Shown piece after piece: positions 1-64,000 of a DNA stretch of 64,000 nt. The position numbers and the translations under genes were made by a program. The stretch covers positions 134,256 to 198,255 of the forward strand of contig VMER01000001.1 in assembly GCA_007375645.1 (NCBI GenBank), in the 5' to 3' direction. Position 1 is the stretch's first letter. Each line of letters starts with the position of its first letter. The stretch comes from Parcubacteria group bacterium LiPW_15 (lineage in GTDB: Bacteria; Patescibacteriota; Minisyncoccia; UBA6257; 2-01-FULL-56-20). Below the pieces are notes generated by a model. That model was not told the origin of the DNA and made no database searches. It saw nothing but the letters and a program-made list of their open reading frames with translations.

Positions 1-996
1 GAACTCGCGGTCTTTAAAAAAGTTATTGACGGTTCGCTCTCCCATGGAAGCGTCGGTGTTTCTTTCGGACTCGAATATTCTCACGGGAAGGGAACGCCGT
101 TCAAAGAAATAAAGATGCTCGCGGATTGCGTGGCCAAAGCCAACGGGGTCTGCGCCGTGCATTTGAGGAAACGCGACAAAGAGATCGCGGAAGCGTTTGA
201 AGAGGCGAAAGCGCTCGCGGAAACCACGAAGGTTAAAGTGCTGGTCAGCCACTTTTCTCCGATGATCGGAGCGGAATCGGAATACGAAAAAGTGCTCTCC
301 GAGCTCTACGATATTCCGGCGGAAACGGAACTTTATCTTACCGCCAGGCCATTTGAAGAAAATATCGTGCCGATCTATTTTATGCTTCCCGGCTGGGCGC
401 AAAAAGGGAGCTTGGAAGAAATGCTCGCTTCCGTGAAAGACGAGTGGCTGTCTTCAAGGGTCATGAAAGATATTCCGCAGCTGGACCCGGAAAAAGTCCG
501 GGTGCTCAAGGCGGTCAAGAATGAGAGCCTTGAAGGGAAAAGCATTAAGGAGCTCATGGAAATTTTCGGACTTAGCACTTTCGCCGAAACTCTGCGCAAG
601 GTTATGATCACAACCGGTTTGCGCGCCACGGTGACTTTGGGAGAATTGGATCCGAAACTTTTGATCGCTACCTGGAAGAATCCGCGCACAATGGTCGGAA
701 CTTTCGCTCCCAAGGCGATGTCCTCCAATTCCACACTCATGCATTTCTTGGGAAGGATCGAAAAAGAAGAATTGCTTTCTCTCGAGGACGCGGTTTGGAA
801 AGTTTCCGGTTTTCCCGCAAAAGTTTTCGGCTTTAAAGGCAGGGGGAGGGTTGGCGAAGGATATTTTGCGGATCTAACCGTATTCAAAAATGGAGAAGTA
901 AAATTCACCATCCTGGGCGGAAATCTGGCTTATCGGCCCGGAGAGAAAGCCGGACTCTTCGGAGAACCAAAATTGCATACGAAAAATGGCTTTTAG
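1..996 (+). CDS. Amidohydrolase-family protein (N-acyl-D-amino-acid deacylase-like), 5'-truncated by the window edge
   Basis: The frame is open from base 1 with no stop upstream of the M at 115. The C-terminal region resembles D-aminoacylase family proteins. Confidence 0.55.
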   Translation, partial: ELAVFKKVIDGSLSHGSVGVSFGLEYSHGKGTPFKEIKMLADCVAKANGVCAVHLRKRDKEIAEAFEEAKALAETTKVKVLVSHFSPMIGAESEYEKVLSELYDIPAETELYLTARPFEENIVPIYFMLPGWAQKGSLEEMLASVKDEWLSSRVMKDIPQLDPEKVRVLKAVKNESLEGKSIKELMEIFGLSTFAETLRKVMITTGLRATVTLGELDPKLLIATWKNPRTMVGTFAPKAMSSNSTLMHFLGRIEKEELLSLEDAVWKVSGFPAKVFGFKGRGRVGEGYFADLTVFKNGEVKFTILGGNLAYRPGEKAGLFGEPKLHTKNGF

Positions 997-2095
997 AGGG
1001 ATCAAGTCCGGACGAAAACCGGACATATTTTTAATGGCGCTTTTGGCCCTCCTTGTCTTGGGCGGATTGTTCATTCTGGCCAGCGCGTCATCGGAGCTCG
1101 GGCGCATAAAGTTCGGCGACAGTTATTATTATTTAAAACATCAGGCCGTTTACGGGCTTCTGCCGGGAGTTATCGGATTTCTGATTTGTTTTTTTCTGTC
1201 GTACCAGAATTTAAAAAAGCTGGCCTTTCCGCTTTTCATTTTTAACCTCGCCCTGCTGACCCTCGTATTCACTAAGTTCGGCCTCTCAAGCGGGGGAGCG
1301 AGCCGTTGGCTGCAATTGGGGCCTATTTCCTTCCAACCCGCTGAATTGTTGAAATTGTCTTTTATCATCTATATTTCCGCCTGGGTTGGAGGCCAGGCTA
1401 AGCGCACCGCCAGTTTTTTGGGCGGTTTTTTACCGTTCCTTGTGGCCTCGGGAATAATGGCCGGAATGTTGTTCTTACAGCCGGCAACGAGCACGGTAGT
1501 GATCCTTCTTGCTTCCGGCGGAATGGTTTATTTCTTGAGCGGGGCGGAATGGAAATATATTTTTATGGCCGCCGGGTTGATCGTCGTAATTTTGGGTTCG
1601 CTCATATATTTCACGCCCTACAGAATGAAAAGAATCGTGGGATTTTTGGATAAATCGTCTAATACTCAAACCATAAACTATCACGTGAATCAGGCGCTTA
1701 TCGCGATAGGCTCGGGAGGAGCTTTCGGAATGGGTTACGGGAAATCCACCGCAAAAGTAAATTATCTGCCGGCGGTCATTGATGATTCCATTTTTGCCGT
1801 AGTCGGCCAGGAATTGGGATTCCTCGGCACCGGGCTCATCACAATTCTTTTCGGTATGCTGGTTTTCCGTTTGTTCTGGCTCGCAAAAAAAACTCGCGAT
1901 AAGTTCGGCAGGAACATGCTCGTAGGCTTCGGTTCCATTATCGCTCTTCAGTCCCTGGTTAATATGGGCGCAATCTCCGGAATTCTACCGCTCACCGGCG
2001 TACCTCTTCCGTTCATAAGCTACGGAGGCACGGCGCTCGCGATATTTATGACCATGGGCGGCATTTCGCTCAACATTTCCAAATATACGGGGTAA
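986..2095 (+). CDS. ftsW: SEDS-family peptidoglycan glycosyltransferase FtsW
   Basis: 369-aa polytopic membrane protein with the FtsW/RodA signature region GGT.L..F.SYGG, sitting immediately upstream of murG. Confidence 0.85.
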   Translation: MAFRGIKSGRKPDIFLMALLALLVLGGLFILASASSELGRIKFGDSYYYLKHQAVYGLLPGVIGFLICFFLSYQNLKKLAFPLFIFNLALLTLVFTKFGLSSGGASRWLQLGPISFQPAELLKLSFIIYISAWVGGQAKRTASFLGGFLPFLVASGIMAGMLFLQPATSTVVILLASGGMVYFLSGAEWKYIFMAAGLIVVILGSLIYFTPYRMKRIVGFLDKSSNTQTINYHVNQALIAIGSGGAFGMGYGKSTAKVNYLPAVIDDSIFAVVGQELGFLGTGLITILFGMLVFRLFWLAKKTRDKFGRNMLVGFGSIIALQSLVNMGAISGILPLTGVPLPFISYGGTALAIFMTMGGISLNISKYTG

Positions 2096-2105
2096 ACTTA
2101 AGTAA

Positions 2106-3254
2106 ATGACAAAGGTCAAAAAATATAAAATTGTTCTCGCGGGCGGAGGAACCGGCGGACACATCTACCCGCTTCTTGCCGTGGCCGAAGAATTAAGGGG
2201 TGTTTTTGAAAAGAACGGATATCTTTTGGAACTGCATTTTGTGGGAACCCCGGGCAAATTCGAAGACGAGATAAAAGCCGCGGGAATTAAAATACATAAA
2301 ATACTCGCCGGAAAATTCAGAAGATATTTATCTTTCGGATACTTAATAGACATCCCGAAAATATTTATCGGCCTCATTCAAGCGTTTTTAAAGATCTACG
2401 CCATCATGCCCGATGAAGTTTTTTCGAAAGGCGGTCCGGGCGCGTTTCAAACGGTTCTTGCCGCCAAGTTCTATATGATACCGGTTATGATCCACGAGTC
2501 CGACGCTTATCCGGGACTTACCAACTTGCTCTCGGCCCGTTTTGCGAAAAAGATCGCGATAAGTTTTCCTAATGTGGCGAAATATTTTAACCCGGCCAAA
2601 ACCATCTTAACCGGAAATCCGCTCCGTCCTTCGCTTTTACGCCAGCGGTTGGAATCCGGAGCCGCGAAGGAGGCCCTCGGTTTTTCATCCGCTTCGCCGC
2701 TTGTTCTTATACTCGGCGGTTCGCAGGGTTCGGAACGCGTAAATGACTTTATAATATCCGTTTTGAAAAATGTGATAATTGACGCGCAAATTTTGCATCA
2801 AACCGGCGCGGCCAATTACGAGCTTGTCCAAAAAGCGGCCCAGGCCACGCTTGTGGATGTGGCGGTTTCCGCGGAAGCGAAAAATCGTTATAAGGCGGTT
2901 TCGTTTCTCGTGGGAAAAGAAATGGCTTACGCGCTTTCGGCGGCGGATGTGGTGATCGGCCGCGCGGGAAGCGGAACTATTTTTGAGATCGCCGCATTCG
3001 GCAAACCTTCGATCCTTATCCCGCTTCCGGAAGCTGCGGGCGACCATCAAAGAGAAAATGCTTATGCTTACGCCCAGACCGGCGCCGCGTATGTCACGGA
3101 GGAGTCTAATTTTTCGCCCAATATTTTGCTTTCGGGGATAAAGAGGCTAACCGGCGGGGGAGATCTCCCAAAGGCTATGGCAGAGGCAGCTCTAAAATTC
3201 GCTAAACCACAGGCCGCCGAGGCAATTGCGGCAGAAGTCTTCAAGCTTGCTTAG
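2106..3254 (+). CDS. murG: UDP-N-acetylglucosamine--N-acetylmuramyl-(pentapeptide) pyrophosphoryl-undecaprenol N-acetylglucosamine transferase MurG
   Basis: N-terminal GGGTGGHIYP motif, GT28 fold and length, and ftsW-murG synteny. Confidence 0.9.
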   Translation: MTKVKKYKIVLAGGGTGGHIYPLLAVAEELRGVFEKNGYLLELHFVGTPGKFEDEIKAAGIKIHKILAGKFRRYLSFGYLIDIPKIFIGLIQAFLKIYAIMPDEVFSKGGPGAFQTVLAAKFYMIPVMIHESDAYPGLTNLLSARFAKKIAISFPNVAKYFNPAKTILTGNPLRPSLLRQRLESGAAKEALGFSSASPLVLILGGSQGSERVNDFIISVLKNVIIDAQILHQTGAANYELVQKAAQATLVDVAVSAEAKNRYKAVSFLVGKEMAYALSAADVVIGRAGSGTIFEIAAFGKPSILIPLPEAAGDHQRENAYAYAQTGAAYVTEESNFSPNILLSGIKRLTGGGDLPKAMAEAALKFAKPQAAEAIAAEVFKLA

Positions 3255-3327
3255 GGCCTCTTGGCGGGCCATTTTGGGGCACAAAAGGGCTATTTAAAGG
3301 CCTAAATCGGCATGTTATACTCCAAAT

Positions 3328-4767
3328 ATGGAGCCGAAAGCATCAAAATCGGTCCGGGTTCGGTTTGCCCCGAGCCCCACAGGTCCCTTCCATTTGGGAA
3401 GTGCCCGAGCTGCGCTTTTCAATTGGATCTATGCCCGTCAACAGAACGGTGTTTTTGTCTTGCGCATTGAGGATACCGACAAAGAACGTTCCAAAAAGGA
3501 GCATGAAGACGGGATCTTGGAATCCTTGCGCTGGCTTGGTCTTGATTGGGACGAAGGACCGGATGTCGGCGGAGAATACGGACCGTATCGCCAGAGCGAA
3601 CGAGAACCTATCTACGAAAAATATCTGAAGGAGCTTTTGGAAGCCGGAAAGGCGTATTACTGTTATTGCACCAAAGAAGAACTTGAGGCGCAAAAAGAAG
3701 CGATGATCGCCCAAGGTCTTCCGCCGAAATACAGCGGCCGTTGCCGGAACCTGGAATCGGCGCCCACCGATCGCAAACCGGAACTTATCCGCTTCAAAAC
3801 TCCGGAAGTCAAAGTAGAGTTCAAAGATATGATCCGCGGAAGCATGAGTTTTGACGCATCCTTATTCGGAGATATTCCGATAGCCAAAGATCTTCGTTCT
3901 CCGCTCTATAACTTCGCGGTGGTCATCGACGACGAGCTTATGAAGATAACCCACGTTATCAGGGGCGAAGATCATCTCTCGAATACTCCGAAACAGATCC
4001 TGTTCGGGAAAGCTTTGGGTTTCTCGGAGCCGACATTCGCTCATCTGCCGCTCATTCTTTCTGCCGACCGAAGCAAGCTTTCCAAGCGCTACGCAGAAAC
4101 TTCGCTTATTGAATATGAGAAACAAGGCTATCTTCCGGAAGCAATGGTCAATTTTCTCGTTCTTTTAGGATGGCATCCTAAGGGCGATCGCGAAGTATTT
4201 AAGGTTTCGGAGCTCATTGAAACCTTTGATCTAAAGCGCGTTCAAAAAGCCGGAGCTATCTGGAACGAAGAAAAACTTTCTTGGTTGAACAGCGAACACA
4301 TCCGCTCCATGGACACGGAAAAGCTAACCGCGCTGCTTAAGCCTTTTGTGATCGAGAAGTTTCCCGAAGCGGACGAAAAATTCCTTTTTAAGGTGGTAGC
4401 TGTGCAAAAAGACCGGCTTCGGACGCTTAAAGAATTCGCGGACATCGCCGGATTCTTCTTTGAGTTGCCGGCTTACGAATGGGGATTGCTTGTTTGGAAT
4501 AAAGAACCGCAGGAGAAGATAAAAGAATCTCTTCTCGCTACAGAAGAAGCTTTTAAAAATATTCCGGACGGCGAATTTACCAAAGAAAAAATAACCGACA
4601 GCCTAGCCTCTCTTGCCGAAGGTTTGGGCAGGGGAGTGGTCTTCTGGCCGCTGCGGGTATCCCTTTCCGGACAAAAAGCCTCACCGGACCCCGTGTCTAT
4701 CGCTGAAACTTTAGGCAAAGAAGAATCGCTTCGGCGCATTGAAAAAGCAATTAAAAAACTTCCGTAA
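3328..4767 (+). CDS. gltX: Glutamyl-tRNA synthetase
   Basis: Class I HIGH-type motif (HLGSARAALFNW) and a KLSKR motif, at the length expected for a GluRS. Confidence 0.9.
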   Translation: MEPKASKSVRVRFAPSPTGPFHLGSARAALFNWIYARQQNGVFVLRIEDTDKERSKKEHEDGILESLRWLGLDWDEGPDVGGEYGPYRQSEREPIYEKYLKELLEAGKAYYCYCTKEELEAQKEAMIAQGLPPKYSGRCRNLESAPTDRKPELIRFKTPEVKVEFKDMIRGSMSFDASLFGDIPIAKDLRSPLYNFAVVIDDELMKITHVIRGEDHLSNTPKQILFGKALGFSEPTFAHLPLILSADRSKLSKRYAETSLIEYEKQGYLPEAMVNFLVLLGWHPKGDREVFKVSELIETFDLKRVQKAGAIWNEEKLSWLNSEHIRSMDTEKLTALLKPFVIEKFPEADEKFLFKVVAVQKDRLRTLKEFADIAGFFFELPAYEWGLLVWNKEPQEKIKESLLATEEAFKNIPDGEFTKEKITDSLASLAEGLGRGVVFWPLRVSLSGQKASPDPVSIAETLGKEESLRRIEKAIKKLP

Positions 4768-4774
4768 GACCACG

Positions 4775-6067
4775 ATGACAGATCTTTTAAAAAAGACCTT
4801 TTCCGTAATTTCGACCCTCATAATTATTATGGGGCCGTCTAATTCTTTGGGCGCAACAACCGCGCCGCAGACGCGGGAAGAATTGGAACAGCAGATAAAA
4901 GACAGGTCCAAACAGCTGGAGACCTTGAATCAGGCTATCCAGACCACTCAAAATACCCTGAAAGACGTTCAGGGCCAGAAAACCACGCTTCAAAAGGAAG
5001 TTAAAACCCTAGATACCTCGCTCAAACAATTGGATTTGAGCATTCAATCCGACCGGGTAAACGCGCAAAAAATAAATTACCAGATCGATTCCATCGACAT
5101 GGATATCGAGGATATCGAGGCTTCCGTGCTGCAAAAAAACAGTTCTATTTCGGATCTTTTCCGCGAGCTTCAGAGGAATCAGGATAAAAATACGCTGATG
5201 ATATTTTTGGAAAACAAGACTATCAGCGAAGGTCTTTTGGCAACAAAATCTTTGGAGGATATACGTTCTCAGCTCGCGGTGGATATCCAATCGCTTAAGG
5301 AGTTGAAGGATCAATATCGGCAAAAAATGGAAGATCTTAGCGTCAAACACAAAGAGCTGGTCTATCATGAAGAAAATTTGAAGAATCGCAAACAAATAAC
5401 CGAAGAAACGAAGCAGGAAAGAGCCACGCTTTTGAGCCAGACCAAAGAGAAAGAAAGTGTTTATCAAAAACAGTTGGCCGATCTGAAAAAACTTCAGGAA
5501 GATATCGCGAATGAAATGGAGGCGATGGACGCCCAGCTCCGAAGCAAAGTTGATCCGAAGTTCTTGCCGCCGCTAAGTTCAGGAGTGCTGGGCTATCCCA
5601 TTCAGGGAGATAAAAGCGATATGACTCAGAGCTATGGAGCAACGGCCTTCGCAAAATATGGATATAAGGGTAAGTGGCATAACGGTATAGATTTCGGCGT
5701 ACCCATTGGAACTCCGATATTTGCCGCGGAGACAGGAATCATTCTTGCGACCGGGAATCAGGACTCATTCTGCTACAAAGGCGCATATGGAAAATTTGTT
5801 TTGATAAAGCACGAAAATAATTTAACGAGCCTTTACGGCCATCTTTCCAAATACATAGTTTCGCCCGGACAGAAAGTTGAGCGGGGACAGGTCATCGGTT
5901 ATTCCGGAAAAACCGGTTACGCGACCGGACCGCATTTACATTTCTCGGTTTTTGCCACGCCGACTATTCCGCCTGCCACCGGCAAATATCCGGAAGGAAT
6001 CAGCCCCTCCAAAAGCTGCGGCCCGATGCCATACGGCGGCGACTTGAATCCGTTGGGTTATCTCTAA
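4775..6067 (+). CDS. M23-family metallopeptidase with N-terminal signal peptide and long coiled-coil (EnvC-like murein hydrolase)
   Basis: C-terminal LytM/M23 motifs HxxxD and HLHF, with an N-terminal coiled coil. An alternative upstream start at 4739 is possible. Confidence 0.8.
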   Translation: MTDLLKKTFSVISTLIIIMGPSNSLGATTAPQTREELEQQIKDRSKQLETLNQAIQTTQNTLKDVQGQKTTLQKEVKTLDTSLKQLDLSIQSDRVNAQKINYQIDSIDMDIEDIEASVLQKNSSISDLFRELQRNQDKNTLMIFLENKTISEGLLATKSLEDIRSQLAVDIQSLKELKDQYRQKMEDLSVKHKELVYHEENLKNRKQITEETKQERATLLSQTKEKESVYQKQLADLKKLQEDIANEMEAMDAQLRSKVDPKFLPPLSSGVLGYPIQGDKSDMTQSYGATAFAKYGYKGKWHNGIDFGVPIGTPIFAAETGIILATGNQDSFCYKGAYGKFVLIKHENNLTSLYGHLSKYIVSPGQKVERGQVIGYSGKTGYATGPHLHFSVFATPTIPPATGKYPEGISPSKSCGPMPYGGDLNPLGYL

Positions 6068-6071
6068 AAAG

Positions 6072-6404
6072 ATGAAAGGAAAAATAATCCAAACTTTTGT
6101 CATAATTCTCGTCGCGCTCGCGGTCATCTATCTTTTTCAAAAAGAAATTTTGAATCTTCTTGGAAATGTGAGCGAGAGCGGCTTTAAAAATTATCTGGAA
6201 AGGGGAATCGCATTTTTGGCCGATCTGTTTGCCAGGTTGTTCGCTATCATTAAGTCGATCTTCTCCTTCTTTGCCGGAATAGTTTTAAAGATAATCGGTA
6301 ACGCTACCGAGTTATTTAAGCTCATAGACGGCATTTTGTGGGTCCTGGGTAAACTTTTTGCCCTTATTAAGGCCTTCTTTGGGTTCATTGCCGGCCTGGT
6401 TTAG
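6072..6404 (+). CDS. Small hypothetical membrane protein with internal repeats
   Basis: 110 aa, hydrophobic, with repeated LF..I..F.F.AG-type segments. Confidence 0.45.
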   Translation: MKGKIIQTFVIILVALAVIYLFQKEILNLLGNVSESGFKNYLERGIAFLADLFARLFAIIKSIFSFFAGIVLKIIGNATELFKLIDGILWVLGKLFALIKAFFGFIAGLV

Positions 6405-6419
6405 AGATAGGTTCCGGTT

Positions 6420-6640
6420 CAGAACCTTGTCGCGCCCAGATCCGCATTTAATTAAACTTCTGTCGTATAACGAACGGATAGAGTGTGTTGTTGCGATAAC
6501 TATTGAGTATAGTGTCGCAAAACCGGATTTCGCGACAGATTATTAAGCAACCCCATCTGTCGCTAAATCCGGTGACCTTGTTGCGACATATACATATGTC
6601 GCAAAAGGTATATTGTGCGACAGGTAGTATTGTAAAAAAG
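6420..6640. promoter_or_regulatory. Array of TGTCGC/GCGACA inverted-repeat motifs, including a perfect 22-bp palindrome TGCGACATATACATATGTCGCA (6582-6603) and the inverted repeat TGTCGC-n13-GCGACA (6513-6537)
   Basis: Read directly from the sequence. About nine half-sites fall within about 200 bp of AT-rich non-coding DNA. Confidence 0.4.
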
Positions 6641-6678
6641 CCAGCAGAATGGACAATCCTCTGCTGGTTTTGGCACGT

Positions 6679-6876
6679 CTACTTGATGGGCGCCGGTTCG
6701 TACGGGTGTCGGCGTGGCTTGGACGACGTCTTTGCCCGCCGCGTGGCTCTTTCTCGGGCAGCAACGATCTTCTTTGCGAGGCGCTGAAGTTCTTTCCTAT
6801 TCCAGTTGAGCGCCCGGATATCCTTCTTCGAAAGCTTTACGAGATACATTCCGTTGCCGAGCGATATCTTTTGCAC
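6679..6876 (-). CDS. Hypothetical small basic protein (GC-rich cassette 1)
   Basis: 65-aa ORF with a GTG start and a GAAGGAGG Shine-Dalgarno. A TTGGAC-17-TATACA promoter lies upstream, and the composition is GC-richer than the flanks. Confidence 0.45.
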   Translation of the reverse strand: MQKISLGNGMYLVKLSKKDIRALNWNRKELQRLAKKIVAARERATRRAKTSSKPRRHPYEPAPIK

Positions 6877-6911
6877 TTTCCCCTCCTTCGGCTACAAGTG
6901 ACCATATTCAG

Positions 6912-6940
6912 TGTATAACGGCTAAAGCTTTATTGTCCAA
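6912..6940 (-). promoter_or_regulatory. Sigma70-like promoter for cassette 1
   Basis: Minus-strand TTGGAC, a 17-bp spacer, then TATACA. Confidence 0.35.
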
Positions 6941-6960
6941 ATACTTAGTAGCTCCTATAA

Positions 6961-8310
6961 TTGAATCTCGTGGCCAAGCAACATATTCATTTTGTCGGCA
7001 TCGGCGGTATTGGGATGAGCGCGCTAGCCCGTTATTACTTGGCTCAAAATTGGGCTGTTTTCGGGTCCGACGTGGAAAAAAGCATAATTACCTCGGATCT
7101 TATAAAAGACGGCATATCGGTCAAAATCGGGCAGAAAAAGGAGAACATATCCCCTATCTTTGACCGTATCATCAAGAGTCAGGCGGTACAGGAGACCAAC
7201 CCGGAGATCTTAGAGGCAAGGAGGCTTGGACTTAAAGTTTTTTCTTATCCGGAGGCTGTCGGCGAGCTGACTAAAGATATTAAAACGATTGCCATTGCCG
7301 GCGCGCACGGCAAAAGCACGACTACGGCGATGATCGCCAAAATTTTGGTTGATGCCAAATTGGACCCAATGGTCATTTTGGGAGCGAAGTTTGATTTTTT
7401 TGACGGAAGAAACTTTCGCCTTGGAAAGAATTATTTGGTTTTGGAAGCGGACGAGTTCGGCCGGGCATTTTTGAATTATTACCCCACGCACACGGTTATT
7501 TTGAATATCGACAGAGAGCATTTGGATATTTATAGCGGCCTTAAGGACATTAAAGACACCTTTCTGCGTTTCATCTCTCAAACCAAACCGGGCGGTATTC
7601 TTATTTTGAACCGGGACGACAAAAATATTTTCTCGCTTAAAAATAAAATAGAAAAAATAGCCCTAAAAAATAAACTCAAAATTATCTGGTTCTCTTACTC
7701 CGACAAAATTCAGGCGGAAATATTCGGCGCGCTCCCTATTCCCGGGCGGCAGAACCGAACGGATGCGATCGCCGCTTATAATCTGGCATTGAGCCTTAAG
7801 GTGTCCAAAAAGAAGATATTAGAGTCCCTCTCCGGATATCCCGGCCTCTGGCGGCGAATGGAGCATAAAGGACCGGCTTTCGACGGTCGAGCGACGGTTT
7901 TCGACGATTATGCCCATCATCCTTCGGAAATTAAAGCCACCCTTTCCGCGTTCCGTGAAAAATACCCCGACTCCCCTATCCTTTGTGTTTTTAAACCGCA
8001 CCAGGCGAGCCGCCTTAAAATTTTGTTTAGGGATTTCTTAAATTCATTTTCCGCGGCCGATAAAATAATTATTCTCCCAACTTATATTGTTTTGGGCCGG
8101 GACATAGACGAGAAGGTTTTAACTGCGAAAAAATTGGCTGAAGACTTAGCCAAAAAATATCCGACGAAAAAGATCGTGTATCTTTCCGACTCCGATAAGC
8201 TTAAATCAACCCTGTATTCTCTTTTGTCTGCCGCGAATCCAAAGCCATCAGTTATCATTATGATGGGCGCTGGTTCGATAGCGAATCTTACAAAAAGCAT
8301 TTTGAACTGA
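6961..8310 (+). CDS. murC: UDP-N-acetylmuramate--L-alanine ligase MurC
   Basis: N-terminal IHFVGIGGIGMS motif and Mur ligase central and C-terminal domains. The start is TTG at 6961 or GTG at 6970, and no clear Shine-Dalgarno precedes it. Confidence 0.9.
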   Translation: MNLVAKQHIHFVGIGGIGMSALARYYLAQNWAVFGSDVEKSIITSDLIKDGISVKIGQKKENISPIFDRIIKSQAVQETNPEILEARRLGLKVFSYPEAVGELTKDIKTIAIAGAHGKSTTTAMIAKILVDAKLDPMVILGAKFDFFDGRNFRLGKNYLVLEADEFGRAFLNYYPTHTVILNIDREHLDIYSGLKDIKDTFLRFISQTKPGGILILNRDDKNIFSLKNKIEKIALKNKLKIIWFSYSDKIQAEIFGALPIPGRQNRTDAIAAYNLALSLKVSKKKILESLSGYPGLWRRMEHKGPAFDGRATVFDDYAHHPSEIKATLSAFREKYPDSPILCVFKPHQASRLKILFRDFLNSFSAADKIIILPTYIVLGRDIDEKVLTAKKLAEDLAKKYPTKKIVYLSDSDKLKSTLYSLLSAANPKPSVIIMMGAGSIANLTKSILN

Positions 8311-8328
8311 TTATATTAATCACCTCCA

Positions 8329-9087
8329 ATGTTCGATAACTATAAAAACGAAGAAGATTACAAAGAGCAGAACGGTTATACCATTGATGGTATTTGGTAC
8401 CCGCGGGTCACGCGTATCGTCGGTATAAAATCCAAACCGGCCCTCTATCGGTTCTACGGCGAAGCTCAGAGCTTCAAGGCGGCGCAGGAAAGCACGGAGA
8501 ATTCGGCAAAAGAAGGCACGTTAGTACATGAGGCGGTGGAAGCCTTGATGCTAGGGCATTCTCCCGTGATCGACCCGCTGGTGGCGCCGGCCGTGCAAGC
8601 CTATTTAAATTTTGTGGAAAGCAGAAACATAGAGACTGCTCCGGAATGGGTAGAGCGGAGAATTAAACATGCCGACCATCGCTATGCCGGCACGATCGAT
8701 GCGCTTGCGCTCATGGACGGAAAATTCGGTGTTTTGGACATCAAAACTTCGCAGGGAATTTATCGCGACTATAATCTCCAAACTTCCGCTTATGTGGAGG
8801 CGCTTCTCGAGGATTTTCCGAATATTCAAACCCGTTGGATATTGCGCATCGATCAGCAGCAGGTCTGCAATGTTTGCGGAGCGACGATGAGGACTAAGGG
8901 CGGACGGGAAAAAATAAAACGCGGACGTTCTAAGCCCTGCGAAACGCACATTTGGAGCGAAACGAAAGGCATTGTGGAGTTGCAGGAGTTTCCATATTGG
9001 AAGAGCGACTTTCAAGGTTTTTTGGGCGCGAAACGGTTGTGGGAGTGGGAAAATGAAGAGTGGTTAAAAAGAGTCGGATATCTATAA
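8329..9087 (+). CDS. PD-(D/E)XK nuclease superfamily protein with inserted C4-type zinc ribbon
   Basis: D..D-IK motif (GTIDALALMDGKFGVLDIKTSQ) plus a CxxC-x18-CxxH segment. This resembles RecB/Cas4-type nucleases. Confidence 0.6.
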   Translation: MFDNYKNEEDYKEQNGYTIDGIWYPRVTRIVGIKSKPALYRFYGEAQSFKAAQESTENSAKEGTLVHEAVEALMLGHSPVIDPLVAPAVQAYLNFVESRNIETAPEWVERRIKHADHRYAGTIDALALMDGKFGVLDIKTSQGIYRDYNLQTSAYVEALLEDFPNIQTRWILRIDQQQVCNVCGATMRTKGGREKIKRGRSKPCETHIWSETKGIVELQEFPYWKSDFQGFLGAKRLWEWENEEWLKRVGYL

Positions 9088-9095
9088 AATGAAAA

Positions 9096-9113
9096 CCTCG
9101 CCGGATGGCGAGG
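9096..9113. terminator. Bidirectional hairpin terminator
   Basis: Hairpin CCTCGCC-GGAT-GGCGAGG with an A-run before it and a T-rich run after it. It lies between convergent genes. Confidence 0.55.
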
Positions 9114-9140
9114 CTGTTTGCTCTCTGAAGAACTGGTTGG

Positions 9141-9383
9141 TCAACAACCGACCTGGGGGTAGGACTCTTCCCCTTTGGGCGGATCGACAGCGGCCACCTT
9201 GCTTCGGATGATCCCCCCGACGATTCCGAAGATGTGCGGGTTCTCGAGAAACATCTCGCCGGCCGCTTCGACCTCGGTGCCTCGTTGCGGGCCAGACAAG
9301 GTGGTGCCGTTCACGTAGACGCTCATTGTGAAGCGGGAAGTGCCGTTCTGACCTTCGGATTCCGTGATTCGAACGCTGGCCAT
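9141..9383 (-). CDS. Hypothetical protein (GC-rich cassette 2)
   Basis: 80-aa ORF with an AAGGAG Shine-Dalgarno. A TTGACT-17-TATGTT promoter lies upstream, and GC is higher than the flanks. Confidence 0.45.
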   Translation of the reverse strand: MASVRITESEGQNGTSRFTMSVYVNGTTLSGPQRGTEVEAAGEMFLENPHIFGIVGGIIRSKVAAVDPPKGEESYPQVGC

Positions 9384-9416
9384 CGATATCTCCTTTCCGA
9401 TTTGGGGCTGTCGAAA

Positions 9417-9445
9417 AACATACAGTGACTCCCCTCCCGAGTCAA
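9417..9445 (-). promoter_or_regulatory. Sigma70-like promoter for cassette 2
   Basis: Minus-strand TTGACT, a 17-bp spacer, then TATGTT. Confidence 0.4.
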
Positions 9446-9455
9446 GAAGGATCGC

Positions 9456-9638
9456 CTATTGCAGTCCTGCGGTCGTAGAGCACTTCTCGATTATTATCGG
9501 AGCCCGTGAATCTTTTTTTCCGTAAAGCTCTCCGATATAGAAGCTCAAGGCGAGGGCCAGAACAGCCAGAATGGCCCAAAAGACCATATGTTTATTGGCT
9601 AAAGTCTTCTCACTCCCCTCTCCCATGAACATTGACAT
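9456..9638 (-). CDS. Small hypothetical membrane protein
   Basis: 60-aa ORF with one predicted TM helix. Support is weak. Confidence 0.25.
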   Translation of the reverse strand: MSMFMGEGSEKTLANKHMVFWAILAVLALALSFYIGELYGKKDSRAPIIIEKCSTTAGLQ

Positions 9639-9699
9639 GATATTAACTATAGCATAGAATAGATACTCGTTAGCGCTGTAAACAATTATTTAAACAAAT

Positions 9700-9972
9700 A
9701 TGGCACATACAAAAGCGCTCGGCTCTACAAAGTTAGGCCGCGATTCACGGGCCAAGAGACTGGGCGTAAAAATTCAGGATGGGCAGAAAGTGATGACCGG
9801 TCAGATAATTTTGCGTCAGCGCGGAACCCATTACCTTCCGGGAAAGAATGTTAAACTCGCCAAAGACGATACCATTTTCGCAATGAAAAACGGTATTGTT
9901 AAATTCGGCGTCACCATGAAGACCAAATTCGACGGAAATCGCAGGAAGGCAACCATAGTCGCAGTGGTCTAA
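9700..9972 (+). CDS. rpmA: 50S ribosomal protein L27
   Basis: [16 protein letters not shown]... matches the L27 signature. Confidence 0.9.
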
Positions 9973-10038
9973 CCAAAAGATTTTTTCAAAAACCCTCCGA
10001 GTTCCGGAGGGTTTTCGGTTTATTTTGCACCGAGCCGT

Positions 10039-10473
10039 TCATTCCGCCTCTATTTTAATTTTTAGCTTAGCCATTATTCCCTTGGGCAAGTGAGCTTCCG
10101 CTTCATGGACCCCAAGTTCTTTTAAAGGTTTTGATATTTTTATTTCAACCCTGTCTTTGGTTATCAGTCCGGTATCACGCAAGCCCTTCAGGATATCTTC
10201 TTTATTCACAGATCCGAATACCACGCCTTTTTTGTCTACCTTCAGATTAAACTGGAGTTCCCGTTCGGATAGGAGTTTTGCCAGCCTCTCTAGTCTTTCT
10301 TCGGTTGCCTTGTCGTTTTTTTGAATCGCGGAAAGTTCTCCAAGGCTTTGTTCATTCGCAATCCGTGCCAATTTTTGAGGAAGCAAAAAGTTTCGCGCAT
10401 ATCCGTCGGAAACACTCTTTACATCATTTCTTTTTCCAATGCCGCGAACATCACTTAGAAGAATTACTTTCAT
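10039..10473 (-). CDS. rplI: 50S ribosomal protein L9
   Basis: [10 protein letters not shown].....V..GYARNFL is the L9 N-terminal domain signature. Confidence 0.85.
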
Positions 10474-11684
10474 TATTTTTTAATTATGTTTTCCAGAACC
10501 TGGATGGCTTTATCGAGCTGAGGATCACGATTATTTTTTATGTCGTCGTCAGAAAGCTGTATCTCATAATCCGGTTTTAGTCCGCTGCCTTCGAGTATGT
10601 GTCCGGAAGGCAGAACCCAGTGGGCGATGGTAAGTTTAAGCTGGCTGCCGTCAGGAAGCTCCTTGAGCTGTTGGACAGTGCCCTTTCCGTAGCTGGTTTC
10701 GCCGACGAGCGGTATCTTAGCTTGGTCTCGGAGTGCTCCTGCCAAAATTTCGGAAGCCGAAGCGGAACCTTTATTTATCAATATTACGGTCGGAAATCCA
10801 TAAAGATCCGCGCTGCCGCTTGCTTTTAAGGTTTCGATCGGGCCGGTCTTGTCGTTTTCGCTCACCACTATCGTTCCGGATTTGAGGAACCAGCCGGCCA
10901 GATCTACGGCTACGTCCAGGAATCCTCCCGGATCGTCCCGAAGATCCAAAATTATACCTTCGGCATTATTCGAGGCCGCCTGTTTCAGCGCCCCGTAAAA
11001 ATCTTTGCTCGCATTGCCGTTGAAGTTGTGCAAAGAGATATGCGCAAATTTATTTTTCATTTCAAAATCCACGGTCGGCACTTCAATTCTGCCTCGTTTG
11101 ATACTTATATCTTTTGCCGCCGTCCAACCTTCGCGGAAAACATTCAAGACAACTTCGGTGTTCTCCGGTCCGCGGATATAATTTACCGCCTCATCAATTT
11201 GTATGCCGTCGGTAGAGGTAGAGTTGATCTTGAATATCCAATCCCCTGCCCTTAGCCCTGCCGCCGCTGCAGGCGAACCCTTGAGGGGTGCGATAACGGT
11301 GAGTTGTCCTTTTCTTATCCCAAGTTCGGCTCCGATTCCGCTAAAATTCCCCTGAACGTCTTCCATAAATTTCTTTCCCTCCTGCGGATTAAAATATTCC
11401 GAATAAGGATCGCCCAAGGACCCTACCAAACCTCTTATTGCGCCGTAGACCCGCGCCTGGCCGTCTATTTTGTCAGCCCTGAGATAGATGTCGTCTATAG
11501 TTTTCCAGGCCGACCAGAACGTGCGAAAATCAGCCGGAGCCTGCCCATCCACATTCGTCACCCCTTTTGCCACCACCACCTCCGGAGTTCTTTTTCCGAC
11601 TTCGTTTCCCCAGTAAAAACCGCTGCCCATGAGTGCTGCCGCGGAGAGAATCACTAATGTAAAAGAAATCAGCTTTTTTTGCAT
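10473..11684 (-). CDS. ctpA: Carboxyl-terminal processing protease, S41 family
   Basis: N-terminal TM helix, a PDZ domain and an S41 catalytic domain ([13 protein letters not shown]). Confidence 0.85.
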
Positions 11685-11724
11685 TGCTTAATTTTACCCT
11701 ATTGGCCTTGAATGGAGCAACAAA

Positions 11725-11753
11725 TTGAAAAAATGCTTTAAATTTCTTATGAT
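11725..11753 (+). promoter_or_regulatory. Sigma70-like promoter TTGAAA-17-TATGAT
   Basis: Read from the sequence. The GTG at 11760 follows 6 nt after the -10 box, so the transcript may be leaderless. Confidence 0.4.
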
Positions 11754-11759
11754 ACAGAC

Positions 11760-12062
11760 GTGCCGATAGACTCCTCCTATCTCGACGAAATAAAGAAAAG
11801 GAAGAAAGATTCCAAGGTCTATAAGGAGTTTCAATTGACCGGATTGGAGATAGCCGAGATATTGGACGATGAAAAGCATAAGTCTTTATATATCAAGCTC
11901 GCAAAGACCAATTCCCGGCAAAAACTAATGTCAGTCGCGAAGGACGTGGCGGACAGGAAAAACGTTAAAAATATGGGCGCTTATTTTATGAAGCTATGGA
12001 AGGAATCCAAGATCGCGAAATCCAGAAAAAAGATAATTCTTGCTAAAAACGCAAAATATTAA
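11760..12062 (+). CDS. Hypothetical lysine-rich protein
   Basis: 100-aa ORF upstream of def. The start codon is uncertain. Confidence 0.4.
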   Translation: MPIDSSYLDEIKKRKKDSKVYKEFQLTGLEIAEILDDEKHKSLYIKLAKTNSRQKLMSVAKDVADRKNVKNMGAYFMKLWKESKIAKSRKKIILAKNAKY

Positions 12063-12575
12063 ATGGATCACATTTGGAAACTAGCCGATAAAAAAGAAGA
12101 GAAGCTGCTTCGAGAGAAAGCGGTTCCTTTTGATTTTAACTCCATGAGCCGAAAGGAGATCCAGGAGATGGTGACCAAGATGCGCAAAATGATGAAGGAG
12201 GCGAACGGTGTTGGGCTTGCTGCGAATCAAGTAGGTCTTCCCTTTCACATGTTTGTGGCCGAAGTTCCTGATGAAAAATCCGGCGGGAAAAAGTTCTACG
12301 CTCTTTTTAACTCCAAGGTAGAACGAAACGGCAAGGAAACCAACAAAGTGGAAGAAGGATGTTTGAGCGTTCCTTTGACCTACGGTGAAGTGGAGCGGCC
12401 GAGCCGCGTGACCTTAACCGGACAGGACAAAACCGGAAAGCTCGTGAAAATCAAAGCCTGGGGTCTTTTAGCTCGGGTTTTTCAGCACGAGACAGACCAT
12501 TTAAACGGTATTGTTTTTATCGATCGCGCGAAAACACTTTACGACCTAGTTTTAGAGGAAGATGAAAAACATTAA
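12063..12575 (+). CDS. def: Peptide deformylase
   Basis: Motifs GVGLAANQVG, EGCLS and HETDHLNG. Confidence 0.9.
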   Translation: MDHIWKLADKKEEKLLREKAVPFDFNSMSRKEIQEMVTKMRKMMKEANGVGLAANQVGLPFHMFVAEVPDEKSGGKKFYALFNSKVERNGKETNKVEEGCLSVPLTYGEVERPSRVTLTGQDKTGKLVKIKAWGLLARVFQHETDHLNGIVFIDRAKTLYDLVLEEDEKH

Positions 12576-13434
12576 ATATATATTTTTCGGTTCGCCTGAA
12601 TTCGCGCAGACTATTCTTTCCGCGCTTATAACCGCCGGACTTCCCCCGATCGCGGTCGTGACCAATCCGGATAGGCCTTTCGGGCGAAAGAAAATACTCA
12701 CTCCCCCGCCGGTTAAGCTTTTGGCGGAAAAATACAACATTCCTGTCTTTCAACCGGAAAAGATCGGCGAAGAATGCGTTGAGGAGGTAAAGACCTTAGA
12801 AGCCGAGGCTTTCGTGGTGGCAGCATACGCCAAAATAATTCCAAAAACATTGATCGATGCCGTCCCGTTGGGCGCCTTGGGGATTCACCCGTCTCTCCTG
12901 CCGCTCTACCGAGGAGCTTCTCCTATCCAAGGCGCGATATTGGGTGGAGAAAAAGAAACGGGGGTCGCAATTTATAAGATGGATGAAGCCGTTGATCATG
13001 GCCCGGTCTTTGCCGAGCGCAAAACCGAGATAGGAGAAAACGAAACTTACGCGGAACTCCAAAAACAGCTGGCGAAGATAGCCAGCGAAATGATCGTGGA
13101 AATTTTACCGAAATTCGCGAGTGGCGAAATGACTCCGGTGGAACAAAGGCACGATGAAGCCACACTCACCAAAAAATTTAAAACCGAAGACGGATTTATA
13201 AGCGAAGAAATGCTCGCTAAGGCATTGTCCGGAGAAAACCAGGAAGAAGCAGAACGAGTTAGCCGAACTATCCGGGCCTTAAATCCGGATCCCGGAGTTT
13301 GGACCCTTCGACAAGCTCAGGGCAAGCCTCAGAGAATAAAGCTTCTTTCGGCGAAACTCGAAAATGGGCAGCTAAAATTGGAATCTGTTCAGATGGAGGG
13401 CAAGACTCCGCAATCGGCAAAACTATATTTTTAA
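12562..13434 (+). CDS. fmt: Methionyl-tRNA formyltransferase
   Basis: Formyltransferase N-terminal domain (HPSLLPLYRG) plus a C-terminal domain, and def-fmt synteny. Confidence 0.9.
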   Translation: MKNIKYIFFGSPEFAQTILSALITAGLPPIAVVTNPDRPFGRKKILTPPPVKLLAEKYNIPVFQPEKIGEECVEEVKTLEAEAFVVAAYAKIIPKTLIDAVPLGALGIHPSLLPLYRGASPIQGAILGGEKETGVAIYKMDEAVDHGPVFAERKTEIGENETYAELQKQLAKIASEMIVEILPKFASGEMTPVEQRHDEATLTKKFKTEDGFISEEMLAKALSGENQEEAERVSRTIRALNPDPGVWTLRQAQGKPQRIKLLSAKLENGQLKLESVQMEGKTPQSAKLYF

Positions 13435-13449
13435 GGCAGAAAACGGGAT

Positions 13450-14109
13450 TTATTCGCCGATCTTATCCAAACCCCACTTGGTGAGAAGACCGCTCAAGAA
13501 ATCCCAGTTCAGATTTTTGAAGAAACCGTCGATATAAGTTTTTCGGTCTATCGCGTAATCGATAAAATACGCATGCTCGTAAACGTCCAGGGGCAGGATG
13601 AGGGCGCAGTTCCAGACGGAACCGATATTATGCGCGTCGCTTCCGTAGATGTGGAGTTTCATATCTCCGAAGTCATAACAGAGAACTGCCCAACCTCTCG
13701 AAGACATTCCGGTCGCGATCATTTCTTCCTTCCAAGCGTCAACGGAGCCGAAATCCCGTTCGATCATTTCAACCAGAGCGCCCTTGGGTGTGCCATCCCC
13801 TCCCAGGGCGGCAAAATAAAATTCGTGAAGCTTCATTCCGTTCACCGCGAAAGTTTCCTGGCGTCTTAGCTCTCCATATTCGCTGTATACGCCGTTCGCG
13901 GTCTTTTTATCCGCAGTCTCGAGCTTTTCTTGTATCTCGTTGGTCTTTTTTACGTAGCCTTCGTAAAGCTTGTAATGGTTTTGGAGCATCTTGAGCGACA
14001 ATCCTTCCAAATCTTTTTCTATTTCTAACTTTTTAGCTTCAAATGGTTTTCTCATGTTGTTTTTGATTGGTTTTATATATATTAGCATACCGGTTCCCGC
14101 TATTGACAT
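13450..14109 (-). CDS. Fe/Mn superoxide dismutase
   Basis: C-terminal DVYEHAYFIDY..R..YI..F...NW signature. Confidence 0.8.
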   Translation of the reverse strand: MSIAGTGMLIYIKPIKNNMRKPFEAKKLEIEKDLEGLSLKMLQNHYKLYEGYVKKTNEIQEKLETADKKTANGVYSEYGELRRQETFAVNGMKLHEFYFAALGGDGTPKGALVEMIERDFGSVDAWKEEMIATGMSSRGWAVLCYDFGDMKLHIYGSDAHNIGSVWNCALILPLDVYEHAYFIDYAIDRKTYIDGFFKNLNWDFLSGLLTKWGLDKIGE

Positions 14110-14130
14110 TGAGGCAATATATGATATAAT
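14103..14130 (+). promoter_or_regulatory. Consensus sigma70 promoter TTGACA-16-TATAAT for cassette 3
   Basis: Read from the sequence. An AGGGAGG Shine-Dalgarno follows at about 14155. Confidence 0.5.
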
Positions 14131-14168
14131 GTGGGCTGAACTCTAAATCAGAAAGAGGGAGGCACAAG

Positions 14169-14438
14169 ATGGCCAACCAGTTCAATCTTCCCGTTCCTAC
14201 CACGGCCGAGGACGTCGAGCAGGCCGCAACGTTCCTCGTCGAGAAGGCCAGGGAGCTCTTCGCTCCCGTCGCCGGCGACTTCGAGGGCGCGGATTGCGCC
14301 ATCGTGATGCCGACCGACTCGCTGGAGGTCGCGGAGCAGAAGGTTCTCGTGGCTGCCCACGTGGACACCACGAAGTTCCTCTACGACGCGGAATTCGAGG
14401 ACGCGGAGTTCGTCGAACCTTTCGTCATGACCGACTGA
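14169..14438 (+). CDS. Hypothetical acidic protein (GC-rich cassette 3)
   Basis: 89-aa ORF with markedly GC-rich codons, bracketed by its own promoter, Shine-Dalgarno and terminator. Confidence 0.5.
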   Translation: MANQFNLPVPTTAEDVEQAATFLVEKARELFAPVAGDFEGADCAIVMPTDSLEVAEQKVLVAAHVDTTKFLYDAEFEDAEFVEPFVMTD

Positions 14439-14462
14439 CCACCTTTCCCCTCTCCAAGTTCG

Positions 14463-14509
14463 GCCCCGACTTCGCTTGCCTCACGGCAGGCAGGGTCGGG
14501 GCCTTTTTC
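14463..14509 (+). terminator. Rho-independent terminator
   Basis: 9-bp GC stem GGCCCCGAC...GTCGGGGCC followed by TTTTT. Confidence 0.65.
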
Positions 14510-14522
14510 ATATTTAAACAAT

Positions 14523-14549
14523 AAAAAAGCGGAGAGTTTCCCCTCCGCC
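14523..14549 (-). terminator. Rho-independent terminator for cassette 4
   Basis: Hairpin GCGGAG-n8-CTCCGC with a T-run on the minus strand. Confidence 0.5.
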
Positions 14550-14571
14550 GGTAAGCAATACTCTTCTTCGG

Positions 14572-15171
14572 CTAAACGATCACGAACTTTACGACGCCTG
14601 GTCGAACGGTAACAGGTCTGATCCGGTCGGCAGCGGTCGCCAGGACAACCTCCTTGGGCGACATCTGCGGTCCGCCCAGCTTCCGAATTCTTCGGTTCAC
14701 TACTTCGATCACAGATCTCGGCATTCCCGAGAGCATCATGATGTGATTGCTTTCCGTCAACGAGAACTTTCCCTCCGTGAGCGTGTAGGCCACGCGAGCT
14801 GCGAGAGTGTAGTACTCGATCGCGGCTTCGAGGAGGGCGATCTCCGGACGGACGCATTTGTTTCCCAGTTCGATCTCGAACCTAGAGAAACCGAGCCGTA
14901 TCATGCGGCGCTCGTTTTCCTCCCATGAGAACTCTTCGATCGCGGCCATGAAAAATCCGAGTGTAAGGTCGGCGCACAGCTTGACCTTACTCCTCAGCGC
15001 TGCCACTTCCCGCGGGAAGAAAAAGCCTGCTTTCGCGATCTCTTCGAGGCTGTGGGTTCTGCAGAACCTAAAGTCGATTTCATGACCGACGATGATCTCC
15101 GCCGAGATGGTCGAGCGTTTGGTCACTTCTCGCATACAAACGCAGCACCGAACCAGTTTATAACCTGCCAT
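14572..15171 (-). CDS. Hypothetical protein (GC-rich cassette 4), contains an Rx4H motif
   Basis: 199-aa ORF, GC-rich, with a strong AAGAGGAGG Shine-Dalgarno. The RFCRTH segment is HEPN-like; this is speculative. Confidence 0.45.
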   Translation of the reverse strand: MAGYKLVRCCVCMREVTKRSTISAEIIVGHEIDFRFCRTHSLEEIAKAGFFFPREVAALRSKVKLCADLTLGFFMAAIEEFSWEENERRMIRLGFSRFEIELGNKCVRPEIALLEAAIEYYTLAARVAYTLTEGKFSLTESNHIMMLSGMPRSVIEVVNRRIRKLGGPQMSPKEVVLATAADRIRPVTVRPGVVKFVIV

Positions 15172-15248
15172 TGTTTCCTCCTCTTTCCGGATCGGAGTTC
15201 TGGGGCTTGGAACATCTTGCCACTTTCTAAAACAAGGGTCAAACCAAT

Positions 15249-16412
15249 CTATTTTAAAAGATTCCAGACAGCCGGATCGATGTCTCCGTCCATCTTGAAG
15301 AAAACCACGCCTTTAAGCCCGTATTTTTTCGCAAGTTTTACTTTATCTTCCATCGCCTTCGCGTCGCTTATCGTGAGGAACCTAGTTACCGCGGGCGCTT
15401 GAAACAATCCTTTCGGCGCGACAAGCGATGCCAGCCCATAGGTTAGATTTTTGGAAACATCTATCGGCGTTGAAGACGCGTAGACTATGGCGAGTTCGCC
15501 CCAGGAAGTTCTAAATGGCTGTAATCCAAGATTGTCCGCGTGCGCCATAGCCTGCATAAATGTGCGGCTCCTCAAGCGTTTGTAGGTCGCAATCCCGTCG
15601 TTCCAGGAAACCTCATATTCATAGCCATAGCTCGGAATGCCAAGCATTATTTTTTTGGCTGGCACCATTTTTATGGTCTCCTTAATAACCTTTTCCACCC
15701 AGTCCGGATCGGCGACGGGCATATAGAGTCCCCCATTTCCTTTCTTCGCATTCAGCGTGATGTCCACTGCCTGCTGGTCGTAAGCCATAATGCGAATTTC
15801 ATCACAATATTTGTTGAGAGTTTTATAGTCGTTTGCATATTCCATCGTCTTCGGCGGATTTTTAAAGCGATCGGCCAAAGGCATTCGCGATTCAACGGTG
15901 CAGGTCAAGGTCTTCCCCATCGGTTTGAGGCGAATAGAAAGTCCGTAGATAAAAGTATTGAAATATTCCCTGGTCTTAGCCCACTTGTCTTCGTAATCGA
16001 TATCTATGCCGTCGAAATTATTATCTTTAACAAGTTTGGCGATGATGTCCTCGTGTTTAATTCTTCGGGTTTTGTTCGAGAGCAGGGTGTGAACGGCATC
16101 ACCGTCTAAAAGAGCGATGGTTGGGATAACTTTCACTCCTCCGTCTTTGACCGCATCAAGCCAGCCATCCCAGGAACCATTCTCGATCCGGAGGGAGTCC
16201 TTCAGGGTGCCATTGGCGTTCACTTCATAAGAAAAAGGGCTGATAGAGGCAAATTTCTCCATTCGAAGGGCAAAATCCCGGGCTCCCTCCCCTTTCTTCC
16301 AGAATGGAAGCCAGGCGGAATACTTGAGGGATGCGGCAAAAGAAGCGCTCGGAACGAGGGTGAAGACAAGGGTTGCTAAAGCAAGAATCCTTTTGGTAGT
16401 ATGGCGGTACAT
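15249..16412 (-). CDS. Glycoside hydrolase family 18 (chitinase-like) secreted protein
   Basis: Signal peptide plus the GH18 catalytic motif DGIDIDYE. Confidence 0.8.
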   Translation of the reverse strand: MYRHTTKRILALATLVFTLVPSASFAASLKYSAWLPFWKKGEGARDFALRMEKFASISPFSYEVNANGTLKDSLRIENGSWDGWLDAVKDGGVKVIPTIALLDGDAVHTLLSNKTRRIKHEDIIAKLVKDNNFDGIDIDYEDKWAKTREYFNTFIYGLSIRLKPMGKTLTCTVESRMPLADRFKNPPKTMEYANDYKTLNKYCDEIRIMAYDQQAVDITLNAKKGNGGLYMPVADPDWVEKVIKETIKMVPAKKIMLGIPSYGYEYEVSWNDGIATYKRLRSRTFMQAMAHADNLGLQPFRTSWGELAIVYASSTPIDVSKNLTYGLASLVAPKGLFQAPAVTRFLTISDAKAMEDKVKLAKKYGLKGVVFFKMDGDIDPAVWNLLK

Positions 16413-16465
16413 AAGAATATGATACTTTGGATCATTATAAAACCAAAATCTTAAAAACTGTCAAA

Positions 16466-16870
16466 ATGACCGGATTACCAAAACAATTTGAGCTCGGAAT
16501 TAATGAGATCGACGCTCAGCATGTGGAGTTTATTAAAATGCTGAGGGAGCTAAAGGCCAGGATGGGCTCTTCCCCGAGGCAGGAAGAAATATGCGTGTAT
16601 TTGGAACGGCTAAACAATTACGCGAAAGCCCACTTTAAGACCGAGAAAGAATACATGGACCGCTTTAAATATCCGGATATCGCCGGACATCTTACGGAAC
16701 ACGCTCACCTGCTTCAAGCGATAGAGCAGTTGGAGGGAAAATATACGGCAGAAAATTCTTCCGTGGCCGTTTATGCCCTTATTGATTTTATGGAAACCTG
16801 GCTTTTGGAGCATATTCCGATGTACGACAAAAAATTTGCCGAGTATCTGAGAGAGAATGTGATAGAATAG
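16466..16870 (+). CDS. Hemerythrin-like (bacteriohemerythrin) protein
   Basis: Hemerythrin H..xxxE / H..xxxH pattern. An alternative upstream start at 16427 is possible. Confidence 0.7.
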   Translation: MTGLPKQFELGINEIDAQHVEFIKMLRELKARMGSSPRQEEICVYLERLNNYAKAHFKTEKEYMDRFKYPDIAGHLTEHAHLLQAIEQLEGKYTAENSSVAVYALIDFMETWLLEHIPMYDKKFAEYLRENVIE

Positions 16871-16898
16871 ATGGAAAGGTTCATAAATATTAACTTAA

Positions 16899-17300
16899 AT
16901 GGAAGATAAAAAAGGAATGAAAGAGTGCTGTGATAATTGCGGTACATGCGAGAACGGCGCTTGCTCCGTTTCGGGTCACGGGCATATGGGCATGTGCAGT
17001 TACGGAGGCTGGCATGGGAGGTGTGGAATGGGCCACTGGGTCCTGCGCGCTATTGTCGGCATCGTAATACTAACTTTCGTATTCTGGGCCGGTATTAAGC
17101 TCGGCGAGCTCAGATCTATGCTTTACAACTCGGACTTCGGTTATGGAATGATGGGCGGAAAATCCGCTGTCTCCAACATGATGCGAAACAAATTTTTCTA
17201 TAACGTGGATCCTTATGACCAGAGCTGGATGATGGGCGGCTACCCCTCCAATCTGGAAACCAAAGCGACTCCGTCTGGGACTGCTATTCCCGCAAAGTAG
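16899..17300 (+). CDS. Hypothetical Cys/Gly/Met-rich membrane protein
   Basis: 133 aa with an N-terminal Cys cluster (CCDNCGTCENGAC) and one TM helix. Confidence 0.45.
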   Translation: MEDKKGMKECCDNCGTCENGACSVSGHGHMGMCSYGGWHGRCGMGHWVLRAIVGIVILTFVFWAGIKLGELRSMLYNSDFGYGMMGGKSAVSNMMRNKFFYNVDPYDQSWMMGGYPSNLETKATPSGTAIPAK

Positions 17301-17310
17301 TGTGCTATCA

Positions 17311-17344
17311 AAAACCCGGATAGTCTATGGACTATCCGGGTTTT
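17311..17344. terminator. Bidirectional palindromic terminator
   Basis: Palindrome CCCGGATAGTC-TATG-GACTATCCGGG flanked by an A-run and a T-run. A related copy lies at 34590-34625. Confidence 0.6.
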
Positions 17345-17346
17345 AG

Positions 17347-17592
17347 TTAGGGGCGGTTGTGGCGCATATTATCCAGGGCCCAGGTGTATTCGATGATGAG
17401 AATCGGAATCCATTGAGGCTCTTCATGGATAATGAACATATATATTCCAAAAAGGCCGGCCAGGGTGTTTATGATAAAGAAGGCTACGTCGAAATGCTGT
17501 TCATGGCGAGACTTACTTTCGTTATTCGTGATGTATAAAAACCATTTCCAAAGCATACATAAATTATACCGTTCAATTGATTTTTGAGCCAA
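17347..17592 (-). CDS. Small hypothetical membrane protein
   Basis: 81-aa ORF with two predicted TM helices. The start is uncertain. Confidence 0.3.
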   Translation of the reverse strand: MAQKSIERYNLCMLWKWFLYITNNESKSRHEQHFDVAFFIINTLAGLFGIYMFIIHEEPQWIPILIIEYTWALDNMRHNRP

Positions 17593-17648
17593 TTTTGGGG
17601 ATAATGAACCAGTTGATGGATATTGAGGTTAGGTTGAATTTTGTATAT

Positions 17649-17719
17649 TGCGGGGTCGTCTAACGGTAGGACATCGGCCTTTGAAGCCGAGTATTTTGGT
17701 TCGAGCCCAAACCCCGCAG
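17649..17719 (+). tRNA. tRNA-Gln (anticodon UUG)
   Basis: Hand-folded cloverleaf. Acceptor UGCGGGG/CCCCGCA with U1-A72, D stem GUCU/GGAC, anticodon stem UCGGC/GCCGA with loop CUUUGAA, T stem UUUGG/CCAAA with loop TTCGAGC. CCA is not encoded. Confidence 0.75.
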
Positions 17720-17837
17720 CAAGCGAGCAAAGGCGAAGCGCAGTGGCCAGGCCAGCAGGCAGTGGCTACAAGTATGACCAACTCATGATAGGTTATCCCG
17801 CTCGAGGAGCGCAAAGGTCGTCATATCAAACATCAAT

Positions 17838-18071
17838 ATGCTTACCGAAGAAGAAAAGAGTTTTTTGACAGGTCAATTCTTAAACCCCACTTTTGGCGAG
17901 GTAAATACGGAGGATCAGGAGAATTCGACGACATTTTCTTTTGCTCCTGCAAATCCTCAAAAAGAAGTTGAATCAATTTCAGAATTTCTTGCAAAATTCC
18001 CTCGTTGGGAACTAACAAAAGAAACTGATTCAGCAGGGAAAAAATTTGTACAGATAACACTAAAGAAATAA
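17838..18071 (+). CDS. Hypothetical protein
   Basis: 77-aa acidic ORF at the island edge. Confidence 0.35.
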   Translation: MLTEEEKSFLTGQFLNPTFGEVNTEDQENSTTFSFAPANPQKEVESISEFLAKFPRWELTKETDSAGKKFVQITLKK

Positions 18072-18095
18072 GTTGACCGGATCCCACCAAAGAAT

Positions 18096-18119
18096 CCACT
18101 CGCCTCTGAGTGGTTTTTT
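18096..18119 (+). terminator. Rho-independent terminator
   Basis: Hairpin CCACTC-GCCTCT-GAGTGG followed by TTTTTT. Confidence 0.6.
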
Positions 18120-18255
18120 GGTGGAATTTGACATATTATAATGGCATCAAAAATGTCTGAATTCTATTCTCCAGCTCCTCAAGAATCGCAAGTTTTGGAG
18201 CCTCCTTTTCTAAGCTCATCGTTTATAATTATAGCCCTCGTAACGCCTTATTACA

Positions 18256-18993
18256 TCAGTAGCTCAATAAGCTTTTCGCTTGTATCTCCTTGATTCCATT
18301 TGGAAGCAGATGGTAAAATCCATCCTTAACTGCAATAAATTTTTCAACCCTCATTGATTCAACGGTTTTATTGAAACGACTTCGATTGTTATCTTTCGTT
18401 TTCGAAAAAAGGAATTCAATATCCCGTTTTTGTTTACTGAGCAATACTAATATCTCTTGCTTTACAAGGAGGTCTTCCCTCGCTATAAATTCTTCGCCCT
18501 CAATTTCAAAAATAACTGGATAATTAGGGACGGCAATTTTATCAATAATAGCTTGGGCTTCATCCATGGAATAATTCCCGTAGACTCGGATTAACTCTGC
18601 CATAATCCAATTAGCGGAGGACAGAACAAAGCTTGCGTCAATTTTATTTGCACTGAATCCACCGAGATGTGCAACATTCCGATTGTTTCTAAAATCGAGG
18701 AGTAGTTTTGTTAAAACAGTAACTTTTTGACGAACATGCTCATCAATGACTGGGTCGTTAGTGACTTTATTAATAATGGTTGTTTTCTCTGCTGCTTTAA
18801 TATCCTGACCAGGCGGAGTGATGGGTATATCAAGCAAATGTTGGAAAATCCTTAAAACTGCCTCGGCAAATCTGCCTCCATTAAGCTGACTTGGCCCGCA
18901 ATCATTCAGCTGAAAGCGACGTTTGATCTCCACATATTCTGCGAAGAGACTGTCCTCAAGATTGTCGGGTATGGTTTTAAGACTTTTCGCCAT
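18256..18993 (-). CDS. Hypothetical protein with HEPN-like Rx6H motif (possible abortive-infection/DUF4145-like)
   Basis: The motif RNNRNVAHLGG fits the HEPN R-x4-6-H pattern. Start chosen at MAKSLKT. Island gene. Confidence 0.4.
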   Translation of the reverse strand: MAKSLKTIPDNLEDSLFAEYVEIKRRFQLNDCGPSQLNGGRFAEAVLRIFQHLLDIPITPPGQDIKAAEKTTIINKVTNDPVIDEHVRQKVTVLTKLLLDFRNNRNVAHLGGFSANKIDASFVLSSANWIMAELIRVYGNYSMDEAQAIIDKIAVPNYPVIFEIEGEEFIAREDLLVKQEILVLLSKQKRDIEFLFSKTKDNNRSRFNKTVESMRVEKFIAVKDGFYHLLPNGIKEIQAKSLLSY

Positions 18994-19411
18994 TCTTTTT
19001 AAGAATATCTTTCCATTGTTTTCCAAGAACATAAAATCCCCGAGTATTTTTTGCTGCATCAGCCCAACCGTTTTCTTTCGCTCTGGTTGAAAAGATCGAG
19101 GCATAGGGTTGCCCGATAATACCCGAACAGCTTTTCCAAATAGTTTTAATCTGCAATAAGTCTATGGGAACAGACTCTTTCCCGCCCGCCAAATACGCCA
19201 GAATAAGAACAAAGAACTCTTGACCATTAAAGCCGGGAGAATACTTTTTAATGAATGCTCGCTGATTCAATGAGAAGTCTAAACCATCGACACTCAGGTC
19301 TTTTATAGGTTCATTCTTTTTCCCAAAAACCGTTGCCTCAAGCCTTTCGATTCTCTCTTTGATTTCTGCGATTTCTTTTTCCATTTTGATTATTTGAAGA
19401 TTTCTTTCCAA
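18977..19411 (-). CDS. Hypothetical coiled-coil protein, paralog A
   Basis: 144 aa. Shares the pattern coiled-coil ... DFS.NQRAF.KK ... F.L..AY ... W...L with 19390-19821 and 19823-20233. Confidence 0.5.
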   Translation of the reverse strand: MERNLQIIKMEKEIAEIKERIERLEATVFGKKNEPIKDLSVDGLDFSLNQRAFIKKYSPGFNGQEFFVLILAYLAGGKESVPIDLLQIKTIWKSCSGIIGQPYASIFSTRAKENGWADAAKNTRGFYVLGKQWKDILKKNGEKS

Positions 19412-19821
19412 TTCGGCCTAAGGGAGTAAAGTGAATTTTTCGGAGACACGATCCAATCATTTTCCCTAGAGCGTACCGCAAATGTAGGTGAAAACTTCGG
19501 CTTGATTATGCTTTTCATCTTCGACCACTCTCCCTGTATGTCGGTCAGCGATGCCTCTTCGGTGCCCTTTTTATTAACGAAGTAAGCAACCATAAGGGTA
19601 AAAGTCTTTGGACCAGACATATCCTTCGCGTGCTTTTTGAAGAATGCTCTCGCTTGCATAGAAAAATCTATGTCCGAATCGACTGCGAGGCGAGCTGGAT
19701 TTTTAACGATCGCTGCTTCATTTTTATCATCTTCCGGCATAGACTCATTAAGAACCCGTAAGCATTTTTCGGCTGCATCCTTTATTAGTCGTAGTTGTCT
19801 TTCTAGTTCAGTTTTATTCAT
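19390..19821 (-). CDS. Hypothetical coiled-coil protein, paralog B
   Basis: 143 aa with clear similarity to paralog A. Confidence 0.5.
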   Translation of the reverse strand: MNKTELERQLRLIKDAAEKCLRVLNESMPEDDKNEAAIVKNPARLAVDSDIDFSMQARAFFKKHAKDMSGPKTFTLMVAYFVNKKGTEEASLTDIQGEWSKMKSIIKPKFSPTFAVRSRENDWIVSPKNSLYSLRPNWKEIFK

Positions 19822-19822
19822 T

Positions 19823-20233
19823 TTAATTTTTATTTAATTGGTCGATAAAACCTTCGCCCGAATCAGTGAGGTGCCAGGCCTTTTTCATCTCCTTTTTATC
19901 TTCTGCCTCCACCAAATATCCCTTATCAATGTTCTTGTTGATTTTGTCATTCAGGTTTGACGGGATAACCTCCTTTGCTAGTTTATACACCTTGGTTAAA
20001 TCATCGATATTGAACGGACTCGTTCCTAGCTTGTGCTCGATAAAATAACAAAGAACAAGTGTTTTTTGAACTTCGCCCGATGGTTTTTTTTCGATGAGAA
20101 ACTCTTTAGGAGAAATCTGTCTTTGAATGGATGTCGAAGCAGCTTTGTGAGGCGCGCCCAACAGCTTTTTTTCTAACGCCAGAAGTCGTTCCTCGTGATC
20201 TGCCAGCTTCCTTTCTATTGAAGTGTTATCCAT
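19823..20233 (-). CDS. Hypothetical coiled-coil protein, paralog C (more divergent)
   Basis: 136 aa with the same architecture: an N-terminal coiled coil followed by a KTLVLCYFIEHKLG segment. Confidence 0.45.
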   Translation of the reverse strand: MDNTSIERKLADHEERLLALEKKLLGAPHKAASTSIQRQISPKEFLIEKKPSGEVQKTLVLCYFIEHKLGTSPFNIDDLTKVYKLAKEVIPSNLNDKINKNIDKGYLVEAEDKKEMKKAWHLTDSGEGFIDQLNKN

Positions 20234-20242
20234 GATTTTGAT

Positions 20243-20647
20243 TTATTGTTTTTTTGAGTTTTTCTCGACGACCTCTTTGATTCGATAATTTGGCACGTAA
20301 TAACCCAATTCTTTGTTTTTTTTTATTTTTTTGGCATCAAACAGTTTTTTTAGTGTGCTCTTTACACTTCCCTCAGGAATGACACCCAAGTTCACAATCT
20401 GACCTTGATTCAGGCCATCGGGCGTACCGTCTTCCAATAAGGAAAGTGCCTTGGAAGCCAAGAGTATGATTTCCACTTTCTCTATATTATTATCCACTTT
20501 TTCAAACGCGGGCAGGAAACCGATTTGTTTCGATGCTCGATCAAAAACGACATACGGCTTAAGGAAGGTAGCGACGATTTGGCGATCTATCGACTTGATA
20601 TCATCTGCAAAAAGGTCGGCGAGTGGATCTTTTGGTTTTTGGTTCAT
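20243..20647 (-). CDS. Hypothetical protein
   Basis: 134-aa ORF, first gene of the minus-strand island cluster. Confidence 0.4.
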   Translation of the reverse strand: MNQKPKDPLADLFADDIKSIDRQIVATFLKPYVVFDRASKQIGFLPAFEKVDNNIEKVEIILLASKALSLLEDGTPDGLNQGQIVNLGVIPEGSVKSTLKKLFDAKKIKKNKELGYYVPNYRIKEVVEKNSKKQ

Positions 20648-20707
20648 GTTTTTACTATTTTTATAATTCTACCGCTATCGACTACAGAGTCAAGTGTATA
20701 GCGAATG

Positions 20708-20798
20708 TGAACTCGCTGTCAAATCCCAAAGAATCGCCAATGGACATTCGCCTCAAATATAATTTCATCGGCTGAGTAGCGCCCAAATCTAAAAGAGG
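20708..20798. repeat. 91-bp direct repeat, copy 1
   Basis: Identical base-for-base to 21088-21178. Confidence 0.9.
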
Positions 20799-21087
20799 CC
20801 ACTACCCTTAGTATCCCATAGTATATCTAATTATCCTATTAAGCACATCGGAGGGGAAGACTGATTGTGGGAGTGAGTAAAATTACCAAAAGATCAATAA
20901 AATACGGCCTTTTTCAGAAAGGAGCAAGGGATTGATTTTGGTTCAGTTACGCTAGATGGTTGATGAATTTATGATAATTACCTCGATTATCACGTTAATA
21001 CTGTGTTTTGACCATATAAATAAAGGGTTATCCCATTTAATGGATAGGATTAAATACTATAAATACAACAATACTCCAATATTCTTT

Positions 21088-21178
21088 TGAACTCGCTGTC
21101 AAATCCCAAAGAATCGCCAATGGACATTCGCCTCAAATATAATTTCATCGGCTGAGTAGCGCCCAAATCTAAAAGAGG
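21088..21178. repeat. 91-bp direct repeat, copy 2
   Basis: Identical to 20708-20798. The copies are separated by 289 bp of AT-rich DNA. Confidence 0.9.
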
Positions 21179-21396
21179 GGCGTGTGTTACCTTTGCCACT
21201 ATTTGAGATATGGAAGGGTGCTCGAGATGCGTCGTCAGATCGCCCGGAAAGGCTTCAAAAAATGCCTTACGGGTTTGAACCCAGTCGGTTCTAGCTCGAG
21301 TCCCCCAGCAAAGAATGTTGTGATGTTGAAGACCTTTTCGCCAAAGTAACTAAAAAGAGCGGTTTGATGTTATCGCACCGCTCCGTGGTTCGACGC

Positions 21397-22182
21397 TTAT
21401 AGGCGCCAGGGATTCGGCTTCAGAATCGGAAGTAGTCTTTTCCGAAAATCGAGTGCCAAGATGCTGAAGAAAACGTAACGTTCCGTTTGCTCTAACGACG
21501 CAAGCAGGAATTCCCCGTTCGGAAATGGTGATTCCGGACTCAGTAAGAATCTGCCCTCCTCGGCTTCGCAGGCGATTTTAAACGCCAGGTCTTTTCGGAT
21601 ATCGGCGTCCGTCAGGTCGAGGCCAGAATCTTCTCGAACCCAAGCCGCATGTCTCTCGAAATCAATTTCAAATGCCGAGGGAGAGACAAATTTAGACGTA
21701 TTCGCCTGGACCTCTTTTGCCGCGACGGGACGACCCCCGAGCACTTCTTCTTCCCAATCCAACAGGATGATGCTTCCAGCCGCCGGAGATTTATCAATCT
21801 GAGCCGAGAGCATTGTCTTGTATTGAGCTTCTACATTCGGACAAACTCTGCCGGTATCGATATAGGATCTGTTTAGGGTAATCCACCAATTAACCGTGGC
21901 TCCGTTTCCGGAGAACAGACCTATGATTTTAGGAATGAGCTCTTGAATCAGTTCCAATTCCGTTTTTATTGGTGAAAACTCCCCACCCTGCGCTTTCAGG
22001 CGTTCTTCCAAGTCCTTCGCAACGCACCACTGGGTCAGAATCTGAACCGGTCTGCCATTCAGAATACAGTCGTTAACGTAATCGTCTGCCCACTCGTCTA
22101 TTTTCTTGTTATTTGCTCTAACGAGTTTATTCTGCATTCGCAGGGCAGCCATGATTATCTGAGTCTGTTTCAACCTCATGGT
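21397..22182 (-). CDS. Hypothetical protein
   Basis: 262 aa from the ATG at 22182, which has a GGAAGGAG Shine-Dalgarno. The longer upstream extension would overlap tRNA-His and is rejected. Confidence 0.45.
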   Translation of the reverse strand, partial: TMRLKQTQIIMAALRMQNKLVRANNKKIDEWADDYVNDCILNGRPVQILTQWCVAKDLEERLKAQGGEFSPIKTELELIQELIPKIIGLFSGNGATVNWWITLNRSYIDTGRVCPNVEAQYKTMLSAQIDKSPAAGSIILLDWEEEVLGGRPVAAKEVQANTSKFVSPSAFEIDFERHAAWVREDSGLDLTDADIRKDLAFKIACEAEEGRFLLSPESPFPNGEFLLASLEQTERYVFFSILALDFRKRLLPILKPNPWRL

Positions 22183-22306
22183 TTTTTTCTCCTTCCATTG
22201 TAAAAGTGCTCCTGATCTCCCAAGGAGAACAGACTTAATTTGCACAAATTTATATTTGAGCCGATTAAGCCTGCTCTTCTTTATTTTTCTTTTTTTATAG
22301 CTCATG

Positions 22307-22379
22307 GGTCCTGGACGGGACTTGCACCCGCAACCAATGCCTTCACGGGGCACCGCTCTTCTATTGAGCTACCAGGACC
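22307..22379 (-). tRNA. tRNA-His (anticodon GUG) with encoded G-1
   Basis: Hand-folded. G-1 pairs with discriminator C73. Acceptor GUCCUGG/CCAGGAC, D arm GCTC-AATAGAA-GAGC, anticodon loop CCGUGAA, T arm GCGGG-TGCAAGT-CCCGT. Confidence 0.75.
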
Positions 22380-22570
22380 AGATAAGAGGGAGGGGAAAAA
22401 CTCCCCTCCCGAATAACGTGTGCGGTCCCGTGCCCCCCAAACTGACTCCGAGTTCATTCATCGCGACCTCCTTCGATGCGAATGAATTTGCCTCTCGCGG
22501 GCGGACAAACAAAACCCCCTCCAAACAAGGAGGGGGTTAGCTTTATGTTGAATATTTAATCAGAAAAATA

Positions 22571-22885
22571 TCAAGACAACCCTCTCCTTATTTGGATAGG
22601 ATTATGATGATGAAGGCGATCAATGATAGTGCGATAACCGCCAGCTTTGCCGTTCAACCATTTAGAAACCCTGGCGACCGTGGTCGAGCTTAGACCGGTT
22701 TTCAGTCCGATCGCAGAGTATGAGACATTTTCGCTTAGAAGTTCCGCCGTTTGTAGTCGGTTAGCAAATTCGGTTATTTCTTTTTCGGTCATTAAATCGC
22801 GCAAAAAACGCCTCGCCTCATCCGGTGTTTTGATAGCAAATATTGCCTGAATCAATCTATCGTTTTCGGTGCTGGTCCAGTTCAT
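22571..22885 (-). CDS. TrpR-like DNA-binding protein (YerC/YecD family)
   Basis: 104 aa matching the YerC/YecD Trp-repressor-like fold pattern. Confidence 0.65.
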   Translation of the reverse strand: MNWTSTENDRLIQAIFAIKTPDEARRFLRDLMTEKEITEFANRLQTAELLSENVSYSAIGLKTGLSSTTVARVSKWLNGKAGGYRTIIDRLHHHNPIQIRRGLS

Positions 22886-22976
22886 ATCGCCACTTTAGCA
22901 AACTAAAGCACTTTAGTCAAGTGGAGCGACCGCAAGGGTTAAAATGTGAGCTACCCCCAAGACTTTGGGTTGTTTC

Positions 22977-24584
22977 TTACAAACGCCTTTTTTTGCAATA
23001 GTTATTGACTTCTTGCTTTACAAAAACTATCCAGCCGAATATTCCTCCGGAAAGGAAAACGACCAGCAGGATCAATAATCCGATTGCCAAATAGACATTG
23101 TCTATGCTGATTGATCCGATGCTGATTACGGGAGCGCGCTCTATTTTCAAACTGACTGAGGGCGAGTCTCCGCTTGTAGCGCCGCGGCTGTCCATAACTG
23201 CGGCATACAGGCTATATATACCCTCCCTTAGCTCGCCTGCCCAAACGAGGCGAAAATTACCGAATGGATCGCTTCTTACGATCTGCGTTTTTGTTCCTCC
23301 TTCCTCATTTTTGATAAAGACGGTTACCGTGCTGTCCGGATAAGTTGTTCCTATAAATTCCAACACTTCACCGGTCTTTGATGCAATAGGATATTGAGTG
23401 AACTTCGGAGAATCGATCGCCACGACTTCAAATTCTTTTGCCGCCGTAGAAACATTTCCGGCTTTGTCCACCGCTTGAACCAAAAGTATTTTCTTTCCTG
23501 AGGCTTGATGATTTAAAACTAACGGCTGGTTTTGCAGAGTGAGTGCATCAACGTTATAAAAATCTTCGCCATCCACTTTGACCGCGAAATGATCAAGGCC
23601 GGAAGTCTTGTCTGTTGAGGTGACATTGAAAGCCGGCTCTGGATTGGTTTTGTCTTCCAGGGTTATTGCTTCTATGAGTGCTTGATCCGGCGGCAAGGTA
23701 TCAATCTGCACGCGGAAGTGGGAAATTGAACCCCAACCGTACTTATTTTTTTCCTGCACGTGGAAATACCATATCCCGTCGCCCAAACCGGTTATTTCCT
23801 TTGAGTCTATCGCCGGAGAATAAGTTTTGGTCGGATACGATTTGGCTGCTCTATCTAGCAAAATTCTTACTGAAGTAACTCCTTTGGGCAAAGGACCCCA
23901 GTCAAAACTTGCAGAAGATGTGGCATACCAGGCGGAAGGATCGGGATGAGTGAAAGAAATCACCTGGGGCGCGGCCGGAACGCCGCTTATAACCGACGGC
24001 GTAGTAGCTTCGGGAGAGGAAAGCGATGGAGGGGTTGAGACCTCCGGAACCTTCCCATTGTTTATTAGGTTGTAATTGGCGCCGGAAAGATCTTTGAGAA
24101 CATTTGTCCCCTGCCCGTCATTTGCGAGTACCGAACCATCGGTTATAACAAGAGATGCCGTTCCTGAGCTTTTTACCCTAAAATTTATTTTTATGATCGT
24201 ACCGGATAAGCCAATGTACCCCGGATTTAAAACCACTTCTTCAAAACTAACCTCGCCCGTAAAATTAGAAAGGGTCGGTTCTTGGGACCAGAGATTAACA
24301 ATAGAAGCTGCTTTAGAAATGGAAACCGCTTCCAATTTATCTTTGGGAAAAGCGATTGTGCCAGACATCGCGTTAATGCTTTGGTCTACGCTCGAAACCA
24401 CTACTGTCGTGGTGAAAGTATCACCTACCGAATAGCTGGCCGTATCCGGCAGAATTTCCAACAAGGCCGCGTCAGCTTTAAAGGCAGAGGAAAATAACAG
24501 AATGGACGCAAACAATATTAATCCTTTTAAAAAATTTTTATAAATATGCACGTTTTTATTTGTACCGTCTGCGCAAAAATACAT
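22977..24584 (-). CDS. Cohesin domain-containing cell-surface protein with C-terminal TM anchor
   Basis: N-terminal cohesin-like module (LEILPDTASYSVGDTFTTTVVVSS...) and a C-terminal hydrophobic helix. Confidence 0.65.
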   Translation of the reverse strand: MYFCADGTNKNVHIYKNFLKGLILFASILLFSSAFKADAALLEILPDTASYSVGDTFTTTVVVSSVDQSINAMSGTIAFPKDKLEAVSISKAASIVNLWSQEPTLSNFTGEVSFEEVVLNPGYIGLSGTIIKINFRVKSSGTASLVITDGSVLANDGQGTNVLKDLSGANYNLINNGKVPEVSTPPSLSSPEATTPSVISGVPAAPQVISFTHPDPSAWYATSSASFDWGPLPKGVTSVRILLDRAAKSYPTKTYSPAIDSKEITGLGDGIWYFHVQEKNKYGWGSISHFRVQIDTLPPDQALIEAITLEDKTNPEPAFNVTSTDKTSGLDHFAVKVDGEDFYNVDALTLQNQPLVLNHQASGKKILLVQAVDKAGNVSTAAKEFEVVAIDSPKFTQYPIASKTGEVLEFIGTTYPDSTVTVFIKNEEGGTKTQIVRSDPFGNFRLVWAGELREGIYSLYAAVMDSRGATSGDSPSVSLKIERAPVISIGSISIDNVYLAIGLLILLVVFLSGGIFGWIVFVKQEVNNYCKKRRL

Positions 24585-25389
24585 AAGCCACTACTATTAA
24601 TAGTAGCAAAACAAGCAAAACCGCGGCGTTAGTCCAATTCCAAAATGGTTTGTTTTTAGCCTCCAGTATTGCCTCCCGAACATTTCCCGCCCTATCTACT
24701 GCGCGTACATAAATATCGCTCGCGAGTTTTTGATCTTTTAAAAGGTAGGGAGATCCAGCGCTGGAAGAGGAGAATCTGCCGCCGCCCAGGACCAAAGAAT
24801 TTTCAATCAGTTCATAACGAGCTATTCCCGAGCCTTTATCCGTCGTTGAAAATACCAATGCCCACTTTCCGTCATATAAGCTGTCATTTTGAATTAGCTG
24901 AGGAACAAAACTTTCCGGTGAAATTTCATCGCTTAAATTCGCGCCCGGCATGGACCCGGGATTTACCAACGCGTCTCCGGCAAGAGAGATGGATCTTCCG
25001 CTGCCGTCGTTCAAATACGCGCTACCGGAAACACGGAAGCTTCCTTCCGAGGCAGGCGCCTTGGAAAAATTCAAATTAATCAGTTTTACTGCCGACCCCA
25101 TCATGCCTCCGGGAATCATTCCGGAAAAGCTGACTAAGCCGTCGTCGTTAGAAAACCCGGGCTTTGTTATCCAAAAATTGACCGCAGAATTCCCGTCTCC
25201 CAATGAAGCGATTTGAAACACCTTGGGATCAAACCTTAAGCTGACATCTATAACGTTTATCGCGTCTCCCTCGGTATCTAAAAGAACATCCACTTGTCCA
25301 AGTGCGGAGTTTTGAAATCTTATCGCCGCGCCAAGCACTTGGTTCGGAATAAGCAGGGTCGCCAATAATAGAAATAAATACTTTTTCAT
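24556..25389 (-). CDS. Cohesin domain-containing protein with C-terminal TM anchor
   Basis: Signal peptide, a cohesin-like module and a C-terminal TM helix followed by RRRYK. Confidence 0.65.
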   Translation of the reverse strand: MKKYLFLLLATLLIPNQVLGAAIRFQNSALGQVDVLLDTEGDAINVIDVSLRFDPKVFQIASLGDGNSAVNFWITKPGFSNDDGLVSFSGMIPGGMMGSAVKLINLNFSKAPASEGSFRVSGSAYLNDGSGRSISLAGDALVNPGSMPGANLSDEISPESFVPQLIQNDSLYDGKWALVFSTTDKGSGIARYELIENSLVLGGGRFSSSSAGSPYLLKDQKLASDIYVRAVDRAGNVREAILEAKNKPFWNWTNAAVLLVLLLLIVVAYVFLRRRYK

Positions 25390-25402
25390 TATATTTGCCG
25401 AG

Positions 25403-26545
25403 TTAGCCGGTCCAATAATAAGCCATTATGCTGAAATCCTTTAGGTCCACTTTGCCGTCGGCGTTCAAATCGGCTTTTTGAGCGGCAGGGGTCGTGAGAG
25501 CCCGTCTATACCAATACGCGAGTATAGAAAAGTCCACCAAGTTAACTCGTCCATCTCCGCTTATGTCGGTTTTTATGGTTTTCGGCGTTAAACTCGCCAA
25601 AATAGTTTTTGTTCCGACCTTAAATCCGGCGGTTTTAGAAAATGAGGTCATATCTCCGTCTTTTGCCGCGGTTGCCCTGGTGCTATGATCGCCGTAATCG
25701 ACTTCGGAAGTATCAAATTTATATAGCCAAATTCCTGACTCGTCGGAAATAGTCTTTTTTGTTAGCTGTCGCGGCGAATTGATAAGAACGGAAATAGTAG
25801 AACTTGGAGCGCTTTGACCAAAAATGCTTATCGGTTGTCCGCGCTGAACTTCTATTTTATCCACGGAAATTGTCGGTGCAAAAAATATTCCACTGACCAC
25901 CGTAGTAAAACCGGTGGTTACGCCGACCTGAAATTGTTGAGTCAAAGAACGATTATATTGCGAGTCTTCCGCCCAGATTCCGAAATTATACGAACCTGCG
26001 GTGAGTCCGCTGGCCCTGATCTCGAAATTCGCGTCATCTCCGGCCAAAGTGGTGCCAAAGATCTGCCCGTCTTTCAGAATAGTTATGACGCTCCTGGGGT
26101 ACGCTTTTCCGCGAAAGATCGCCTGAACTTCGGAGGGTGTTGGCGGCCAATATCCTCCTCCCCCTCCGCCACCGCCCCCGCCGCCCGAGGGCGGAGTAAC
26201 AACGCAATTCGCGTCTACCGTGCATGTATCCGTTCCCGCGCCGGTTATAGTAGCGCAAGTTTGACTCACGCAAGACTTATGGGTGGGCACCGGAGGAATC
26301 ACGTAATATAAAAATCCGCTGTTAATCCGATAGCTTGCGGTAAGACCGGAACCGGCGACCAATTGACCGACGGAACTTTGGAGTTTGTAGCTAGCGGACA
26401 CCGAAAGCCCGGCACCGGAATCTATAACCGGATCCGCGACTTTAAAATTTGAAGAGGAATAATTTTCTCCGGCCGCCAAAATCGGAATAACAAAAAAAGA
26501 AACGGTGGCTAATTGTAAAATAATTTTAGACCACGATTTTCTCAT
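25403..26545 (-). CDS. Secreted dockerin-containing protein with poly-Gly linker
   Basis: C-terminal tandem dockerin repeats DISGDGRVNLVDFSILA and DLNADGKVDLKDFSIMA, plus a run of 11 Gly. Confidence 0.7.
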   Translation of the reverse strand: MRKSWSKIILQLATVSFFVIPILAAGENYSSSNFKVADPVIDSGAGLSVSASYKLQSSVGQLVAGSGLTASYRINSGFLYYVIPPVPTHKSCVSQTCATITGAGTDTCTVDANCVVTPPSGGGGGGGGGGGYWPPTPSEVQAIFRGKAYPRSVITILKDGQIFGTTLAGDDANFEIRASGLTAGSYNFGIWAEDSQYNRSLTQQFQVGVTTGFTTVVSGIFFAPTISVDKIEVQRGQPISIFGQSAPSSTISVLINSPRQLTKKTISDESGIWLYKFDTSEVDYGDHSTRATAAKDGDMTSFSKTAGFKVGTKTILASLTPKTIKTDISGDGRVNLVDFSILAYWYRRALTTPAAQKADLNADGKVDLKDFSIMAYYWTG

Positions 26546-26642
26546 TTTAATACTGGGTCCAGACTGCCTGCCGGTAGGTAGAGATAAACATCACGAAATG
26601 GCGCGAGGGGAAATCCAGAACGGCAATGTTCTCGGTGCGAAG

Positions 26643-27053
26643 TTACTTGTCTTCTGTTTTCGCCGAAGGAGCGCTCTGGGTTTGCGGTTCCGAACCCAGA
26701 TTAACCGGAGCTATGTCCACAATCTTATTTTGAGATGGACTATAAAGTATCGCTTTTCTGGCATTGGTATAAAGAAGAACTTTATCCCCTTTTTGAGCGC
26801 TGGCGAAAAACGGCTGGCCGACCAGTTCTGCCGGATCCAAAATCGTGGCCATGGTCGGAATCTCACCCTGCGGAAGAACCATAAGCTTGCCGACTTCCGC
26901 CACTATCTTCTGAACTTCCTCCCGGGCGATTTGCTGAGGATCGGCCCTCAAACTTCTGACTTGAAAAAAGAAGTAAATTGCCAGACCGGCAGAAAGGATG
27001 AATAAAACTGCGACGGCTAAAAATAATTTTGCACTAACCCATCTTTCAAACAT
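26643..27053 (-). CDS. Hypothetical membrane-anchored protein
   Basis: 136 aa with an N-terminal TM helix. Confidence 0.45.
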   Translation of the reverse strand: MFERWVSAKLFLAVAVLFILSAGLAIYFFFQVRSLRADPQQIAREEVQKIVAEVGKLMVLPQGEIPTMATILDPAELVGQPFFASAQKGDKVLLYTNARKAILYSPSQNKIVDIAPVNLGSEPQTQSAPSAKTEDK

Positions 27054-27105
27054 TTTCTAATTAAATCTTAAATAATCGCGACTTGTTAATTTTTATTGTA
27101 TCACA

Positions 27106-36441: not shown

Positions 36442-38145
36442 TTAGTATTCCATCATTCGGCTCACGTTCGAGCCCTCGCTTTTATCAACCATTAATTCCG
36501 GCGTACCCCAATAAAGAATAGAGCTTCCGCTTCTGGCTTCGGCTTCCAATTTCGTTTTCGCGTTAACTCTTCCCGAGGAACCGCTCTTTGCGACGATGCT
36601 TACGGTTTTCGCGGCAAGGTTTTCGGCATCCAAAGAAGAACCGCTTTCGATATCAAACGCGGCAAGGACAGTGGCACCTTCTATTCTCATCCAGGAGCCG
36701 CTCTTAAGAATCGCGGTAAGGCTTTTTGTTGATGCCCCCAGGTGGATCACGGCGCTCGAGCCGCTTTCCACGTTTAAATCGAGCATGCTCGCGGCAGGAA
36801 GGGTCGCTTCGATGCGTCCGCCGCCGTCCATCTTAATGGAATCGTATTTTGGCGCGGTTATTTTGAAGTAAACATTTTTACTGAAACAGAAAAGACAAAT
36901 ACGCCCGTCTTTCGCGACAAACGCACGATCGATCGTAAGAACGCCGTCTTTGGATTCAAGGGTGAAAGACTGAAGCTCTTTTTCCGTGCCCCTGGCTTCA
37001 ACCGCAAACTCTGCTCCTTCCTGAATTTCCACCGTGACGTGGCCGATAGCGTTCACCCGGCTGAAATCTTTAACATCCGCATAGCTTTTCGCAACCTCCT
37101 TGAAGTCAGGATTATTTTGCACGGCATATTGATAGGCCGGAACAATTTTTGTCGCGCAAACTCCCAAAGAAATGAGCGAGGCAAACCAGAGGCCCAAAAG
37201 AACAAGTGCCAGCCAGCCTCTTTGCATCATGCGCATTCTGGCGAATAACAAGCCCAAGATAAGGATAAAGATGACCGGAACTGCGGCGGCCACGAACGCA
37301 GAGATGAGGGTTGTGAAGAGTAAACCGCTCGAAAGCATAGTTCGGAGCGGAAAATCAATGAGAGTCGAATCCAAATTGAAGATCAGCACGGCAAAAGCAA
37401 AAGTAAGAGCAAGAAGCGCCAAAATCGCCGAAACCAGTATAGACACGCCGACTATAATAGCCACAACCTTAAAGAAAACGGGGATCACTTTTTTGAAGAT
37501 CACGCCGAAAGCGGCGGAAAGCGCTTTGGATGTTGAGCGAACGGATCTCTTCCACCAGGTTTCGTTCTTAATTTTTTCCGCGGTCTGCTTCATCGCCTTG
37601 TCGATGGATTTAAGCGTTATAGGATCGCCTTTCATTTGGAGTTTTTCCGAAGCGGTTTTTGCTTCCGGTATAAGGATCCAGAGGAGGATATAAATAGCGA
37701 TTCCGAATCCCCAAGACAAAGTGAAGAGAACGAATGCGATCCTTACGATGATGGGTTCAATGCCGAAATATGCCGCTATTCCGGAGGCCACACCTCCGGC
37801 CATCATGTCGGTCGTGTCCCGGTAGAGTTTTTTATGAGGCGCGCCGCTTTTGGACGCCTGCGATGCCGGCTCGGAGTTGTTCTCATCCGCGAATTCTTCG
37901 GGCTTGCCCATCGAAGAGATCAGGGTTTCCACGTCAGCGATGGTCACAATCCGTTCCTTCTGCCCCTTGCCTTTCAAAAAATGTTCCGCGATACGGCTTT
38001 CAATGTCGGTAATTATCTCCTCGCCGTCGGAACGGTTGGCAAAATGCGATTTTATCGAGTCCAAGTAGTCCGAAAGAACGTCGTAGGCGTCTTCCTCGAC
38101 ATAAAAAATCGTATTGCCGATCGTGATTGTTATAGTTTTTTTCAT
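36442..38145 (-). CDS. PspC domain-containing membrane protein
   Basis: PspC-type segment (GGVASGIAAYFGIEPIIVRIAFVL), several TM helices and a C-terminal beta-rich domain. Confidence 0.7.
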   Translation of the reverse strand: MKKTITITIGNTIFYVEEDAYDVLSDYLDSIKSHFANRSDGEEIITDIESRIAEHFLKGKGQKERIVTIADVETLISSMGKPEEFADENNSEPASQASKSGAPHKKLYRDTTDMMAGGVASGIAAYFGIEPIIVRIAFVLFTLSWGFGIAIYILLWILIPEAKTASEKLQMKGDPITLKSIDKAMKQTAEKIKNETWWKRSVRSTSKALSAAFGVIFKKVIPVFFKVVAIIVGVSILVSAILALLALTFAFAVLIFNLDSTLIDFPLRTMLSSGLLFTTLISAFVAAAVPVIFILILGLLFARMRMMQRGWLALVLLGLWFASLISLGVCATKIVPAYQYAVQNNPDFKEVAKSYADVKDFSRVNAIGHVTVEIQEGAEFAVEARGTEKELQSFTLESKDGVLTIDRAFVAKDGRICLFCFSKNVYFKITAPKYDSIKMDGGGRIEATLPAASMLDLNVESGSSAVIHLGASTKSLTAILKSGSWMRIEGATVLAAFDIESGSSLDAENLAAKTVSIVAKSGSSGRVNAKTKLEAEARSGSSILYWGTPELMVDKSEGSNVSRMMEY

Positions 38146-38162
38146 TGGTTTATTTTGATTTT

Positions 38163-38504
38163 TTATTTTACGAGGGAATCTATCGATCTATTGAGAGCCT
38201 TCCAGGTGACCTTGAGCTTATCCAGAAATTCCCGCCCTTTGGGAGTCAGAGAATAATATTTCCTCGGCGGCCCGGCGCTCGACTCCACCCATGCGTATTT
38301 AAGAAGACCTTCACCCTTAAGACGGCTAAGAAGCGGATACAGAGTTCCCTCAACGACTATCAAATCCGCGACTTTCAGGGCTTCCAAAATATCCGAAGCA
38401 TACATTTCCTCTTTAGAAATGACCGCGAGCGTGCAAAACTCCAATAATCCCCTGCGCATTTGGGAACGGGAGTTCTCTATATTTAGAGTTTCTTTTTCTT
38501 CCAT
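38163..38504 (-). CDS. PadR-family transcriptional regulator
   Basis: Winged-helix PadR signature (GTLYPLLSRLKGEGLL). Confidence 0.8.
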   Translation of the reverse strand: MEEKETLNIENSRSQMRRGLLEFCTLAVISKEEMYASDILEALKVADLIVVEGTLYPLLSRLKGEGLLKYAWVESSAGPPRKYYSLTPKGREFLDKLKVTWKALNRSIDSLVK

Positions 38505-38521
38505 GTTGTCAGCGTATCACT

Positions 38522-38549
38522 TACTACCTTGTTCCGCAAGGTAGTAGGC
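38522..38549. promoter_or_regulatory. Inverted repeat TACTACCTTG-n5-CAAGGTAGTA about 15 nt upstream of the PadR start (candidate operator, or terminator of the upstream gene)
   Basis: Read from the sequence. Confidence 0.3.
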
Positions 38550-38602
38550 TGTTGATAACTCTGAAGCCAAAACTGGGCCCCGTTCTAAACGTTCTTTTTC
38601 CG

Positions 38603-38833
38603 TTACTCCTCGCTAGCTTTCCAAGCAGCTAAGCCGGAAACAATGACCAAGATCAAATAAACGAAAAAGCCATAAACGCAGGCGGGGTAACCGAAAACCG
38701 TATCGGCCGGACCGATCGCCGGACAGGTTGCCAGTGCTTCCCCAAATAATTCCTGGTAGGAAAGGTAGCCAGAGAACAACAATCCAAAAAGAGCAACATA
38801 AAATATTATTCTTAGAGATGTTGTTTTAGTCAT
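38603..38833 (-). CDS. Small hypothetical membrane protein with Cys pairs
   Basis: About 76 aa from MTKTT with two TM helices. The start is uncertain; the ORF extends to 38869. Confidence 0.4.
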   Translation of the reverse strand: MTKTTSLRIIFYVALFGLLFSGYLSYQELFGEALATCPAIGPADTVFGYPACVYGFFVYLILVIVSGLAAWKASEE

Positions 38834-38987
38834 ATATAGATTATCCTCCCCTACTCTCCCCAGGAGCAAGCGGGCAAACGCACAGGCCTTAAAAACAGCA
38901 TTTTCCCGGGGCTATTGCTATTTAATCCATAAAAGAATATAATCTGGCTACTTAGTCAAGAAACCCAAAAATAACAAAAATAAACAA

Positions 38988-39509
38988 ATGGGAAATTTTA
39001 AGAGATTTAGCGGCGGCGATTCAAGGGGCGGCGACAGAAAATTCGGCGGCAGACCCGGAGGCCATGGTTTTGGCGGACCGAGACGCGATGGCGAGAGGCC
39101 GGAAATGTTCCGCGCTACCTGCGCCAAGTGTGGAAATCCGTGCGAAGTGCCTTTTAGGCCGACCGGAGAACGACCCGTTTACTGCAGCGACTGCTTCGGC
39201 GCGAGCCGCGGCGATTCTCATGGCGCGAGGCCGGAAAGGAGAGATTTTGCTCCCCGCGCTCCGCAATTCGGAGGCGGCGACGTGAAAATGGACGAGTTGA
39301 AGCGCAAGATCGAATCTTTGGAATCTAAATTAGACAAAGCTCTCGGCCTCCTTGAAGGCTTGAAGAGAAACAAGGATGAAGAGGAAGCTGTCAAGACCAG
39401 AAAGCCAATGGCCACTCCGGAGTTCTATAAAAATCTGGAAAAAATAGAATCGGATATCAAATCCAAGAAAAAGACCGAAAAGAAACCGGCTCCGAAGAAA
39501 AAGAAATAA
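38988..39509 (+). CDS. Hypothetical zinc-ribbon protein, Gly/Arg-rich N-terminus and Lys-rich C-terminus
   Basis: CxxC-x19-CxxC (CAKCGNPC...YCSDCF), a coiled-coil and a KKKTEKKPAPKKKK tail. Confidence 0.5.
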   Translation: MGNFKRFSGGDSRGGDRKFGGRPGGHGFGGPRRDGERPEMFRATCAKCGNPCEVPFRPTGERPVYCSDCFGASRGDSHGARPERRDFAPRAPQFGGGDVKMDELKRKIESLESKLDKALGLLEGLKRNKDEEEAVKTRKPMATPEFYKNLEKIESDIKSKKKTEKKPAPKKKK

Positions 39510-39520
39510 GCATTGAAAAA

Positions 39521-39539
39521 CCCCCGCTCGCGCAGGGGT
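39521..39539. terminator. Bidirectional GC hairpin terminator
   Basis: CCCCCGCTCGCGCAGGGG between convergent genes, with an A-run and a T-rich run on its flanks. Confidence 0.45.
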
Positions 39540-39564
39540 CGCTTGTTGCTGACGTGTGGCTGGG

Positions 39565-40251
39565 TCAGAATTCACGAATATCTACCCAAGAAACCCCGAA
39601 AAGCATTCCCGGATACTGAAGGTGTTTCGCCATAAGAACTTCCACCTTTTCCTCGAGCTCTTCCCTGGCGCCCGGAGAAGCGAAATCGACGGATGTCATG
39701 AACTCTCTAATCTCGTCTCCGTTCCGAATCATGAATCCGTAAAAGAGCCGCCTTACCATCGGACTCCCGAATTTGTGATTGGGGTCGTAGGCTCCTGCAC
39801 GGAACACCCGTTCGAAAACCTCTGGATCCCGGATGTATGTGAATGTGATCCAGATGGTAGCCTCCCGAATTTTCCCGTCCTTCTCCGCCAGAAAGAAAAA
39901 AGGCTCGTTAGGTCGCCGCGTTTCGGACGGTACGCGAAGAATGCAAGAATCGTCCCGGGTCGCGAAAGTTACCCAATGATATTTCCCGCCCACCTTCCTA
40001 TACAGCAGGTCGTTAGGTGGCCTGCTCTGATACTCCAACAGGAACGGGGAGATGAAGGTGACGAAAAAGAACGGAGTGAAAGCCAACGCGGAGAAGAATC
40101 GAAAGCTCCTGCCGTGCCGCTGATTCTCGCAGTACCCGACAGGATTGAGCCGCGGATCCTGGCGACGGAGATAATGGAATATGCGGTGATAAAGCATGAA
40201 GCTGACGACAGAAACGATCATCGCAGTCAGACAAGCCGTGAAGTAGGACAT
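39565..40251 (-). CDS. Hypothetical membrane-anchored protein (GC-rich cassette 5)
   Basis: 229 aa from MSYFTACL with an AGAGGGAGG Shine-Dalgarno. Two N-terminal TM helices. GC is higher than the flanks. Confidence 0.5.
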   Translation of the reverse strand: MSYFTACLTAMIVSVVSFMLYHRIFHYLRRQDPRLNPVGYCENQRHGRSFRFFSALAFTPFFFVTFISPFLLEYQSRPPNDLLYRKVGGKYHWVTFATRDDSCILRVPSETRRPNEPFFFLAEKDGKIREATIWITFTYIRDPEVFERVFRAGAYDPNHKFGSPMVRRLFYGFMIRNGDEIREFMTSVDFASPGAREELEEKVEVLMAKHLQYPGMLFGVSWVDIREF

Positions 40252-40306
40252 CTGGGCCTCCCTCTTTCTCCGAAACACTCGGGTAGGTTTTCTTTGAGCT
40301 TTGTAG

Positions 40307-40335
40307 GTTATATATCTTTTTGTGATATTCGTCAA
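40307..40335 (-). promoter_or_regulatory. Sigma70-like promoter TTGACG-17-TATAAC for cassette 5
   Basis: Read from the minus strand. Confidence 0.45.
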
Positions 40336-40419
40336 TTGAAAAAGTCTCGATGACCCGTATAAAAGTTGCGTAAAACCTCAAAATAGTGCAAGATAAAGCT
40401 CTTGTTCAGCTTTTAAACC

Positions 40420-41874
40420 ATGGCAACAAACGAGGTAATCCTTAGATTTAACGGCGTGTCCTTCGAATACGGACCGCAGAAACCGATCCTAATGGAGGCG
40501 GAATTTTCGGTGCGCCGTGGATCGAAGATAACCTTGATGGGCCAGAACGGCTCCGGAAAAAGCACCATATTTAAACTCATAACCGGGGAGATAGAGCCGG
40601 AATCCGGCGCTATCAACATCGGAAATGGCCTTACCATCGCTCTTTCAAAGCAGGTGATCCCCCGCGCCCAGATGGATTCAACCGTTAAAGAATTCTTCGA
40701 ATCCGCTTTTTCAAAAAAGGTGTACGATATCGAACCGCGTATCGCAAAGATCTTGGAAGTAGTTAATCTCGATGCGCCGCTTGATAGACCGCTCAAGACT
40801 TTTTCGGGCGGACAACAGGCGAGACTTCTTTTAGCCCAGGCCCTTATCCAAGGCTCGGATATCTTGCTCCTCGACGAGCCGACCAACAATTTAGATAAAG
40901 ACGGCATCGCCCATCTCACCAAATTTCTTAAGGAATATAAGGAGACTGTTATTGTCATTTCCCACGACGCAGAGTTTTTAAACTCCTTCACCCAGGGCGT
41001 CATCTACCTGGATATCTTTACCAAGAAGACCGAACAATACGCCGGAGACTATCTTTTTTTGGTGGAGGAAATTAAAAACCGTTTGGAGCGGGAAAGAATG
41101 AAAAACGCGCGGCTCGAAAAAGAAATAGCCCATCGCAAGGAACAAGCCAACTTCTTCTCGCAGAAAGGAGGGCATATGCGCGATGTCGCGCGGAAAATGA
41201 ACGAGAATATCGAAAAACTTGAAGGCGAGATGGTAGAAACCAGGCAGGAAGACAAGACTATCAGAAACTTCGCCATTCCCTGCCAGGAGGATCTCGAAAA
41301 CCCCGTGCTTACTTTGAAATCGGTTTCGGTCATAAAAAATCATAAAGCCACGGCAAAGAAAGTTGATATTGTTTTGAAAAAGAAAGAACACCTGCTTTTG
41401 TCGGGCCCGAACGGCATCGGCAAGACCACACTTCTCGAAGCTCTGGCCTCCGGCCACGCCAAGGGCGAACATGTTTCAAAAGACGCCCGCATCGGCTATT
41501 ACCGGCAGGACTTTTCCACTTTGAACTTCGAGGAAACGGTTTATAACACCCTAAAAGAAGTAGCCGGCAAAATGTCCGAAGAAGACCTGCGTTCGCACGC
41601 GGCCGGATTCCTTTTAACCTCGGAAATATTAAAAACAAAAATCGGCTCCCTCTCCGAAGGACAAAAAGGATTGGTTGCCTTCGCGAGGCTGGTTTTGGAA
41701 CGCCCGGGACTCTTGATACTCGACGAGCCGACAAATCATATAAACTTTCGCCATATTCCGATTATTGCCGGCGCCCTGAATCGCTTTGAAGGAGCGATGG
41801 TGCTCGTAAGCCACATTCCGGATTTTGTAGCCAAAATTAAAATAGACAAGACACTTGACATGGGACTGCTTTAG
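40420..41874 (+). CDS. ABC-F family ATPase (tandem ABC domains, no TM domain)
   Basis: Two Walker A motifs (GQNGSGKST and GPNGIGKTT) with an inter-domain linker. Confidence 0.85.
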   Translation: MATNEVILRFNGVSFEYGPQKPILMEAEFSVRRGSKITLMGQNGSGKSTIFKLITGEIEPESGAINIGNGLTIALSKQVIPRAQMDSTVKEFFESAFSKKVYDIEPRIAKILEVVNLDAPLDRPLKTFSGGQQARLLLAQALIQGSDILLLDEPTNNLDKDGIAHLTKFLKEYKETVIVISHDAEFLNSFTQGVIYLDIFTKKTEQYAGDYLFLVEEIKNRLERERMKNARLEKEIAHRKEQANFFSQKGGHMRDVARKMNENIEKLEGEMVETRQEDKTIRNFAIPCQEDLENPVLTLKSVSVIKNHKATAKKVDIVLKKKEHLLLSGPNGIGKTTLLEALASGHAKGEHVSKDARIGYYRQDFSTLNFEETVYNTLKEVAGKMSEEDLRSHAAGFLLTSEILKTKIGSLSEGQKGLVAFARLVLERPGLLILDEPTNHINFRHIPIIAGALNRFEGAMVLVSHIPDFVAKIKIDKTLDMGLL

Positions 41875-41888
41875 AAAATATACCTTTT

Positions 41889-42746
41889 GTGATATCTTGG
41901 AATCGAGATATGTCCGAACGAAACCCGAACGAAAACCCCGACGAAAATGAGGCTTTGGAAGTTGCGCTGACACCGGAAATAGCAGAAAAAATTTCCGAAA
42001 AGGCGATAGATATCAACGCCAAGGGCTATGGCTATACTGTTTTAAATGCGTTTTCAGACAACGGCGCAAGGAATCTTGAGAGTGTGCTAAGAAATGGATT
42101 GCTGGGCACTGGAGCCGATGACTATAAAGAGGCTTCGCTGCTTGGCGGTGCCGCGACAAAAGAAAGCTGGGTTGAGCATGCTCGCGAGGGAAAAGAGACG
42201 AATTTTTATTTCAACATAACCGGTAGAGGAGGTCTGACATTTCAATATCCAGGCGAAGAGTTAGACGTAAAGAATTCCGAACATTTTGGTTATAGTGGAG
42301 AAAAAACCGCTTTAATATTTGACCTGTCCGGTTTTATGGAGGAAGAGCCTTCATCCAAGCCATTTACCCCAGGAACACGCAAATTTAGAGTCGATGATCC
42401 AAAATTTAACGATCCTGAAGATTGGAAATATCTGACAAACGCATTTGATAAAGAGGGTCTTCCCAAACCGAGCACCAAATACGGATTTATTGGTTCTAGG
42501 AGGGTACCTCCTCGTCTTTTTAAGGCATTGGTTTATAAATTTAGGGAGCCGAACAAGCTTATGGAAGTAATAAGGCGGAATAAACTTCAGCAAGAAATTT
42601 TGAAGAAGATGGGCCAAGCGGTTTTGTCCTCCTTTCCGACTCCGGAGGATGGCATACCGATATATGATGAGCACGGGAATATGATTTGGCCAAAGAGTAT
42701 TCCCCGCAAAGAAATTTTGGCGCGCAGTGAGCGAAGTATAAAATAG
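41889..42746 (+). CDS. Hypothetical protein
   Basis: 285-aa ORF. The start is GTG at 41889 or ATG at 41910. Confidence 0.45.
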   Translation: MISWNRDMSERNPNENPDENEALEVALTPEIAEKISEKAIDINAKGYGYTVLNAFSDNGARNLESVLRNGLLGTGADDYKEASLLGGAATKESWVEHAREGKETNFYFNITGRGGLTFQYPGEELDVKNSEHFGYSGEKTALIFDLSGFMEEEPSSKPFTPGTRKFRVDDPKFNDPEDWKYLTNAFDKEGLPKPSTKYGFIGSRRVPPRLFKALVYKFREPNKLMEVIRRNKLQQEILKKMGQAVLSSFPTPEDGIPIYDEHGNMIWPKSIPRKEILARSERSIK

Positions 42747-42751
42747 ACGGC

Positions 42752-43270
42752 ATGCTTACCGAAGCACAAGAGAAATGGGTTAATCATCTATCCGATGAGG
42801 ACAAAATAAAAATCGTCCCTTTTGATCCAAGAAGCCAAGAAGAATTCGAGCAAGTAAAGTTGTTAATACAATCGAAATTCGGTTCATCGGTTAAGGTTGA
42901 ACATCGCGGAGCCAGCAGTCTTGGCATATCCGGTCAAAACGAAATTGATATTTATGTTCCGGTACCGGCCGACTCCTTTGAAGATTTTATTGCAAAGCTT
43001 ACTCAATTATTCGGAGAGCCGCGCAGCCACTACTCCTTAGAAAGAGCAAGGTTCGTTGTTTCCGGCGTCGGCAAAAGAATTGATGTCCACCTAATGAATG
43101 AAGAGCATCTCGGATGGTTAAACTGCGAAAGATTCGAAACCTATCTTCGAGCCCATCCAGAAGCACTAGAAGAATATCGGCTGCTTAAAGAATCCGGAGA
43201 CGGCTCAAGCACCCGTGAATATTATCGAAGAAAAATTGAATTTATTAACGAGATTTTAGAAAAAATATAA
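42752..43270 (+). CDS. GrpB-family (UPF0157) protein
   Basis: Nucleotidyltransferase-like GrpB signature (GASSLGISGQNEIDIYVPV). Confidence 0.65.
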   Translation: MLTEAQEKWVNHLSDEDKIKIVPFDPRSQEEFEQVKLLIQSKFGSSVKVEHRGASSLGISGQNEIDIYVPVPADSFEDFIAKLTQLFGEPRSHYSLERARFVVSGVGKRIDVHLMNEEHLGWLNCERFETYLRAHPEALEEYRLLKESGDGSSTREYYRRKIEFINEILEKI

Positions 43271-43279
43271 AATACATTT

Positions 43280-43774
43280 ATGATCTTTACGCGCAGAAGA
43301 GATGATAGAATTCCGGATACCGGCCCCGTGCATCTAACGGCGGAAGGCATCGCCAATCTTAAAAAACGGCTCTCAAGGCTCAAGGAATCTTTGCCGCAGC
43401 TTATCGAAGAAACCAAGCGCACTGCGGCTTATGGCGATCGTTCCGATAGCGCGGAATATAAGGAAGCGAAATCGGCTCTCCGACGCGCCAATTCCCAGAT
43501 AATCGGGACGGAAGACAGATTAAGGCGGGCAGTTTTAATAAACCCGGTTAGAAATTTGGGAATCGTTCAAATCGGCTCCACGGTTATTTTAGACATTGAT
43601 AAAATTTCAAAGACTTTCGAGATAGTCGGTTCAATCGAAACGAACCCGGGCTCGGGGAGAATATCCAATAAGTCCCCCTTAGGCGAAGCTCTCTTGGGGA
43701 AAAAGATCGGAGACACGGTCAATATAAAAACTCCCGGAGGAGAAAAGAAGTACAGAGTAACGAAGATAGACTAA
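43280..43774 (+). CDS. greA: Transcription elongation factor GreA
   Basis: Gre N-terminal coiled-coil domain plus a C-terminal FKBP-like domain. Confidence 0.85.
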   Translation: MIFTRRRDDRIPDTGPVHLTAEGIANLKKRLSRLKESLPQLIEETKRTAAYGDRSDSAEYKEAKSALRRANSQIIGTEDRLRRAVLINPVRNLGIVQIGSTVILDIDKISKTFEIVGSIETNPGSGRISNKSPLGEALLGKKIGDTVNIKTPGGEKKYRVTKID

Positions 43775-43791
43775 TTTTGTATAATTAAGTA

Positions 43792-44505
43792 ATGCAAATA
43801 ATTAAAAAGATTTCTCTACTCGTAGTTCTTCTATTCATTGCCGTCGGTATAACATTTTTCGTAAAAGGAAGAGTTTCCGAACCCGAACAGGTTTTCTGCA
43901 CCATGGAAGCCTTAATCTGCCCGGACGGCTCATATGTGGGCAGGACCGGTCCGAAGTGTGCTTTTACCGCCTGCCAGAATCAGCGTTCCTTCACGGGTAT
44001 TTTAAAGCAGGATGGCGAAGGCTTTCGACTGATAACCGCCGCGCCAAAGGAAGCGATCAACTCCGCGACCTATGCAATGCCCTTGGACATCAGAGTTAGC
44101 AACGCTCTTTCGGAGTTTATAGATAAAAATGTTGAAGTTCGAGGAACGTTTGTGGAAGGAAATCGGTTGAAGGTTGAGTCTCTCAAAGCCGCGGTTCCCG
44201 ACAATGTTATCGGGGTCGGCGAAACAAAATATGTCGGCGGAATAAAAATTACTTTAAATAAAATAGTGTCCGACAGCCGTTGTCCCATAGACGTTCAATG
44301 CATCCAAGCCGGATGGGTGACGGCGAACGTGACACTTCTTAGCGACACCGATAAGGAAACCGTAGACATGTCTTCCAATAAACCCCCGAAGGCATTCGAT
44401 TCTTTCCAGGTCTCCATAATTGAAGTAAGGCCGATGAGAATTTCTACAGTGATGACGACCCCGGATTCCTACAAAGTAGTTTTCAAGGTAGAACCACTCC
44501 GCTAA
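43792..44505 (+). CDS. Hypothetical membrane-anchored/secreted protein
   Basis: N-terminal TM helix and a Cys-rich segment. Confidence 0.45.
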   Translation: MQIIKKISLLVVLLFIAVGITFFVKGRVSEPEQVFCTMEALICPDGSYVGRTGPKCAFTACQNQRSFTGILKQDGEGFRLITAAPKEAINSATYAMPLDIRVSNALSEFIDKNVEVRGTFVEGNRLKVESLKAAVPDNVIGVGETKYVGGIKITLNKIVSDSRCPIDVQCIQAGWVTANVTLLSDTDKETVDMSSNKPPKAFDSFQVSIIEVRPMRISTVMTTPDSYKVVFKVEPLR

Positions 44506-44517
44506 AGACTCCAAAAA

Positions 44518-44543
44518 ATCCCCGCTTTCGGGGATTTTTTTGT
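44518..44543. terminator. Bidirectional rho-independent terminator
   Basis: ATCCCCG-CTTTC-GGGGAT with an A6 run before and a T7 run after. Confidence 0.65.
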
Positions 44544-44554
44544 GGCATATATTT

Positions 44555-45835
44555 TTATCGATAAGGCCTTCTTCCGCCCGGTCTAGCGCTTCTGCCGAAA
44601 CCGGAAGTTCTTCGCGCCGGGGCTCCCCTTCTCGTGGGTCCATGAGACCCAAAGGATCGAGATGGCCCGCGTACCGGTCTGAACTCTCTTTCTTCCCGAG
44701 GGATAGGAGTTGTGGAACCGGAAAGTATCGGCAATTTGGAAACCGGAAGGGCGGAGCGGATGAGCCGTTCTATCGCATAAACATCGTTGCGTTCGTTTGG
44801 TCTCGCAAAAGATATCGCGTGTCCGCTAAGTCCCGCGCGCCCGGTGCGGCCGATACGATGGACATAATCTTCCGCGTTATCCGGCAGATCGTAGTTAATA
44901 ACCAATTCGATGTGATTGACGTCTATGCCGCGAGCGGCTATATCCGTGGCGACAAGAATGCGATATTTCCCGTTTTTAAATCCTTCAAGAGATTCTTTTC
45001 GCTGCGCCAAAGACCTGTTGGAATGGATTTCGGCGGCAGTGTGACCCATGGCCCGCACATGCGCGGCAATTCGCTTCGCGCCATATTTTAATCTTGAAAA
45101 TATAAGAACCGAGCCGCGATATTCTCCCAAAAGCTTTTCCAAAAGCCAGGGCTTGGTCTCCTGGGAGACGAAAAATAATTCCTGAGAAACATTGTTCGCG
45201 GCAGTGCCGGATTTCGCGATTTCAACTCTGACGGGAAGTTTTAAATAAGCTTTGGCCAAGCTCACTATCTCCTCGGGCATAGTCGCGGAAAAGAAAAGAG
45301 TCTGACGGTCCTCCGGAACTTCGGCTTTGATGCGCCTCAATTGCGGAGCAAAACCCATATCCAACATTCTATCCGCCTCATCCAAAACCAAAATTTTTGT
45401 TTTTAAAAAACTGACACTTTTCTGTTCCATATGATCGATAATTCTCCCCGGAGTGCCGATAATTATCTGCGGCCGGCGGGAAAGTTGCCTGAACTGTTTG
45501 CTGATAGGTTCACCGCCGATAAGAGTCGCGGTGTGGATTCCGAGCGGCAAACAAACTGTTTCCAGCGATTCCGCCACCTGTATCGCCAGTTCTCGCGTGG
45601 GGACGATAACCAGGGCCGGTCCTCCGCCTTGCATAATCCGCTGGGCGACAGGAATGCCGAAAGCCAAAGTTTTACCGGTGCCGGTCTGGGCAATACCCAT
45701 CACATCTTTGCCCTCCACAGCAATAGGAATAGCCTGCTCTTGTATGGGAGTAGGTTTCTTAAAACCGATCTTAGCGATTATATCCAATATCCCCGGGGCG
45801 ATGCCCAGGCCGTAAAAACCTTTATCTTCGTTCAT
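44555..45835 (-). CDS. DEAD-box ATP-dependent RNA helicase
   Basis: Q motif, GTGKT, DEAD and SAT motifs, and an Arg/Gly-rich C-terminal tail. Confidence 0.9.
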   Translation of the reverse strand: MNEDKGFYGLGIAPGILDIIAKIGFKKPTPIQEQAIPIAVEGKDVMGIAQTGTGKTLAFGIPVAQRIMQGGGPALVIVPTRELAIQVAESLETVCLPLGIHTATLIGGEPISKQFRQLSRRPQIIIGTPGRIIDHMEQKSVSFLKTKILVLDEADRMLDMGFAPQLRRIKAEVPEDRQTLFFSATMPEEIVSLAKAYLKLPVRVEIAKSGTAANNVSQELFFVSQETKPWLLEKLLGEYRGSVLIFSRLKYGAKRIAAHVRAMGHTAAEIHSNRSLAQRKESLEGFKNGKYRILVATDIAARGIDVNHIELVINYDLPDNAEDYVHRIGRTGRAGLSGHAISFARPNERNDVYAIERLIRSALPVSKLPILSGSTTPIPREEREFRPVRGPSRSFGSHGPTRRGAPARRTSGFGRSARPGGRRPYR

Positions 45836-45947
45836 ATGCGAGCATTATAACAGGTATTTGCCAAAATAGATAGGATGTGATGAAAATCATGAGTTTCCGG
45901 AAACATATCGAATTTTCCGAAAAGAGATAAAATGCTATATTTCGGTT

Positions 45948-46841
45948 ATGCGTAAATCAATTTTATTTTCGGGATTTGTGATGTTTGCCGTGTTGTTCAC
46001 TGGGACGGAAGCTCACGCCGCGCCTCTTAAAACAATCGACGGCATAATCACCCAGATAAACCTCCAGGAAGGGACGCTTCTTATCCGCGACCGAAACGGC
46101 AGTCCCATGACCATAAAACTGCCTTTTGCCGTAAATACCAATCTAAGCGCGAAAGGAATCTTTGATGATGTAAAAAATATTTTGGATAATGTTACCGAAA
46201 TTAAAATAAAAAATGCGACGGCCACAGACGCAATTCCGATAATTTCCAGGATATATCCCGGTTCGGGTACGATTGGGACCAAAATAACCATAACCGGAAC
46301 CGGATTTACCAAGAGAAATAACAGTATTTTTATAGACAACGTGCCCTATGCTTCGATGGGAATTCCATCCAAAGACGGCCTCACGCTTTCCTTCGGATTG
46401 CCGATAGCGCCCTGCGATCAACGCCAGAAAAAATGTTCCGGAACGGATATTTCGTTCGGCGAACATCAGTTATTGATTGCAAATAGCAACGGCAGGAGCA
46501 ATATAATTCCTTTTACCGTAGTTCCCTCTCCGGCGCTTTCTCTCCTGACCGATTCACTGCCCCAAGTTGTCGCCAAAACCCAATACAACGCCAAAATATC
46601 GGCCACCGGAGGCTCCAAGAGTTATTTTTGGCAGATAGTCGAGGGAAATCTCCCGCGCGGCATTAGACTGATCCAATCATATTGCCTTGACCTAATCTGC
46701 CGTGGCGATCTTACCCTTGTGGGAGTCCCGACGATACCCGGAAAATACGATTTGAAAATATCCTTGACCTCGGGAAGCGAAAATATAACCCGGCAATTTT
46801 CGATCGTTGTGGTTCAACCGATAAACACTCCGCAATATTAA
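45948..46841 (+). CDS. Secreted protein with IPT/TIG-like and Ig-like domains
   Basis: Signal peptide plus a YPGSGTIGTKITITGTGF segment. Confidence 0.5.
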   Translation: MRKSILFSGFVMFAVLFTGTEAHAAPLKTIDGIITQINLQEGTLLIRDRNGSPMTIKLPFAVNTNLSAKGIFDDVKNILDNVTEIKIKNATATDAIPIISRIYPGSGTIGTKITITGTGFTKRNNSIFIDNVPYASMGIPSKDGLTLSFGLPIAPCDQRQKKCSGTDISFGEHQLLIANSNGRSNIIPFTVVPSPALSLLTDSLPQVVAKTQYNAKISATGGSKSYFWQIVEGNLPRGIRLIQSYCLDLICRGDLTLVGVPTIPGKYDLKISLTSGSENITRQFSIVVVQPINTPQY

Positions 46842-46851
46842 CGTCCGTTTT

Positions 46852-48060
46852 TTATCTTCCGGCGTTCAGAGCGGCTCTGGTAATCGGTCCAACCGTTCCG
46901 GTTTGCGTTATTCCGTTCGCTTCCTGATATTTTCTTACCGCGGCTTCCGTAAGCGCGCCGAAATATCCTGTTGGCTCGGAAACGAGAAAACTTTTAGCTA
47001 TCAATATTTTCTGAAGTTCCACAACCGCACTGTTTCTAACTCCGCGATAAAGCGGGGTGGTGAATTTATATGTACTCGGAGAGATAATGGCAGGCACATG
47101 GCCGATCTCTGGATCGGCGACGGCTGCGGATTTGATCGGAGCGGCAGGCGAAGCCAAAAGTACGGGCCCCTCCCCCGCCAAGTTATAAGCTTTAATCGAA
47201 ACCGTGTAAAAAGTTCCATTATTTAAACCGTCTATGGTCGCGGAGAGTTCGGTGCTTGAAACATAAATCGTGGAGGTTGTTTCGAGAGTCGCGATTATAT
47301 AGCCGGTTAAACCACCGCCCAAAAATAATGGCCTCTCCCATGTTGCGAATAACTTTCCGTCCCCTTGCGAAACTTTTAAGTTTTTCGGAATATCGGGCTT
47401 GGTCGGAGTGGTGGCATCGGCCGGAATAGACGGTAATCCGATGCCGTACTGATTGATTGCGGTAACTCGATAATTGTATGTGACCCCCGGAGACAGATTG
47501 TTGTCGGTATAACTTGCAGCCGAAGAGCCGGCATTTGCGACCAGAGTCACAAAGCCGCTGCCATACGGAGCTTCTCGCTCAATCCGATATCCGGTGATGC
47601 TTACGGTGTCTGCTGCTGCAGTCCAGGAAATTGTGATTGCGGAAGCGCTGCTTGCAATCGCTTTCAAGTCGGAGGGTCGCCCAGGAAGGGTTCTGGCGCC
47701 GGCCGAATTCGTTGTGGCAGCAACAGCTGTTGATGCCGGGCCAACCCCGTCCGCATTGACCGCGGAAACACGATAATTGTAAGTGACGCCCGGCGACAAA
47801 GACGTATCTTTGTAGGAAGTCACGTTTGAGTTCGAAAACACCTGAGCAAAACCTCCGCCAACCGGAGATTCTCTCTCCAGAGTATATCCGGTCGCGACCG
47901 GATCGGCGGAAATAGCTACCCAGCTCAGATCTATCTCGGTTTGGCTTATTGTCGCCGCGGAAAGACAACAAGGGGCATAGATAAACGCACTTGCCCTCAT
48001 CGCGCCAAAAGCGAAAAACACAAACAACCCCAAAAATCCGATTACAATTAATTTCTTCAT
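46852..48060 (-). CDS. Secreted protein with fibronectin type III repeats and C-terminal peptidoglycan-binding domain
   Basis: Repeated FN3-like GVTYNYRV segments and a C-terminal PG_binding_1-like domain (VVELQKIL...AVRKYQ). Confidence 0.6.
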   Translation of the reverse strand: MKKLIVIGFLGLFVFFAFGAMRASAFIYAPCCLSAATISQTEIDLSWVAISADPVATGYTLERESPVGGGFAQVFSNSNVTSYKDTSLSPGVTYNYRVSAVNADGVGPASTAVAATTNSAGARTLPGRPSDLKAIASSASAITISWTAAADTVSITGYRIEREAPYGSGFVTLVANAGSSAASYTDNNLSPGVTYNYRVTAINQYGIGLPSIPADATTPTKPDIPKNLKVSQGDGKLFATWERPLFLGGGLTGYIIATLETTSTIYVSSTELSATIDGLNNGTFYTVSIKAYNLAGEGPVLLASPAAPIKSAAVADPEIGHVPAIISPSTYKFTTPLYRGVRNSAVVELQKILIAKSFLVSEPTGYFGALTEAAVRKYQEANGITQTGTVGPITRAALNAGR

Positions 48061-48132
48061 AACTTAATTCTAACAAATCGACTTGTCGATAAGCATCAAT
48101 ACCAAAAACGGCCCGATGGGCCGTTTCGTACA

Positions 48133-48522
48133 TTATTTCGCGAGAGTTCCGATAAGGAAGTATTTAAGCGCCGCTTCCGGTTTCTCCTGGCCGCCATGCT
48201 GCTTCGTAAAGGCACTCGTACCGTCCTTACCGCAAATCCCAAGAATCGCCCTATCCCCGCCGGGATGCTTGCTTATCCAGGAAGTGAGGTCGTAAACATT
48301 GCCGCCAATAACGGAGTAGCAGCCTGTAACGGTCGCATGTGCCGCCACATCGACAAGTGTAAATGTTTTTGCGCTATCCGATGTTCCCTGAATGGCTGAC
48401 AGAGAATTATCCGCCGGTTTATCGGCCGGAACACTTGGAATTTCCGGACCGGATAAAAAATTTATTCCGAGGATCACGGCCACTAAGACAAATGCCCCTA
48501 TCAATATATATTTTTTAGTCAT
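48133..48522 (-). CDS. Cytochrome b5-like heme/steroid-binding domain protein
   Basis: N-terminal TM anchor and the HPGG motif. Confidence 0.65.
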   Translation of the reverse strand: MTKKYILIGAFVLVAVILGINFLSGPEIPSVPADKPADNSLSAIQGTSDSAKTFTLVDVAAHATVTGCYSVIGGNVYDLTSWISKHPGGDRAILGICGKDGTSAFTKQHGGQEKPEAALKYFLIGTLAK

Positions 48523-48540
48523 TAAACTATTCTACCAAAA

Positions 48541-48966
48541 TCAGTTTACTTTCATAACCTGCGGACGAAGCTGGATAGACCCTGCGGTTATGCTTCCGTC
48601 GCCGTTCGCTGACCCGGAAACGGTCACCTGTCCTCCGACCCGAATATCGGACACGGTGCCAGTCGCGAATTTTAAAATCTCGGTCGCTCCGGAAAGAAAA
48701 ACTATTTTGGAACTTCCGTCGCGAAGTTTCACCGTAAAACCCTTATCGTCAACAGAAACCACTTCTCCGCCGGTAAATCCTCCGGTCTGACCGCCTCTCA
48801 TCATTCCGCCGTTCGGAGTTTGTTCATTTAAATTGCCGGCAAAAAACTGACCGTCCTTCGAGATTTTGGATCCTACGGAGTTTTTGCCGTAACTTAATCC
48901 TCCAAAAAAAGCGAGGAGTATGAGTAAGGCGGCACTACCAATTATTATCATTTTATCTTTTTTCAT
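48541..48966 (-). CDS. Hypothetical secreted Gly-rich protein
   Basis: 141 aa with a signal peptide. Confidence 0.45.
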   Translation of the reverse strand: MKKDKMIIIGSAALLILLAFFGGLSYGKNSVGSKISKDGQFFAGNLNEQTPNGGMMRGGQTGGFTGGEVVSVDDKGFTVKLRDGSSKIVFLSGATEILKFATGTVSDIRVGGQVTVSGSANGDGSITAGSIQLRPQVMKVN

Positions 48967-48985
48967 TTTTTATTCACCCCTTATT

Positions 48986-50209
48986 TTATTCATAGCGCAA
49001 CGCTTCGATGGGGTTCAGGCCCGAAGCGCGACGCGCAGGATAGTAGCCGAAAACAACTCCAATACCCGCGGATACTCCGAAAGCCAGGAGCACCGAAGAA
49101 AGAGAAACGCTCGTCGCGATACCCGCAAATTGCGTGACTGCAAGAGATATGAGCCAGCCCAAAATAAGCCCGATTATTCCGCCCGAGAATGTAAGCATTA
49201 TGGCTTCCGCCAAAAACTGCGTACTTATATTCGCCCGTTTCGCCCCGATAGCCTTCCTAAGTCCAATCTCTCTAGTACGCTCGGTTACGGTCGTAAGCAT
49301 CATATTCATTATTCCTATGCCTCCGACCAAAAGAGATATGCCGGCTATCGCTCCCAAAAGTATAGTAAAAGTTCCGGTGACCGAAGAAGCCGTAGCCACG
49401 ATATCCGCCTGGTTCATTACGCTAAAGTCCGCCTGAGTAGGATCGGAAATCTTATGCCTATCCAAAAGTAAATTGGTAACCTCGGTCTGCAATTCGGTCA
49501 TCGAGTCAGCATCTTTGGCTTGAACGCTTATCGTGGTCACATATGTATCCCCTGCCAAAAATCTCTGCGCGGTAGAAATCGGAACATAGATCATATCGTC
49601 CTGGCTTCCGAAACCGCTTCCGCCTTTTGATTTCGTTATTCCGATTACCTTAAAATCAACTTTATTTATGCGGATACTTTGCCCGATGGCGTCAGCGTTC
49701 TCGCCAAAAAGATCATCGCGCGTGGTGGGGCCCAAAACAGCAACCCGCGAAATGCCGTTTACGTTCTGACCGGATACAAAGTCTCCCTCCTCTATTTCGA
49801 TATTACGCACTGCCGGATATTCCGAAACCGTACCGACAACCTGAGTATTGGTATTCGTTCCCGGCGCGGTCACCTGGTAGCGACGGGAAATCTCCGGCGC
49901 AACCGCCTGAGCCAGCGATATTTCCTTAGCTATCGCTTCCGCATCTTCCTGCTTAAGGCTTGTGGCACTGCCTCGTCCGGCGCTCACTTGAACGCCAGCT
50001 CCTTTTTGCGCCCCAGGCGTGACCAATATCAAGTTGGAACCGATAGATTGGATGCTCGATTCGATAGTTCCCTGCGCGCCTTGCCCGATAGAGATCATAC
50101 CGATAACCGAACCGATGCCGATAATAATACCGAGCATCGTAAGCGCGGTACGTACCTTGTTGGAGACAAGCGAAAAATATGTTTCTTCAAAAATATCGAT
50201 GAGTTTCAT
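48986..50209 (-). CDS. ABC transporter permease, FtsX/MacB-like
   Basis: TM helix 1, a large periplasmic loop and three C-terminal TM helices. Confidence 0.8.
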   Translation of the reverse strand: MKLIDIFEETYFSLVSNKVRTALTMLGIIIGIGSVIGMISIGQGAQGTIESSIQSIGSNLILVTPGAQKGAGVQVSAGRGSATSLKQEDAEAIAKEISLAQAVAPEISRRYQVTAPGTNTNTQVVGTVSEYPAVRNIEIEEGDFVSGQNVNGISRVAVLGPTTRDDLFGENADAIGQSIRINKVDFKVIGITKSKGGSGFGSQDDMIYVPISTAQRFLAGDTYVTTISVQAKDADSMTELQTEVTNLLLDRHKISDPTQADFSVMNQADIVATASSVTGTFTILLGAIAGISLLVGGIGIMNMMLTTVTERTREIGLRKAIGAKRANISTQFLAEAIMLTFSGGIIGLILGWLISLAVTQFAGIATSVSLSSVLLAFGVSAGIGVVFGYYPARRASGLNPIEALRYE

Positions 50210-50919
50210 TGATATATATGCGTGGCCACGCGTTTTTGATGATTTTTCTTGTCCTCCAAAATTTTTCCGTCTTGAATATGAATTATCCTGTCTGCGTGTT
50301 CCGCCACATACGGTTCGTGAGTGATGAGTACGATAGTGTGCGCGTGCTTGCGATTCAATTCTTGAAAAGTCCCCAAAACTATTTCGCCGGTTTTGGTATC
50401 CAAATTTCCGGTGGGTTCGTCCGCGAGAATAAGCGCGGGGTTATTGACCAGGGCTCGCGCAATAGCCACGCGTTGCATTTGTCCGCCCGAAAGCTGATTT
50501 GAAAGATGTTCCCATCGGTCGCTGGACAATCCAGCCGCTTCGAGAGCCTCTTCCGCGGCTTTCTTGCGATGTTCCTTAGAAATATCCGCGTAAACAAGCG
50601 GTAGCATCACATTGCGTAAAACCGTCGCCCTGGAAAGAAGATTAAAGGATTGGAACACGAAGCCAATCTTGCTATTTCTTATTCCCGCCAATTCGTCATC
50701 TGTAAGTTTCGAAACATCTTTACCATCCAAAAAATATTCTCCTGAGGTCGGAGTGTCCAAAGCTCCCAAAATGTGCATGAGGGTGGATTTTCCGGAACCG
50801 GACGGTCCCATGATTGCGACAAATTCCCCGTCCTTGATCTCAAAATCGATTCCAAATAAAACCGGAGTTTCAACCCCGCTGTTGAAATAGGTTTTGTAAA
50901 TATCTTTACACTTTATCAT
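50206..50919 (-). CDS. ABC transporter ATP-binding protein (MacB/LolD-type)
   Basis: Walker [10 protein letters not shown] and signature [15 protein letters not shown]. Confidence 0.9.
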
Positions 50920-50920
50920 G

Positions 50921-52735
50921 TTATCTTGGAGTCGCTCCGCCGCTCATCACGCCCACACCCGGCAAACGAACGCTGGTTGTTCCACCGGTAGTCTGCGAAG
51001 TTGCGGATGCAGAAACGGTTCGCACAACCACGGCTTCACCACCGCTCAGCCCTTCGATTATTTCGGTATAGGAATCTCCCTCGACACCCGTGGAAACGAC
51101 TTGCCGCTCCAAGGCGGCGTCGGAAGACGCGGTTACCTGGCCGTTTTGAGAATCCGCGAATACGGAAGCGTCCACGTTCGGTAATATTTCCACATACTTG
51201 GCCGCACCTTGCGTTTTCACGGCCGAATTGGGAACGGCAAACACGTCGGTTTTTACCTCGGTGACTATAGACGCAGATACGCTCATTCCCGGCTTCACAT
51301 TATCATTCGGAGCTTCGAAAGATATTTTGACGGTGTAATTAACCACTCCTTGGCTTACGGCGCCTATCGCGTCTACCTGAGCAACCTTCCCGATGAGCGT
51401 CAAATCGGGAAAGGCATCAAAAGTCAGAGTCGCCTTCTGATCAACTTTGACCCTGGCGACATCCACTTCATTTAGTGTCACTTCCGCCACTCTGGTCGGA
51501 GTTATGATGATCGCGGCAGCAGTGGACGGCGAAACTGTATCTCCTTTTTTGACAGTTATGTCCGCCAACACCCCGTCAAACGGCGCACGAAGATAATAAT
51601 TCGAAAGTTCTTCCTTGGCGTCCAAGAGCGCGTTCTCACGCTGAGTTACCGCAAGCTCTTGGGACTTCAAATCCAGCGGATCCGTTCCGGCCCTAAGCTT
51701 CGCCAAACTCTCTGTTTTCTCGGCTATTGATAGGTCTGCGTTGGTTATCGCATCTTTGTCGTTCTTTATCGAATCTTTCGCGTTTAAAAGATTCGAAAAA
51801 TCATTATTGACCGTACCGGTATAAGTTTGGAGCGAGCTTTGATGGGTCGTAAGCGTTGCCGGCGGTTTCGTTCCATTCGCGCTATTCGATAACGCTTCAT
51901 TTACCAGATCTAAAAAGTTTTTGGTATTTTTTACGGCTTCGGATATGAGCTTGGTCGTATCATACGATTCGTTTATCAAGGAATCGATTATTGTTTTATC
52001 GGAATAGCGGCTGGCAGCCTTATAGTCATTGAAATTAAGATCGTAGGCCGCTTTGGCTTTAGTAAAACTATTTAAAGCCGAAGTTCTGAATTGCTCCGCG
52101 TTGGATTTTAAGTCGCGGATCATATCGAAATAGGCATAAGCATTGCTCTGACCCTGGCGGATGGCATAGCCATTTAAAATGCTATCCAATCCGGTCATCA
52201 CGCCGGGCAGATCCAAAAAGGTGTTGGAAATCGCACTAAATCCATCATCGTACGCCTTGGCCAGATCGGTCACGGTGTTCTGCTTGTTTTGTTTCGCTTG
52301 AGTCAACGCGTTCTCAGCCTGCAGGAGTGAGAGCGCATCCGCCGGTTGTTTGAGTTTCTCGAGAGCGATTTTAGCGCTATCCAAAGACGCTTGCGCGTCT
52401 CTCACCGCTTTTGCGGCGTCCTTAGAATCTATCTGTAAAATAAGCGCGCCGGCCTTAACGGTTTGACCTTCCGAAACCGGCAGATAGGTTACTTCCCCCG
52501 AAGCTTTCGGCTTGATATCAAATTGATTGGCGGCGGAAATCTGCCCGGTTCCGGTAACCGAGGAAATGACGGTTGTTTTCGCGGCCTCCGCAACCAGATA
52601 GCGCGGAATAGTGACCGTGGGATTCAATTTCCCATAAGCGTAGTAACCGCCAAAAAGCACAAGAGCAGCCACAACCACCGCTTTGATCTTATGACTCCAC
52701 ACCCAAGACTTCGTTGAATGCCAAATTTTTTTCAT
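50921..52735 (-). CDS. HlyD-family periplasmic adaptor (membrane fusion protein) with extended coiled-coil
   Basis: N-terminal TM anchor, a long alpha-helical hairpin and a beta-barrel C-terminus. Confidence 0.75.
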   Translation of the reverse strand: MKKIWHSTKSWVWSHKIKAVVVAALVLFGGYYAYGKLNPTVTIPRYLVAEAAKTTVISSVTGTGQISAANQFDIKPKASGEVTYLPVSEGQTVKAGALILQIDSKDAAKAVRDAQASLDSAKIALEKLKQPADALSLLQAENALTQAKQNKQNTVTDLAKAYDDGFSAISNTFLDLPGVMTGLDSILNGYAIRQGQSNAYAYFDMIRDLKSNAEQFRTSALNSFTKAKAAYDLNFNDYKAASRYSDKTIIDSLINESYDTTKLISEAVKNTKNFLDLVNEALSNSANGTKPPATLTTHQSSLQTYTGTVNNDFSNLLNAKDSIKNDKDAITNADLSIAEKTESLAKLRAGTDPLDLKSQELAVTQRENALLDAKEELSNYYLRAPFDGVLADITVKKGDTVSPSTAAAIIITPTRVAEVTLNEVDVARVKVDQKATLTFDAFPDLTLIGKVAQVDAIGAVSQGVVNYTVKISFEAPNDNVKPGMSVSASIVTEVKTDVFAVPNSAVKTQGAAKYVEILPNVDASVFADSQNGQVTASSDAALERQVVSTGVEGDSYTEIIEGLSGGEAVVVRTVSASATSQTTGGTTSVRLPGVGVMSGGATPR

Positions 52736-52744
52736 TTTAATATT

Positions 52745-53218
52745 TTATCTGGTTTGGATCCTGATGAATCCGGCATTCGGAGGCAAAAGACGGATAAGTT
52801 TCGCCCGTATCATGCCGGAATCTTCGGGAGAACCGATAACCGTAGCCGCATCACCGGTTTTTAGGTCGGAGAAAGGAATCCTATTCCGGAATATAAAGAA
52901 TTCCGTATCATCGTCTACGATCACTTCACGCTCCAAATTTTCCCTATCGGTCAAAACAATGCTGGTGCTTGAGATCCCCATAATTTTTCCCGCAACGCCG
53001 TGTGCCGGCATAAAATACTGCGCATCCATGTCGAACATGTGAGGACCGGGACCCGCGGCGTTCAAATAATAATTCTCGCCCCACTTAAACGAAAATGACG
53101 CCTTCTTAAATCCGACCAGTTCGCCCACCCGAAAAGCGCTAAAGAGCAATCCGAACATGACCAGCCCGAGGACTATTTTTGTGAACTTTTTGGAATTGAA
53201 AAAGTTATTTTCCTCCAT
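52745..53218 (-). CDS. Hypothetical membrane-anchored protein
   Basis: 157-aa ORF between the anti-sigma-like gene and the efflux operon. Confidence 0.4.
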   Translation of the reverse strand: MEENNFFNSKKFTKIVLGLVMFGLLFSAFRVGELVGFKKASFSFKWGENYYLNAAGPGPHMFDMDAQYFMPAHGVAGKIMGISSTSIVLTDRENLEREVIVDDDTEFFIFRNRIPFSDLKTGDAATVIGSPEDSGMIRAKLIRLLPPNAGFIRIQTR

Positions 53219-53624
53219 CTTTATATTTTTTTATTTTCTTCGACCAGAGAACGGAATCATGAATATTCTTTGAAACGTGCTTGAGAAATATGAGGATCAA
53301 AGCTGCAGCAAAGAACGCGATAGCTATCGATCCCGCGGGCAAGCCTTCCAAAATAAAGTAAAGAGTTTCTCTCGCGGCAAAAACGGCGGAATGCGGAGCA
53401 TAAAGAAAATAAGGCAGAGAATCCATTCCGGAAGTAAAAACCGAATGCTTCAGAGAAAAAAGAGCGAAAACCAGCAAGGAACACCCTGCGATCAAAAAAA
53501 GCGAAAAATATACCACCCGCTTTTTTGAACCCAGGAAATTCTTTTCGCTGCTTATACGGCCCAAGACCCGTTCCAAAAGGCCGGTTTCTTTGCCGTTCCC
53601 CGATTCTTTAATATCCGCTTCCAC
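53205..53624 (-). CDS. Putative anti-sigma factor (single-pass membrane protein)
   Basis: Position downstream of the ECF sigma gene with overlap, plus an N-terminal cytoplasmic segment and a TM helix. Confidence 0.4.
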   Translation of the reverse strand: MEADIKESGNGKETGLLERVLGRISSEKNFLGSKKRVVYFSLFLIAGCSLLVFALFSLKHSVFTSGMDSLPYFLYAPHSAVFAARETLYFILEGLPAGSIAIAFFAAALILIFLKHVSKNIHDSVLWSKKIKKYKDGGK

Positions 53625-53664
53625 CTCTCTTATACGCGCGAGTGGGACGGTTTTGGTGCGAAGC

Positions 53665-54240
53665 TCAAACCAAACGCTTGCCTAGATCGGCCCTGAGAGC
53701 CGAAAGAGTTCGCCGATAGCTGCTTTTAACCGTATTCAAAGGCGTTTTAAGGAGAATCGAAATGTCTTTAAATGTAAGGTCCAATTCCGTTCGGAGTGAA
53801 AATATTTTCCGATGCTTATCCGGCAGATCTTCGAGAGCTTCCGCGACACTCAGAGCAAGAAGCCTTTCGTCTAAAACATCATCCAATCCCCTGGCCGCGG
53901 GAATGAACCTGTCGACGGTTGTTTCCCCGTTTTCGTCCTCCAAAAGCGAAAGCGGAACGCTTTCCCTATGTCTCAGATAATCCAGCGCCGTATTTTTGGC
54001 GATGGTAAACAGCCAAGAACGAAAATTGCGTTTGGTATCAAAAGTTTTAATATTCTTCCAAACCTTAACGAATGTCTCCTGAGCGATATCTTCCGCTTTG
54101 TCGTTGTCTCCCACATACCCCCTCGCAAACCCGCAAACGGACGAAAGATATCTTTCGGCTAAAACACCAAAGGCCGATTCATTTCCATCGGTATAGATTT
54201 CGATAAGTTTTTCGTCCGAAATATTTTTAATGTCTTCCAT
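53665..54240 (-). CDS. ECF-type RNA polymerase sigma-70 factor
   Basis: Sigma-70 region 2 and region 4 signatures. Confidence 0.8.
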   Translation of the reverse strand: MEDIKNISDEKLIEIYTDGNESAFGVLAERYLSSVCGFARGYVGDNDKAEDIAQETFVKVWKNIKTFDTKRNFRSWLFTIAKNTALDYLRHRESVPLSLLEDENGETTVDRFIPAARGLDDVLDERLLALSVAEALEDLPDKHRKIFSLRTELDLTFKDISILLKTPLNTVKSSYRRTLSALRADLGKRLV

Positions 54241-54283
54241 GGTCTATATATAATACGGCTCAAAACGGCGTTAAGTTTCGTCT

Positions 54284-55117
54284 TCAGTTGAACGAGAATT
54301 TCTCCTGCACGCTTTTCAGGAAATAATTTTTCTCGAAAACCGCGAATTTCGCATAACGTTCGGCTTTACGAATTTCCACGATATCTCCCGGTTCAAGCGG
54401 GAAAATACTGTTGGAATCCGCGGATAAAACGACATCCACGGCCTTTCCGGTCTTACCGAGAGAAAGGAGACCGTGTTTCCTGAAGTTGAGCACTTTCAAT
54501 CGTACCACCTTATCTCCCGTTACGACAAAACTTGGCGTAGGAATATTGTGATCCAAAAGTTTCGTAATTATCATGCATTCCATTTCCGGCATAACCACCG
54601 GGCCGTGCGCGGATAGATTAAAAGCGGTGGAACCTGTTGCCGTGGAAACCAAGATCCCCGTACCCCGCACATATTGGAAAGGATGATCCTCGATATTTAC
54701 TTCCAACTCGACCATGCCCAGAGGACTCTGGATGGCCGCTTCGTTAAGCGACTCCGCCTCGAATACCAGTCTTTTCCCCCTATATGCGGAAATCGAAAGG
54801 AGCATCCTCTTTTCCTCGGAATATGCTCCTTTAAATAATTTTTGGAGTGCGGATAAAAACTTCTTGGGTGATCTGACCGAAGAAAGAAATCCCACATTTC
54901 CGAGATTCAGGGAGATAATTGCGGGTTCTCCCTTATATTTCTGCACTGCCGAAAGCACAGCTCCGTCTCCTCCTAAAACCAGCAAAAAATCCGGAGATTT
55001 AGAATTTTCTTTTATATCTGGATGCTCCTTGCGCATCCAAGCGCGGATCTTAACCGCCCATTTTTTTGCGACGGGCACATCTTTCCGATAAAAGAACGCG
55101 TAAGTCTTTGCCTCCAT
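54284..55117 (-). CDS. nadK: NAD+ kinase
   Basis: GGDG motif (LVLGGDGAVL) and NAD kinase C-terminal domain. Confidence 0.85.
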   Translation of the reverse strand: MEAKTYAFFYRKDVPVAKKWAVKIRAWMRKEHPDIKENSKSPDFLLVLGGDGAVLSAVQKYKGEPAIISLNLGNVGFLSSVRSPKKFLSALQKLFKGAYSEEKRMLLSISAYRGKRLVFEAESLNEAAIQSPLGMVELEVNIEDHPFQYVRGTGILVSTATGSTAFNLSAHGPVVMPEMECMIITKLLDHNIPTPSFVVTGDKVVRLKVLNFRKHGLLSLGKTGKAVDVVLSADSNSIFPLEPGDIVEIRKAERYAKFAVFEKNYFLKSVQEKFSFN

Positions 55118-55120
55118 GGC

Positions 55121-55321
55121 TTATAATCCTAAATTAGAAATATTTAGCGTGCTCAAAAACTGCGGGATAACAAAAACGAGGCCGATAAGCGGCAGGACAA
55201 TAACTATCGCGGTAACGATAAGGGTCCAAAAGAAATACTTTCTGATTTTTTCAACGGAAACGAACACGGCTCCAACTTTTTTCTCAAGTTCTTCCAATCG
55301 TCCTTTCATGTCTTCATCCAT
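55121..55321 (-). CDS. Small hypothetical membrane protein
   Basis: 66 aa with one TM helix. Confidence 0.35.
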   Translation of the reverse strand: MDEDMKGRLEELEKKVGAVFVSVEKIRKYFFWTLIVTAIVIVLPLIGLVFVIPQFLSTLNISNLGL

Positions 55322-55384
55322 AACCGAATAATATAATAAAAAATCAAAGCTGGCTAAAACCAGCGTTTGAGATAAAACGACTGA

Positions 55385-55648
55385 TCATTTGGCTTTTGCG
55401 CCCGCCCACGCCAGCAATTCTTCGTAAGTAGACTCGCCGCAAATCGTCTTCCCGGTTTCGGTATTTATAAAAAACGGCACTCCCCCGCACACGCCTTTGT
55501 CATACTCCTCCAACTTCTTGGCATTCGCTTCATCATGCCAAGTTTCGTATCGCTCCACCTTCAAGCCGGTCGCTTTTTCAAGTTTCTCGACCAGCGGGAC
55601 CATTCGCATGCAATGCACGCATTCTGTTCCGTAAAATTCCATCAACAT
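55385..55648 (-). CDS. Thioredoxin/glutaredoxin-family small redox protein
   Basis: CVHC active-site motif, 87 aa. Confidence 0.65.
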   Translation of the reverse strand: MLMEFYGTECVHCMRMVPLVEKLEKATGLKVERYETWHDEANAKKLEEYDKGVCGGVPFFINTETGKTICGESTYEELLAWAGAKAK

Positions 55649-55652
55649 GTAT

Positions 55653-55976
55653 TCATGTTATCACTTTGCCGCCCGCCAGTTTCCAATCCCTCAAGCCCCC
55701 GATGTTTTTGACATTACTGAATCCTTTTGAGGCCAAAATACTTTTGGCAGCTTCCGCTCTGCCTCCCGCGGCGCAATAAACACAAATTGCCTTATCTTTC
55801 GGAATTTCCGGCAGCTCTCCGGCTTCGAGGCGCGCAAGTTCAAAATGTATGGCGTTTTCCGCGTGACCGGTGTCCCACTCCTCTTTCGTCCGGACATCCA
55901 AAAGCACCGCCTTTCCACCCTTCATGTCTTCCATAAAACATTTAAGCGCCTCTTCGTTTATTTTGTTTATTTCCAT
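55653..55976 (-). CDS. Rhodanese-domain sulfurtransferase
   Basis: Active-site Cys loop CVYCAAGGRA. Start chosen at MEINK; the ORF extends to 56072. Confidence 0.65.
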   Translation of the reverse strand: MEINKINEEALKCFMEDMKGGKAVLLDVRTKEEWDTGHAENAIHFELARLEAGELPEIPKDKAICVYCAAGGRAEAAKSILASKGFSNVKNIGGLRDWKLAGGKVIT

Positions 55977-56156
55977 ATTTATTTTTAAATGGACGGCCTT
56001 TATTCCTGCCTTAATTATAGGGATGGGCCGTTCCGGCAAAAGCCCTTCTTTTGCACACGGCAAATCCTCCACGCTTTGCCGAATCTGTTACATACTCGGT
56101 TTGGTATAATCAAGGAAAAGGTCGAGGCATGCATATTCGGATACGACTATACAAAA

Positions 56157-56348
56157 ATGCTTCATAAAATCACCTGGGTACTGCTCATTATCGGCGGTTT
56201 GAACTGGGGGTTGAATATCTTTGGTTGGGAAGTTGGTCAATTTCTCGGCGTGACCTTGGCCAACATCGTTTACGCGCTTGTTGCCCTTTCCGCCCTCTAT
56301 CAGCTTTTCGTTCCCAAGAAAAGCAGCGCGCCCATGATGGCTCAGTAA
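56157..56348 (+). CDS. DUF378-family small membrane protein
   Basis: The segment MLHKITWVLLIIGGLNWGLNIFG is typical of DUF378. Confidence 0.5.
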   Translation: MLHKITWVLLIIGGLNWGLNIFGWEVGQFLGVTLANIVYALVALSALYQLFVPKKSSAPMMAQ

Positions 56349-56449
56349 AACAGAAAAACAAAAAGCGCCCGGAAACGGGTGTTTTTTGTTGGAAATTGAT
56401 TACGCCCCAAAAGTTAGCCTTCGGGAAGATTATCTGCTAGAATACCCGC

Positions 56450-57478
56450 GTGTTAATAGATGATGTCACAATAAAAATTCAAGCTGGAAACGGAGGCGAC
56501 GGCAAAGTCGCTTTTCAACGCATTAAAATGAGCCTGGGGCCGACCGGAGGCACGGGAGGCGCCGGAGGCAGTATTTATTTTGAAGGAGTTTCCGATCTCT
56601 CCGCTTTGCGGCAGTTTCGTTTTAAAAAAGATGTGCGCGCGGAAAACGGCGGAATCGGCCGTCCCCAGTTCGTGGACGGAAAAACTCCCGACGATATCGT
56701 CTTAAAAGTTCCCGTAGGCACGGTCATCCATAATCTGGACGCCGGAACGGACACGGAAATTGTTAAGATCGGTGAACGCGTTTTGATAGCGAAAGGCGGC
56801 CGGGGCGGACGGGGCAATTTTCATTTTCGCGGACCGAAAAATACTTCGCCCAAAGAATTTGAGAAAGGAAAGCCCGGAGAGAAATTTAATGTCCGCCTGG
56901 AACTGAAGCTCATTGCCGATGTCGGCTTCATCGGATTGCCCAATGCCGGCAAATCCAGCCTTTTAAACGAACTGACCCGCGCGAACGCCAAAGTTGCCAA
57001 TTATCCGTTTACCACGCTCGAACCGAACCTCGGCGCTTATTACGATCTTATTCTCGCCGACATCCCGGGACTTATCGAAGGCGCGTCCGTCGGCAAAGGT
57101 TTGGGCATAAAGTTCTTGCGCCACGTGGAACGCACCAAGGTTCTCTTTCATTTGATATCCGCGGAATCCTCTACCCCGTATGAAGATTACAAAACCATCC
57201 GCGAAGAACTCGGTACCTACAACAAAACGCTTTTGGAAAAAACAGAATACATGTTTTTGAGCAAGAACGATCTCTTGAGCGAAAAAGAGCTCAAAGAAAA
57301 GTTGAAAGAACTCAAAAAGATAAAAAAAGAAATTATTCCCATCTCTATCGCCGATGACGAAAGCTTGAAGAAAGTTAAAGCCATCTTGAACGAGATAGCC
57401 GACGAAAAGAGAGCAAAAGGAAAAAAGGAGTTGGAGATATTGGAAGAGGCAAGAAAACAGAAGGAAGAATCCGAATAA
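56450..57478 (+). CDS. obg: GTPase Obg
   Basis: Obg-fold N-terminal domain (IQAGNGGDGKVAFQR) and G domain with G1-G4 motifs. Confidence 0.9.
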   Translation: MLIDDVTIKIQAGNGGDGKVAFQRIKMSLGPTGGTGGAGGSIYFEGVSDLSALRQFRFKKDVRAENGGIGRPQFVDGKTPDDIVLKVPVGTVIHNLDAGTDTEIVKIGERVLIAKGGRGGRGNFHFRGPKNTSPKEFEKGKPGEKFNVRLELKLIADVGFIGLPNAGKSSLLNELTRANAKVANYPFTTLEPNLGAYYDLILADIPGLIEGASVGKGLGIKFLRHVERTKVLFHLISAESSTPYEDYKTIREELGTYNKTLLEKTEYMFLSKNDLLSEKELKEKLKELKKIKKEIIPISIADDESLKKVKAILNEIADEKRAKGKKELEILEEARKQKEESE

Positions 57479-57518
57479 GCTCCTCCGTTGGTCCTTTTTA
57501 TAGGACCAGCAATAGAGT

Positions 57519-57547
57519 TGACATACGGACGTATTTTCGGCATAATT
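57519..57547 (+). promoter_or_regulatory. Consensus sigma70 promoter TTGACA-17-CATAAT for cassette 6
   Basis: Read from the sequence. An about 80-nt leader follows, then an AGGAGG Shine-Dalgarno. Confidence 0.55.
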
Positions 57548-57631
57548 TCGGCAGAATTCACGTCTTGAAAATCGATTACCCATTCTTCTTCGTGCGAAGA
57601 GAAGCTCAGTGAAGGAAGTCAGGAGGTCAAC

Positions 57632-58012
57632 ATGGCAACCGAGAAACGCTTCGTAGTCCTCGTGGAAGCCTGCAACGGAAGCAGCGGCCTCACGTGGTCA
57701 ACCGTCGTCCTCGACACGAGCGACGGCGCCCGGGCGATTCGCACCGCCAGAGAGGTCGAGAAGCTCGGCTACAAGATCGACTGGGAAAACGAAGATCAGG
57801 TGAAAGTTCTGCGTCTGGAACCCGAGAAGATCTACCCTGAGCGAGTTTTCGAGTGCGCGGACGACTCATTCGATCGGAGCCCCGTCGTCTACAAAAGGTG
57901 CAGGGACGCTTCCGCGGGTGTTCTGGTCGAGTACTTCTTCGACCCCAAACTTGCCTATGAGTTTGGGATGAGCATGGCCACGAGATTCCCGTCAGAGCCA
58001 ATCGAGGGATGA
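57632..58012 (+). CDS. Hypothetical cytoplasmic protein (GC-rich cassette 6, gene 1)
   Basis: 126 aa with GC-rich codons and an AGGAGG Shine-Dalgarno. Confidence 0.5.
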   Translation: MATEKRFVVLVEACNGSSGLTWSTVVLDTSDGARAIRTAREVEKLGYKIDWENEDQVKVLRLEPEKIYPERVFECADDSFDRSPVVYKRCRDASAGVLVEYFFDPKLAYEFGMSMATRFPSEPIEG

Positions 58013-58033
58013 ACTCGAAAAAGGAGAAGAGAA

Positions 58034-58561
58034 GTGAAGAAGTCTTCCCTCATTCCGATTCTGAGCGTCATCGCGCTCACCATCCTTCTTCTGCCCCCTC
58101 CGAAAGGACCGAGCGCCGACCCGAGGAATGCTCCCGTGACCACGAGCCCTGACAAACTCGCCGTTGCCATCGGCGGCGGTCAACGAGACCCGATGAATCT
58201 CTTCCCGCCGGACAATCACAAGGCGAAGACGGCGGTCATCGCGCCGCAGTTCGAGGAGAACACCTCTGCTCGCCCGGCTGATTTCTTCCTCATCGATTCG
58301 GACGGGAGCACAAGCACCGTTCACCTTCCGGACGGTTGGGAGATCATGAGCGTCCAGCGGCATGGTCTTCCATTGAATCTTCACGTTGGCTTCGGCGACG
58401 ACGCTTACCACCTCGCTGTCGAGCTAAACGAAGCCAGCGAGCGTCTCGCACATACCTACACGGTAACGTGTAGGGTCAGTGCCACATTCAAAACGGCTGC
58501 GAGATTCGAGGTGAGAACCTTGACCATCCCGGGCGAGAAAATCACGTTCGACTCGCCGTAG
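58034..58561 (+). CDS. Hypothetical secreted protein (GC-rich cassette 6, gene 2)
   Basis: 175 aa with an N-terminal signal peptide and an AAGGAG Shine-Dalgarno. Confidence 0.5.
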   Translation: MKKSSLIPILSVIALTILLLPPPKGPSADPRNAPVTTSPDKLAVAIGGGQRDPMNLFPPDNHKAKTAVIAPQFEENTSARPADFFLIDSDGSTSTVHLPDGWEIMSVQRHGLPLNLHVGFGDDAYHLAVELNEASERLAHTYTVTCRVSATFKTAARFEVRTLTIPGEKITFDSP

Positions 58562-58565
58562 CCCT

Positions 58566-58596
58566 TCGCCCCGCCCGCGCATCCGCGTCGGACGGG
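58566..58596 (+). terminator. Rho-independent terminator
   Basis: GC-rich hairpin GCCCCGCCCGCGC...GGACGGGGC followed by TTTTTT. Confidence 0.65.
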
Positions 58597-58602
58597 GCTT
58601 TT

Positions 58603-59352
58603 TTATATTCCTAAATTCTTTAAAAAAGTATCAAGTTCTTTGCCTTCCAGTTTCCTAAATTTTCCCGCGGGAAGGTATCCGAGTTTTATATTCATAATCC
58701 GCATCCGTTTAAGCGAGACCACTTCATAACCCAAAGCGGTACACATTCTTCTTATCTGATGCTTTTTGCCTTCGGTCAAGATCAGACGGAAAGTCCTCTC
58801 CCCTTCTTTAATAAGAATCGCGGGCTTGGTTTTGTAGCCTTCAATAAATAATCCTTTCTGTATGCGACGCACAAAATCTCCGTTCAAAGATTTATTTACC
58901 TTAACCAGATATTCTTTTTCATGGCCGTATTCTGGATTCAAAAGCCGGTCGGTTATCCGGCCGTCGTTGGTCAAAATTATGAGGCCCTCGGAGTTCTTGT
59001 CCAAACGGCCAAGCGGAAATAACTTTTCCTGTGGTGAACCGGGTCGAACCACCTTGAACTTCGACTGGATCTCGTCGGCAATAGAACGTTCCCCCTTCTG
59101 CGGAGTGTGAGTCACAATTTCTTTTGGCTTATTGTAAGCGATATAAATGAGTTCCTTGGCCGGTCTCGCTACGGCAGTTACGTCGTCTCCCGCATGCACC
59201 TGATCGCCAAGGCGGGCACGCCTCCCGTTTATTTTTACCTTGCCGGCACGAATCAGCTCGTCGGCCTCCCGGCGCGCGGCGATTCCCTTAAGAGCCAGAA
59301 ATCTGTTTATGCGAACAGGATAATCAATTCTATCCGACTCGGAATTAGCCAT
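58603..59352 (-). CDS. RsuA/RluB-family rRNA pseudouridine synthase
   Basis: N-terminal S4 domain and the catalytic GRLDKNSEGLIILTNDG motif. Confidence 0.85.
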   Translation of the reverse strand: MANSESDRIDYPVRINRFLALKGIAARREADELIRAGKVKINGRRARLGDQVHAGDDVTAVARPAKELIYIAYNKPKEIVTHTPQKGERSIADEIQSKFKVVRPGSPQEKLFPLGRLDKNSEGLIILTNDGRITDRLLNPEYGHEKEYLVKVNKSLNGDFVRRIQKGLFIEGYKTKPAILIKEGERTFRLILTEGKKHQIRRMCTALGYEVVSLKRMRIMNIKLGYLPAGKFRKLEGKELDTFLKNLGI

Positions 59353-60085
59353 TATAATCGGACACAGTCACGCTCTCCATTTTGACCGGGCTTAACGGCC
59401 TGTCGCCCGCGCCAGTCGTGGCAGAGCCGATAGCATCCACAACTTCCTGTCCTTTTACAACTTTACCGAAAATCGTGTAATCGTGCTGAAGCGGATTATC
59501 CGCGAGCATGATGAAGAATTGGCTGCCGTTGGTGTTCGGTCCGGCATTAGCCATCGCCACAACACCTTTTTTGTAGCCCGCCTGATAAGACAAAGTAGCC
59601 GGGTTCAATTCGTCATCAAATTTGTAGCCAGGTCCGCCAGTGCCGGTGCCGGTCGGGTCCCCTCCCTGGATCATAAAACCCGAAATGACGCGGTGGAAGA
59701 TAACCCCGTTATAAAAACTTTGATTCGCAAGCTTAATAAAATTCTCAACGGTCTTCGGTGCGTCTTCGTCGTAAGTGGCGATTTGAATTTCGCCGACATT
59801 GGTCTTAATAGTTACTAAATGTTTCATTATTGGTTGATTATTGGTTTGATCTTGGGTTTGTTCCGTGTTTTCGGTTTGAGGAGGATTCCATCCCCCGACA
59901 AAGATGGAGCTGACGACCATGGAGATAAACACCAGAACGACTATCGCAGTGCCGATATGCTTTGTTTTCATAAAAGATATAATAACAGCATAAACCAGAT
60001 TTGAGAATAAGGCATATGGAACGCGAGCTATATCCTGTAAGATTCTCATAACCCCTCCGTCAATATATATGAAGGGATACTCCAA
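59345..60085 (-). CDS. Cyclophilin-type peptidyl-prolyl cis-trans isomerase with N-terminal TM anchor
   Basis: FHRVISGFMIQGGDP signature. Confidence 0.85.
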   Translation of the reverse strand: MEYPFIYIDGGVMRILQDIARVPYALFSNLVYAVIISFMKTKHIGTAIVVLVFISMVVSSIFVGGWNPPQTENTEQTQDQTNNQPIMKHLVTIKTNVGEIQIATYDEDAPKTVENFIKLANQSFYNGVIFHRVISGFMIQGGDPTGTGTGGPGYKFDDELNPATLSYQAGYKKGVVAMANAGPNTNGSQFFIMLADNPLQHDYTIFGKVVKGQEVVDAIGSATTGAGDRPLSPVKMESVTVSDYNG

Positions 60086-60599
60086 TATGGACGCGAATAA
60101 CGCCCAAAAAAACTTTTTGAAAGGCTACGACGACTATTCGGCGGATCTTTTACGCCATGCCGTTATTAAGACCAGCAATGAGGAATTGGCGAAGGACCTG
60201 GTTTCGGAAACGTTCCTGAAGACCTGGGAATTCGTCCAAAAAGAGAAGGTTAAAAATATGAGGGCTCTGCTTTATAAAATATTAAATAATCTCATAATCG
60301 ATCACTACCGCGCCAAAAAACCGTTTATCTCGCTCGAAGACATGCCGGAATCGGAGGAACCGGCGGACAGAACCGATCTTCAGGCGGGACTCGAAGTGAA
60401 GCTGGCCGCAGAAACCGCGAGGGGGTATCTCGCGCTCCTTCCGGCAGATTACCGGGAAATATTCAACTACAGGTTCATAGACGGGCTTTCGACCGGCGAG
60501 ATAAAGAAGCTTACCGGTAAGACTTTGACCAACATTTACGTCATCATCCACAGAGGGACAAAAATCCTCAAAGAAAAGCTGCAACACCATGAAATCTAA
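60069..60599 (+). CDS. ECF-type RNA polymerase sigma factor
   Basis: Sigma-70 region 2 and region 4. Confidence 0.75.
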   Translation: MKGYSNMDANNAQKNFLKGYDDYSADLLRHAVIKTSNEELAKDLVSETFLKTWEFVQKEKVKNMRALLYKILNNLIIDHYRAKKPFISLEDMPESEEPADRTDLQAGLEVKLAAETARGYLALLPADYREIFNYRFIDGLSTGEIKKLTGKTLTNIYVIIHRGTKILKEKLQHHEI

Positions 60600-61548
60600 G
60601 GAGGTTAAAAAAATATTTTCCGAATTCAAAAATATCCCCGTGGATCGGGAGTTTTTGCACGAGCTTAGAGGAAAACTGGAGATTCAAACCGCGTTTGATG
60701 TCCGGGAGGCCGGCAAACTGCCTGGTTTTAGTTTTAAACGCATCGCCTCCGCCGTTACCCTCGCCTCGTTGCTTTTGGGCAGCACCGGCACGGTTTTTGC
60801 CTCCCAAGCCAGTCTCCCCGGAGAAACTCTGTATCCGGTTAAAAAACTGGTGGAAAATGTCCGCCTTGCCGCCGCTATAGACCAAAAAACCAAAGCGGAT
60901 ATCCGACTCGGCATCGCCGAAGAGAGACTTACGGAGATCAATGCCCTTCTTGCCGAAAAGCAAGTCCAAAATTCTTCTTCCTCATCCGCCCTCGAAAATA
61001 ATATCGAAGAAGCCGCAAAAGATTTTGACTCCCAACTCAAAGAGATTTCCCGAAATGCCGAAGAGCTTGAGCGCGCCGGAAAGATCGAGAAAGCTTTGCG
61101 AATAAATACCGATCTTTATTTTTTCGGAAAAAATTATAAAAAGCTGATCGAAAAGAACAAAGAAGATTCTTCGAAGCCGATCAAAGTTCGCTTGGAAGGT
61201 TCTTCCCGGGAAAACGACAGAGCCACCGAAAATGCGAAGGAACGCATGGAGCATCTCAAAAAAGATAACGACAAAAAAAGCGACTCCGAAGACGGCGAAG
61301 GCACTTCTTCAACTTCCGTTCAAATCTCAGGCCAAGCTACCATATCCAACAGTTATAATATAAGGGACGAAAAGAAGGCGCCGGATCCATTTATCTGGGT
61401 CCCGCCCAAAAATGACTCCCAAGGAAAGGTCGATTCGAATCCGGAAAACCGAATTTCCGAAAACGAAGAGGAAAATCCGGAAAACCGGAGAGAGCCAGAA
61501 AAACAACCAAGAGAAACTAATTCGTTCCAAATTAAAATAAACCTATGA
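60589..61548 (+). CDS. Putative anti-sigma factor / membrane-anchored coiled-coil protein
   Basis: Overlaps the ECF sigma gene stop. One TM helix followed by a coiled-coil. Confidence 0.4.
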   Translation: MKSKEVKKIFSEFKNIPVDREFLHELRGKLEIQTAFDVREAGKLPGFSFKRIASAVTLASLLLGSTGTVFASQASLPGETLYPVKKLVENVRLAAAIDQKTKADIRLGIAEERLTEINALLAEKQVQNSSSSSALENNIEEAAKDFDSQLKEISRNAEELERAGKIEKALRINTDLYFFGKNYKKLIEKNKEDSSKPIKVRLEGSSRENDRATENAKERMEHLKKDNDKKSDSEDGEGTSSTSVQISGQATISNSYNIRDEKKAPDPFIWVPPKNDSQGKVDSNPENRISENEEENPENRREPEKQPRETNSFQIKINL

Positions 61549-62417
61549 CAAAAAAACTCAAATACGCATCCGTGATCTTTGCCATTCTTACCATTTCCCT
61601 CGGCGCGATGAACGCCAAAGCGGACAACGATGACAACGGAAAAGACGACAATGGGAAAAAGAATTTCCCGGCCGGCATAACCAAACAGATACAGGCCTTT
61701 GACATCAACAAACTGCTTTCGAACGTTAAAATCTCCGATGATGATCTGAAAAGCAAACCTGCTTCTTTGACCATCAATCCGAACGGAGAATTCAAGCTCA
61801 ATGGCGGTGTTGTTGTGACCATTCCGGCTGCAGGCAACCCTTCGTTTACCGTAAAATCCTGGGGAATCACTTTTGCGGTGAATTATTCCACCCTAACCAA
61901 TCTTCGGACGCAAAACGGAGCGATGCTTATCACCGAATTGCATGTTGGCGACATTGTGAATATCCAGGGCAAGATCGACGCTAATGGAGTTGTTCTCGCC
62001 ACGCGCGTGGAAAATCTCTCGATTGCTTCCAGCGAGCAAAATGTCCAGCTGCGCAATCAGATAAATGCGCTCATCGAAAGGCTTAACCTCCTTCTCGGCA
62101 AAGCCGGTTTGCCGCCGATCGCAACTCCGACCGCCACCCAAGCGATGGTTGTCCCGACCCTGGCTTCTGTCTCCCCCGCCTCTACCACGTTCGGTAGCGC
62201 CGGCTTTACCCTGACTCTCACCGGTACAAACTTCACCAGCGCTTCTATTGCCAAATGGGCGGGCACCGCGCTTACGACAACGTTTGTATCCCAGACCCAA
62301 TTGAATGCCGCAGTTCCGGCCGCAAATGTTGCGACGACCACGAATGTGCTCATCACCGTGTTTAATCCGGGTACTTACGGAGGAACCTCGAACGCCCTAC
62401 CGTTCTCCGTTCAATAA
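61545..62417 (+). CDS. Secreted protein with C-terminal IPT/TIG-like domain
   Basis: Signal peptide, a coiled segment and a C-terminal beta-sandwich-like domain (PASTTFGSAGFTLTLTGTNF). Confidence 0.45.
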   Translation: MTKKLKYASVIFAILTISLGAMNAKADNDDNGKDDNGKKNFPAGITKQIQAFDINKLLSNVKISDDDLKSKPASLTINPNGEFKLNGGVVVTIPAAGNPSFTVKSWGITFAVNYSTLTNLRTQNGAMLITELHVGDIVNIQGKIDANGVVLATRVENLSIASSEQNVQLRNQINALIERLNLLLGKAGLPPIATPTATQAMVVPTLASVSPASTTFGSAGFTLTLTGTNFTSASIAKWAGTALTTTFVSQTQLNAAVPAANVATTTNVLITVFNPGTYGGTSNALPFSVQ

Positions 62418-62515
62418 AAATCTCTTGTTTTTCCCCACCCTAAACGCATTAGCGTCGGGTGGGTTTTTTGTTTGCAGGGTTTTCATTTGCGCAAAAAACT
62501 CTTATGCTTGTATCT

Positions 62516-63637
62516 ATGAAACGACTATTCGTGGATTTTTGCGGCGTTGTTTACCGGGCATTGCGTCCCGTTCTTTTTCTCACGAACTCCGAGACAATCC
62601 ATGAATTTTTGGTGAACTTTGGCGGGGTTTTGGGCGCCATCCCGCCGGTCAGATGTATCTTCTATTCTTTATGGGTAAAAGAGAGCCAGACGCTTGCTCA
62701 AAACATCCTGGGGATTGAGTTTAGGAACCCAATCGGACTTGCCACGGGCTTCGATTATAAGGCCAAATTAACCCGAATTTTGCCATTTATTGGCTTCGGA
62801 TTCGGAACTGTGGGGACTATCACCAATAACCCTTATGAGGGCAATCCCCGTCCGATGCTCGGCCGTTTAGTTAAATCCCGCGCACTCCTCGTAAACAAAG
62901 GTTTTAAAAATGACGGTATTGACGCAGTAGTCAAAAAATTCAAAAACACGGAAACTTTTTATCCCGTCGGACTTTCCATCGGTAAAACCAATTCCAAAGA
63001 AACCGCGACCCAGGAAGCAGCCATCGCCGACATTATCGCCGCTTTTAAAAAAGCGGAGGCCGCAGATCTTCCTTTTGCCTACTACGAACTGAATATCAGC
63101 TGTCCGAATCTTTTTGGAAACGTAAGTTTTTATCCACCGGGAAATCTAGAGGCGCTTCTTTTGGCAGTTGCGGACCTTAATCTTAAAAAACCACTGTTCA
63201 TAAAAATGCCGATCACCGAATCCGACGAAGATGTGATGAAAATGTTTGAGGTCATTCACTCCTTCAGGGTGGATGGCGTAATATTCGGGAATCTCCAAAA
63301 AGACCGATCACACCCGGATCTGCTGCCGGAAGAAGTGGCGCTTCACGGCAAAGGAAACTTCAGCGGCAAGCCGACCGAAAAACGTTCCAACGAGTTGATA
63401 AAATTGGCTTATAAAACTTTCGGTAAAAAATTGATTATCATCGGTTGTGGAGGGGTTTTCTCCGCCGAAGATGCTTATACAAAAATCAAAAATGGAGCCT
63501 CTCTGGTCCAGCTCATAACAGGTTTGATATTCATGGGTCCTCAGCTTGCCGCGCAGATAAACCTGCAACTCCCAAGACTTCTTAAAAAAGACGGATTTAA
63601 AAATATAAGCGAAGCGATAGGCGCGGGAGTGAAATAA
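62516..63637 (+). CDS. pyrD: Dihydroorotate dehydrogenase (quinone-type, class 2)
   Basis: FMN-binding motifs and ELNISCPN. Start chosen at MKRLF; the ORF opens at 62459. Confidence 0.85.
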   Translation: MKRLFVDFCGVVYRALRPVLFLTNSETIHEFLVNFGGVLGAIPPVRCIFYSLWVKESQTLAQNILGIEFRNPIGLATGFDYKAKLTRILPFIGFGFGTVGTITNNPYEGNPRPMLGRLVKSRALLVNKGFKNDGIDAVVKKFKNTETFYPVGLSIGKTNSKETATQEAAIADIIAAFKKAEAADLPFAYYELNISCPNLFGNVSFYPPGNLEALLLAVADLNLKKPLFIKMPITESDEDVMKMFEVIHSFRVDGVIFGNLQKDRSHPDLLPEEVALHGKGNFSGKPTEKRSNELIKLAYKTFGKKLIIIGCGGVFSAEDAYTKIKNGASLVQLITGLIFMGPQLAAQINLQLPRLLKKDGFKNISEAIGAGVK

Positions 63638-63693
63638 AAAAGAACCCGCCCCGCCGCAGCCGAGGCTGCGCGCGAAAACGGGTTCGAGAGGGG

Positions 63694-63882
63694 TCAGGCG
63701 AGAAGCTTCGGAAAGGCGTTGCAGATGTGACTCCACAGAGCCCTGAATCGGATCTCCCGTTCATAGCAGGCCTGTGTTTCGGTCTGTTCCCGACAGAGAT
63801 CGCACTTCCCCGACTCGTGACGACCGTTGATGTAGTCGTGGCCAGAGAGTACGAACTTCTCGGGCTTGTCGTCTCGCTTCAT
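63694..63882 (-). CDS. Hypothetical small Cys-containing protein (GC-rich cassette 7)
   Basis: 62 aa with a TAGGAGG Shine-Dalgarno. A TTGACT-17-TAATAT promoter lies upstream. Confidence 0.45.
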   Translation of the reverse strand: MKRDDKPEKFVLSGHDYINGRHESGKCDLCREQTETQACYEREIRFRALWSHICNAFPKLLA

Positions 63883-63903
63883 ACCGTCCTCCTACCGCCA
63901 GAG

Positions 63904-63932
63904 ATATTACCACAATATTTTGGAAAAGTCAA
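63904..63932 (-). promoter_or_regulatory. Consensus sigma70 promoter TTGACT-17-TAATAT for cassette 7
   Basis: Read from the minus strand. A hairpin ACACCC-TTTC-GGGTGT lies just beyond it at 63950-63965. Confidence 0.5.
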
Positions 63933-64000
63933 TCAATGCTTCAAACAAAAAACACCCTTTCGGGTGTTTTTTGTTTAGGCTACTTGATTGTGTAAGCGGC

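Follow-up and report, generated by a model that had tools for sequence, protein, structure and literature searches.

A Promoter Fragment Probably Kept in Duplicate by Gene Conversion Upstream of a Portable Cassette with a Probable HEPN RNase Gene in a Parcubacteria Bacterium

In a 64-kb stretch of DNA from Parcubacteria group bacterium LiPW_15, referred to here as the window, a 91-bp sequence occurs twice in the same orientation upstream of a minus-strand operon of five orphan genes. The repeat carries the upstream part of the operon's promoter up to and including its -35 box, and related loci carry pairs of their own in the same place. Taken as a whole, the comparison of sequences suggests an ancient tandem duplication of the promoter's upstream module that has been homogenised by gene conversion, a history that we hold with moderate confidence. 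The structural core of this reading, namely a real and conserved pair that bears a promoter and evolves in concert, can be held with considerably greater confidence.

Extent and Reality of the Repeat Pair

The sequence-only reading had described a perfect 91-bp pair with 289 bp between the copies, and a self-comparison of the window confirmed both the coordinates and the identity. The proximal copy (R-prox, 20708–20798) and the distal copy (R-dist, 21088–21178) are identical at 91 of 91 nt, and their starts are 380 bp apart. Both are read here on the minus strand, which is the strand of the operon. Gene B comes first in the cassette, and 60 nt separate its ATG from the end of R-prox; R-dist lies at the cassette's outer edge. 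The pair is the sole direct repeat of at least 30 nt in the window, barring a 44-mer at 75% identity within a gene, and the longest exact repeat in 20 composition-preserving shuffles measured 14–17 nt, compared with the 91 nt observed. There are no additional copies of the repeat elsewhere in the window. The 44-nt direct repeat (40850–40893 and 41699–41742) falls at both its positions within a long plus-strand ORF (40420–41874) and probably corresponds to the two nucleotide-binding domains of an ABC-type ATPase.

The block that holds the pair (20648–21396) measures 749 bp and is bounded by the start of the minus-strand gene B (20647) and the stop of gene A (21397). It had been described as a non-coding AT-rich block. 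It indeed contains no ORF conserved among relatives, but its AT-richness is confined to the 289-bp spacer: the GC content is 33% in the spacer, 44% in the repeat, 50% in the remainder (21179–21396), and 47% in the window. Short sub-repeats within each copy (AATCGCC and CATTCGCC) are present as had been reported, but they are not conserved in relatives. Single-sequence folds of the repeat on either strand were no better than those of shuffled sequences (z +1.1 to +1.2), and a search of positions 20500–21600 against Rfam, at the gathering score and at E values up to 10, gave no match.

The pair can also be followed in an assembly made separately from the one that yielded the window. An independent k=31 assembly (Logan) of run SRR8863432 contains two contigs, L001 and L002, that break at the repeat's outer edges. 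One of them equals the window from 20737 to 14243 and the other from 22341 to 21149, and both end 30 nt (k-1) inside the repeat. Because the de Bruijn graph breaks 30 nt inside both outer edges, the repeat is genuine in the reads, with the qualification that, for identical copies, an assembly of short reads does not tell a single 380-bp unit from several. Stronger evidence comes from the comparison with related loci below. Exact 22-mer scans of genome and metagenome contig collections returned zero matches to the repeat; the source MAG evidently lies outside both collections.

Recurrence of the Layout in Related Loci

Homologues of gene B that stand in the same gene order (B-C-D-F) were found in more than 25 loci from other assemblies. 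When the 1.6 kb upstream of each homologue was compared with itself, a repeat pair was seen in ten distinct loci, counting the window itself (WIN) together with L005, L016, L006, L009, L018, L020, L022, L026, and L029. Each of the ten has its own repeat of 56–95 nt, with 96–100% identity between the copies and a spacing of 233–489 bp. The proximal copy ends 31–76 nt ahead of the gene B start codon in every paired locus. The repeat measures 95 nt in L005 (copies 97% identical, spacing 379 bp), 91 nt in L016 (99%, 377 bp), 94 nt in L006, which is the same as L008 (99%, 417 bp), 79 nt in L009, which is the same as L019 (99%, 413 bp), 59 nt in L018 (97%, 464 bp), 67 nt in L020 (97%, 466 bp), 56 nt in L022 (98%, 242 bp), 68 nt in L026 (100%, 233 bp), and 74 nt in L029 (96%, 489 bp). 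Since at least ten unrelated genomic sites share the layout, it represents a real regulatory design and not an accident or an assembly error. The artefact that the sequence-only reading had considered is contradicted by independent assemblies of other samples, which show the same layout and in some cases have distinguishable copies, such as those of L005 with their three mismatches. Four Logan contigs from other runs start 25–31 nt inside the proximal copy.

Some relatives depart from this layout. The spacer, called U hereafter, is kept in L017 and L039, where the copies have decayed to 70–78% identity and to about 20 common nt, respectively. L021, a close relative of L006, L009, and L017, has a single copy and lacks U, and where it can be aligned with L006 the similarity begins inside the proximal copy. 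Eleven remoter cassettes have one ordinary promoter and no U. The duplication is thus not essential to the cassette, since both L021 and these remoter cassettes manage with a single promoter and without the spacer. The cassettes L043 and L044, which belong to the family of gene F, have a different first gene; their upstream regions are AT-rich and contain no long repeat pair. No relatives were found in viral contigs.

A Promoter on the Strand of Gene B

The repeats of the three closest groups of loci all end, on the gene-B strand, with GGATTTGACAnnnAGTTC, and this sequence holds the -35 box. In the window, the -35 box TTGACA of the operon promoter (20717–20722, minus strand) lies inside R-prox, and the -10 box TACACT (20693–20698, minus strand) lies in the leader just beyond the repeat. 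The arrangement TTGACA-18 nt-TAnAnT is kept in 13 of 13 loci of groups 1–3, with the repeat boundary falling between the two boxes; the -10 box occurs as TACACT, TAGACT, TATAGT, TATACT, or TATAAT. R-prox and the leader together therefore have the features of a sigma-70-type promoter, that is, TTGACA and TAnnnT 16–19 nt apart at a conserved position. Because this arrangement straddles the boundary, the -35 box and the roughly 75 nt that precede it belong to the repeat, and the -10 box stands just outside. The proximal copy is thus predicted to be active as the promoter of the operon.

Among the candidates of the sequence-only reading, duplicated promoter or small RNA units come closest, in that promoter units are what is found, but the promoter lies on the minus and not on the plus strand. 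The TATAAT box that had been noted in each copy is present on the plus strand. It reads TATAAC in L005 and TACGAC in L016, however, and is not conserved; what the repeat supplies to a promoter is the -35 box and the upstream region.

The leader contains two further elements. A second promoter-like site (TTGACT-16-TAGAAT, 20666–20693, minus strand) is kept only in the closest relatives, L005 and L016. The leader motif CTGTAGTCGATAGC (20674–20687, minus strand) is conserved, and together with the ATTATAA that follows it (GATAGC...ATTATAA) it may be read, in our view, as a degenerate form of the spacer palindrome placed after the proximal -10 box.

The distal copy has its own TTGACA (21097–21102, minus strand), and the hexamer 18 nt past it is TGGAGT (21073–21078, minus strand), a poor -10 box. 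The same hexamer is found at this spacing in L005, and other relatives have TATATA, GATATA, or GAGAAT at 18–19 nt. Because the -10 box at the canonical spacing is poor, the distal copy of the window may not fire. In L022 and L026, the duplicated unit comprises the entire promoter and about 20 nt of the transcript; L029 is an exception, in that its best promoter sits outside the repeat. Whether the distal copy is an active promoter appears from these sequences to be nearly balanced, leaning slightly towards inactivity.

Concerted Evolution of the Two Copies

The copies are much more alike within a locus than between loci. Over the 90 nt that end at the 3' boundary of the repeat, identity within a locus is 96.5–100% in the window, L005, L016, L006, and L009. 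The same copies compared between loci are 73–92% identical, much like the adjacent spacer and leader. Between locus groups the repeat sequence cannot be aligned save for its last 18 nt, and the repeat centre is poorly conserved between lineages. The substitutions themselves are also shared by the copies. In an alignment of six sequences, all six substitutions that separate the window from L005 (6/6) are present in both copies of each locus, and the more than 20 substitutions that separate the window and L005 from L016 are likewise present in both copies.

This pattern, in which copies are closer within than between loci and substitutions are common to both, is that of concerted evolution. Independent evolution of two old copies cannot yield shared substitutions, nor can the pattern have arisen if each of the ten lineages had undergone a single recent duplication at this position. 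Recurrent gene conversion between the close direct repeats would be the economical explanation. Nor is the likeness of the copies due to base-by-base selection, because the repeat centre is poorly conserved between lineages. The sequence-only reading had attributed the perfect identity to recent duplication or gene conversion. The former does not agree with a two-copy layout that is common to cassettes whose gene B proteins are only 47–68% identical; the latter is borne out by copies that are 96–100% alike within a locus despite the divergence between loci.

The Spacer Between the Copies

Spacer U (20799–21087, minus strand) is 289 bp of non-coding DNA with 33% GC. Its size ranges from 165 to 415 bp across the paired loci, and its first 135 nt, which form the 5' half on the gene-B strand, are conserved across cassette groups. 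The heptamer TTATAGT (21056–21062, minus strand) is invariant in all nine aligned loci (9/9). A perfect palindrome, TGATAAT-N7-ATTATCA (20972–20992), resembles an operator, and its half-sites are kept in all aligned loci. It is the sole perfect match to this pattern in the 64 kb, and 0.28 matches would be expected with up to two mismatches allowed. An AT-rich near-palindrome, CCTTTATTTATATGG (21012–21026), reads CTTTATATATAAGG or GCCTTATATATAGGC in relatives. There are no compensatory changes in the palindromes of U among the aligned loci, and no conserved RNA fold of U was found, with a consensus fold of only -1.97 kcal/mol. Because their sequence is conserved without compensation and the fold is negligible, the palindromes look like protein-binding sites in DNA and not like RNA stems. 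It seems plausible from these motifs that the winged-helix proteins of the cassette bind the palindromes in U and the related leader motif, and that U sets the expression of the probable toxin.

No ORF within U is conserved among loci. A 44-aa hydrophobic ORF on the plus strand (20956–21090) was considered as a type I toxin and rejected; it is kept in L005 and absent from L016, L006, L009, and others. A weak hairpin, CCTTTCTGAAAAAGG (20908–20922, minus strand), is followed by a T-rich tail and is a possible terminator of a distal transcript. Its dG is -1.7 in the window (CCTTT/AAAGG) versus -5.5 at the same place in L016 (CCCC...GGGG), and forward-strand terminators in U are weak overall (dG -1 to -5.5).

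Two further observations concern the upstream regions of the relatives. GC-rich hairpins with T-runs on the strand opposite gene B occur in L006 (7819–7838), L017 (about 628–648), and L009 (about 5826–5840). They sit exactly at the junction between the spacer and the proximal repeat, with dG values of -13 to -16 kcal/mol in L006 and L017 and -5.2 in L009, and the window has no GC-rich hairpin at this junction. A perfect DnaA box, TGTGGATAA, is found upstream of gene B in L010 (about 5484–5492), L034 (about 927–935), and L035 (about 476–484). These are distant cassettes without a repeat pair, and U of the window contains no DnaA box.

The Cassette Genes

The five genes downstream of the repeat all lie on the minus strand. 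Gene B (20243–20647) encodes a winged-helix protein of 134 aa. Genes C (19823–20233, 136 aa), D (19390–19821, 143 aa), and E (18977–19384, 135 aa) are paralogues that share an N-terminal coiled coil, which is followed by a probable winged helix. Gene F (18256–18996) encodes 246 aa with a probable HEPN domain and a C-terminal winged helix; the winged-helix fold was found both in gene B and in this C-terminus. D and E are tandem paralogues (18977–19821) with 29% identity in alignment. Since most related cassettes carry a single gene of this kind, the window and L005 have an extra internal gene duplication.

The gene F family comprises more than 190 homologues, all of them unannotated. The N-terminal domain of F is an alpha-helical bundle similar to solved HEPN domains. 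R103 and H110 of F are invariant in 33 sequences, within the stretch RNNRDVAH, in agreement with the Rx4-6H motif of HEPN domains. Gene F is thus a probable RNA-cutting toxin, a putative HEPN RNase fused to a winged helix. Searches of genes B–F and gene A against Pfam, PADLOC, PHROGs, NCBIfam, and PDB sequences gave no significant family. Elsewhere, the neighbours of the cassette include type I and type IIG restriction-modification genes, a LexA-methyltransferase fusion, a Zeta toxin, and tRNA genes. The F-family member in L043, for example, stands beside restriction-modification genes and the Zeta toxin. The association of HEPN domains with restriction-modification and abortive-infection systems is established (PMC3710099). 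With an HEPN-like F and such neighbours, it is plausible by analogy that the cassette is a candidate defence or addiction module.

Genomic Setting and Portability

The orphan genes B, C, D, E, and F form a minus-strand block of low GC content, 39% versus 47% for the window, that ends beside a tRNA-Gln gene (17649–17720, plus strand). The 3' end of this tRNA gene faces the cassette, as it does in L005; in L006 the tRNA is tRNA-Glu. L005 (GCA_040960095.1) matches the window from 21204 to 18147 at 89% nucleotide identity, and the tRNA-Gln region (17649–17811) is also common to both, but the surroundings in L005 are otherwise unrelated to those of the window. In L005 and L016, the homology of the cassette begins about 26–35 nt outside R-dist. 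Across loci, sequence similarity sets in at the distal copy or no more than about 35 nt from it, so this copy marks the outer edge of the portable unit. The cassette ends have neither an integrase nor an att-like flanking repeat of at least 16 nt. The 3' end of tRNA-Gln was tried as an att repeat near 21200–21400 and gave no match.

The GC-richer flank between R-dist and gene A (21179–21396) is common to L005 at 21179–21204 and 21220–21312. In L005, a 116-aa ORF (7077–7427, minus strand) lies beside the distal repeat where the window has a gap from 21204 to 21220. It was rejected as a conserved divergent regulator, being found in L005 alone with no counterpart in the window or the other loci. 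A 55-aa plus-strand ORF in the flank (21182–21349) was likewise discarded as an inverted fragment of a gene D paralogue (BLASTP E=11), and the flank shows no similarity to priA that would mark it as a remnant of that gene. Gene A (21397–22305, minus strand, 302 aa) encodes a conserved Parcubacteria hypothetical protein and starts directly past the 3' end of tRNA-His (22306–22378). In the relatives L003 and L004, gene A is followed by a convergent priA; the window instead has the repeat block and genes B–F, and priA is found nowhere within it.

At a larger scale, the cumulative GC skew of the window peaks at about 17000–18000, where gene orientation shifts from mostly plus to mostly minus. This peak could be a replication terminus, or it could merely reflect the operon layout.

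Proposed Mechanism and Alternative Explanations

The reading that we favour can be put as a sequence of steps. The repeat would be the upstream half of the promoter of the minus-strand operon B–F, beginning about 100 nt before the transcription start and taking in the -35 box. An ancient tandem duplication would have left two copies of this module on either side of the operator-rich and AT-rich U. The proximal copy and the -10 box just outside the repeat would drive the operon. In those relatives, at least, that have a good -10 box, transcription from the distal copy would yield a non-coding RNA that spans U; alternatively, this copy might only offer the DNA-binding proteins of the cassette a second place to dock. 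Recurrent gene conversion would keep the copies alike, and between loci they would diverge at the rate of the neighbouring non-coding DNA.

Two alternatives assign the duplication a more specific role. One holds that U encodes a small RNA that starts from the distal copy and, for example, neutralises or regulates the probable HEPN RNase much as in a type III toxin-antitoxin system; duplication of the promoter would then place RNA and operon under common control. A non-coding stretch with repeats does immediately precede a probable RNase cluster, a hexamer TATATA, GATATA, or GAGAAT follows the distal TTGACA at 18–19 nt in relatives, the complete promoter is duplicated in L022 and L026, and several loci have a hairpin with a T-rich tail about 180–220 nt downstream. 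Nevertheless, this reading appears unlikely: there is neither a conserved secondary structure nor a compensatory change nor an Rfam match at E=10, the terminators are weak, the distal -10 box of the window is poor, and the repeats lie mostly upstream of the predicted transcription starts, unlike transcribed ToxI repeats. The other alternative is a recombination switch, in which RecA or a site-specific enzyme deletes U and one copy and so irreversibly alters the expression of the HEPN cassette. L021 would then be the switched state, since it has exactly one copy, lacks U, and has homology to L006 that starts inside the proximal copy. Direct repeats of 91 bp that start 380 bp apart are inherently prone to deletion, and serine recombinase fragments adjoin the cassette in L006 and L025. 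These are stray Zn-ribbon fragments in two loci only, however, and no recombinase is conserved with the cassette. The layout also persists in L039 (about 20 nt) and L017 (70–78%), where homologous deletion is no longer possible, and one single-copy locus is to be expected from occasional loss anyway, so we consider the switch distinctly unlikely. Elements of both ideas return in the still more speculative proposal that the two repeats and their spacer together control a new HEPN-based module in CPR bacteria, one for abortive infection or of the toxin-antitoxin kind. Here either an RNA from U would restrain the RNase, or the copies would act as a recombination "fuse", in which RecA-driven deletion of the spacer under phage attack or DNA damage would free the toxin operon from repression. 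Such a module, in either version, is in our estimation a long shot.

The sequence-only reading had listed attL/attR-like junctions and an iteron origin as candidates, and the corresponding alternative is that the copies are att junctions of a small inserted element, or the iteron origin or centromere of an integrated plasmid-like element. In its favour, an AT-rich segment is enclosed by identical direct repeats, the portable cassette adjoins tRNA genes, and perfect DnaA boxes stand upstream of gene B in the three distant loci L010, L034, and L035. Against the att junctions, homologous U sequences occur in nine loci, in every case with the repeat on one side and gene B on the other. U is therefore no insertion but belongs to the cassette, and the distance from repeat to gene B is fixed. 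The cassette contains no integrase or other recombinase, no Rep, and no ParA (a Rep-family search of genes B–F gave no match), and its ends carry no tRNA-derived sequence or att-like repeat of at least 16 nt. An origin finds no positive support either, with just two "iterons" whose sequence is not conserved between relatives, no Rep gene, no DnaA box in U of the window, and no relative in viral contigs. This whole group of explanations is therefore very improbable. Least credible of all is an assembly artefact or a neutral recent local duplication without function. The copies are perfectly identical and the MAG was built from short reads, yet the layout occurs in at least ten loci from different samples and assemblers, with three mismatches in L005 and strong divergence in L017 and L039, and the pattern of shared substitutions demands a long coexistence of both copies.

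Significance and Comparison with Known Systems

The regulatory DNA of Candidate Phyla Radiation (CPR) bacteria, which here are tiny groundwater bacteria, is almost unstudied, and this locus yields a promoter defined by comparison, TTGACA-18-TAnAnT. It also provides a clear case of small-scale concerted evolution in non-coding DNA, in which a promoter fragment of 60–95 bp is homogenised in at least ten lineages. The unannotated portable cassette around a probable HEPN RNase, often near restriction-modification genes, is a candidate for a new defence or addiction module. If U is the control element of the cassette, the repeat pair could serve as a compact marker for such cassettes in metagenomes.

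Tandem promoters ahead of one operon are familiar from rrn P1/P2 and gal P1/P2 in E. coli, where the known pairs are different sequences. The present locus resembles them in having two modules in the same orientation before an operon, of which the distal one adds a long untranslated leader. It differs in that 56–95 bp including the -35 box are duplicated identically, with 165–415 bp of operator-rich DNA in between and with gene conversion. Paired operators with DNA looping are known from lac O1/O2, gal OE/OI, and deo. They also consist of two related sites a few hundred bp apart, and the putative coiled-coil DNA binders of the cassette could by analogy bridge the copies; the repeats here, however, greatly exceed an operator in length and differ in sequence from one relative to the next.

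In the type III toxin-antitoxin loci ToxIN, CptIN, and TenpIN, ToxI-type repeats of about 36 nt are arranged in tandem and transcribed. Both there and here, non-coding direct repeats stand immediately upstream of a probable RNase toxin gene in a context of mobility or defence. In the window, however, 380 bp lie between the starts of the two copies, most of whose length precedes the predicted start, and F is HEPN-like and not ToxN-like. No tandem array, no pseudoknot or conserved fold, and no Rfam match was found at this locus. The attL/attR sites of tRNA-targeting integrative islands also come to mind, given that the direct repeats are identical and that the low-GC block is portable and next to a tRNA gene. 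What the repeats enclose, however, is not the island but an internal spacer of 289 bp; they bear no relation to the tRNA, and an integrase is lacking. Iteron origins have several repeats of about 17–22 bp that are conserved as binding sites of an initiator protein, unlike the two copies of 56–95 bp seen here, which are only 73–80% conserved even between close relatives.

Concerted evolution by gene conversion is known in bacterial rrn operons (PMC8022953), which likewise combine high identity within a genome with divergence between genomes. The rrn operons are a multi-kb gene family, whereas a non-coding promoter fragment of 60–95 bp occurs here twice within 0.5 kb. The cassette itself is similar to the HEPN toxins linked to restriction-modification and abortive infection (PMC3710099), in that F is HEPN-like with an Rx6H motif and the cassette is often found beside restriction-modification genes. 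Unlike the known HEPN systems, it consists of four or five genes, three or four of which encode small winged-helix proteins, and this arrangement matches no model in Pfam, NCBIfam, PHROG, or PADLOC. Two copies of a promoter fragment that conversion probably preserves in many lineages, ahead of a hitherto undescribed HEPN/winged-helix cassette in CPR bacteria, are a variant of what is known and not a new category.
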